A DNA stretch of 64,000 bases from Botryllus schlosseri (lineage: Eukaryota). The position numbers were made by a program, and so were the translations under genes. Shown piece by piece: positions 1-64,000 of this stretch. The notes below the pieces were generated by a model that made no database searches, was not told the DNA's origin, and saw only the letters and a program-made list of their open reading frames with translations. Where the stretch lies: positions 15,376,001 through 15,440,000 of the forward strand of contig CM119376.1 of NCBI GenBank assembly GCA_051294905.1, written 5' to 3'. Numbering within the stretch: position 1 is the first letter of the stretch; the number at the start of each line of letters is the position of its first letter.

Positions 1-941
1 TCGATGAACCTTGCAATAAGGCTCCCGGCTGTATCGAACGTGGGCTGTGTCTCTTTTTCGTCGAGGACTGGTCGCCTGCTCGATCGCCTTCGAGGTCGAG
101 GACTGCACACTCCTGATCCTCCACGAAGTTGCGTGCCTCTGTGAGCTCAGCACCCTCTGACCAGAAAATCGTCCTTGCTGTGGGTGTCATTGTCCCAGTC
201 CTCAGCTGAGCACCGAGCTCGAAGGCGTTCGACCAGGCGATGTAGCCCCTCCTGCTTCTTCACGATCAGAAACTCAAGTCCCTGAAGCTTAGCGACGGTG
301 GTGCTCAACTCTATGGCCATGCGATTGAGGACGATCAGTTTGATCTACCAATGCGACGAAGGTGCACAGGCCGGACTTTTCTTGTTGATAACCTCGAGTA
401 GTTTGGTACCGTGTCCAGTCAAGCAAGTGCTCACGTTCCTAATTGACAATTAACTGGTGTCAACAAACTTGGGGCAGGTACTTTTCATCTCCTGGATCAA
501 GTTCAGTTGCCGTCTGAGGTAGCCATCCAGTCCCATTGTCGTGTGGATGAAGTGATTCTTGTAGAGCTGGCGGTATTCGGCGTGCGCCACAAGGTCCAGT
601 GGTGCAGCCCGCACCGCACTAGCATAATTTCATACCCTGCCGCCTGTTCAACCCTTGTCGCCACGCCTCTGATCAATCCACCACATGGAAGTACTTTTAG
701 CGCTTCGGAGACCCCCTTTTACACACACATGCTGTTTCTTGTGCACACACATGCCGTTTCTTGTGTTTTTGTGAGTTCCCTGGTTGTTTCAACAGTATTT
801 ACGCTGCTCTGACTCGTTCATTTCACTAAAAAAACTTGAAAAAACACCATCCAAAAAAAAGCTTATTTTGGGATGTTTTCAAATCTTATTTTTGGAGAAT
901 CTCCAAAAATAAAACCCAATATCCAAAAATAAACAGGCCTG
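1..941 (-). mobile_element. Degenerate, internally deleted hAT-superfamily DNA transposon; transposase remnant at ~1-715, runs off the window
   Basis: Manual minus-strand translation across stops and frameshifts: RGVATRVEQAAGYEIMLVRCGLH/LDLVAHAEYRQLYKNHFIHTTMGLDGYLRRQLNLIQEMKSTCPKFVDTS*LSIRNV...SPACAPSSHW*IKL. This contains the hAT CxxH motif and a decayed TRW-L motif. Terminus CAGGCCTG at 941, with subterminal TTATTTTTGGA-type repeats at ~860-930. Confidence 0.75.
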
Positions 942-1972
942 CCGATATTTGAGCTAAAATCCCCCTCCCCTCCTATGAATAAGTTGCCTGTGACTAAAAA
1001 AGGTGTTTTTTACCGCACAACCATTTGTTGACTAAACAATATAGGGCCAACATATTCAGATATGTCCGAACTATGTCGAATGTGGACCGCGCTACACTTT
1101 TGTAAAGTTCCGCTAAATGTGGCCTGTTTTTTACCATCCGGGTAGCCGCTAACGAAAAATAAATCACCGTAAGTCCTTTTGCCAAGGCCTCGAGTTGAAT
1201 CGATGAATTTGGTATGTTCTTCACGTTCGCTCATACGTTGGCTTAAAAAGGTTAGCATTTTCACCAGTAGCCTTGTGCTGAATTCGGCTTGACTTTTTCG
1301 TGCTTATAGTAGCAATTTGGTCGAGAGGCTATGTCACGGGCCCAACGAAATCGTCTCGCGAGCCTCACTTTATCGGAGGGTGTAATATCTACGGAGGGCA
1401 TTTAAACATTCATCTATCTTAAAATCCGCCAAAGATACATACAATTGTAAAGAACTATGCAGTTACATACTTGACAGTTCTACCATCAAAATCTAAAAAC
1501 CTTGTGAACCCAGTGTATCTTCTGATACAACCCTGAAGCCAGATTTCCCCCTAAAAATTTTAAAATTCCTCCCCGGTTGGGAACCACTGTCTTTAGTGAT
1601 TGTTTCTCATCATTGAACAGTTGGTAATGGACTTACTGGTTTCTTTGTTTGTATGGCTCAGTGGTAGGAACAGGATATATAGTTTAAATAGCGAAAAGAG
1701 TGTGTATTCACACCTACAGGGCCGAAAAGGGTGGAACACGAAAACAGAACCTTACTCAGAACTACATCGCGGTCATAAACCCGACGTGCCTACGTTCATA
1801 CGTTCCTATACTTTCCTATTTGTATGTACAATGTGGATGAAAATGTTGTACTCGATTTATACCGCGGTATAAGTCTGAGGTAGGTTCTGCTTTCGTGTGT
1901 CTTTGGTGTATATTCACACCCGTGTGTCGGGGGTGATACATTGGTGGAAATACACACTATTTTCGCTTAGAA

Positions 1973-2697
1973 CAGGGCCGGCCAACCCGTGGCCCCCGGG
2001 CCACATGTGGCCCGCGAGAAGGTTTTGAGTGGCCCGCGAGGTAATTTCCGAAATTTGTAATATAATACAAAATGGATTGCACAGATTGTGAACTTGAAAG
2101 GCCAATCAAAAATTTGATTAGTCTTGCCGCAACACTTGAGATGTGATGACCAAAATATCAGTTCCGACGCATTGGCAGATCCATGAGCCAGTCACATTTT
2201 GGTAGATCTTCGTACACTACAATATAGCAGAATAAGTTGTGATAGATTTATCAAAAGTAAAAATTTTCTTCACGTTTCGCGCAACATGCTGTCACTCCAT
2301 TTCTTGCTTTAAATATTGTTACCCCTATGTGAAAATGAACGAACGCCTATCTGTATCAGATTTAGTCTAATTATATTCGTGATTACGAGACAAAGTGTCG
2401 TTCAACATATGCGACCTTGCGTTTGCGCTGGCAGGAAGACCGTCGACGATGAAACCTAGGCACAAAATGATTGATGTATGTTGGTCGAAGCTTTCGATAT
2501 CGATATGTCCAGGCTACGAATAGTCCAGTCCTTGCAAATTGCGCCCAGCGATATACAGCAGGCCCGCAATATAGTCAAGTGACAATATTATTGACCTATG
2601 AAGTTCGAAAAATTTTCGCGCTTGGCGCGGCTAGTGGCCCGCGTAATAGTTCGTCAATCGAACGTGGCCCTTTGGCCAAAACGGTTGGCCAGCCCTG
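1973..2697. mobile_element. Non-autonomous hAT-type MITE
   Basis: TIR CAGGGCCGGCCAACC...GGTTGGCCAGCCCTG. 8-bp TSD gcttagaa (1965-1972) / gcttagag (2698-2705). Confidence 0.85.
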
Positions 2698-3747
2698 GCT
2701 TAGAGTGTGTGTTCATTGTTCAGATTACGATATCTGTCTATAGGTCTCAGGTCGACTGATTCTCGAAGGAAACCGCCGCGATAGCTCAGACATTTTGAAT
2801 TGGTATATACTTCCTATGCAAGGTAATTATGGATAGCACAGTCCACAGAATTGCAGGGGCGCATCCAGGAGGTCTTGGGGTCGAATTTGAGAACCACTGT
2901 GTTTGTATTCTGCATTTCCCGAACATTGCAGTCTTGCTCATCCTTATTTCGATGTGGCCAGCCTGCGGACGTACAGCGTCACGCAGCCGTAAAACAATCA
3001 CCATACCATGCGGCCATATAGACATAATTAAATTATTAGTGTGTGTTGGCGGTCGTCAATTGGCAATATGAATTAACGAATTGGTTCACGAATCTTTGAG
3101 AGATTCTAATTAAACTAGAAAATTTTCTTCTCGCTTGGCGGGATTAAGGCTTACTTGGATTTTCGTTTTTAATAAAATAGTGCAATCCGAGCCCCACCGT
3201 AGAAATTTGAGTAGCAGAGAAAAATGATGCTTCTCATGAAAAAAATACCGACTTGGAGTCGTCTGGATCTCACGAATGAAGGTTTTCCTGGTACGATTGG
3301 GCGATTTATGAAATAAATATTTTGATTATACCGACAGCAAGCGTTATATGGGAGTTCAAGAAATAACAATATTCAACAGAGTGAGTAATAAAAACCGGAA
3401 GATGAATCATCATTAATTTTGTGCCCACGATTGTCGAAGACATCCCCTCCATCAGCCCTACCGGTTAAGCTGATTACGTGAGGTGAGAATGGATAAATAT
3501 TTGACAGTAATATTCGAAACTACCAATGTTATCGAGAAAATTCATTCACGAGGTTGAGAAAATTTCCTCTCCCCGCTCGACTAGAAACTTAGTTCCAATA
3601 ACTTTCCCCAGCTTTTATACTAGCGATTTTACTGCATATATCAGTGATTCTCGAACTGGGGGCATGAAAGCATCGGAAGGGGGTGCGAAGCTGCGCTCCA
3701 CTGAAAAAACTTTACCTCCGTTATCCTGTTTTTTGCTCTGTGTAGAG

Positions 3748-5156
3748 CAGTGGTTCCCAAACGGTGGGGAATTCAATGGTTTCTGGTGGGGAATAGACGC
3801 ATTTGTTCAAAATTATATACAGGACAGTCTACATATTCACGGAGACACATGTGCAATTGCCGTTACCAGTTAACTGCTATGGAATGTATGCATCGAAAAT
3901 TATATTGCGTGTTGTTCACAAAACCTCATTTTAACTCTGGATGGCCAATCATGGGGTCACAAACGCATCCAGCACGACTAGTTTGACGTGAAATAAGGCT
4001 TTCGCGAAATTTTGAGAATTTCTGGCAGCGGTTCACAATACGTTTTATGTTGCAGTTATGGGCGATTGTGTTGCGTACTGGTGTGGTTGTGTGTCTTGTG
4101 TAGCCAAACCAGCAGATAGCTTCTCTGTGATGACAAAGGTGCTGGGTAGGGGGGAACAGGACTGTAACTTCCGTACCCAAGACCTCCCAATTGGGGGGGG
4201 CTCGAAGAGGCCCAAAATTATTTCGTGAATTAACATAAATTAAAATATTTTTTTTGGAATTTATGCCATTTTTTTAAAAAAAACTTCGCGCTGCGTGCGC
4301 GATTTAATATTGCCGAATATTTGATTATTGGGAACCCTTCCCCCACGAAAATACGTAGAATTTATAGAAATGAAGACTTCGGTGTCGGCCATTACTGCGC
4401 CACGACACACCAAGGCATATGAAGTTATAGGCCATGTAACATGCAACTCTGAGAAATGTGCCAGAACGATTAGCAGCGAGAAGACCTTGGCCGAGACGGG
4501 ATGTTCTTGTGCTGACCGAAAACTTCGATACAATATACATATATGTTCATTGTTCAATTGTCCATGGCCGGCTAAAGGGCTGGCGCCGACATTGATAACA
4601 AAATATATGCAATCCTCGATCATATTGACCGATTCAAACACACCAAGGCATATGAAGTTATAGGCCATGTAACATGCAACTCTGAGAAGTGTGCCAGAAC
4701 GATCAGCAGCGAGAAGACCTTGGTCGAGAAGGAATGGCCTTGTGGTGACCGAAAACTTCGATACAATATACATATATGTTCAATTTTCCATAGGCGGCTA
4801 AATAGCTGGCGCCGAAATTGATAACAAAATATATGAAATTCTCGATCATATTGACCGATTCAAACACGAATTATATAAATTTTTCGCGCTTCGCGCATTT
4901 ACTCGAAGTAAGGCGACGCACTAAACGGTAAACCCAAAGTAGCTGATAAGTAGCAGGGAATAAGAATACAGGCTCAGCGGGGCTGAGGGGGTTCTGGGGG
5001 CTTATCCCCCAGAAATTGGGTCTAGCACCCTGTGGGGGCCCAAGATCAACGTGTTTTGGGCGGGGCTGACGAAGTGGTGTTACGGTTCTGGTGGGGAATG
5101 AAGACTCGGAATAAATCTGAAGTGGGGAATGAAGACAAAAAGGTTGGGAACCACTG
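3748..5156. mobile_element. hAT-type (CAGTGGTT) MITE carrying a nested element
   Basis: TIR CAGTGGTTCCCAA...TTGGGAACCACTG. Perfect 8-bp TSD gtgtagag (3740-3747, 5157-5164). Confidence 0.9.
4157..5090. mobile_element. Nested 'CAGGxCCGTAAC'-family MITE
   Basis: Ends CAGGACTGTAAC...GTTACGGTTCTG. TSD ggggggaa / gtggggaa. Internal ~234-bp tandem duplication (acaccaaggcatatgaag at ~4407 and ~4641). Homologous to 11749-13027. Confidence 0.75.
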
Positions 5157-5646
5157 GTGTAGAGTCCTATTTTCAAATTTGAGAATTCTCTCATCAACAG
5201 TTATAATCTCCATGTCACCAAACTATTCGTTGGCGTTGCTAGCATTCTGGTTGCATTTTGTGATATCACAATAAGGGGGCGCGAAGTTTTTCACCATCAT
5301 GAACGGGAGCGTGTCTAAAAAAGTTTGAGAACCGCTGTCATATATAGTATGCCTGCGGGGACGTTCTGCTTCTACAAGTAGCAGATTTTACTTGCAAGGT
5401 ATATAGGCCTATCTCAAAAATTCAGTGATTGCTCAGCGAATACCTCACGGGCTCTCCACCGTACGGAGGTTCCGTTAGCCAGTTTAACATGAGTATCTGT
5501 CGTCCAGGTGGGCCATCATCACGATTCTCCGCTGGAATGCTGACGTAGCCTATTCTACATATGTAATCGAAATGCGGTCGTGTAAAACAAAAAGATTGAA
5601 TACCCCTGGATTAGGCCTTTAGGCCTGCTATGGTATCGGTGTATGT

Positions 5647-7278
5647 CAGTGGTTCCCAAACTTTTTCGGTGTGAGGGCCAAATTTAGAATTTTAGAGCAC
5701 GGTCGGGGCCGCACGAATACCAGGGCAATTAAACGGACGTAAAATGTCATCAAAATATGAAAATTGGCGTTGTTCCGATCAATCACTTGACGCCATTGGC
5801 CATTGTTATGGTCATTGTGTTGCTGTGCTCCCATTGTTCAGAACAGTCGACCTTTGGAGGCTATTTCAGAGTAGTTTTATTGCCCTGGCGAGATTTCAAT
5901 TTGCATTTTTGGAATCAGTGCGAAACTAGCTTTCGATAAAGACCTATCAAATTATGCGGACGCTTCGGTTGTGAGCTATATAGGACTACCAATTATGCTG
6001 CTTTCGGGGTGATTTAATGAGTCGGGCTTCGTTGACTATACACGCGCGAAGCGCGAAAATTTTCTGTAATCCATGATCGGAAATTGCATATATATTGCCA
6101 TCAATTTATATCGTCTCTCAGCTCACGTAATCAGTTTTACAGGTAGAGCCGAGGGAAGTGTGTTTGAAAAGGTAGGGCCCCTCAATAATAAATAACCATC
6201 TTCGGGCGTTTATACCCGGTGACAGGAACGAAACAGCACTTCGTCAGCCCCCCCCCCCAAAAAAAAATAGTTAACTTGGGTCTTGGGCTCCCATAGGGGG
6301 ATGAACATATCCCTATCACCTTGTTCGCCTTTGCCACGAAACCAGTTGTACTGTGAAGCGAGCCAGCGCCAGGCGCAAAAATTTTCGATAATTCATGATA
6401 AAGTCGGTTTATATGATCGGGAATTGCATATATATTGCTATCAATTTCTTGTCCTCGCTGCTCACGTAATCAGAATTACCGGTAGAGCTGAGTGAGGTGT
6501 CTTGGAAACTGTAGGGCCCATTAGTATGATTCCGTAACATGTTATTTCGTGACCTCCTGTCTGCTATATCCAAAAAATATAGAATCTCCCAAACGTAGGC
6601 TTCTAAACTAAGAGACGCACACGATTTCAAATTGGTATTTCTTCAATGGAATATAATTTTTCCCTGCGGGATGGTATTTGTCTCGTGAGGTTAAGATTGC
6701 CAAGACAGTATTTTGTATATATAACGACGTTTTCGGTCAGCATAAGGGCAGTCCTGTTCGGCCAAGGTTTTCTTGCGTTGTGCGTCGTCGCGCGGTAAAG
6801 GCTAACGCCGATATGCCCGGTGCCCATTTCCATAAATCTTGCGCATTTTTACTTGGGGATGAGTTCCCAAAAATCAAGATATTTGGCAGCATAAAATCAC
6901 GCCTACAGCAAAATTGAAAAAGATGCATAAATTTTCCTAAGAAAACTCTATAATTTATGCTAATTCACAAAATAATTTTGAGCCCCGTTCGAGCTCGCCC
7001 CCCACCCTTCATTGGGGGTTTGGCGTGTGGCAGTTACAGTCCGGTCTTTACCTATATCTATAGCTACTGCTCGTTCAACTGGTCGTAACGAGAACAGTTT
7101 ACTCACGACTTTCCTGCAATCTTAATTAAAAACTCCAGACTCCAAGCCAAGCTAGTGTATTTTATTAATATAAATTTAATTTTTTGCCATAACTCGATTT
7201 CCTAATATTTTTGGGGGGCCGCAAGAAGGCTAGCTGGGGGCCGCATGCGGCCCTCAGGGCCGCGCTTAGGAATCACTG
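5647..7278. mobile_element. hAT-type (CAGTGGTT) MITE with an internal fragment of the CAGGxCCGTAAC family
   Basis: TIR CAGTGGTTCCCAA...TTAGGAATCACTG. Perfect 8-bp TSD gtgtatgt (5639-5646, 7279-7286). Confidence 0.9.
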
Positions 7279-8330
7279 GTGTATGTGGTCAAGGGTGTAC
7301 GAGTTTCGAGTAAACGTTAAAAGGGTGTGCCGCAAAATGTTGTAGAGCACTGTACTAGTTGACGACAACGTAAGCTGTAAGCCAGGGGCAGGCAACATAC
7401 GACTTTGCGTCTTATATGATAATGTGGCCCGCGGCTACAGTCTGCCGAGATTCCCCGCTACTTGCTTACTACGTCAAATTTTAGTGGCTGTATGTTATTC
7501 TATAGATGTAAGCGCATTGCGGAGCGTGCGAGAGTGAAGCTTACGCGTAAGTTCGTCGAAGCGGGAAGACTGGCATTATCAGCATTTACGATGTACTCAA
7601 CCCTAATATTGTTTGTGGTAATCATGGTGTTTGTCGACTACAATGGTCATTTACACCAGACCGATATTTCTTATTTTTGAATCCGTAGCCGCCGACTTGT
7701 AGCACGGCACACTTCTAGGCTTTTGTAAGACACGGTCAGGGGTCGCCAACTCAAAATGGGACGCGGGCAACTTTTCAAATGTCGTATAGAAGCCGCGGTC
7801 CGCATGAATTCAATATCGAGATAAAAATAGGCCACACAGTTGAACAACGACCCTATCTCATCACCCACTCAGCCCTAATGAATGGATATCTTGGTAAATT
7901 TGGGGTACCGCGGGCTTATCGAACGCCTTGAAATCTTAATTAGTGATTGCACCGTGTGTTGATTGATCAGAGAGAAGCAGACATGGCGGCGCCTGTATGA
8001 CAATGCTGTTCTCAATCCACATTGCATTCGTCATTATCGGCGAGAAATGGCTTTAAAATGACATTGCTGTCGTTAAAATAGATTCATTAAATACGATTTA
8101 CACCTTGTATATGTGGATAAATGGGGGAATAATGTATCGATTCAGCAATCCGGCCCGCCAAGTACTTAATTTTCCTGTATCCGACCCGCCGACTGGAGTA
8201 GTTGCCCACCCCTGCTGCATGCTCTGATCACTTCTTTTGCGATCAATTTATTTGTGAGAGAGCAATTGAGGCTCAGTAAAATGCCCTATCATTGAATGAT
8301 TCGATCACGGTTGTTCTCACAGGCTACACC

Positions 8331-8529
8331 AGCGTTTCGCGAACACCGAACATATGCAACATCGATTTTTTCGACACCGATCACTTGGAATTGAAATTGA
8401 AATTGACTCGAACATTTTGCTCCGAGTCACGAGTCAATCCACATTTATGATACGCAGAGTCAAGTCATTTTTTGCGAAGTGACTCAAGTCTAGTCGTACG
8501 AAAATTGTGACTCGAGTCATCCCTACACT
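8331..8529. mobile_element. Partial (one-ended) copy related to the GACTCGAGT-rich MITE at 61427-62401
   Basis: Ends ...gactcgagtcatccctacactg. Internal sequence resembles 61500-61680. Confidence 0.6.
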
Positions 8530-9326
8530 GATTCTCACCCTCAATTCAATAATATTATCTCGGATATCGCTGGAAATACATGTCTCAGGCATCCTGATTG
8601 GCAGCCAACACCTAAATTCATATTTTCGAATAGTGCGAATTGGTTAAATTTGAGAAAGGATTCCTGTCCGAGGACATGCCGATTAATTTACATACAAGAT
8701 GTCTGCTACCGAACCGCCACAATACATTGCCACCCGCTGAGTGTTTACGAGACAGGAGTGTTGCCTACCGCGAACAAAATTACCGGATCTTTAACACTAG
8801 ACTTGAGTATCGATGAAGAGTGAGATATGGTAATAATGGTATTCAATGATATTCATGAACGTTTGATTCTTTAGTTTTGAGTTTGGATATCGACTTGTGC
8901 TGTCGCGTTCGTCAGTAGTGTTATGTGATTGTGATCGAGTATTCGGTAGTTTATGCGGAATTATGGATTCTATTAGCATTCCGTTCTTCCCATATCCGTT
9001 GTTGGTACTTGGTAGAATAATAGAGCGCATATAGTAGCATTGACTGGGCGTTTGTCATGTTTCGCACTAATGACATTTTCAAGTGCTTTGTTCTGGTCCC
9101 CGGATTATACATTCGGTTCGTATCAGCGTATACTATATCTGGCGTGTCATAGCGGGACGCATAGTAGTCGTCTTATCTGCATCACGCCCGGCACCGCGCT
9201 GGTTCTATTGCTATATGCAATTCTTGCAGTGCGCACAACAAAATCAGTCGACTGTGCGCGCCGTTTACTGCTGTAAGCTGCCGATAAATATACCCTGTCC
9301 CAATAGTGGCGCGCTGAAGCATCGCG

Positions 9327-12300
9327 ATGCCGTTTCGAAAGCCACGTCCCAGAGTATTTAGAATCGTCACGTACGGCAGACGAGAGGATGAAGATACAAT
9401 TTGCAAGTTTTGTGAGGCGTTAGCTAATGACGAGCCGGCGTTCCAGGTCGAGAAGCCATCACCTGATGTTATGCTCGTGGAAACGAAAATGTTCGGTTCC
9501 GCCAACATTCGAGTACGACAGTAGACAGCTGTAGTGCTGTTATTGATTAATACCGTACAATCCCAACTCTCTTTTAGTTGGAATTCGTCCGCGCAATATT
9601 GAAAGATTTGCACCATGTGCCAGCTCCGATCTACTATCACAAGGCCAACTTCATCCTATTTTTTCGAAGTTCTTTACAGCCTCCGCCTGAGTTTAATATC
9701 AGCGAACCTTTGTCGCACGGGCAATTATACAGAGGTAAGCTCTCATATCACGTTGATTCTAACTAACTTTCAGTTGCCTTGCTCGGCTTTCTCTAGTGAT
9801 TAGTAGGGCTGGGCAAAATCGAGTACTTGAGTGATTCGATTCTGAATCACGTATTACACTTCGAGTCGAGCTGAGCATTCGAGTATCACTCATTATGATG
9901 TCACACCAGATTATACTATGTCAAAGTTCAAATATGTACCTTTTTGTCACCAGAAAGAATCTAATGCCTGTTATCTGTCATGTTAAAGATACTTTGGTAT
10001 TTTTTCGGCCATACCAATTTCATTGCACTTCTGACAATTTTGTGGGATGATCATGACTTTGGAAACGTGTTATTTCCAGTAACGTTCGTTGCTTTGTACT
10101 ATCTCGTATGCTGCGACACACGGCCAATCAAGATTTCAAGGCTTGTTCAGTGAAAAATAGTATCAAAACTATAATTCTCGTTAGTAAATTAACTTTCAGT
10201 TGCGAGGAGCGTATGCTCAGTACTCGAAAAAATCGTCTTTTTCTACTCGACTCGAATCATTAAAATTAATACTCGATTCAGATTTGAGTACTCGAATCAT
10301 TGTGTCCAGCCCTAGTGATCAGAGTTACCATACGTCCTCTTCAAGAGGATTTGTCCTCTTTTTTGAAAGTGTCCTCGGAGGACGCCCATATGTCCACTTT
10401 TTTGAGAATTTTGGTTAAATATAGTGTATTGGTATCCACCAATCAAGCATAATCCGAGAATTATCAACAAAAAACTCAAATGACTCCGCTTTTACTAGTT
10501 GGAATTGAGTCGAATTTGTTTTGCATGGTCTTCAAAGACAGCTCAACAATTTAATGGGGTTGACAGAAAAATTGTGAAAATTTTTTTATTTCAATTTGCC
10601 CTAATAAATCAAACATATTAATTTTATCTGCGGAGTCTCATACTTGTTAGAATTGAACCAAATGTGGTGTGCAGCGTTTTTTTTAGGGTAGCCTGACAAT
10701 TTAATCAGTGAATGGCTGGAATGCGGAAAAAAGTTATTTTTGAACAACCTTGTATATACAATTGAATAGTGTATTCATATTGAAATGAACCGAATATTTT
10801 CGGCTGACACTCGTCAGGGGTAATCGTCAGCAACTAGTAGAGAAGTTGAAAGAACATTGTATATCAACAATCGTATCACAAAATATGACGTCTTGTATAT
10901 CTATAAAGGTCGGTACCTTCAAGTATGTCATACGCCGTGGATAACGATTGAAAAGCAGTGATTTAAACAACAAAATCCTGACAACTGCAACAGTACAATA
11001 CCTTGAGGCAAATAGCGTTGTACGGAATGAATTTCGTCAAAAACGTTCAATGTTCACGTACGTACGTAGAAAGACACATATTAATACCTCACTGATTTTA
11101 GTTATTTTTGTCATCAGCTCACATGTTCCAGTCAAAGCTAGGTTAAACAGTGTCGATAGACACTGGGGATCGTGTGAGCCTATGAAAGGTTCAGGTTCGT
11201 ACGAACGCGAACGTGAACCTGATGATGTCGCGTGACGTCATATTGCAAAGTCCAAAGCCTACATTTCAGTGAAGTGATAGCCTTTGTGTACAGTACACGA
11301 TACCTAGCGACGACTCGGGCCACAGTGCTGAGGTGCATATTGAAGTTTTAAACGTCGCCAAATGTATCAACTTGGACAATCAAATGATATATTATTCCCA
11401 TAAAATCAATATCTTCCGTCGCTTTGCCAACAATTTCGACGAGGACTTGCAAGGGAATATATGCTTACGCCTTAGCGGTCTAGGCCAAACCGGACAAAGT
11501 ATTCGGCGTCTGACTATTGCTACGTTGATATTAGCAGAGTGGGTAACGGGTTTCGATACTTGCTACCGATATTACCCCATTACCAAGTTATACAGCAGTA
11601 GCCAACACCGCAATCGCACGGATTTCGTTTTTATGATACAATAAACTTATGAAATCAAGATTGACCCCGTGCGCAACTGCGCAAGTGCGCATGCAAGATT
11701 TTATACATCAGACAACGATATGCATCATTCGCTGACTACCTATACATGCAGCACCGTAACTGCCGCACCCCAAACCCCCCAATTGGGGGGGGCGAGCTCG
11801 AAGGGGGCCCAAAATTATTTCGTGAATTAGCATAAATCATAGAGTATTTTTTGAAAATTTATGCAATTTTTACAATTATTTTTCGCGCTGCGCGCGAATT
11901 CAAGTAGCCATTTATCTTTATTATTGGGTATTGGGCTATTACCGCGCCACGACCCACCAAGACATACAATCAAGTTTTAGGCCATATAACATGCGACTCC
12001 AAGAAGTGTGCCAGAACAATCGGCAGCGAGAAACCCTTGGCCGAGAAGGCCTATGCCCTTATGCTGACCGAAGACTTCGTTATATATAGAAAATACATAT
12101 AAGTTTAATTGTCCATAGGCGCCTAAATGACTGGCGCCGAATGTTCCTGTCTTTGCAATCTGAACCTCACAAGACAAATACCATCCCGCTGGGAAAATTT
12201 TTATGCCAGTGAAGAAATACCAATTTGAAATCGTGTGCGTCTCTTAGTTTAGAAGCCTATACGTTTGGGCGATTCTATATTTTTTGATATAGCAGACTGG

Positions 12301-15300
12301 AAGTCACGAAATAACATCATGTAGGCCTAACGAAGTCATATCAACGGGTCCGCCCGCCCGAAGATGTTTAATTATTATTTAGGGGCCCTTCCGTTTTCAA
12401 GACACTTCACTCAGCTCTACCGGTAAATCTAATTACGTGAGTGCAGAGGACAATAAATTGATAGCTTAATATATATGCAATCGCCGATCTGATTGACCGA
12501 TTTTATCATAAATTATCAAAAATTTTCGCGCCTCGCGCTGACTCACGATACAGTACAGATGATTTCGTGACAAACGCGAACAACGTGATGGAGGGGTCGT
12601 TTCATCACCCTATGCGAGCCCAAGACCCACGTTTGTGGGGGGCTGACGAGGTGCTGCTTCGTTCCTGCCAACGGGTATACGCCCGAAGATGTTTAATTAT
12701 TATTGAGTGGTCCTACCTTTTCAAACACACCTCACTCAGCTCTACCGGCAAATCTGATTACGTGAGCAGAGAGAAGATAAAAATTGATAACAATATATAT
12801 ACAATTCCCGATCATACTGACCGATTCAATCATGAATTCTAGAAATTTCGCGCACTTAGGCGACAAAAGCTGATTCACTGAACAAACTCCTAACGAATAT
12901 GATAAATAGCGGTAAACAGAGTATCGCCGAAGGGGGATCAGAAGTTCGGGCTATAACCCTATGGGGGGCCCAAGACCCAAGTTTTTTTTTGGGGGGGGGG
13001 GGCTGACGAAGTGCTGTTACGGCCCTGTATACATGTAGTGTATTTCGCTCTTGATGTTGTGTGATTGCGGGTCAAGCTCGTGGCAAAGAGTCACTATAAA
13101 TATTCACAAACCGAAAGCAGGATATTTCGAGCAAACTTTTGTAACAAAGCAAGAGAGAGAGAGAGAGATATGATATTCTTTCTCGCCTGCACCATCGAGA
13201 TGCTTTGGCGACGGAGTTGCGATACGGCCCCATGAGGTCATCTAGTCTGCGCCCCGTTTTTTTTTCTCCTCCATGCTATCCGTGATTGCTGAGCGCCTAG
13301 CAGGATAGCTGCGGATACCATTTTTCGAGTCTTTGGTATGACCCGGCCGGGGATCGAACCCACGACCTACCGCTCGAGAAGCCGGACGCATAACCATTAC
13401 ACTATCTCGCTCGGTTTGAGACTCTCAAGTTGCATACTTGTTTAGTGTAGATTTGCCACGCTGCCAGCGCCATGCATAGTGGCCCGCAGTTGAAATGCAA
13501 TAAATTTCAACCGAAGATGTTATGAAGTGAAAATTGTAATATATGTAAAAGGTTCACAGTGCAGAACCTACCAAGGTTCGTTTGTGAACGTGAACCTCTA
13601 AGTTTCGGAGGTTCGCACACAGAACGCGAACGTGAACTTCACGTTCACACCATCCCTAATAGACACCCATTTCACATGCCATGGTCGGATACACCAGCTT
13701 TCGCACCGGTTGTATAGAACCGCCACACGAAATTTTATGAGATCAGCGAACGGGTGAGCAATTTTTCCGTTACTCGTTACTGCCAATGCGCTTTTGCAAC
13801 AGAACCAACTGAAAAATATGACTTTTATGATATTATCGACTGACAACAAATTTGTATCTGACCCGCGGCCGGTAGGCCGCACTGCACAAAGCACACCAGC
13901 CCGTCCCTAGGCTGTAGGAAACGCTGTGTGTTATTTGAACAAATGTGTGATTGCGTATGTGTTCCGATGGACACACACACACACATAGCCTGACTAACTG
14001 AATAGCAAAGTTGAACTTTTACAGAAATAACTGTTTTTCCACTGCCTGTCGAGCATGGCGGGAACGTTGCCGAAGATGTCTTTACAACGGCTATTGGTAA
14101 TTATACAAAACATGTTTACGCGGATTGTCAACAAGGTTAGTCCCGACTTCATTTGGTTGGATATGATTCTCCAGCTATCGGTGTTCGCTATTCAGCTATA
14201 AACGCTCTTGCCAAATAGTTATAAACAAATAATAGCACCCAGAAGAAGTATAGGCATGATATATAGCAGTGGTCCGGAACCTTTTTTGTCCGAAGAGCCA
14301 TATTGACCCTATTTTTTCCATCTCAACTCCCAAAGAGCCATACATGCCAATGAACTGTTACGTCACCATTGAAAATTCGTCACGTCATGGTAGCAGTAAT
14401 TCGAACTCACTACATGGGATTCCACGTGTGCGTCATATTTTCTTTGTAAAACGGGTATGTATTGTACGGAAATAAAGCTCGAAACGAGAGGTAAGGCACA
14501 GACGGGCCAAGCCTCACCATTGATAACGCAATTCGTCGTAAGTACCTTAGAATTTATTATAACTGATATTTATCGAATGTAACTGTCACACTGATTCCGA
14601 AAATTGAAATAATTCTCGACTTCTCGATTGTCAAGGTTTCCGGCGGTAACACAACATTGCGCTGCACGCATACATTTTATCGCCGGTACTACAGAGCTAC
14701 TTACTAATCAAGAACGTGGATATCTATGGCGTTGTTTGTAATTCGATTTTGTAATTGTGAATGTTACGTCCACGGCAGTTTATTTCGCGCCGTAGATCAG
14801 GAAGACAATGTGTTGTGTATTTGAAAACTGCGTTCTGAAATCGGCGTCATCATGTCTGCCATGCTCTTTGATTAATCAACGTGTCGCACAATTCAAGATG
14901 TCGAGTACATAGAATTCGCGAGTGATATTGACCGCCGGCGTGACAGCAACTTGAATTTTATGATTTTGAAAAGAGGAGGGATGAGCCCTTAAACATGAAG
15001 ACGGCATTGTCTTTACCTCTCAAAGACATGTTTATACTGTCACGAGAATAATTATTCCGGCCGTGATGAAACTTTACCAACAAATCGCTGCAATATTGAT
15101 CAATTCAGTACAAAAATAAATATTCGGCAAAGAGCCATATTTTATTCCCAAAAGAGCCATAGGTTCCCGACCACTGATATATAGGGTTACCATACATCCT
15201 CATTTAGGATTTGTCCTCCTTTTTCATGTTTTTGAAAACTTCCTCCGATGACGCCTAATGTCCTCCGTTTTGGCAATTCGTCCTCCTTTACAGCTTTTAG

Positions 15301-15799
15301 AGGTAAGATAGTGGATACATTCGAGTGAAAATGGGCATAAATGACACTAAATAGGAAATTCGTGGTTCGAACGAAAGTGACGTTTTTTTAGTCTACCAAC
15401 CACAATGTCGTGGAAAATCTACCATTTTTCCAGATTTTACTCCAGTATTCTAAGTCTGAAAATTTTGAAAGTGTCCTCCTTTCCCGATTCCAAAATATGG
15501 TAACCCTATGATATATATCGAATATAGCCTACTGTCGTCTTTTTGTCGAAATATAGCCTACTTTAAAGCTTTGGCTATGCAGATTGAGATCAGAGTGCGA
15601 TGCGGAAACTTTTCTGTGTATTTTTTCCATAGCAACTGTCATGCGTGAAGTGCTGCAGGAAATTGTGGATCATATCCTCAAATGGGGAACAGAACAATTG
15701 ACTCCGTTCGAAGATGAACTATCTACTGTCGATCTTTCTCACGACAAAACTTCATTGATTAACTCAACAATGTGCTATGAGAGAAACAGTATTGCGTGA
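9327..15799 (+). CDS. Unrecognised 4-exon protein-coding gene (~193 aa), possibly a degenerate small-GTPase fold
   Basis: Exons 9327-9512, 9578-9734, 14025-14096, 15633-15799. All introns are GT-AG with matching phases (0,1,1). 582 nt total, in-frame stop upstream of the ATG. Product: MPFRKPRPRVFRIVTYG...PIYYHKANFILFF...GGNVAEDVFTTAIATVMREVLQEIVDHILKWG...RNSIA*. Extra exons in the 4.3-kb second intron are possible. Confidence 0.6.
9804..10314 (+). mobile_element. TAGGGCTGG-family hAT-type MITE (copy 1)
   Basis: TIR TAGGGCTGGGCA...TGTCCAGCCCTA. TSD gtgattag / gtgatcag. Highly similar to 26752-27279 and 45564-46067. Confidence 0.9.
11749..13027. mobile_element. CAGGxCCGTAAC-family MITE, complete copy
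   Basis: TIR CAGCACCGTAAC...GTTACGGCCCTG. Perfect TSD tatacatg (11741-11748, 13028-13035). Internal duplicated modules. Confidence 0.85.
13190..13414 (-). mobile_element. tRNA-derived SINE
   Basis: Minus strand has Pol III box A (TAGTGTAATGG) and box B (GGTTCGATCCC), followed by the core GGTCATACCAAAGACTCGAAAAATGGTATCC...CCTGCTAGGCGCTCAGCA. Diverged second copy at ~52745. Confidence 0.8.
14267..15176. mobile_element. hAT-type (CAGTGGTC) MITE in an intron of the orphan gene
   Basis: TIR CAGTGGTCCGGAACC...GGTTCCCGACCACTG. Perfect TSD atatatag (14259-14266, 15177-15184). Confidence 0.9.
15182..15508. mobile_element. TAGGGTTACC-type MITE
   Basis: TIR TAGGGTTACCAT...ATGGTAACCCTA with gtcctc-rich subterminal repeats. 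The flanking tgatata duplication becomes visible once 14267-15176 is removed. A related fragment is at ~10322. Confidence 0.75.
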
Positions 15800-18009
15800 C
15801 GAATTCTTTCAACTGAAAATATGTATACGTTGGTAACTTGGAATTTCGGGATTTTGTGGCGCACCAACTGGGCCGCTGGTATATACGCGTATATTTTATC
15901 TTCTGTCATTGGATAAATATATTATACTTACTCTACAACTTTCTTGCGGTAGACTGAAGCGATGGTTAGTAGCCTACATATGCTGAATTGCTGATGAATT
16001 CCGAAATGTGAATGTTGCTAACTTTCGATAAACATAGCTTGCCTACCGTCGTTCGTACGTGTCCAGTGTCCACGCCGTATGTAGGTAGCCTATAGGTTTT
16101 CCCTAAATGCGATGTTTGCATGGCGGGAATGTAGGGGGGGGGGGTCGCAACTATATCAATTTGAAAAAATATGTCGCAGTCGTGATTTCCAAGTCGGTAG
16201 TTGTAACTCGCAGCGACGTCTCCCGTATTCCCAATCGTATAGAAGTATTGAACTACATTATAGGGACTAGTAGTCGCAATTTCACATCTGTGGGATAATC
16301 TGAAGCACGATTGAGAAGCGTAATGACATTTTCCAGAGCTGTGAGAATGCAGGGTGTAAGGCGCTATTTGAAGTTGGGACGGAATCGTAGCTTGTAAGTT
16401 TCAACTGCCGGATTCGATAAACGGTACTCTTCCGCTTCCGGCATCAGCAAGGAATTAATTGCCGTGGAGATACGCACGCGTCAAGCGTTCCAGTGTGCGG
16501 ATTGCAGCCGCCCATCACGCTTCGCGCAGACCCTTCTCTGCAACTCCGCTCTCGATAGCTCGATGATTGAACGTGATGGACGAACAGCGTCACATCCTTC
16601 CTGGCCCGTCAACACGCGATTAGCGCCGTAAGCCTAACGTTCCAAAACTTCCTCCTAGCTGCATCACGGTTCCGACCTACTATTCCACTGCAACGTAAAC
16701 ACGAGGAATGCACGGGACAGTTGCAATGTGCAGTGTTCATTTATTTTTCGAAATGAAATTCATTCACACATCGGGTGTATAAAGACTAAGGTAAGGAAGA
16801 GAACTTTGAGAAGAAATCGAGAATTACGTCTGAAACTATAGCCTCGTTTAAAGATGAGGTCGTAAAATAGCGAACGGTTCGCATACAACCCCGGCAAGGT
16901 CCGTCCGTGTCGGGGTCGCACGCAATAATTTAGCGATTAGGCGAGATGCTGTTAAATCGTGAAGCATCTCCGGTCGTAAATTCAGCGAAATTGCACCTGA
17001 CCGCCGAATTTCACGCAGTAAGGTCGCGGCGACGGACTTGTCGCGCGCCAGAGCCCGCTGACAATCGTTACACATTTCAAAAAGGCGCAGCAATAAATAA
17101 TCGGAAAAATTGAGATGCAATAAAACAAAAAAATATAAGTTTAATTAAATCGATGCTCTTGTATAAGTTAAAAAATAGTCCGGTTGTTTAATGGTAAGGA
17201 TCAAATCTCGATCGGGACCTGAAAGGGAGCGGGTGCCGATGTCTGATGCAGGAAAAAAGCACGACGATACTTTACACTGTATTATGGTGATAAGAGTAAA
17301 GCAGATGAAAAGTTATCGCACAAAGAGAAACGCAAAAACACCTTTTCTTCATTTTATTTAGAAAAACAAAAGAAGCAAGTAATCTTGTACCATCCAGCTT
17401 CAAGAATCCATAAACGCGTTCCCTCTGCGTAGCGTCGAGTAGGCTACCACACAGGCCACTCGCTGTCCTCCGGCCATGCAAAGCACGCAAGTAGGCCGTG
17501 CCCGCGCTGACGTAGGGAGCTTGATGACATACCCAGGTGCGCTTCACAAAGTCTTCGCTGAGATTATTTGCGACAGTGGTATCGAAAGACTGATCGTGAT
17601 GCGAGCAGCCCGGGGGGAGGGGCGAATATCACGAATGCATCTATTCAAAACCTCGGCGATCGCCGGGTCGAATATGCGAAAGACATTTCGAGTAGGAAGA
17701 CTACAGTCCAAGCTCTAACATCCACAGCAGCATTTAGCCAGAGGGAGGGGGGAAGGAGGTGAAAATATTTCTAGTCCCTCCAAAATACGGGAAGCAGTCA
17801 CCGTCACGTGGTACATACTCCGATTATCTGCCTCCTCCTGGCTACGCCCCACATACCCACACGAACTTTACCCGGAAAGTGTCACTTTGGTGCCGATAGC
17901 GGCGATTTCAAACATACACAGGCCCGCGGCCACTCGCTCGGCAAGATATCAGTTGGCTTCCACCGTTCCTGTGGGGTCCACGGTTAACACGCGTCCCGGC
18001 CCAGGCCGA

Positions 18010-21000
18010 TCACCGCCTGCCGCGCTTTTGCTTCGAGCCATCGTTACGCCCCGCGGAAAACTGCGCCTCGTGCCGCCCGCCGCAAGCCCGGCACGCCACA
18101 CCGCACCCGTGGCACGCTTTTAACGGTGGGTACAAGCACAAGCACGGACATATAAGACTCAGCGCCGCCAGCGCGGCCCATCGCCGGGCCGAGTTGCCCC
18201 GCCCGCACGAACAAGGGTCCGCATCATAGTCCCCCTCGTCGTCCCGGCAGCAGTGGTAAAACACCGAGTGCACGCAGCACATGCACGTGGCGCGGTCGAT
18301 ATTCCTAAGACACGGGTCCGGCGCCTCGCGACAAGACCCGGGCCTGTTTCGCTCGTGGTTAAACACCTCCTGGCAGTGCCGGCACCGGGACCGCTCGGCC
18401 AGGTCGTCCTTGTGTTTACGCGGTTTTCGCTTGGCGCTCAGACGCGGGCAGCAGCATGACCCGCCACCGTCATCGGCGCTACCGTAGTCCGCCTTATGCC
18501 TCGATTTCTTAGGGCTGGACAGTAAACTGTTCCCGGGCTCGCATCGGATAGCGTCGTACTTAATCGAGTCAATGTGCGACGTGTAGTACATGTCCGAACG
18601 GCTGTAAAACGCTGACGTGTCGTTAGACGCCATGATGGACAACGTCCCGCTTTGGGGTGGTTGATAAGGCGGGCATCCACGTCTCGTCGATAAAATAGGG
18701 TGGTACTGATCGATGAGAGCCAGCGGCTTGTAATTACCAGACCGTATCGTGGTCAGGGCCGCCGTCATTTCCGACGCGGTACCCCGGTCCAGCCTCTGCG
18801 AGGGCTTGGACGACGAAAAAAACACGTACGAGTTGGGCTCGGTCGGTTTCAGGTCTCTGCGCCTTTCGAGGTCGTCCAGGTGCGGGGTCTTGGTGTGGCG
18901 CGATCGCTGGTGGTGGTGGTGCTGGCTTCTCTGACGACCGTGGGCCGGCTGGACACGACGATCGTCGCGCCCGCGCGCTCGACTAGGTTGCGTTTCCACG
19001 GGCCGGTCGCCGCTTAGTGAGCCAGATTCTGGCGTTTTCGCCGCGTCCGGCTCGGTGTTATCGGGCACGGGCATCTAAAAACGATTGAGTTTTTTGTTTT
19101 TAATCTACACTTCCTAGAACACGGGTTCTTAACAAGGGGTGCCAAGCTATTTTTTCACTCAACATCACCGATTTTCCTACTTATTGCTCAAAAATACAGC
19201 GCAAAGGAGAGGTGAAGCACAGACGATTGAAATATAACGATATAGAAAAGGTGAATGGAACCGGAATCGAGTTTCTTGGTATGACTGACAGGTTGTTAAC
19301 GCTTTGCAAAAAAGCAGATTGATTGAAAATATGACTCTAAGTCGTCAATCAGTTCATATTTCTCCTACGTCGAGTCCTAGTCAAGTTAGGTCCTTTGAGG
19401 GCAGTGAATAGAGTCAAGTCACGATTCCTGTCATTGCAACACTGATTATAAGACTGATTTTAACGCATGCATTCAACACGCCGGTCATAAATTCCGCTTA
19501 TTACAATTATATTTACTTCCGTCGGCCATTAAACGAGAGATTTTCAGGAAAATCAGAGTGTACGAGCTCTAAAAGGTTAAAAAACACTGTCCTAGAATCT
19601 TACCTGCGGTTTGGGCAACGCCACTACGTCCCCTTCACGGCAGGCACCCGTTTGCGCATGCGTCGGCAACGTAAACGACGACGCCTCGTACGAGGACCCG
19701 TCTTGGTGCAGGTGACGATTGAGAAAGGTGAGATTCGCCTGGTACCCCTGCTGCTGCGGCAAGGGCCACCGAAAGTGCGACTGCCCCAAGTCGCAAGAGG
19801 ACGGCGTGTCGCAATACCGCGGCGACGCCGACGACAACAGCGACAGCGTGGGCGCGGTCGACGAGACGACAGGCTGCCGCGTCAGAGATCGATTCTAAAC
19901 AGAGGGCATAAATACAGTCAGCGTAGATTCGTGGCCGAAAATTGCTACTCAATGACATGAAGCCATTACCGGGCCGAGACTTGTCAAAACTAAGTAAAGT
20001 GGAAGCAGAAACTGAAGGCTCGAATAATAATCAAAAAGTTATTTGGTCGAGAGGTGGCATAGGCTACTTTGAAGTTTGAACAGTTCGTCGAAGGAGACTC
20101 CATTCGCAACTGAAAGACGTATCTTCAAATTACCGCGATACAGAAACAATTTCACTCGGTTCTCATAAGAATTTTGCTACGAAAGGTGATGCTAAAACTA
20201 ATTTCTAAACATCAAGTAACTAGAAGTAAGCAATTTTCCAAAAAGAATAAGCATAAATAGAAGTAACGCAATCTACAAACACAACCACTCGAGTACTCCG
20301 TAAAAGTAGAAGTGGCGTACTTTGTTTTTCTTTTACTGTTTTATTCATCATTCACTTCGTTAGTCATGTCGTTAAAAAGTCACCTTGATTGAGGTACTGG
20401 ATGAACTCGAGTTGTGAACAGTGCGCACGGGCCTGCCAGGCTTCGGTCCGGGCGAGACCCCCCGGCGCGTGCCGCGTCTGGACGACGACGTGGAAGAAGC
20501 GGACGACGTCGAGTGTTTCTTGTGGGTGTCCAGGGGTGTGCGACGCGCCGAAAACGACCCGTTCTCGCATGGCGAAGAAGACCCCGTCGACGACGCTGGC
20601 GAAGTGCAAGACTGAAATAGAACGCAAAATAAATTGAAATCGTGCAACCGCAGCGCTCTCCTGCGGACCCACGCTTCAGCGGTGGGTTTCAAAATTCAGG
20701 TTTCAGCAGTTCAAATTCAAGTACCCAAGTACTGCTTACAAGAGTGTCACAACATCAACAACATCAGAGTAGTTCAAGTCTACATGACAGTTTTCAGTTT
20801 TTAGGCAAAACTAGGCCCACTGGCCCAGAACACCTATTTTTACACTCGCTCCAAAATTGCTGCTTCTACTTCAATTCACGAGTTACTTCTACTAACAACA
20901 ACTGCTTTGACCACCACTGATCAAATTACAGATCTTACCACAGCGCTGTGCACTGTTTCACCAGACAGAGCTGATCTGCGGTCTAATATTAGCACACAAT

Positions 21001-24000
21001 GGCTTTGGACGACCGCACCAATCCCACGACTAAATCGCTGCTCACTCAGCCGGCAGTCAAGTCCAAATAGCGCACCCCATAACATTCACAATCCTAATGA
21101 GCGGTTCTTTATTTTTATCTGTTCAAGAAACACTAAATTTATGAGAATGCCACACTCGAGCATACAAGTCACATGCTTAAGTGTGGCAAGTTCAACTACG
21201 TGTCTCTCAATCTATCGTCCGCCTCAACCTGTAGTGTCCTATGTAACAGTATTCGATTGTGATCTTTCCGCTGTCTGTCTTTCCCCAGTCGCCCAGCAAA
21301 CGGCATTCGGACGCACGCTATATTTAGCCGATGCCTAATCTCGCAGAGAGAAAAATACAGGCTATAAAAAAAACTCACCGAATGATGCTCGTCTGACGCC
21401 CGACTGCACATTAGGGTTGTTCAGATTTGAAAAATTGTCAGGAAACTTCGATGCTTGTGACCCAAATGAAGGTTTAGTACATAAAAACACTTTTATAACC
21501 AATTCTGGTCATCTTCGTCGTGATCTTCTATCCCCGAAAGCCCCCCAAAGATCCACGGGGCAATTCTCCTTACTACTGGATATGCAATGTTGACCACGTC
21601 ACCGGTTTATTGCTTTTGTGACGTTATCAGTTGAAAACGACCGTGTAGAGATGATATATTGCAATAAAATAGCCATGATTTCAAAATTGTACTTAACTGC
21701 AGTCCCATTAAGGCCACATGCGTAACGATTTCACCCTGCAAAACCTGTCTATCATGCTCATGGGAATCATGTATTGGTTGCACCATTGACATCGGCTTGT
21801 TTTGGATCGTACATTGAAGAAGCGCCGTTGAGTTGCAATTCGTCAACAAATACTGATATTCCCAGCTAGTTTTCAGCCATAAGATATTATTCAAAGGTAT
21901 GTAATGTCAGTAATACTTTTCTCAACTTCAAATCATCTGTAAAATACCGAGTTATCTTATTTTATGGTAGACTGCAATTTAGTTGAAGAAGAATGCCTGA
22001 AACAATGCATCAACACAATGTTCAGCGCTTGCCTTATAGATATTCTTGTCATATTCCATACGTTGTCAACCTCTTCAACAGTTAGAAGGACACAGTCCTG
22101 CGTTGTGGTAGTTTCGGGGCGATTTTCTTTCAGATATGGCGGGTGTAGTAGAACCTCATCTAGAGTCGGTAACTTGGAGTGACTAATACACTCGGATAAA
22201 TATCCTTCCGAATAGTGACCAGAATATCAGACCAAATAGTGGACAGACCTGAATCTTGTTCATGATTGGTCCGCAAAACCCATATCCGCTTTGTTTCAGA
22301 CTTTCTTCTGCAACTAAATTGCAGTCTACCATAAAATAAGATAACTCGGTATTTTACAGATGATTTGAAGTTGAGAAAAGTATTACTGACATTACATACC
22401 TTTGAATAATATCTTATGGCTGAAAACTAGCTGGGAATATCAGTATTTGTTGACGAATTGCAACTCAACGGCGCTTCTTCAATGTAGGATCCAAAACAAG
22501 CCGATATCAATGGTGCAACCGATACATGATTCCCATGAGCATGATAGACAGTTTGTGCAGTGTGAAATCGTTATGCATGTGGCCTTAATGGGACTGCATT
22601 TAAGTACATTTTTGAAATCATGGCTATTTTATTGCAATATATCATCTCTGCACAGCCGTTTTCAACTGATAACTTCACAAAAGCTATAAACCGGTGACGT
22701 GGTCAACATTGCATATCCAGTAGTAAGGAGAATTGCCCCATGGATCTTCGGGGGGTTTTCGGGGATAGAAGATCGCGACGAAGATGACCAAAATTGCTCA
22801 TAAAAGTGTTTTTATGTACTAAACCTTCATTTGGGTCACAAGCATCGAAGTTTCCTGACAATTTTTCAAATCTGAACAACCCTACTGCACATACTGCTGG
22901 CACTGCTGCTCGCATAGTCGGGAACTGAAAAAGAATAGCCATCGATAAGCCGTGGTCGGGCTAAAGGCTAACAAGGCCGCGAGTAGCAAGCTAGCCGCGA
23001 TATCCTATTCACAAAAACAGGTTGATGGGAATACGATTGTTCGCGCGGCCCGCACATGCCTACATTTACGCGGAATCCCGTCGTTTCGAGGCGGATGAAA
23101 GGGCGGAAATGGAATTCAAATAAACACAGGCCCGGGAACGCACGCATACGCTACATAATGGCGAAGCCAGCCTACGGAAAAATAACGTTTGCGGTATTCC
23201 GCGAAGCTGTAATCAAGTTGTGTCGAACGCGTTCTGCAAATAAAAGCAGACATCCGCCGTTAAGCGCTGTAATGCGTGCGACAACGCGAAACCTACATAC
23301 GTAACCCTCTGGCAAAATCGAGGTACGGGATTTCGTTTAGGTTCGCGCGGCGTTCAACGCCGAAATTCCATTGAGAGAACGAGAGAGAGCGCTCGCGCTC
23401 GCTGTCACTCCTTTTAAATTTCCCAGTGTCGTTTCCGGTCCCGTTGAACAGTTTTTCAGATACGCGCGACAAGCGAATATATTCTCTCGCGCCGTAGAAT
23501 CGGCAAGGTCACAAGTAACGACATCCGAAGCATGGCGACGCCATTTCTTCGGCGAGTCGATGTTACAGCCTTTAGCCGGAATATAGCTAAAACGCCATTC
23601 GGATTTGGCCGAGGAACAACATTTCGATTGTAATGATCGCTATCCGGTCGACGTAATCACACTAATTTACACCAAACGGATACAAATAAGGCGATCTATA
23701 TTTAGAAGATTCATTATTACGTTATCGAGACAATGCTGGCTTTAATTCGGAAGTCAAATTTGAACCGCGCGGAATCATTGATTATAACGCGAACGCACAC
23801 CAAAAGCAGCAGCAGTGGACGACGCGCGCCGATGACCAACAAACGCCGGCTCTGTGACCAAACAATATCGCCATCCGTCCCGATATAATCGCTTCATTTC
23901 AACGACCACAGGCGTCGCGCAAAGTCGGAAGTGAACGCCCCGCTTTCGAGGCCACCGCGAAACTGCCATAACAGCCGACGAAGACTCGAAGGCCGTATTG

Positions 24001-27000
24001 ACAAGGGAATAGCATGCGCGAACTGCCAATCGCCGACTGAATTGCGGAAATGCCCCTAGACATCGCAACGGCAGATACCATGTGAACGCTTCATTCAACG
24101 CCACATTCTCCTTGGGAGAGGGATATCAATTCGACAAGGTTTCTTTATATTCAAGCCGCAATGCTCCGCTGTATGACCCGACACGAGTAGCCGCAGCGCG
24201 GCCAGGCGTCGCCAAGATTACGCGCGGGCAAGACGCCGGAGCGGGGCCACTAGCGACAACATGGCCGGGCTGGCAAAAACAAATTTCTCGGCGCTATTTC
24301 GGAAGTTCAATAGTTCCACTAACCGCAGGTAAACCTACGTTGCGGACGCGAAAACTCGGGAGACAACGTATTGCCCTTCTAATCACGCGATATCACAATA
24401 ACAAAGGTGGTCGAAGTACTCATCATTGGTGCTCAGCTAGAAGTAAAAGTAGCGATTGCGATTTCAAAGCAAGTAAAAAAACTAGTACTCTATGACTAAT
24501 CAGTAATCACCTCCTAAAAAAACACGAAAACAGTTCACCCAGAAGTAGACATAGAGAAAGATCATAAGCACTCAAATAGTGTCGGTAAGTGCAGCGATTT
24601 CCAAGTAAGTAAATAAAACGGGTATTCTAGGACTAGTATTACCAAAAAGAATACGAAGCCGTCAGGTAGAAGCGGTAGGAGTCTAAAATCGTAAGCACTT
24701 GGGTAACCAGCACAGCACAAGTATTGACAGCCTATTCAAGCATATTCACGGAAGCGGCGTTCGTTAAACATAAACACAATATCCACACAAGCAAATCGCG
24801 TATCGAGCACATTTCCGATTTTATAATTACATAAACCGCGCAAGCCCATTTTCACTCGCTCTCACTTCCGCTCCGCGTGATTATACCATCAAGTTTATTG
24901 TGTAAGTCGCCAGCGTCACATCGCGATCGAGTAATCTCGGTTCCGCGCAACGGCGCGTCAACATACCGTTCGACACAGAAGAAAAAGTCTTCACAACGCA
25001 CAGAACAAATTCCGCGACCACTGACAATGAGGTCATACAGTGGGGATAATACAGTGCCATTGCGGATATGACTGTGCGGCATGGACGTTTTAATTCTTTT
25101 TGATGTAATCATCCGAAGTTACCGATGTACTTCCCTAGTATAAGCAAACACGCGCTCACGACAAGACATCCTGTCTCCGCTATAGGCAGTGCTTCACCGG
25201 TTACTAGTTAATTCGGGACTTGGAGTCACCCAATTATAATCCTAACTTACCCTACCCTAAGCCAAACCAGACTTCATTAACACATACATCCCCATTCACC
25301 AAGTGGCGTATATCGCAAATCACGCTCATGATTAATCAAACATTAACTTTCGAATATATAACTACAATATTTACGCATGCAATGCCAAATTCACGAAGTG
25401 CCCTATTACATTCGTTTTCAAATATATTAATACAAAAATTATCGCAGTCAAAATATTAGTTATTGCATTTCTAACACTAATTCCCCAAATGTCGAACTCA
25501 CGAACTACCCTACCATATTACCAAAATACAAGCTCATATAATGTGAAACATTCATTTACGAACTCACTAATACAATATTTATGCATTATTTTCATAATAA
25601 TCAGATATTACATTTCCAGTATCGAATGCTCTGGTAACCGTCAGGGTTTTCGAGCCGTAAAAAGCGCGCGTTGAGGAAGAATTCATCAACCCAACCGAGT
25701 TTTCGAGTTCTGCACATTTACGACGAACCAGCAGGACAACATGTTATGGTCGCTAATTCGCGATGTCTTTGACAAGGGGAAAAGCAGTCCGCTGCCTCAA
25801 CGACGCTGCGCAGACGGTGTTGACAGCTGCGCGCGGAGGAGTAGCGGAAGCGGTGAGATAGCGCGCGCTGTGACGTGTACGCGTGTCCGTTGTTATGCAC
25901 CTGGTATCCGGTACGGTTTAGCGGGCGGATGGCATTTAATGGAGGGTATCATAAAATTCCTTCGGTATTACCGCCGCCGTGCAACGTCCCGTCGACGCGT
26001 TACGAAACTCGCCGGAATATCGCCATTCACAGCGCGGCGACTAAACAACTGGTTCGCGTCAACCCAACAAGCCCGCGTCTCAAAGGACTAATGGTTAGGA
26101 AACGACGGTGTGCTAACATTTACTTAGGATTTTACTTCGCCAGCGGATGTTGACTTAGCCTTTTCTATGCGCTGCCCTCGTAAACCAACATATCTCTGTT
26201 TGGCGAGTTTGCACAAGATATAGCTTCGAGACCCAGTCGATTCGGCAGCCGTCCGCGCGCTGCGGTGTCGTCATGAACAACGGGGTGATTATAAAGCACG
26301 CATCCGGGCCAGTGACGAATGTCCTAATTACAGATTTGCACAAAATACCAATCTAGTTAATTGACGGTCAACTAACTACTGTTTTTTGAGTAGTTCTAGT
26401 TGTAAATTTTCGAAGTGTGTAGTTCTAGTTGCGCATTAAAAAATAGTTGTCGAACAACTATAAAAAACGTGTAGTTTGGTTCGGTGACGTGTTTGCAGTT
26501 ATTGCTAGCTCAGAGCCATTAATGCTGACAGTGGCGTGGCCAAGGGGGTGGGTTATGGGGGTCGAGACCCGTCCCTATTATGATCAAATACAAATTAACG
26601 AGTTGTTTCGCAATTTAATTTGTTAGTCGTGTTTTAGCGAGTCGCGGATTTCTCAACGTAGTTAGTGTTGAGTTTTGAAAAGTAAGTTGTTCCGGTTGCA
26701 GCGCACTTTTAAAATCTAGCAGTTTGTCCGTGTTCAACTGATTAGCGCGAGTAGGGCTGGGCAAAATCGAGTACCTGAGTGATTCGATTCTGAATCACGT
26801 AAAATGCTTCGAGTCGAGTCGAGTAATCGAGTATCACTCATTATGACGTCATAGCAGAATATTATTTCTCAAAGTTCAAATATGTACCTTTTAAGCGACC
26901 ACATAGAATATAATGCCTGTTATTCATCATATTAAGGATACTTTGCTATTTTTTCGACTATACCGATTTCATTGCACTTGGTGACAATATTGTGGGATGA

Positions 27001-30000
27001 TCATGACCTCGGAAATGTGCTATTTCCAGTAACGTTGGTAGCTTTGTACTTCATGTTTCGCATGCTACGATACGGCCAATCAAGGTTTCAAGGCTTCAAA
27101 AGTGAAATTAGCATAAACTCGTTGATCGTTGATAAACTCCTCGTTGATAAATCAACTTTCAGTGGCGCGGAGCGTATAATTTCAGTACTCGAAAAAATCG
27201 TATTTTACTACTCGACTCGAATCATTAAAATTAATACTCGATTCAGATTCGAGTACTCGAGTCATTGTGCCCAGCCCTAAGCGCGAGTCAACGACTCGCG
27301 ATCGTATCAACGCCGACAACAAAAGCAAACCTGCGCCCGGCATCGGAAAATCGCAGGCGATAGATACCATCGCAAATATCCGGCCAATTACGCCGAAGCG
27401 GACGTTACGGCGTACGCGGTTTCGCTTTATCACGTCGACAATTCCGGCCGCGCCAAATGACACCGACTTCAAAGACCGCGACGAGGAACGACAATAACCA
27501 CGACGGTATTTAGAAATCATACGCCAATATAATAAGAAGCGGATGTTTTGAGTAATGTTACTCTCCACAGAGCATAATAATGTTTCATTGTTCGCGTAGC
27601 AGCGTGTAACCGTGTACTTACTTCTCGACAACTGTTCCAACGCGAACCGCACGCCCCTGTTAAAAGAGCGCGCTTCCGCCGGCGTGTAAAAAGTCAGCCC
27701 CATTTTGTGATCGCCCACTTGCCAATGGTGAAAAGTCCCGATGGTTTCGTGGAAGACCATGTTGCGTTGGATGAGACAGTCGAGGGTTACCTGCGCGAAA
27801 AGTGTGTGAATCAGTCTCGCGAATCTTAGGCGGAATACGGGCGGCTGCGCGCGAAAGAATTCAGCAATCTCTCTTTCCCGCTAAGGCCCCCCCGGGGGAG
27901 ATGGCGGTTATCGCATCATATAGGATGATTAAAACGGAAACGAAGCTAGTACAGGCGCGTTAATCATCGCTACTGTAAATTCCGGTAATCTGCCGTAATC
28001 TCGGCGTGTAGCAGTCGAGTTATTTCCAAAACAGCGGAGATTAAGGAATTTTCATAATCTCCCATCCGGTACGCTGGAGATAATACCGACTCCGATTCAA
28101 CGTGTTCAACTCGACCAGCCGAGGTTGCCGCGCATAATAAGCGACAGCTGATATCACCACACGAACGGATGGCAGCAAGCGGCACGCAGGCCGTGTTTTG
28201 CGCGATTTCAGCGCCGCCCGGCGTGTTATTACGGCTGGATACGACATGACTAGCAGTCGATTCACCGCTAAACAGGAAATTTCTAATAACACACGCGAGT
28301 AATCCGCTGTAACGTTTACTCGGTGCGGACGCGCGCGCGTAATACACTGACAACGCCCGCACGCCGATAGTACGAGTCCACTCGGAAAATTGCTCAGTAA
28401 ATTACTGCGTCGGGAATACTAAACCGCCCAATCAGATTGGTGTGGGTTCGAGATGTTTTAAATTAATAAAATTGATTAATGAATTCCGAAACGTCGGGAA
28501 CACGAGATATCGCGGCGTCAACATTCGTTGGCCGGTTAACGCGACAGCGTGTAATTCGCGGCATGCGTGCTCCGAAATCTCCGACGAGTGAGCGATCGCC
28601 ACTTTAATTGACAACGCGGATGTAAGCACGGCGAATACAAGGTGTTTTAAGAAGGATACGAAAATAGTTTGGAGATGACTACCCCGGGCTAGTTTCCTGC
28701 TTTGCGTGACCTCGATTTGCTCGAGCGAAAACGAGATCTTTCGCCGGCTCACAGAGTCAGCGGGCATGAAAAAGCACAAATGAAATCCAGACCAGGAGAT
28801 GCTTAGCGACGCGGGATTACCTTCTTGTCACTCATCCGCCAGCCGTAGATGCGGTATCTTCGCTTGTCCATGCTCTCGTAGATGCCGATCTTGCTCTGGC
28901 CCCCGTTCGCGTAGTGAACCCACCCGCCCAACGTGTCGTCCCGGGTCATGACAATCCCCAAAACCCTGACGACGGGTCTATCGCTGTAAAATCAAGAACA
29001 CGCCGCGTTAAAACCCTTCGGAATCATCGAAATCGAATCGCGCAACATTCGCGCGGCGACATCGGATAAGAGTAAATACAGGTTTCGAGTTGCTAAGGTC
29101 TGGACCTTGTCACGCGAGAAATTCCTCTGTTTGTTTACGCCGAAAAATCCCTCGCTCGGTCGCATGCGAGCGCTACCCAGTCTAATATTCGTTCTTAGAA
29201 AGAACCCGGCGTTTTCAGGCGACGGACTTGATTGCATTCGCGCGAGCCGCCGAAAAATGCGAGGCCCATCCCAAAATCTGGACGGAGAGACCGTGACGGC
29301 GAAAGAAATGTAATCGTGTCGCCACACGGCGTCTAAGCTGTTTATATTTCCACTGTGACATTGCACCCTCGGGCAATCGGCGTCCGACCCGGCGCAACAC
29401 AGAGTTGTTCATTGTGTCTAATCCGAATCTTGAAAAAATCGCTAGAAAAAAAGCCAGCAAGCGAAGCGGGCCGTAGCGGTGAAGATGATTCAAACCAGCA
29501 CACATTCACCGGACGGGCATTCGCTTCGCGCGGCGAGATGTAACAGTATATCTCAGCACAAGAAGCGTCCGATAAGCGGAAATTGCTCGCAATCCGATAT
29601 GTAAACCGATAGCGGCACGGTCTCCGAGCGAGTAGCTTCCACCGTAGGGACTCAGTTCATTGTGAATGCTTACGGGACCATTCGCTTGTCGTTTCAAGTT
29701 GATATTCGTCCGCAAATCGCCAGAAATCAAGATGGCGTGAAGGGAAGGCTGGTAAGTCGGTTTTGGATAACCCGGTGTATCACCGCGGCCGCGTCACAGC
29801 TCGGCAATACATCCGAGGTTGCGTTATCGCCAGTATATCGCAGGCCTCCACAAAGGCGTCCGGTGTGCGTTGACTGGCTTCCCCACTCGACATCGGGAGA
29901 GAGCGTACTTCACCTAATCTTATACGCGGCTCGACAATCCATATTTACATCCGATCGCAATCCATTCGGTGCCTTTCGACTGGCGTCGGCGTGCCGATAC

Positions 30001-30191
30001 CAGGTCATTAACAAGTTGATTCATAGCCATTCCGTCAGATAAGATGGCAACCCGCGTCGGAAATGACAAGCCATTTCGCACTCGCGCAAGTCATAAACAT
30101 CGATACGGAAAAACAGCGTAAAAACACACACGCGAGGCGATACTTACTTCCATTCGATGCGGAACATGTCATGATCTTTTTTGTAGTCCAT
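18010..30191 (-). CDS. SPRED: SPRED (Sprouty-related, EVH1 domain-containing) Ras-MAPK inhibitor, ~674 aa if the interrupted exon is rejoined
   Basis: Exons (minus): 30191-30148, 28983-28821, 27790-27622, [22924-22885 + 21403-21379, split by a TE], 20611-20384, 19894-19604, 19074-18010. EVH1 motifs: VMTRDDTLGGW and TFHHWQVGDHKMGLTFYTPAEARSFNRGVR. Cys-rich SPR domain: RCRHCQEVF...DPCSC...RWAALAALSLICPCLCLYPPLKAC. Splice phases are consistent and total 2025 nt. The first coding exon is the least certain. Confidence 0.93.
21412..22884. mobile_element. Foldback-type non-autonomous DNA transposon (594-bp inverted arms, 285-bp spacer) inserted in a SPRED coding exon
   Basis: Arms 21412-22005 and 22291-22884 begin and end TAGGGTTGTTCAG...CTGAACAACCCTA. 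Perfect 8-bp TSD ctgcacat (21404-21411, 22885-22892). The duplicated 95-aa ORFs in the track (21607 minus, 22402 plus) reflect the inversion. Confidence 0.93.
26752..27279 (+). mobile_element. TAGGGCTGG-family MITE (copy 2), SPRED intron
   Basis: TIRs as in copy 1. Perfect TSD agcgcgag (26744-26751, 27280-27287). Confidence 0.92.
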
Positions 30192-33100
30192 GTCGCAGAG
30201 CGCAGATGCATGGCACGGCGGTGAGGACGGAATAGTGTCTGATTCGATGACGATTTCCGGTGTGTGGCTTGGAGAGAACTCTTGAAGTGCGCTTCAGCGT
30301 GATGATATTAGGAATTCCTTTCTCCCGAAAGGTCTCATAAATATTAATGATCCGTAGCGGGGGAGATGGATGGAACCGGAAGGAACACTGCGCCGAGCGG
30401 TAATTCCAGATATGTTTCCAAATGGTCTTGTAATCCTCGTTGCGTGTAGTTTATAATCCAGAGAGCCGCCTTCGCTGAGCGATACTCCCACCTATTTTAC
30501 ACTAAGGAAGTCTGCAACGGCTAGAATTCATACAATATTAGTCAAGACGCATCTGGCGAAAGCGTACGGCGGTGAGCAGAACTGGCGCCTTACAATTTTA
30601 AGAGCAGTATCACGACCGCTGATTTATGCGTCGACACTGATACAGCTATCTGACTACATTGCACTAAAAGATATCCGCGTGACTAAACCGTAATTCACGA
30701 ACACGATTATATATTCGCCATCAGAAATAAATCCATTCATCAACTGGCCCACGCCGACTAGGTAAAATCACTACGATACTCCCCCTGCATTCTGACGAAG
30801 ATGATTGAAATCTTCCGTGCACACAGCGGAGTTAAATCAGAGTTCAAAGGCCCTGTCTGGCATTGCCACAAATACTGTTTCCTACTAACATTCAATAGAC
30901 ATACAGTCCATCGATCCCAAAATATCGCGCGCAGCATTAAATTCATAGCTATCTCAAAGCTGCGGTAATACTGCACGTAGAGCGGATATAAACGTCAAAT
31001 TGCTTTAGCACCACTTCCTAAAGTCGTAATTGGTGGGCATTATCGTCGTGTTTTCGGAAGCAAGAATAAAACAACGCCTCGGGCGCGAAACCATATCGCG
31101 CATTTTTGCCGTGCTCGATCGCTCAAAGGTATACACCTCGCATCCGCTCCGACATTTACAAGGTCGCGCATTATAGCGACGCCAATCCTCGGTCTAAACC
31201 TCGCCCGCCGGTAGAATTCCGCGCGCGCTGCTGCAATCCAAACTCGCGCCGCAGAGGGCAACGAAATCTACGCCCGCATCTGTCGAGAAGGCAAAGTCGC
31301 AAGGACAGACGATCCCGATTTCAAACCGCAAAGCATTCGCCGAGCCAGCGGTGCCGATTAAATTCTTCCTTGTCAAGTAGAACGAAAGCGTTCACGGAAT
31401 CACGTACCGTGCTATTTCCACAAACCTTGCGCAGGGCTTTCTCACGATGGCAGTGCGGGACTCGACACGCGAGAGAGAAGGGCCCGCTCGCAGTCCGAGT
31501 TATCAACAACTGATATAAATTTTCTTCAATACTCTGCGCGCGGAAGAGAGCAGACTGCGGACGGTCGAACAAGCCGCGTCAAATCGAAGAATCGGAAATG
31601 GACAGAGAATAACTTTTTAAAGTCGCAGTACAAAAAACCCGTTGAGGGTAGAACAAAACAGACCTTAAAATAAGCGAGCTTCTTTACCGCCGTCACCCAT
31701 TCATAAAAAAGCGAGAAAATGGCCGACGCGCGCTGAGTCAAAGTCGCTCTCTGAAATATTTCCGCGAGATATTAATCATTCAGACAACACAACGGCGCTA
31801 CTCGCGCTGCACAAGGTATTTCCAATGCCGTAAACAGATTGTCACAGAATCGAATATCGAGTTCCGGTTTAGGTTTCCGACGGTTAGCGATAATATCGAT
31901 CGATCAGATTAGTGCCGATACCAAAGTCAAAAGTTGGAGGCTCGCGTGTTACAATAACGACGCCGCGCAAACATTACACGGCGGAAGCCTTTCGAAATTT
32001 TATACACGTACGCTCGTTCCCCACATAGCCACTACACGCCATCGCCAACATTATTTTCGACCGCGCAAAATTAAACACCATCCATTTCAGGCGTCGCGGA
32101 CGCGATTAGGAAAGGACTTGCAAGGCATACCTCGATAGGGAAAGTCTTTCACAAACGGGCCAGGATGTGACGCAGAACACACATCCGACAGCGGATTTCG
32201 CAATCGCATACCAAACTAGCGCGTAAACGGGACAAGCGAGGCCGAACGGGTGTCGCGCGGTGTGTTTTATCAGCGGCACTTCCCTCAACGCAGGAAGCGG
32301 TTATGGATTATGGAACGCTCTTCCATCCATTCATAAAATTGAGGCCTCGCGTCACTCGGCCGAGTATTTCTCAATGGTCGGCAGCTCGCAAAGCGCGGCC
32401 AATGGCGCAGCGCGGAAATCGATAAAACATAGATATCGACGGTGCGGAGAAGAAAAATACGTGGCCGTTCCTATTGAAACCGGCTAAAGCCAATTTGATA
32501 AATAGGAGTGCCTTCCGGTATATTATACCCACAAATTGCGTACACAGGAAATGAAGTTAATGATGTCACCAAACACCCTTTCATACTCATCGCGGCGAGG
32601 TGTACTCAGTAATGGAATCGACGGAACAAACATCGGTCAACAAGCCGCGTGTGTTCCAGCAATAGCGAGCCCGAAACTCCATCGATCCACTATCAAATGG
32701 TCCAACTCATAAACGCAAATGACCGGATGTACGGCAGACATTCCTTAACAGCCTGCCAGTTGTCATTCGATTTTACATGAGCGAACGCCGCTCGCTGTCA
32801 GTTTATCATTGAAAATCACGGCGCCGTGACGATGCCTCGTCTCCATTTCCTCTACGGGAGGATGGAGACGGTGTCAATAGCATCGTAAAATCTTTTCAAG
32901 TCAACACGGACACAACGGAATCGCAACTGCGGACTAGATAATATAATCCGTTACGCCCAACACTTCCAGGCACGGCCGCGTAACGCGCGTTGAAATATTT
33001 CAACAGAGCGCAATAATGATATGTACTTGGATTTAATTAGAAGTCAACTTCCTGCGTCGGCCGCGCGTTATGAACATCCACAGTTTTTAATAGATGAATT

Positions 33101-36100
33101 AGCGCGTAATAACACAGGGTGCCCGGATCGTAAAATGGTGGCTGCGCTTTTACTGCGCACCGTCCGAAATGATAAACCTGGGAAGGATTCAGGAAAAAAA
33201 TATCTGAAACGTGCCGCTTTATGGCTTTACGCTTTTCAAGAGGGTTCAGCGCACCCGAACGGACCGGTAAACGGCTATTAGATACGCACTTACTCATAAA
33301 CCCTCCCATCAAAAACAAGGACGCGACGCGAAAGGAATCATGCTTCACAGTTAATTCTGCACATCCTTCCCGTGTTTGAGGTAAAAAAAGCGTTGTCACT
33401 CTGCGCCAGCGCGATGGCAAGGAATGGCATTGGAAGTCTCATATCACTTCATAACTTGATCGTACCTTGCTCGCAACACTTGAAATTCGTATTAATCAAA
33501 TAACGCGCATCCACAGGATGTAGCGAGCCTCTTATCGGCGGTACACTTCCTGACGGCATGTGTGAACACAGCATACATTGATTAAAACCAACACTAAGTA
33601 CCTTTTCGAGTGAATAAGCGGATAGGATGGTGCGATCTAAAACACGGCGAACCAAGCACTCTACACACAAGAAAACGAGCCAGTCTCCCCAAAGACTCCA
33701 AGCGCCGTTACAGTTACTTGACACACTGTGCGCCTCTAATTTTCTAAACAGCAAGGTCATATTACGTACTGAGTCATTCGCGAACGATAACTTTTCTTCA
33801 GGAACGGGTGCGCAGCGCTAACAATTAATCACAAACAAATTAATTCGGCGTGGAGATGAAGCGGTCTTGAACATACAAGCGGAATGTGACGGCGCGGAAG
33901 AGAGAAAAAATGGGCACGCGATACACCTATTGGCATACGTTATCAGAAATAGCCTTCCGGTTTACCCGTGATCGAATTTAGAAGCCGTCTTTTACAACTC
34001 TCGTGAGAATTACGATCACGCCGAAGCCACGAAGTCTGCTTGGGCGCCATTAAGCAGCTACGTAAAGCTACGTAGCTAACAATCCTGATCAGGACCAACT
34101 TCTCAAAAAAAGTACTTTTGCGGTTAAAATATATTTGCTAGGACGGCAATTTTACATTTCATATTACTGACATCGTTTGGCTTGGTTAATGCACATAATA
34201 TTATCAACAAGAATATATGGTTTTCTTTAGAAGGCAGGATATATATTTAGGTTGCTTTCAGTATAAGGACCTTTCTATTCTCTTGTTAGTTTAAAATACT
34301 CTCTCCTCCTGTCCCTTTGGGTGAGTCACAGACACCTGCAACATCAATAGGAATGATATTGTGGTATTTCATATTGACCTGTGGGGGAGAATTATGAGAC
34401 ATTGATCGATTGCAAAATTGCTAACATATTTGAACAGCAAACATACCTGAGAGAATTGGTATGGCTATTTGTTAACAATAATCTACATCAATTCAGGCAA
34501 AACTGACCTTAAAGATGAGCAATAACTTGAGTACAAATTTGGTTGTTCGAAAAGCAAGATTTTTCAAGGCGTGAAAAATGGAAATATATATACAACTGAA
34601 CTTTAAACTTTATCCTGTTCCCAAACCATGCCTGTTGACGATTATGTTCTGATATTTTCAATAAAGCACCAGATCCCATGCTACAGATTAGAGAGGTATC
34701 GTCACTACAACCATAATAGTAAACTGCATTCAATGCAGAAATTCATTTCATACACGCAATTTCATATCAATATATCATTATTAATTGAATTGAACAACAA
34801 ATGAAAAAGTGATTGCATTTAATCAGCACAAAATCGAAAAGAAACAGATTTGATAACATAACAAGATTGCTTATTTTAGGAAATTTATTAATTCAATAGG
34901 AATGATATTCACTATCTTGAAAGGAAAATATCAATTGGTTGCCAAAATAACAATTTACTGTACATGGACAGCAAGAATAGAATGATATTACTTTCTAGGC
35001 TATCGTTTCTTTTGTAAATTTTATACAAATCGAGTTCATATCCAACAAACAAATCCTTCAAATCGTTAACCATTTACAAGTCAATCTGATAGTGTTGATG
35101 AAAATTTTTTTTAGAACCTTTGTAGAAATATAATGAAGTTGTAGCCGACTAGTTTGGCTGATGAAGATAAACAGTAGAATATCATACTTAACTTGACAGA
35201 CTATCAGTGATCTTTACATTTCTAATAAGATAACACATAAATGTTCAAAGAAAAATTGTAAACTAGAATCACGATAATGACACTATGCCAAAAACACACT
35301 GCCAAGGCAGATTTCAAATAATTTCAATCATGAAAACTATTTGTAACTACATTTTAATGTATAACTCTTAATTAAACCAAGTATATGTTAAACTGTCATC
35401 CACCAAACAGCATGCAGAACTATAATTTACTGTGACTGAATTGGTAAATGAGATCACTAAAAGCATGTATATGGATCTAATAAACACAGCACCAAGATCA
35501 CACAAGACCAGTAGAACAAGATATTGTATCATAACAAAGCTTTCATTTCAGTTTTGAAATAGTGTAAGTGATAGTCGGGTGTAATGGAAAATAAAATCCT
35601 TGCCTTCCAATACAGTTTAATAATATCCGAATATACCATGAATCTCGAAATAAGCGTCATAGTAACTGGATTACAATACTGTAGTAAATTAGGCATAGTA
35701 GCAATATAATGGAAGTTATTGAATATGAATCTATTATACTCTCGAACACACTTGCCTATAACGAAAAATACGAGGCCAACAGACTCAAACCTACTTACCA
35801 AGCGAACGGCACCCGACTAGACGTCTACCGAACTCAACTTACGTATATTCTCTCAGTACATTCACCCGTGAATTGAGGATATTCTCATAGACCGCTACTA
35901 AAATACCATGCTATGAAGCTCTCACAAAGACAGCGACAATACACTTTACTCTGCCCATGGCACGCATCGTACAACGATAGGAAACGAAGTATCCGGTTGA
36001 AGCATTAAACCCACTCGAACGACTCGACGGAACGCAGCTTGCACTGTCGTCACCCGTCGCACAAATTTTATGAATGGCGAATCTGCCAATTCGAGTGTAA

Positions 36101-37585
36101 CGACGACTCTTTCAACTGATTGGTCTATTCGTGAAACGCAACTAAATAACAATGATGCACTGCATTGGTCCTTTTTGGCATATCGTTGACGGAATTATGG
36201 CGGAATGATGGAATCACGTTCGTCTTCGGCCATGTGCGATCAGGTGCAGAAATTGCTAATTCATGCAGAGTGTTCGGTGTACACCATTTTGCTTTGCTAC
36301 GTAGTACATATATGGTTTGACTACATCATCAGAGTTTTGTTTCGGTTATTGGATTCCCCTCAGATCTCTGAGTATCAATGTGCGCGGAAAGGGCTGAAAT
36401 ATAGGTCTTACCTGGTGAAGCCATTTCGAATCCTTTCGGTTTTTTACACTAAGACTGTTGGCATGTTTTCTACACTTCGTAAGCGAATGAAAGAACAATG
36501 TTATGTTATGTTATGTTAATGAAAGAACAATAATCATTCCAACGTGGCAGAAAACGACGCAGTACCTTCATCTCGGATCTATTACTTGTTCGTCCGTCCA
36601 CAAGACTATACAATACACACTATCTATTATCTATACATCATTGCAATGAATATTGGGTACTCGAAAGTAATTTCATTCATTCGCGAATCGTATAGAAAAT
36701 CTTTCTGCAATTTAAAGGAGTGGGTCACCCTGTTTCGATGTTACAATACGTAAAATACTTGCAAATCATCGGGAGATGCTGCGTGCTCTAAAATTCACGC
36801 AGAAACAGAACAGTGCGGTTCGAACACGCGAAGTAATATGACAATGCCTTTCAATTAAAATTCAGTATATTACTGACAATTGCATCATTTTGATGCACCA
36901 CAAGACTGCCATACAATGATAGGAAGGTGTCGAAACGACTGTGAGTGGTCTTCGAAATCAGACACCTATCTGGCTTAAGCGACAAGTGTGGTGAGTTGTA
37001 TAAGCTAAGTGATTGAAGGACCACTACTTTGTGCCTTCATTCGTCTGTACGTGATGAAGCCGCAAGTTATCCATGGATCAATGTGCAGGGAATGCGATAT
37101 ACGGCATCATAAATAATGTTTATAATGCCATTGCACCGGCAAGCTCAAACGCTAGGAGACTCGAGCCGATAACGCAACCACTAGCTGTTGTCGTAATGTG
37201 AATGTCGTTCTGGGTTCACCCACCGAGCTATAATAAGTTAGTGCTCCCACGGTTACTCAGACAAATTCAATCCGGAAAAATAGTATTTTTTCTCTACTTC
37301 ATTCTGCTGTGTTGTTGAACAAACTATATTTTTGTCGCGCATATAGAGGCATGATGTTTTTTTTTGTACGTGGTATGATAATTTCAAGAGCCTTAGAAGA
37401 GTAAAAAGTATCATTAATCTCCCTTATGTCCACTTTCTAAATGACAAATTTATGCATTGCAGTACGTGGGGAATCATTACCAAGACAGTGCGCACATGCG
37501 AGTGTTATAACTCGGAAAGCTCTGATACTTCACTAATTTGGTGATCGGAAGAGATTTCTGAATTGCGTTTCAACTGGTTGGGAGC

Positions 37586-40500
37586 ATGTCACTGAAAAGA
37601 AAAAACGAAGGTAATGTATTTTTGTGCTCACCTGTTGAGTTTAAGACTGCTGTCTACTTATTAAAAAGTGAGAATGTTTTCGAAATTGACTCGAATGTAA
37701 AGTTTGACTATATCAAACAATACGCTCTCCCAGTTCCACTCTTCTCTCTATACTCTTTACTATATAATTGCTATGTCGCCTTTTCACTAAAACGCTCGAT
37801 TTTGCCATAAGTTATCGGCGATTTTGAGGCTCCACTCTGGTGCCCTGTGCTGTGGAAGGGAGAGAGATGATTCATGATGATGATAGTTCAAATGCAAATA
37901 TATACGATATTAATGAAATGAGTATATCAACCGGGACATCAGTAATATAGCATGTGAATACTTAACAAGACTTGATGTCCATAATACCATATAGGCTATA
38001 TACCGGCAATGAATATATAAGAGACCTAAATTCTGGTTCCTCACGGCTCACACTATGTTTTATTTTTTTATTATTTTTTATTAAATTACTCCAACTTGGG
38101 GAATCATCGCTGCTCACCTGTTATATTAGGCAAAACGTGCCGAGATTCCAGTTGGGGTTAGACCTATTGCATATTTAAATATGCCTGTACTGTACAAGAG
38201 TACAAGTACAACTGATGTTCTTGAAGAAGAATATATTTATTTCATTACTGTACTTCGACAGAATGTCAAGCGGATTATTACAACATAATATAATCATGAA
38301 TCGAATAATAATGAATATCAAGTTGGTGTGAAATAACGTTGACACTTGTATGGTATAACATGTCACATTGTCCTCATTGCGATGCAGTAGGAATACAGTT
38401 GACTGAAGTTAGAGTATTCGCAGGCCAGATCCCTGTGGGTCAATATGATCGTTACATATTTTTCCTCCTATGACAAGGAATAAGTCAGACATGTGAACTT
38501 GACGTTAATCACATGAAGTCCAAAAATGTAGATAGGCGTATATTTTGTCAACACAATGCAATTCCATTAGATACTACTGAATTCAATTAGTCATCCGTCA
38601 TTGAAGAAATTTCTCAATATGTTCTTCAAATATACAACTGCATGTCAAGCGTAGAAATCCAAACATTGGTTGCGGTAGCAAGCAGTATATTGTCCTCTCG
38701 TGATGTAGTCTGTTTGGCACTCATTGGTCAAGTCTTTTGTTCTCTTGGTTTTAAAGGAAGTTTAATTTTTGTCTGGCACACCATTGCAGTGCTTTGACCA
38801 TGGAGCTATGAAACCATATGCTTATTGTGTAGGTAAGCCCCAGATACCAGCTTTACAAGCATGTCTTTGGTCTAACCCTGGTCGATGCTCTGTTTCTATG
38901 CTATCTTGTCGACGATATAGGAAGTATGGTAGGTTTTTAATGATACCTTTGAATCAATGCCTCATGCAGAGCAACAGCAAGATCAAAATGGTGTCAAAAA
39001 GGTGAAAGCTCTGAAGCCCGACGACGATACCACCGAAGATGACAAAAGCAAATCGGCAAAGGTGCGTGATATGCTTTATGGCTTGCACAAAGTGTATCTT
39101 AAACATGATGTCGCATCTCGTGTAAAATGATGTGTTTTCTTTTTGTAGAATTATGAAAATAAAGGAAAAAAGCTGCCAAAAGACACTGCAGTCACAAGAA
39201 GAGAACGGAAACTATCTCGGTAATTAACACCTACCAGTACATACTTACTTGGTATGAATAATTTGAAATGTTTTTTTTTCACTACCAGTCATGTGATTTT
39301 GAATTCCAGGACCATTAAATTTAATTTATATTGTGGTGGACAAACACTACTTTCTGCTTTTGTTCAAATTCTCTACAGTTTTCAATTCATCCCTTCCCTG
39401 TTTCAGTAAAATGCAGAAACCAAACTTTGAATTGTCCAAGGAGACATTGAAATTGTGGGAGAAGCTGCGAATTCATAAAACCAAGATGCCACAGGAGGAG
39501 AAGGAAAAGCTCGTGGAGAAACTTCTGTCCATTATCAAAAAGCAGGATAAGAAGGCACGACCCAGCTATATGTGATATCTAATCACTTGGGTTTAACTTT
39601 TCTACCTTGTGTTATTAGCTCAAGTCGTTTGCATATGCTCATGACACATCGCGGGTGTTGCAATGTTGCTTGAAAGAAGGTACTGCCTCGCAGAGAGAAG
39701 CGATATTCAACGATGTCAAGGAGGATATCGTGCAGCTTTCAAAGAACCAGTATTCGAAAAATCTTGTCTTGAAAATATTGAGATATGGGTAATAATACCG
39801 AGGGCTTCTTTAGTTAGAAAGTATGATGGAATAGATCTCTTTTTATGTTATTCCAAGGTCCAAGTCACAAAGAGATCATATCATAAGACAATTTGCTGGG
39901 GTGGTGCCAAAATTGATTCGGAAAAAGGCGTCCTCTGGTGTCATCGAATATGCATACAATATGTATGCCAACAAGGAACAGAGAACTTTTCTTGTGCATC
40001 AGTTGTATGGAAATTCGTTCAACATTGCCAAGGTACGCTGGTTATATTATCTATCCCTTTAACCTTGCAGCACATTTTTTCAAATGAAACCGTCTGAATT
40101 TGTCCTCAGAAGTTCAGTGAGTGCAGGGCACTGCCACTGTGCACATGCTTATGTCGGAGATTGAGCTGAACTTTCTAGTTAAATCCTGTCCCCATACAGA
40201 TTTAGCAGTTTCACACAACAGACTAATATATTGGATTATTAGACATGTTAATTATTTTGAATTATCTCCATGCCGAATTTTGCGTTCAATGTTATGAATT
40301 GCAATGTGTATAACGCTGGTTTCAATGCTTGCATGTGTGAGTGTACTGTTGGGATGGAAGAGATCAAATTCAGAGAGTTCATGAATTGGTTCAAAATCAA
40401 TTTATAATGGCAAAAGGGAACACGAAGATTTTTCCGTCTCACAATGGTCTGCTCCTGTAGCAACTTGTTTCTCTGAACTGAGTTTTCCGCTTCCCATATC

Positions 40501-43500
40501 GCTTCTTGTTGTTCAGTCCAGCGAAAAATCAACATTGGAAGACGTGCTGAAAGAGCAACCACAAAAACGGCCCATCATTTTGAAAAATTTCAAGCGAAGT
40601 CTTTTGCCCTTGATTGATAAGGCTGTCATCTCTCATACGCTCGTGCATAGGGTGTTCAATGAATTTTTCAGTTGTTGCGATGAAGAGGAGGAAATTCGTT
40701 CGGTAAGGGAAGAGTCTATCGGGTTCAAGTGGATGAATCAAGTTCGAATTTGTTTTTTAGGAAATGATTGAATTGTTGCGTGAATCCGTGATCCATATGG
40801 TACACACCAGAGACGGCAGCCACGTCGGTATGTACTGTCTCTGGCACGGCACTGCCAAAGATAGAAAGGTGAGGATGTACTTTTATGCATGACATCCTTA
40901 CCCATCCCAAATGGCAACCTGGTACAGAGCCTCTCCCCAAGGATCCAGGGGGATTCTTGTGAGCCATTCATATGGCTCACGGTGGTTTTAAAAAGAAATC
41001 CTGGGGCATTATCAGTAGATCTCCATCAATAGGTCATCATAGACGGACTTCACCATACCGACGATAAATTAATGGAATATTTATTTTGCTTATATATTAT
41101 GTAAGCTGAAATCTGGAAACGTTCTTAATATAGATAGACGGGATTAGGTTATACGGTATTAGTGATATCGCTGAGGCATTACTTGGTCTAATGCAAATCT
41201 ACCATGACGCCTCACAACATCAGGGGTGGTGAAGGTGTTGGTAGGGCATTTATGCCTCTCCTCTGTAGAAAATACAAGTAATGCGTGTGACCCCGAACAA
41301 GTAGTTGGTTATTATGCCCTTATCGTCTTATTATGTAAAAGAAGCAAAATAACGGATGCTAAGAGCAATGTAAGATAATGACGGTTTAGATAAAAATGTA
41401 ATCTGGGAATATAATGAAAGAATATGCATAGTAACAATGCATGACTGAGTAATAATGTGGCAGTAAAAAGTGGCATATATAAATGAAATCTTGTCTTCTG
41501 ATAGTAATAACAGTTTTCGTGAATTGGACAAGGTGTTTTTGGATGGCGTACCCCAGGGGTGGGCAATTATTTTTCTCCGCGGGCCAAATCAGAAGTAGAA
41601 AATACGTCGGCGGGCGAAGTGAAGTTTTTTAGCTATATTATATTCTCCAGGATTTTAATTTTATTTCTAAATTACATTGTTAATAAATGCTGATCAGGGA
41701 ATGTGTTGAATCTGTTGATGTTAAGGATGAGAAAGGGACGGTTGGTGAACAAACTATCTATTTTCCGTCATGATTTGAAACAATGCTAAACATGATACAT
41801 ATCTTCTATTAAGACACTAAAACAGTGATTCTGAAACTTTTTCAGACACGCCCCCCTTATCTTGCTATCACAAAATGTTATTAAAGAGAGAAATCAGAAT
41901 GATAGCAATCTCACTGGACAGTTTGATATCATGGAATGTTTATGACTGTTGCTGAGAGAATTCTTAAATATCAAAGTCGGACAATACACAGAGCAATCCA
42001 ATAACCATGACCTGGGGATGAAGCGCGCGAATCGCAAATTTTTTTTCGTATTTCAGTGCTTCACCGCGCCCCTTCAGATGCTTTCACGCCCTCCCTCCCC
42101 ACTTAGTTTGAGAACCCCTGCACTAAAATGTATTTGGGATTGTACGAAACTCATTGTCTATGGTCGCTGCCTTCAGAGCAGTGTGCAGCTTGGTGATATA
42201 GCCTTAATGTTTAGCAAAGCTTGCAGTTCTTCTGAAATTCGCCCTCCCTTGACCGAGTGTCTGTCTTATTGTTTTTGTCATAAGACCGACTTAAATTAAA
42301 ATTCTTAATCTCGGCGACCTGCTCGGCACAAACTAAAATGATGGGTTTAACTCTGACTCCAGTATACAAATATTCAGTGCTCTAAACCAGTGGTCCCCAA
42401 CCTTTAATGATGTCGCAGCCGCATTTCGAACTTCAGAGTAAGTATAGAGCCGCATGAACATGCTCATGCTCAGGTACTTATAACAACCATTTTAAAGCAT
42501 GTGTACACTGTACAAGTGTACATATACAGTATACACTTCCATACTCTATATCGGTAATTTTAGGATTGATAGACACAGCTTGGCGAATGCAATTTTTTTT
42601 TTAATGCAAAAGCGTAAAATACCTACAGGCAGAGGTGGTCAAAGTAGTCAAGAAAGCTACTCAAGTAGAAGTAGCGACGAAAAAATCTACTCAAGTACGA
42701 GTAGAAGTACTTCTTCCATGAGCAACCTAAAACTACTTGAAGTAGAAGTAGAATTAACTGACTTTAAAAGTACTCAAGTAAGTAAGTAGTTGTGAAAACG
42801 ATCCTAATTCGTTCACATGGATTGTAAAAAGGTGCAAATTGAGCTGTACGAAAGGTGCCTAGCTTGATTCATATTGATGCATACCAGCAGGTCTCCAATT
42901 TTCGATAGCACGTAAGCATTCGTCCACATCATGGGATGAAAATGATAGTATTGATATGGAAATGCGATACTAATTCTCTGTTTACTCAAACAGCACGTTT
43001 TAGAAAATATCATGGTACTGCGCACTCCCCCATATTATAAGGCCTGTAGTTTAGTCGAAGTGCAATACGGAGATGTTGTGTTGGATACGGTGTAAACGCT
43101 TTGTGCGATTAGTAAACGTTAATAAAAAATATGGTGGACCGTAAGCTATATTGTGTAGCTTTAATTCTGAAAATTGAAGACATTACTACATTTGTTTTTA
43201 TACTTCAACATGTACGTTATCCAGACAAAAGGAGTGATATAGGCCTAAATTAGAAATCAAAATATATGGTACTGGGAATTGAAAGTGAAATATAAATCTA
43301 AAAATGGAACATGTATTTAATGTCTTTAGTCCAGAAAGTTACGAAGGTTGGTATTCTAAAACAGCTCTAAAACTAAAAAAAGTCAGAGTCCACTTTTCCA
43401 GATTAGGACACGCCATGGACAGCTTGATTACAATATGATAAGTAAATGCTAGATTGCGAAACATCAGTTTCAAACATTATGATAAGCCATATATACTGTG

Positions 43501-46486
43501 ATGAAATACTTGATATGGCGAAGGGCGACAATGCGGTGTGAACGGAACCATGCCAACCCACTACCTAAATCATATTCACCGATACTTTCGTGAAATTATA
43601 CTGGTTGCTCCGTATTCACTGCGCGCGAAGCGCGACGAAAATTCTGGGCTCAACTCAACTTTTATGAAAATTGAATGTCGATACTCCGTGAAAACAGCCC
43701 CGAAATTTCTCAGGCTATCTTCTTGATTGGAAGATTAAACTACTTCTACTTGACAAACTGAAAATAGCGAGAAGTAAGTAAGTAGATCACAAAATATTAT
43801 GAAGTAGAAGTAGCGAAAATCAAAACTACTTGAGTGAGTACCAGAAGTAGAGGAAAACTACTTGAGTACTTCGAAAAAGTAGAAGTACTTCGTTACTGAC
43901 CACCTCTGCCTACAGGGTAAGAAAGAAAATAGTGTATTTCGCAGATTTTCACCCCAACGTAGAGTGTAAATCAGGTAAATGACACTTTCAGGTATAGAAT
44001 TATGTTTTGGCGCATGCTAGGTACGTTGGCAGCGTAAATGTGGCGTATTAGTAATGTGCAGGCTTCAAAGTAAACCAATTTCCTGTTCAGTTATACAGCC
44101 TATGATTTTAGTTCACACAACATTCAAAAGTAGGGTTTTATGTTTTGAATTCCAAATATTCTTTCGCGGGCCGCACTTTGCCCAGGTCTAGTTTACCCTG
44201 TAGCTCAGTGGTTATCATTCTCGACCTTTTTTTAGACACGCCCCCCTTTATGATAGTGAAAAATTTTGAGCCCCCTTATCGTCATATCACAAAATCCTAC
44301 CGGGATGCTAGTAACCCCAACAGATTGTTTGATGGCATGGAAGGTTATGACATTTGATGAGAGAATTGAAAAATATGAAATTCGGTCTATATATAGAGAA
44401 ACACGCGTGAATTGGAGGTAAATCGCGCAAAGCGCAAAATTTTTTTTCAGTTGACCACTTCTTCGCGCCCCGCTTCAGATGCTTTCACGCCTCCCCCAAG
44501 GGTAGTGCACGCCCCCCAGGTTGAGAACTACTGCTGTAGCTGGTGGAAGTATGAGGAAGTTGTTGACAACATGTAAAGCCATAGAGTAGTGCATTGTGTT
44601 GAAATGACTCCACTAAAATCCATGACCATTTCATCTTTTAACAGCATGGCTCGTCAACTGATCGCTGGGTGTTTTTTTTTTTCAGGTTATTATCAAGACT
44701 ATGAAGGAATTCGTAACCAAGCTCTGCCAGGAGGAATATGGGCACTTGCTGCTTCTGGCAGCTTTTGACTGCGTCGATGATACCGTCGTTGTTTGTAAAG
44801 CTCTTGTAGCGGTAATTTCTACTTCACTGCATACTATTAGAACACCGTAATTTCATCATTTGCAATGACTTTTAGCCCATTCTGAAAGCTCTTCCTGAAA
44901 TAATTGCAAACAAGTATGTCAGAAAGGTTTTGACTTATCTGCTGAAACCGCGTGATAAATCTCATTTTCTGCCGGAAACTATCGCATTTCTGAGCAAAGG
45001 CGACAATAATAAACACAGGTAAATTTAGATTTGCTTTTGTGTCTGCCTAATATGGTGAAAATAACAGGATATTTTCTTGTAGCAAAAAACCTTTGGAGAT
45101 AAGGCACAAAGAGTTGTCGGATGCCGCGACGGCAGCGTTGATTTTATACGCCAGGGAAAATTTGAGCACTCTGGTACGAGATAGGTCGATGTTCACTTTT
45201 GTTGAAATCCTCGTCAAGTTCTCCGAAACGAGCGTCTTGGATCTGATGAAAGATCTTTGTGAAATGTTATCAATGCCATTCCAAGCGGGAAAAGAGTCTG
45301 CATCTGGGGAGGTTTGTTGCGTCTCGAGCGAAAATTCGTGGCCGTATATGTGATCTGTTAAAATTGCTTTTCAGATGCACGTTGTGGAGGATCCGGCCGG
45401 GCATTTGTTGATAAAACATGTGATCTCTCTACCGCTAGAGCAAGACAAACGTGAGTATTGATAATAGTGATGCGGTGCTTTGTATATCTTCTGGCTGCAA
45501 TAGGCATTCCCTGATCGCTTTAGTCTGGTTCAGATACCTATGAAACACCATTTTAGTTACGATTAGGGCTGGGCACAATGATTCGAGTACTCGAATCTGA
45601 ATCGAGTATTGATTTTTATGATTCGAGTCGAGTAGTAAAAGACGATTTTTTCGAGTACTGAAATTATACGCTCATCGCAACTGATAGTTAATTTACTAAC
45701 GAGGATTATAGTTTTGATACTATTTTCCACTGAGGAAGCTTTGAATCCTTGATTGGCCGTGTCGCGGCATACGGGACAAAGTACGAAGCTACCAATTTTA
45801 CTGGAAATAACACATTTCCGAAGTCATGATCATCCCACAACATTGTCAAGAAGTGCAATGAAATCGGTACGGTCGAAAAAATACCAGAGTATCTTTATTG
45901 TGATGGATAACAGGCATTATATCCTCTTCGTGGTGGCATAAAAGGTACGTATTAGAAATTTGACATAGTAAATGTTGTTGTGACGTCATAATGAGTGATA
46001 CTCGACTCGAAGCATATTACGTGATTCAGAATCGAATCACTCGGGTACTCGATTTTGCCCAGCCCTAGTTACGATGCAGTATGTTTTCTGTGCTACGCCT
46101 AAGCTGTGCAATGGTCGTCAATCATGATTCAGTACAATGATACAAAAATTCTGTTCTTGTACTATTTTCCACGCACTAACAAACGCAATATATACTTCAG
46201 CTCACTTTGCATCGCTGGTATTGGAATGTGTGGAGGCATCGTCGCTGTGCTCATGGTCGTCTTGCAACAGGGGAAGTCAAATACTGTTGAGGTATTTTAT
46301 TTGTAGGGGAATTTTAATCGTTTGCTTCATGGAGTGATGCAAATGTATGTTTGCAGCTTGCTGAAATCACCAGACTCATCGGCGTCTGAAGCAGCAAGGA
46401 CATTGTTGAAAAAAAATCTGAAGATAGTGAAGAAGAATCGAAACGTCAAATCTACTCAGCACCTTCTTGAAAACCTTGAAAAATAA
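37586..46486 (+). CDS. PUM3: Pumilio homolog 3 / PUF6 (KIAA0020), nucleolar Puf-A RNA-binding protein, ~589 aa
   Basis: 14 exons: 37586-37610, 38970-39061, 39149-39219, 39407-39554, 39619-39788, 39858-40032, 40517-40702, 40761-40868, 44686-44811, 44876-45018, 45083-45311, 45375-45450, 46201-46291, 46357-46486 (1770 nt). Motifs: LWEKLR, FAYAHDTSRVLQC, HMVHTRDGSHVGMYCLWHGTAKDRKVIIKTMK, FDCVDDT. Confidence 0.93.
42630..43908. mobile_element. CAGAGGTGGTCA-family hAT-type MITE in PUM3 intron 8
   Basis: TIR CAGAGGTGGTCA...TGACCACCTCTG. Perfect TSD cctacagg. AGTAGAAGT subterminal repeats. Partial copy at ~48560-48766. Confidence 0.9.
45564..46067 (-). mobile_element. TAGGGCTGG-family MITE (copy 3, inverted), PUM3 intron 12
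   Basis: TIRs as in copies 1 and 2. Perfect TSD gttacgat (45556-45563, 46068-46075). Confidence 0.92.
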
Positions 46487-46859
46487 AGTTCTGATCATGA
46501 GACGAGTTTTCTCTTTTCCGTTGAGAATCTGAAGAACGCCTTAGTGGTTCTCAAACTGTGTGTAGTGGTACGTCAGAACTTTTAGGTGACACGCGAAAAG
46601 TGGTGTGAGTTTTGTCATACCCCGAATAGATGGGCTTCTGCATTCGCATATAGCCCTTGATGTTGCGGATTAGTACTTACAACAATAACTCGTGACTAAC
46701 GAACGGTACGTTTGAGCAAAACAAGTCATTCGGGTGGTACGCGGTGTAGCAGAAAACGGTTTTTACGCAGCACAATGACGCTTGCGTGATTGCGATTGTT
46801 CAGAACAATGCCGATTTTCAGACTTTGAAGGCTATTTCGAGGAGGTTCCATTGCCCTGA

Positions 46860-47560
46860 TCAAATTTTAATGTATATTTTCGGAATCAGTGCGATAGTAG
46901 CGTTCCAATATTGCTCGGTGTGTGGGAATAATGACCCGTCTGCAATCTTTGGTTCTCAGATCAATACTACGAACCATATATTTTTCTCTTTTCCACTCTC
47001 ACCTGCAATATGGAATCGTAGTATGGGGAAGTGCATGCACAACATTTTTGTGCAGAATTCGAACCGTGCAATACGGCTGATCCCATCTGTACCTTTACGC
47101 ACCAAAGTATCGCCTTACTACCGTAAGCACCGAATTTTGCAAGTTGACAAACTATATCGCTTCGAAGTATCAAAAGTCATTCACAAATATTTTTCCAATA
47201 GTTTGCCTCCTGTGTTTGATGACTTTTTCATCCCTGCTAAAAATGTCCACTCCCATTACACGAGATCCTCATCTAAAGGAAATATCTACTTACCCCCACC
47301 CAATAGCAACCTAACCCCCACCCAATAGCAACCTAACTAAGAGATCTATCGACTACTCGGGACCTATCATCTGGAATGCATTACCCCCACATATCCGTGA
47401 ATTGCCTTATAATAGATTCAAAAAAGCCCTACTTGATCACCTCTTGTCGTTACACTAACACTGTTGCCCTACCTCGCCCAGACAAAGACATGAAATACAT
47501 TTTACGCTTTTAGAAGTAGTAGGCTACTTATATTTCTCTTTCAATTCCCAGTATCATAAC
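46860..47560 (+). mobile_element. 3' fragment of a non-LTR retrotransposon (CR1/L2-group-like ORF2 C-terminus)
   Basis: Peptide QNSNRAIRLI...ILQVDKLYRFEVSKVIHKYFSNSLPPVFDDFF...HSHYTRSSS, then SIDYSGPIIWNALPPHIREL in a shifted frame. This is the typical post-RT tail. A 22-bp tandem duplication at ~47293-47337 breaks the frame. Confidence 0.75.
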
Positions 47561-48777
47561 TTTGAGTTCTAATTAGTTTCAGTTCTTTTGTCTGGAGAAC
47601 ATACCTGTTGAAGTATAAAAGCAAGTGTGGAAAGGCCTTTAATTGACGGAAATAAAGCTACACAATATGGCATTTTTACGATCCACCATATTTTTTATTT
47701 ACGTTTACTAATCGTGCAATGTGTTTACACCAGGGGTGTCAAACATACGGCCCGCGGGCCGCATCCGGCCCACGAATCAATTCTGAGTAGAATGAAAAAT
47801 TCTTATATTATCCAGCACATTTGTAAGAAATGTTGAGAAAATACTGTTTGCAGGAAATAATTTTATTGAATATTCCCTCAAGACAGCAAATGCGTCGAGC
47901 ATGCTCATTGCTCATAGGCCATACATTGTACCCACCCCACTACGGCGTTATGTTTTCACTCTCTCTAACTCGAGAAGGCAAAAAGTGCACACTGAGTTCA
48001 GAGTTTTATGGAAAAATGGACCAAAAATGTCTATGATCGAACTGTTGTGTCACTTCCCACCAGATAGGTCCCCGGACTTGAAAAAAAACGATATGGGATT
48101 CAATAATAATAATCCAAATTCCAACGTCCGCGTTTTCAGTTGGATATCTTGCATTCCTCGCAGCGCATACGCTGGGCTAACGCCAGATTACGACCACAGC
48201 AAAGGGAGCATAAAAATATGCCAACTTATATCGTCGCTAGCGCCACTGTTTTATCGGTTCTTAACTGTATTCAACCGGAAAATCATCATATTTTGCTAAT
48301 TCCATTGTACGCGAATAAAGGTTGCTGTTGTATTTGTTTGTGATATTCACGGTGTTTGTCGACTACTATAGTCATTTACACCGGGCCAATTTTTGAAAAC
48401 GGGCTGTTCGAGTAAACAGAGGATTAGTATCGCATTTCCATATCAACTCAATCATTTTCACCCCATGATGCGGACGAACGCTTATGCTGTCAAAAATGGG
48501 ATACATCCTGTTATGCATCAATATGAATCAAGCTCTGCACCTTTCGCATAGCTCAATTTGCAGCTTTATACAATTCATGTGAACGTTTTACGATCGTTTT
48601 CACAACATACTTACTTACTTGAGTAGATTTAAAGTCAGTCACTTTTTCTTCTACTTCAAGTAGCTTTAGGTTGCTTATTGAAGAAGTACTTCTACTCGTA
48701 CTTGAGTAGATTTCTTCGTCGCTACTTCTACTTGAGTAGCTTTCCTGACTACTTTGACCACCTCTACTAGATGACAG

Positions 48778-50974
48778 CAGCAGACGGATCGACAATAACA
48801 AAGTCATCAAAGGTATCAGGGCGTGACGGTCACGTGATTTTTCGAGTTTCCTCGAAACCAGCGTGTACTCAGAGGCAGACATGGGGTGATTACTTCATGA
48901 ATGTAATCGATTGCGATTACGATTACTTCGGAATCACGCGATTACGATTACGATTACGATTACAGCAAAATCAGGAAGTAGTCGATTACGATTACGATTA
49001 CATTGGAAAAGTAATCACGATTACTCACGATTACATTTATTTTGCATCTTAGTAGTTATATTGGAAGACAATACATGGATTGCGCTGAAAAGGCCTAATG
49101 AGATAACATATGTTTATATTTCTTTGAGACAGATGCGATATTTGCTTGTTACGTCATAATGTACATATTTCCCATTTTATAAACGACGATTTATCGCACC
49201 CAATGATTTGCATTCTTGCCAGGTCCATAACTGCTGCACCCCAAATTCCCCAATAGGGTGGGGACTCAAAGTATTTCGTGAACCAACATAAATTATAGAG
49301 TATTCTTGACAGATTTCTTTAACTTGAAAATTCTCTTTGAGCTTTGCCATTTAAATATCTCTAGATAGCTTGGTTTCGAAAGGCAAATGTCTCCCCTCAA
49401 GAAATAAAGGATGCATAACTCATAGTAATAGGCATTTTGGTGCCAGTCAATACCGCGCCTCGAAGCACCAAAAGACATATGCAGTTTCGGCCAACATGCG
49501 ACTCTACGAAGTGTGCTATCAAAGAAAGACGTTGGCCGAAATTTGGGGTATGTGTCCATTGTCAATAGCCGCGCTGGGTGGGCTAGACTAACAGTCCGGT
49601 CCTTCCAATCTGAGCCCCCGATGCAAATGCCATGCAGGCACCCACAGAGCATTAGACATGACAATTTATGTGTGCGTCTCACGGAAGTTTTTCTTTTAGT
49701 CTGCTAAGTTTGGGCCACTACAATATCTTTTGACTATATAACAGACCGGGGGTCACGAATTAACAACATGCACTACAGTAATTATTGCAAGATACCAAAT
49801 GTTATAATTATGGATTATGCGCCCCCTGCTCTTCAGGTAAGTCTGACCATCGGGGGCTGAAATAGGATTAAAAATGCAATATAATGAAATTACCAATGGT
49901 ATTGACGAAATTAAATCTTCAAGTTAAAAATTAACTACCCTTTGGGGCCAAAGACCAACGTTTGGAGTGGAGGACCATTTTGCTGTTTTGATCCTGATTC
50001 TAGCTACAACCCACGCTAACATGGTATATAAGCCGATGGCTATGGCGGCAGGTCCAAATCTTCAGTAAATAATCGTGAAATAGCAATTGACGCCCGTTTT
50101 GAGTAGGATAATATGAGAATAAGAGAAGGTGAAAATAAAATTCTGCCTTCAACTTAATACAGATAATGTAATGCAAGCTGCCATTACGAGAAACGGCAAA
50201 AACGGCGCGGTTAGGATATATATATCAGCAGCTGTTGATTTTTAATGCTCCGTTGTGGAAACCGTATGATTTTATTTGACGAGTACAAAATTTCAAACCT
50301 TTGTCTGGTGTACGTTCGTACCAGCACATAGGCCTACTGCTCGCCAAGCAGCAACGGTCAAATTGCGTTTAACTAAGCATAACCAAACATCAATATAAAT
50401 GTTGCTATTGTAAACTAGGCAGAGAGGTGATTGATTATCCTGCAGCGAGGTAATGGCGTCTGAAATGTATTGATAACCCGATATACTGAACGGTGGGTGT
50501 TTTACATTAACACGAATGTACATCGAATATCTATTTACTATAAGTGTGAAATGTGGATACTTCTTACGCAAAGACTAGCAAAGCTTATAGGCTACTTCTG
50601 ACGTAATAATGAGCGATGGCATTTGAAAATCAGACGTTTGTGACTCAATAAATGGTGTATTATCTCTTGCTTGTTAACGAATGTTCAGTTTATGTCACAG
50701 TCGTCGTACAAATAAAAAGTAATCGTTCTTTCACAAAGAAATCGATTAAATATGCGAAGTAGTCGATTACGATTACGATTACTTCGGAATTTTTTCGCAT
50801 GTAATCGATTGCGATTACGATTACTTGAAAATGCTGTAATCGTCGTAATCGATTACGATTACTAATCGCGATTACCCCATGTCTGCTCAGAGGTGGTGTG
50901 GACACTCGAAAAATCACGTGACCGTCACGCCGTGATACCTTTTATGACTTTGTTATTGTCGATCCGTCTGCAGC
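48778..50974. mobile_element. Short palindromic MITE split by a nested 2-kb insertion
   Basis: ~75-bp inverted arms GCAGACGGATCGACAATAACAAAGTCAT...CACGTGATTTTTCGAGT at 48780-48848 and 50903-50971. Confidence 0.75.
48876..50885. mobile_element. CAGACATGGG-family hAT-type element (nested)
   Basis: TIR CAGACATGGGGT...ACCCCATGTCTG. Perfect TSD ctcagagg (48868-48875, 50886-50893). GATTAC subterminal arrays. Contains a CAGGxCCGTAAC-family fragment at ~49220-49720. Confidence 0.9.
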
Positions 50975-50979
50975 ACTAA

Positions 50980-51520
50980 TTAAAGGCAGAGTCGCTATTG
51001 GTCTTAGTTGATTTTGACTGTGTTCCATATCGAGTTGGGTGACAGGATTTCGTATGGTATATTTTGATGCTGTCATCCAGCACTGTACCAAGTTTCAAGG
51101 CTGTGACTCAATGATTAGCGTGGTAATTTCGCTGTCAAAGTCGAGTGTCTGGTAGATGAGCAGTGAGCACGCACCAATATAATGCCGACTTTGATAACGG
51201 AATTTACCATGTTAATCAATAATCATTGAGTGACAATCATGAAACTTACTGCGAAGTTAGATGAAACAACCAAGATATACCATACCGAATTTCGTCATCC
51301 ATCTCGGTATGGAACACTTTCAAAATTCACATATACCAATATCAAATTTTGCGAAAATTCCTTTATGCGGTAGGCTCAAAGCCAAATCAGCGCACGCAGA
51401 CACTGGATACTCGACTTTGATGCCTTGAAACCTGGTACAGTGTTAGATTCCGTCACCAAGGTATATGAACGAAATTTTGTTATCCATCGCCGTATAGAAC
51501 ACAATCAAACTCTACACATA
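50980..51520. repeat. Decayed inverted-repeat element upstream of MGST3
   Basis: cactgtaccaagtttcaaggc (~51082) pairs with gccttgaaacctggtacagtg (~51422), and gtcaaagtcgagt (~51134) pairs with actcgactttga (~51409). Termini are unclear. Confidence 0.5.
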
Positions 51521-51974
51521 ATAATCCTGTCTTTCGCGAAAAATCTGTTATGCGGTTGGCTACCGTCTCTATAGTGGAACTTTTCCTGTTAAATATGCTG
51601 AGTCATTATGATTCAAGGAACAGCGTCACGTAGCCGCTGCGCAACCTGCTCTGATTGGTCCGATAGCGGCCAAATTTACAAGCTACAATCTCGGTGACAA
51701 ATTCTAGTTCTAGATATACCTGGCTCGGCGGGTAGCTCGCGTCAGTTTGCACCATCAGTCAAAGAGATATCTAGATATCCGTGCATCAGTCAGTACCCGG
51801 CAGGCAGAAAAATGTATTGGCGATGTCAGGTTGGGCTACGATACGCCGGATACGGTAACTGGTTACATAGGCCACGGTAATCCCATTGCTCAATAGCTGT
51901 AGTCAGGTAGCAAGTTCTTACCGATCAAATTCTATTATATCACTCAGCGATCGTGTAAGTGCTTTGCTTTCATT

Positions 51975-52578
51975 ATGGCTGCAATTGAGTTTCTGTCTGC
52001 GGATCATGGCTATGCTTTGCTTGTAATCATATACACAAATATCATGTTGATGTACCTCATGGCTCAAGTTGGAAAACAGCGGAAGAAGAGCGGAGTGAAG
52101 GTACGGTATAGTGTTTGATTCCTCAAAAGACTTATAGTATGAAAACTATAACCAATTTCGACTTTTTAGTACCCTGCGATGTACAGTGAGAAAGACGACA
52201 TCTTCAACTGCTACCAGAGGGCCCACCAAAACACCCTTGAAAATCTACCTGCTTTCTATTCCACGTTCATCCCTGTGGCACTCGTTTGGCCTGTAAGTGG
52301 ATTCTAACTATCAATTATTCCAGATAACTAAACAAGACTGTTGCAACGTTCGATAGTACTATTGTAGGCCTACCCTAATCGTTGATCCGTTATATTTTCA
52401 GAGGGTTGGCTCCATCCTCGGTGCCCTATGGGTTACGTCGAGATTCTTTTATGCCTGGGGCTACTACACCGGTGATCCTAAGAAGAGAATGAATGGAGCT
52501 TTCGGATATATTGGTCAATTTGGCCTTCTTTTTATGCTGATTTATTTGTCCATTGTTCAGTTAGGTCTCATAAATTAA
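51975..52578 (+). CDS. MGST3: Microsomal glutathione S-transferase 3-like (MAPEG family), 140 aa
   Basis: Exons 51975-52100, 52170-52292, 52402-52578. Signatures: RKKSGVKYPAMY, FNCYQRAHQNTLE, RFFYAWGYYTGDPKKR. Confidence 0.95.
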
Positions 52579-52744
52579 AAATTGAGCTACAATTTGAAAT
52601 GCACTAACACCGTAATCATATCATTATCATGTCCATATCACCAGCACTGCTCGACAATTTTGAGCTGCAATAAACGATTAGCACGATTCCAGTGTGAACA
52701 TATATATAGTTGTGCAGGACCGGTCTGACTGTTCTGCAAACCGA

Positions 52745-52990
52745 CAAGATAGCGTAATAATGGTGAAGCATCCGGCTTCTTGGTCGGTAGGTCGTGGGTT
52801 CGATCCCCGGCCGGTTCATACTAAAGACCAGATTGGTAACACGGGTATCCATGAATTCCCTGCTTAGCGCTCATGCATTACTGGGATAACGTGGAGGGGT
52901 GGTGCGAGACTTAAGAAGCCTCCAAGGCTATATCTGCACCTTCCTTGTCCAGTGGCTCATGGTATGAATATGCACAGATCGCGTGTCTGT
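52745..52990 (+). mobile_element. tRNA-derived SINE (second copy) between the convergent MGST3 and MDH1 genes
   Basis: Box A-like TAGCGTAATAATGG, box B GGTTCGATCCC, core TTCATACTAAAGACC...GGTATCC...CCTGCTTAGCGCTCATGCA. Confidence 0.75.
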
Positions 52991-53548
52991 ATATGCCGCA
53001 AAAACATCAGGACAAAAATGAACCACGACCACGTCCTTTTTTCCCTTTGCTAGGAGTGACTATTCAATATTCATAGCAGCCTCGATCGAACCCTAATGTT
53101 AATTTCACTGCTTTGTTCGGATGCGAAAATGGACCTGGTCACTAGCTGCATGATAAAGTGTATTTCAAATTACATAACGGCTGAGTAGAAGCTCATTGTG
53201 GAGAAAAATTGTACAACGCAAATGTATCGAAGATCCTATGAGGTGATTGCTAAATAACCAAACCAGGTCTCAATAGCCGAACGGGGTCTCGGTGGTAAAT
53301 GTTGTTTGCCCACATCTAATTGCAATATATATAATGTATTCGCAAATTTAGTCATGGCCAATACACGTTATGAAATCACCTTAATGTGAGCAAACAACAA
53401 CTAGGGATACGATTTAAATGAATCTCGCAAAATTTAGAGTTGAATACATGGATCAAGCATACGTAACATTTGAATTATAAGAACGCCACACCCTAGCCAG
53501 CGGGATCTGTGTACAGATCCTAATTCACAGACGAGACCCCGCAACAAG

Positions 53549-56566
<3,018 letters not shown>

Positions 56567-56699
56567 TTTTTAAATGTATGGAACTATGATGATGCTATTT
56601 TAATAGGTAACTGAAATGAAATGTTATTGTTTTTGAGTAGAGAACTTGAGCAGCACCGTTAAACAGAATGAATTCTGGGTTAATTCAATCTGCTGATAT

Positions 56700-57753
56700 G
56701 GTTGCCAGTGAACCCATCCCTCGGTGAACCCGTCCCGTGAACCCGTCCCTCGGTGAACCCGGCCCTCGATGAACTCGGCCCTCGGTGAATTCCGCCCTCG
56801 GGAAATTTTGAAATTAAGTGTATTAACAAGTATTAATATGAATTATTAAGCTAATAATGTTATTATCAACTGATTTGTCGATCTTGTAAGGAGGTCAGGG
56901 CATGCGTAGATCACGCAGTCACGGAGTGATCAGATCACGTGATCACGATTGCGTGGTCGGCTCATTGTTGAATTGACTTGGCGAGGGGCGAACGTGCGAC
57001 ATCCTCGTAACTGTTCATGACATCGCATTGGGTCTTATCGCATTTTATATTGTGTGTGACTTGTTCAGATGAAAAATATATCCCAACGATTGTTATTGCT
57101 CACATATCAACCACGCGTGGTCTGCTCGTTATTGCAACTGTAGGTTGAGGTGGAGTGTTAGGGTTGGGTAGGGTAGGGGGGGGGGAGACATTAGGGTTCG
57201 GGGAGTGGGACATTGGGTTCGGGTAGGATACTAGGGTTGGGGGAGGGGGGATATTAGGGTTGCTGGAGGTGGGATATTAGGGTTGCCGGAGGTGGGATAT
57301 TAGGGTTGCCGGTGGGGGGACATTAGGGTTGGGGAAGGATATTAGGGCTGCCGGAGGTGGGATATTAGGGTTGCCGGAGGTGGGATATTAGGGTTAGGAT
57401 ATTAGGGTTGCCGGAGGTGGGATATTAGGGTTGGTGGAGGGGGGATATTAGGGTTGGGGGAGGGGGGATATTAAGGTTGGGGTAGGATATTAGGGTTGCC
57501 GGAGGTGGGATATTAGGGTTGCCGGTGGGGGGACATTAGGGTTGCCGGAGGTGGGATATTAGGGTTGCCGGTGGGGGGACATTAGGGTTGGGGTAGGATA
57601 TTAGGGTTGCCGGAGGTGGGATATTAGGGTTGCCGGTGAATACAAAATTTCCCGAGGGCTGAATTCACCGAGGGCCGGGTTCACCGAGGGACGGGTTCAC
57701 CGAGGGACGGGTTCACGGGACGGGTTCACCGAGGGACGGGTTCACTGGTAATC
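56700..57753. mobile_element. Non-autonomous TIR element with a telomere-like G-rich minisatellite, in the MDH1 5'-UTR intron
   Basis: Ends GGTTGCCAGTGAACCC...GGGTTCACTGGTAATC. ~110-bp TIRs built of GAACCCGTCCCTCGGT units. Perfect TSD gctgatat (56692-56699, 57754-57761). A lone related end is at ~59232-59269. Confidence 0.88.
57165..57637 (+). repeat. G-rich minisatellite, ~21-23-bp units containing TTAGGG
   Basis: Recurring GGGATATTAGGGTTGCCGGAGGT and GGGGACATTAGGGTTGCCGGT variants. Confidence 0.95.
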
Positions 57754-60700
57754 GCTGATATCAGCAGGCTAAGTTGGTTGTTCCTTGTTCGATTGATATT
57801 GAAGGAACACACTTACGCCACTTAATTTTGATATTTTCATTTCCATTCATTTTTCATTTTCGTGTATCAACTAAAAATAGTACATTGGACGCTCTCGTAT
57901 TCGACATTTCGTGCTGGTGACGTCATATTTTGTGTTACGATTGTTGATATACGCTGTTCTTTTGAATTCTCTACTAGTTGCTGACGATTACCCGTGACGA
58001 GTGTAAGCCGAAAATATTCGGGTTCATTTCAATATGGATATACTATTCAATTGTATATGAAGTTCTGTACCTCCAAGAAGCTGTTCAAATATTTTCATTT
58101 AGTTTATCACATTTTGAATCTTGGGTGGATGGAAATAATAGAACCGTTTATTATTGATCAGTGATGTTGCTACCTGTCCTTGTCCACCATTCCGAATGCG
58201 GACTCTCGCCTGCGTGACAATCTGTTTAAGTGGCAGTTGCTAATCAATCGCTAGGTGAGCCTATAAATCTATATCATTACCGTATGACCAACCAACGTAT
58301 ACATACACGCCTTGGTACCTAGTGACGCGATCAACATCAATACTAATCCAACGACACCCTTATCTATCTATCTGAGAACTCACAACGCGAGACCAACCAG
58401 ATACGGGCTGCACTCTGCATTGCAGAATGCAGAAGCTGCTCAACCTCCTGCTTCGACCTTCGTCAGCAATTTGCAACAATGATCACGTGGTGTGAACTGA
58501 AGAGACCGGTTTTACATTTCTATCGCATCTGGTTATTTGTCCAGTAGTGGGAGGGCTACGCTCAGTACGCTGCGTGTTTTATATAGCTCAGCAGTGGCTA
58601 CGCTACGTACGTTTGAATCATGACAAAGTCGATGGCATCACTCACTTAGAGGTTGAAAGACCGTGAAAACGCATAAACGAGTCTGCGAGGCTACCTGAGG
58701 TGGACCCAATGATATATATACAATGATTGGAAACTGCCACGCCCCTTAACGCTATAAGATAGGTTCCCGGCGAAATCAGTCCGTCGCGGGATATGCTTGA
58801 GCAGAGGTACGGGATTGCGTATGTCGACTGTGGTGGAGTGCTGCAACCGACCTTGCTAGCGTACTAATTCACTGATTTTCCCCAATTGGTTTAGTTTTTG
58901 TTGGTTTCTTGAGCATAGTGAGGCAGTGCAGCATACTAGGATGTAATATAACTTTTAACAATGCACATTTATCAAAGTACCGACTAGCTGCGAGGCATTT
59001 TTGCATCCGTTGCAACCATGCATGTAAGACACAGCCTAAAGAATTAATAGATACTGTGGGTGCATGAGCGTCAATATAGATGTGCAGAACCTGGAAGGAT
59101 TGTTAAAAGAGGATTTGAAAATTTTCTGGCAGCATTTACGTCACCTGATTTTCTAAAAGAGAAGGGTTGATTACGATAATTGTGTGAACAACTAAGTTGT
59201 ATTATATAGTATACATACATTGTAACATTGTGGGGCCGAATTCACCAAGGGCCGAGTTCACTGGCAACCATCAATATGGAGATTGTACCTTCATAATATA
59301 AAATCAGAACTATACGAAAACTATCATTGTACTGATTGCTAATATGCTAACATATATAACTTTTACAGGTCAGGCCGTTGAATCCACATCAATGATGAGA
59401 ATCGGCATTGTTCCAAACAATATTCCATCGGCAAAACAATGCACTAGAATGACATTGAGGATAATCACTCCATAGTTGGTATTGTTCACATCGACCTGGC
59501 GTGATATGTCGTACTCCTCTCAATAGTTGAATCTTTCACACCGGGGTGTCCGAAAGCGTCTACCAATGCCCATTTATTCAAAATATACCTGGTAAACGTT
59601 TTGGCACTTCTTCGATATAAACTACACGTTGTGAAGTGTTCCCCATGAATTGCCTGTAAGCCTTGAAACTCGTTAAGATTGATAGCTGGAAGGATTGTAC
59701 AAAATAGATGATTCATGCATTTGCGAGCAACATTCTATGGCGTCTTATTCATTGAAAGGTTAGGAAATGATTTTGTAACCTTCATCATTGTATAGACGAT
59801 TTCCAGCGCTCTGGCGCCAGTAGTGTATGACTGGCCAAGATCATAACCAGCCACATTTTGTTCCCCTGACGAGATTATTCGCCGACGTTTCTGAATACCA
59901 CGTCTTCGGAATTTAGGAAAGCCGTGTATATATAACGTGCATGGTTTAGTATTAGTTTATGCAAATATCTTATAAGAAGTTCAGCTTGGAACTGTAAAGA
60001 ATGTAGTTCTTGGCTTCTTATTTGTCATTAACATGTTCATGGCGACCCTGTAGCCTATGCATATTGCATATTCCACAAACTTGAAGATGGGCCAGTTTTT
60101 ACGTTTGTGGACATTTAAACGTTTGCACTGAAATTCACTTGATCTTGAAATAATAGATTATTTGGCTACAAATGTTGGTAGAATACATGGATTTAAGTAT
60201 GCTCATTTTCTCAGGCACAGTACCGGTACATATTAATTTACTGAATGAAGAAATAGACATGATTGCAGCCAAGTGCCTGACAGTCAGCATTCAATGAAGC
60301 TCCATCGCATCGCAAGGCATCTCATTTTAGTAGTAAAACTATCGTAGTAAACAGTCTATCAAGACTCTGTCGTTACAATAGGAGCGAAATCCATCGACAA
60401 TGGCGAACTGAAGGACGTGCATTTCACATTATGATATTTCTGGTCTAATAATTGATTTTCGATCTTGAAATTGACCTGACGAACACGATGTTGAAATAAT
60501 CTAGAAACCCAGGCGATGCTCGAAACCCTCAGATCTGGGTGGAAAAACCCATGGGTGGCATGTCTCGCTAGCTGAAACAGCTTCGGCAACAGCATTTAAT
60601 TGAGACAGAATCAGCTGATATGAATGGATTGGGTATCTTGCCTTGACGTGCAATGGCGCAGATACTGCCAAGACTGACACTCTTAGAAAACCACTTAGGG

Positions 60701-61426
60701 CTTACCACAAGATCAAGAGATGTCTTTCAGCTAGTACTGTGATGCAAACTGTTGTCAGGTGTCGTACGCAGCTCATACTTGAGAATAAAATGATATTCAT
60801 GATCTCTATATTCTTTGTTGTATTTGTATTCCTTCAATAAAATACTAGTTCTTTTGCGGTAACTATGTGTGACTTATTTCGTCTCGATGTTGCCTTGAGA
60901 CTGGTATTGAGTTGGCGAACTCTGCTGTACAGCTGGTTGGATCCGTCTCTCTGAGTCTAGAAAAATATCCACATCACGTAGGCACACTGGTACATCAGTA
61001 TCGTCTGAATATTGAGCCATGCTACCGGTAGTGGCCTAAACCTGTACAGTAGCCTATGCACATATTTCACCCTCAACAGAGGTCTCGATAAAAAACTTTC
61101 CACTACGTTAACGCCAGTTCCTGAAGAAAGATTGCAGACGAACCGTTTGTTTACGTCGACTCCATTCCGCTGGTGAAGCATGACTCGCGACGCACTCAAA
61201 CGCAGAGCTCACTGGAGTTTCCAATCATTGTATATATAATTATATAACATTGGGTGGACCCCAAGGCTCGGGCTGGCCCTTTTCACTTAATGACAGTATC
61301 AGTTTCTTAATATTCTCAACATTTCAGAACACCACAAAACTGCGATGCAATGAAAAGATAGGAAGGTGTTGAAACGACTTGGAGAAGTATTTGCGATCAG
61401 ACACCCACCTTGGCTTAGGCCTTGGC

Positions 61427-62401
61427 CAGTGTTGGGATGACTCGAGTCATGACTTGACTCGAGTCACCTTTTTCGTATGACTTGAGTTGACTCGAGTCAC
61501 TTTGCTAAAATGATTTGACTTGACTTGACTCGGCGTATCAGAAATGTGGATTGACTCGTGACTCGGAGCAAAATTCACGAGTCAATTTCAAGTCATCAAG
61601 TAATTGGTGCGATAAAAATCCATGTATCTTACATATATTCGGATTGTTCGCAAAACGCCGCGCCGGTGTAACCCATGAGAGCGACCAATCATTCAATGAT
61701 CGCGCGTTTTACTGAGCTTACGTTGTTTTTTCACGAATAAATTGACCGAAAACGAAGTGATCGAAGCTTACAGCTTACGTTGTCGCAAACTAGTATGATA
61801 AAGTAATTTGAGGGCAGGGCATCATAACGTCTATTTCTGTTCTCTTTTCTTATCTTCAATAAACTCTTTTGTTTTATTGAGATAGAATTCGAATGTAGTT
61901 TATAGTCCTCAACCATTGACGCAGGCTCGAATTGTATCATATCAATTTGTAAATGGCTAATGAATTGCATCTTATCGATTCGTTTCTCTATTCACAATTT
62001 TGGCTGGGAACTATAAACTGAGGTTATGCAATTACTTACGTAGTTTAGCAGTTCTACGTCAATGTGAGCGATACAGCGCCTTCTTGCATGTCTATTTACT
62101 TCTATATTACTTCATCCGTTCAAAATCAATGACAAGTCAATCTGTATTTCATACAGCTAGCAAAATGCAATGACGTAATCATACCTCATACTTCGAAAAG
62201 GCAACTTGACTTGAATTGTGACTTGACTCGTGACTTGACTTGACTTGACTTGACTCGACTTGACTCGAGTCACCTTAAAAAATCGAGTGACTTGACTTGA
62301 CTCGAGTCACCTTCAAAAATTGATTGACTTGACTAGAGTCAAAATGTGCAATGACTCGAAATGACTCGTGACTCGAAGGTAGTGACTTGATCCCAACACT
62401 G
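61427..62401. mobile_element. CAGTGTTGGGA-family hAT-type MITE
   Basis: TIR CAGTGTTGGGAT...ATCCCAACACTG. Perfect TSD gccttggc (61419-61426, 62402-62409). GACTTGACTCGAGT arrays. Inserted into an older repeat similar to ~36890-36990. Confidence 0.92.
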
Positions 62402-62629
62402 GCCTTGGCCTAGGCGAAGTGAAGAGGCATGCACATTGCACATTACACAGAAAATGAAAAGTTAAAAGGAAGTGACAAAATGATGTGACACGTGGCGGAA
62501 GGCGAGACCGAAGTTAGCTCGTGGTCCGGTAATCCTGAAGGCTGACTATTAATTTAGAAGAAATTGCTTTCGATTTTAATGCGACCGATGCGGACATGCT
62601 CGACGACTGTCGGATAGCCGGCGAGATAC

Positions 62630-62945
62630 TGTTCCACAATTGGGGTCCAGCATAGCCTACTTAATACGTCAAATACATTTTTGAATCATCCTCATTGAGT
62701 ACCACACTGTTCGCTGATGATACTCGATCACCTCTTCTCTTATACTCGTCATCATCTACGGCAGAGTCGGGTGACGTGATGAAAGATCAAATGTCTAAAG
62801 CGCATGAGCGGACGGCCCACATCTTTGCGTCTACGCCGCGAAATTCCAATTATTGGCCATAAACTAAAAAAAAAACTAAACATCAACATCGCTGGTCAAC
62901 CTGTCTCCAACTCGGAAAATGCGAAATACCTCGTGGTTTTACTTA
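62630..62945 (+). mobile_element. Heavily degraded LINE reverse-transcriptase fragment
   Basis: Remnant motifs in the expected order: VPQ-GS (~62631), TTLFADDT (~62700), LNINIAGQPVSNSENAKYLVVLL (~62875-62945). Confidence 0.55.
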
Positions 62946-63326
62946 AGGTTACTCAATGATATAGGCTTATATTGTTGCTGGGGTTACAATATTTTGGACT
63001 CGAGAATGGAAGACATAGAGTGCATTTTTACCTGATCAGAAAAGTTAGTTTACCGAAAATGAAAACAGTTGATTAACAAAATTCCTGGTAGAAGTAGCCT
63101 GGTAAACAAGATGTCCGAGAACTAAGTAGTAGTTCAACAAGCGGGAATGGGGCGCTGTGATCATCGGCAAACATGTGTCCGCGAGTTGTTCGTTTATTCA
63201 CAATTTATTATATTCACAATTCTGATCCCCAATATCATTGTGATTGAATTGCAGATCTTAAGCTCCAACTACCTCAAAACTTTATAATACAATATGATTA
63301 CCTTTCCAATTTTTATTCCTTAATTC

Positions 63327-63500
63327 AGTGGTTCTCAACCTTTTTGACCTCGCGGCACCCTTTGAAAATGAAAAATGGTTCACGGCACACTTGGTTCTCA
63401 ATTTTTTTGGCGTACGGCACCTTAGAACAGTGGTTCTCAACCTTTTTTACCCGCGGACTCATCTCAAGCTCGCCAGTATACCCGCGGACTCAAGCTATAT
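63327..63500 (+). repeat. Stacked left ends of CAGTGGTTCTCAAC hAT MITEs
   Basis: Three related termini at ~63327, ~63390 and ~63428. Confidence 0.6.
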
Positions 63501-64000
63501 ATTACTGATTTTTTTTTTCCAAGGGAGTGTAATACGGTATCAACAAAAAAATGAGCTAAAATTGAGTCAAGGAAGCTTTCTTAAATCTGTCTTTCCACAT
63601 CTGTCGGCTTTGCAATTCAAGCAACTATTCAGTAATGCAGACCACATCTCGATTTCCACTTATATTAGACAACTGTAGATTGTTTCTGTGATTAGCACAT
63701 GTCCCTACGATTTGTAATTTCCCAAATAGTCTGTAAGTGAACAAGTCGCCATAATCAATCACCAGCACTCAGCGTATATCGCACCGGAAACCTGTGCAAT
63801 GTGCCTACGTGCAGGACCGTAACAGCACTTCGTCAGCCCCCTCTCAATAACAAAACGTTGGTCTTGGGCCACACAGGCCTTAAACCTAACTTCTGGTGGG
63901 CTTCACCCCCAGACCCCCCTTCCGATACGTTTTTACCGCTACTTCTCGGCGAAATTTTTGTACCGTTCGTTCAGTCGTTTTGTTTCGAATAAACCGTGCG

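What the first reader, a model, noticed from the sequence alone, without database searches (positions are those of the whole stretch)
21379..22924. Transposon inside a SPRED coding exon, with TSD-supplied splice sites (introner-like removal or mutant allele)
Seen: the EVH1 exon ends in phase 1 (27622) and the next obvious exon starts in phase 0 (20611), so a 3n+2 exon is missing. Removing the 1473-bp element plus one TSD copy gives exactly that: a 65-nt exon (IPDYASSSASSMCSRASDEHHS) with a strong acceptor (ttctttttcAG, 22925) and a strong donor (GTGAGT, 21378). On the sense strand the TSD reads ATGTGCAG. The first copy offers a GT donor (22890) and the second an AG acceptor (21404). Splicing between them removes the whole element in frame (59-nt exon, MCS replaced by I). 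The alternative donors GTATGT (22894) and GTAGGG (22885), joined to that AG, would frameshift. Knowledge: DNA transposons that become spliceosomal introns using TSD/TIR splice sites (introners) are known, including in marine eukaryotes. Inference: this is either nascent intron gain in a Ras-MAPK regulator or a disrupted allele segregating in this haplotype.
Basis: partly seen in the sequence, partly recalled or inferred. Interest (0 to 1): 0.9.

Follow-up and report, generated by a model that had tools for sequence, protein, structure and literature searches.

The report
Transposon insertion allele in SPRED exon
A 1.5-kb hAT-type DNA transposon has landed inside a small, conserved coding exon of the Ras-MAPK regulator SPRED in the assembled haplotype of a sea squirt. 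Other DNA and RNA samples of the species carry the uninterrupted exon, so this looks like an ordinary segregating mutant allele, not a new intron.

Summary
A 1473-bp non-autonomous element (21412-22884) has 597-nt inverted arms, TAGGG termini and an exact 8-bp duplication (ATGTGCAG on the gene's strand). It splits a 65-nt exon of a minus-strand SPRED gene.

An RNA contig from another sample (X12) joins 27622 to 22924, then 21379 to 20611, then 20384 to 19894. The encoded peptide is conserved in two other ascidians. Clavelina has the same small exon (62 nt, same phases), uninterrupted at that point.

The empty site also exists as DNA. One 4.1-kb contig from another sample (X2) runs through it with intron on both sides. 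A contig from the source sample (X25) stops exactly where a graph assembly (word length 31, assumed) would stop if that animal carries both alleles.

No canonical splice pair can remove exactly 1481 nt. No transcript uses the proposed 22890/21404 junction, and that donor is the weakest of the three nearby GT donors. No RNA from a known carrier covered the gene, so how the insertion allele is processed remains untested.

Verdict: a polymorphic, probably heterozygous and probably null hAT-like insertion allele. The introner reading is unsupported.

The parts
21412..22884 (.). Non-autonomous hAT-like foldback/MITE-type element, 1473 bp
   Evidence: Inverted repeat I1. Termini are unique in the window. 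No ORF of note and no Rfam match. Word depth is 8,000-17,000 in the source-sample DNA contigs against about 15 in the flanks, so the family is high-copy.
21412..22008 (.). Terminal inverted repeat, low arm (597 nt)
   Evidence: 25 mismatches in 597 against the other arm. The outer 85 nt are identical.
22288..22884 (.). Terminal inverted repeat, high arm (597 nt)
   Evidence: As RNA, the two arms fold into one long hairpin, -1101 kcal/mol.
22009..22287 (.). Central 279-nt loop between the arms, non-coding
22885..22892 (-). Target-site duplication, copy 1 (ATGTGCAG on the minus strand)
   Evidence: The empty-site joints in X2 DNA and X12 RNA skip 1481 nt with 9 ambiguous letters, which are the 8-nt TSD plus a shared T.
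21404..21411 (-). Target-site duplication, copy 2
22885..22924 (-). 5' part (40 nt) of the split 65-nt SPRED exon
   Evidence: The X12 RNA contig has a loose end behind 22924 that equals the end of the upstream exon.
21379..21403 (-). 3' part (25 nt) of the split 65-nt SPRED exon
   Evidence: The joint 20611->21379 has GT..AG ends on the minus strand in the X12 RNA contig.
27622..27790 (-). Upstream SPRED exon (end of the EVH1/WH1 domain), ends in phase 1
   Evidence: Pfam WH1, E = 2.3e-6.
20384..20611 (-). Downstream Ser-rich SPRED exon, starts in phase 0
   Evidence: X12 RNA contig piece 20384-20611 joins on to 19894.
18010..19074 (-). Open frame of the last coding exon, with the Sprouty-related Cys-rich domain (exon start not mapped)
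   Evidence: Pfam Sprouty, E = 1e-29. Homologues are SPRED proteins of ascidians and fishes.

Best explanation
This is a recent, still polymorphic insertion of a high-copy, non-autonomous hAT-type DNA transposon (597-nt inverted arms, TAGGG termini, 8-bp TSD) into a conserved 65-nt coding exon of an ascidian SPRED gene. The assembled haplotype carries the insertion. The sequenced animal probably also carries the intact allele, and other animals carry and express the intact allele. On the insertion allele, read-through puts a stop codon six codons past the insertion point (...SSMCSRVVQI*). Skipping the exon shifts the frame. The allele is therefore most likely a loss-of-function or strongly hypomorphic allele kept heterozygous, not a new intron. 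Shown: the anatomy, the exon model, the empty site in DNA and RNA, and the conservation of the peptide and of the exon. Inferred: heterozygosity of the source animal and loss of function.
For: Anatomy and TSD.

Gene identity: WH1 and Sprouty domains and SPRED homologues.

Exon model and intact exon in RNA: the X12 contig (907 nt, depth 26.9) carries joints 20611->21379 and 21402->22884 (skips 1481). Its loose ends match exon B and position 19894.

Empty site as DNA: X2 contig 10 (4104 nt, depth 99) covers 20788-21402 and 22884-26300 contiguously, intron included.

Source animal: X25 contig 18 fits 24278-22880 and has 17 unplaced letters. That makes 22 letters past the TSD, which is exactly what a contig built from words of 31 letters (the word length I assumed) would carry for an empty allele before it merges with the insertion path. 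Its third mismatch fits TAGGG against TCGGG. X25 also shows the X2 variants at 21345 and 21366 at part of the local depth (12.2 of 30.1 and 15.5 of 44.6).

No canonical pair removes exactly 1481 nt (sequence).

Conservation: the peptide SS-x-C-S/G-R-x-SD-E/D is conserved in two other ascidians. The Clavelina exon is 62 nt, has the same phases and is uninterrupted.

Read-through stop and exon-skip frameshift.
Against: No RNA from an animal known to carry the insertion covered the gene (X40 had zero depth on the SPRED exons), so rescue by splicing is untested.

Heterozygosity of the source rests on the length arithmetic of one contig. I did not see its 17 unplaced letters.

Contig sets drop rare variants, so absence of the insertion in X2 and X12 is not proven.

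Several in-frame GT-AG pairs exist, so a partly functional product is possible.
Confidence: 0.8

Rival explanations
1. Nascent intron (introner-like). On the insertion allele the spliceosome removes the element through GT/AG sites in or near the two TSD copies. The candidates are 22890/21404, or other in-frame pairs such as 22894/21393. The 597-bp hairpin, which brings the ends together, might help. The gene would stay functional with a small in-frame change.
For: GT and AG are present in the TSD copies, and eight stop-free in-frame donor/acceptor pairs exist. The arms fold into a very stable hairpin. Transposon-derived introns are described in tunicates: Fritillaria (reviewed in PMC11282704) and Styela clava introners (PMC12130899).
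Against: No such joint was seen in any of the four runs. The insertion is polymorphic. The in-frame donor tat|GTGCAG lacks the +4 to +6 consensus and competes with the better GTATGT and GTAGGG donors, which shift the frame when joined to the AG at 21404. The acceptor has no pyrimidine tract (AACAACCCTAATGTGCAG). The change would remove a Cys conserved across ascidians.
Confidence: 0.12
2. Exact removal by non-canonical splicing, as in Fritillaria. On this reading the intact 65-nt exon seen in RNA would come from insertion-bearing DNA.
For: The RNA joint skips exactly the element plus one TSD copy. Fritillaria removes MITE-derived introns that have non-GT/AG ends (PMC11282704).
Against: The same 1481-nt joint stands in an unspliced genomic contig of X2, so an empty DNA allele exists and is enough to explain the RNA. 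Intronic low-depth contigs of X12 carry the X2 haplotype's variants (20973, 20980, 21055, 21089). All mapped introns of this gene are GT-AG.
Confidence: 0.03
3. Assembly artefact or somatic insertion: the element is not in the germline at this site.
For: No listed contig of the source sample is shown bridging an exon/element junction (most pieces were not listed).
Against: A perfect 8-bp TSD at the exact ends of the inverted repeat is the mark of true transposition, not of a chimeric join. The X25 contig stops where it would if an insertion path branches there. The source-sample runs hold more of the junction-region words than X2 does (0.74-0.88 against 0.61).
Confidence: 0.03

Closest known systems
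Non-autonomous hAT-superfamily elements (MITE or foldback-like derivatives)
   Same: 8-bp TSD. The TIR terminus TAGGG fits YARNG. The TSD ATGTGCAG fits the hAT target consensus nTnnnnAn (consensus motifs recalled from my own knowledge). No coding capacity and high copy number.
   Different: The arms are very long (597 of 1473 bp), so it looks like a foldback element. No autonomous partner or transposase was found here. The family was not matched to any named family.
Maize Ds (hAT) insertions in exons that are spliced from pre-mRNA (wx and adh1 alleles; from my own knowledge, not checked here)
   Same: A hAT-type element sits in a coding exon, with cryptic donor and acceptor sites near its ends that could give leaky, slightly altered products.
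   Different: Splicing was demonstrated for Ds. Here none has been observed.
Introners (Micromonas, Aureococcus, dinoflagellates, Styela clava; PMC12130899; review PMC11282704)
   Same: A multi-copy TIR element with a TSD lies in coding sequence of a marine eukaryote. The TSD contains GT and AG.
   Different: Introners are defined by copies that are annotated, spliced introns. This copy is polymorphic, has no observed splicing and cannot be removed exactly with GT-AG ends.
MITE-derived non-canonical introns of Fritillaria borealis (Henriet et al. 2019, as reviewed in PMC11282704)
   Same: Tunicate host, TIR plus TSD at the boundaries, hairpin-forming ends.
   Different: Fritillaria has a modified spliceosome and mostly non-GT/AG introns. 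The mapped introns of this gene are all GT-AG, and an empty DNA allele explains the intact mRNA.

Membership tests
hAT superfamily DNA transposon (non-autonomous) | 8-bp target-site duplication | tested here: met
   ATGTGCAG at both ends. The empty site holds one copy.
hAT superfamily DNA transposon (non-autonomous) | Terminal inverted repeats beginning YARNG | tested here: met
   TAGGG at both termini. The motif itself is from my own knowledge.
hAT superfamily DNA transposon (non-autonomous) | hAT transposase (BED or dimerisation domain) in an autonomous relative with the same termini | not testable with these tools
   There is one copy in the window. No other copy of the family could be fetched.
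Introner (intron-generating transposon) | The copy is removed from mRNA as a spliceosomal intron | tested here: inconclusive
   No splice joint across the element in four runs, but no RNA from a known carrier covered the gene.
Introner (intron-generating transposon) | Many family copies coincide with introns of genes | not testable with these tools
   Only the window is available. The family is high-copy, but the locations of the other copies are unknown.
Introner (intron-generating transposon) | Splice sites supplied by the element or TSD so that the reading frame is kept | tested here: inconclusive
   In-frame GT-AG pairs exist but are weak. Exact removal with canonical ends is impossible.
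SPRED (Sprouty-related EVH1-domain protein) | N-terminal EVH1/WH1 domain | tested here: met
   PF00568, E = 2.3e-6, on exon 27623-27790.
SPRED (Sprouty-related EVH1-domain protein) | C-terminal Sprouty-related Cys-rich domain | tested here: met
   PF05210, E = 1e-29. The best named hits are SPRED1/2/3.

The most novel reading that the evidence does not exclude
The insertion allele is not null. In carriers, the 597-bp hairpin brings the two TSD copies together and the spliceosome removes the element in frame, through 22890/21404 or another of the in-frame pairs. If so, this would be a segregating first step of transposon-to-intron conversion, caught in a conserved exon of an ascidian signalling gene.
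Probability: 0.1. Interest if true: 0.7.

Novelty: new member of a known kind. Interest (0 to 1): 0.27.

Why it matters
As it stands, this is a natural, probably null allele of a Ras-MAPK inhibitor, carried heterozygously in a wild ascidian. It shows that a high-copy hAT-type family has been active recently enough to leave a polymorphic insertion. That is useful for annotation: gene predictors will break or mis-splice SPRED on this haplotype. It is also useful as a population marker. It is not surprising in a very polymorphic, transposon-rich genome. It would matter more if carriers turned out to splice the element out, because that would give a testable, segregating case of intron birth in a chordate.

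Tried and rejected
1. I looked for other copies of the family, to learn its target preference and whether copies sit in introns. There are none in the window. There is no exact match to the terminus in metagenome contigs. The 95-aa TIR ORF has no homologue in the protein collection. Earlier notes of the scan gave nothing on this family.

2. Raw RNA reads (X40) had zero depth on the SPRED exons at the 6% of the run that was read. They only hit other copies of the repeat.

3. Two loose-end flanks that match the 8-9 nt outside the TIR were searched for in the window, to test for trans- or alternative splicing. They are absent, so they come from other loci.

4. An Rfam scan of the element found nothing.

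5. The supplements of the 2025 introner paper are not held, so the Styela clava introner families could not be compared.

6. I considered a Merlin reading (10-bp TSD, GG termini). The 10-mers differ, so I rejected it (sequence).

Full report
**What is in the sequence**

Read on the minus strand, the region is: acceptor ttctttttcag (AG ends at 22925), 40 nt of coding sequence ending in ATGTGCAG, then TAGGGTTGTTCAG ... CTGAACAACCCTA, then ATGTGCAG again, 25 nt of coding sequence, and the donor GTGAGT (from 21378).

- The repeat finder gives one inverted pair, 21409-22008 against 22288-22887, and nothing comparable elsewhere in 20300-27800.
- My own comparison of the arms from the termini inward gives 25 mismatches in 597 nt (95.8% identity). 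The outer 85 nt are identical.
- The 26-nt terminus occurs only at these two places in the 64-kb window. Zero matches are expected by chance.
- The element is therefore 21412-22884 (1473 bp), flanked by an exact 8-bp direct repeat.
- It has no ORF of note and no Rfam match. As RNA it folds into a single hairpin of about 600 bp (-1101 kcal/mol).

**The host gene**

The flanking exons belong to a minus-strand SPRED gene.

- Pfam WH1 matches exon 27623-27790, and Pfam Sprouty matches the last large exon.
- Homologues are SPRED proteins. The nearest named one is from the ascidian Clavelina lepadiformis at 41% identity, so the host is a tunicate.
- The upstream exon ends at 27622 in phase 1 before GTAAGT.
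- The downstream exon starts at 20611 in phase 0.
- Joining the two exon pieces without the element and one repeat copy gives 65 nt (3n+2), reading IPDYASSSASSMCSRASDEHHS.

**Is the exon real?**

Yes, on three grounds.

1. An RNA contig of run X12 (907 nt, depth 26.9) lies on 20384-20611. It joins 20611 to 21379 with GT..AG ends on the gene's strand, then joins 21402 to 22884. It ends at 22924 with loose letters that are the reverse complement of the end of the 27622 exon. At its other end it runs on to 19894.
2. A transcript contig of a related ascidian (P0001; L002) reads ...ALEQLARVAQAEYTSSSASSTCGRLSDDHQSSCTSPASSTGSSS. Clavelina reads ...SSGSSTCSRTSDEPHS.
3. In the Clavelina genome the orthologous piece is a separate 62-nt exon with the same phases (1 in, 0 out) and the same donor TCG|GTGAGT. 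It is uninterrupted at ...ACT TGC AGC AGG..., the point that corresponds to the insertion.

The ancestral state is therefore one small exon with no intron at this point. The insertion separates a conserved Cys from a conserved Ser/Gly-Arg.

**Is the insertion fixed?**

No.

- Run X2 comes from another sample. Its 441 million letters of contigs are comparable to the DNA contig sets of the source sample (444-575 million letters in X1, X3-X5 and X26). It holds a 4104-nt contig (depth 99) that covers 20788-21402 and 22884-26300 without a break. Intron lies on both sides, and exactly 1481 nt is missing, with 9 ambiguous letters at the joint (the 8-nt repeat plus a shared T). That is the empty site as genomic DNA.
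- The same 1481-nt joint is in the spliced X12 RNA contig.
- The low-depth intronic contigs of X12 carry the X2 haplotype's variants at 20973, 20980, 21055 and 21089. This fits transcription from an empty allele.
- I checked all nine registers for removing exactly 1481 nt. The ends are AT..TA, TG..AA, GT..AT, TG..TG, GC..GT, CA..TG, AG..GC, GT..CA and TA..AG. None is GT-AG, GC-AG or AT-AC (sequence). Canonical splicing therefore cannot regenerate the intact exon from the insertion allele.

**The sequenced animal**

In run X25 (source sample), contig 18 (1416 nt, depth 14.6) fits from 24278 down to 22880 and leaves 17 letters unplaced.

- An empty-site allele continues after the repeat with TCGGG..., while the element continues with TAGGG.... 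An aligner would therefore carry the fit 5 nt further with one mismatch, to 22880. The contig has three differences, and two of them are the SNPs listed at 23326 and 23550.
- Five plus 17 is 22 letters past the repeat. In a graph assembly with words of 31 letters (the word length I assumed), that is exactly the length an empty-allele path keeps before it merges with the insertion path: 1 allele-specific base, plus 8 of the repeat, plus 22.
- In X2 the contig runs straight through the site, so there is no branch there.
- X25 also shows the X2 variants at 21345 (12.2 of 30.1) and 21366 (15.5 of 44.6).

I infer that the source animal is heterozygous. I did not see the 17 letters, so this remains an inference.

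**What the insertion allele would make**

- Read-through gives ...SSMCSRVVQI and then a stop, six codons past the insertion point.
- Skipping the exon shifts the frame.
Its donor tat|GTGCAG lacks the +4 to +6 consensus that the gene's real donors have (GTAATC, GTAAGT, GTGAGT, GTGACT).
- That donor sits between two better donors, gca|GTATGT (22894) and gca|GTAGGG (22885). Both shift the frame when joined to the AG at 21404.
- The acceptor has no pyrimidine tract.
- None of these joints was seen in any run. However, the raw RNA run X40 had zero depth on the SPRED exons, and the X12 animals need not carry the insertion. Processing of the insertion allele is therefore untested.

**The element family**

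- Word depth inside the element is 8,000-17,000 in X25 against about 15 in the flanks. Depth is also high in X2, and RNA runs hold transcribed copies. The family is high-copy and some copies are transcribed.
- The 8-bp duplication, the TAGGG terminus (YARNG) and the target ATGTGCAG (nTnnnnAn) fit the hAT superfamily. Those consensus motifs are from my own knowledge.
- At several positions where the arms differ, one arm keeps the family's majority letter. The copy's lineage has drifted about 2% per arm. This does not date the insertion.

**Comparison with known systems**

- Transposon-derived introns are documented in tunicates. Fritillaria borealis has MITE-derived non-canonical introns (reviewed in PMC11282704). 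Introners are reported in Styela clava (PMC12130899).
- Membership of that class needs spliced copies, and that was not met here.
- The closest functional analogy is maize Ds (also a hAT element) inserted in exons and partly spliced out. That is from my own knowledge.

**An oddity**

Six X40 reads and one X12 contig come from other loci yet match the 8-9 nt outside the TIR. With hundreds of copies and the hAT target bias, I estimate that about 1% of element ends would match at 7 of 9 positions or better by chance. I therefore treat this as probable chance plus the table's selection of best-supported rows. A real target preference is not excluded.

**Verdict**

The introner reading remains an untested minority possibility.

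Noticed in passing
window 21403-21446: RNA reads (X40) and one RNA contig (X12) from other copies of the element match the 8-9 nt outside the TIR (A+CTGCACAT) of this copy, although their outer flanks are not in the window. This is either chance among hundreds of copies or a target preference for ATGTGCAG-like sites.
   Followed up: partly
window 20779-20817: A stretch of about 35-40 nt in the intron has very high word depth in all DNA runs (bin depth 884-1393 against 15-99 around it). It has loose ends on both sides in all four runs, so it is a fragment of another dispersed repeat.
   Followed up: no
window 24429-24595: Contigs of X2 (DNA) and X12 skip 167 nt here. This is an indel polymorphism in the large intron; the window haplotype has the longer form. 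No obvious TIR or TSD on inspection.
   Followed up: partly
window 20749: The X2 haplotype lacks 9 nt in the intron. It differs from the window by about 0.3-1.5% across 20788-26300, which indicates a highly polymorphic species.
   Followed up: no
L001 10351-10412: Clavelina lepadiformis SPRED keeps the same small exon (62 nt, phase 1 to 0, donor TCG|GTGAGT). Position and phases are conserved between the two ascidians.
   Followed up: yes
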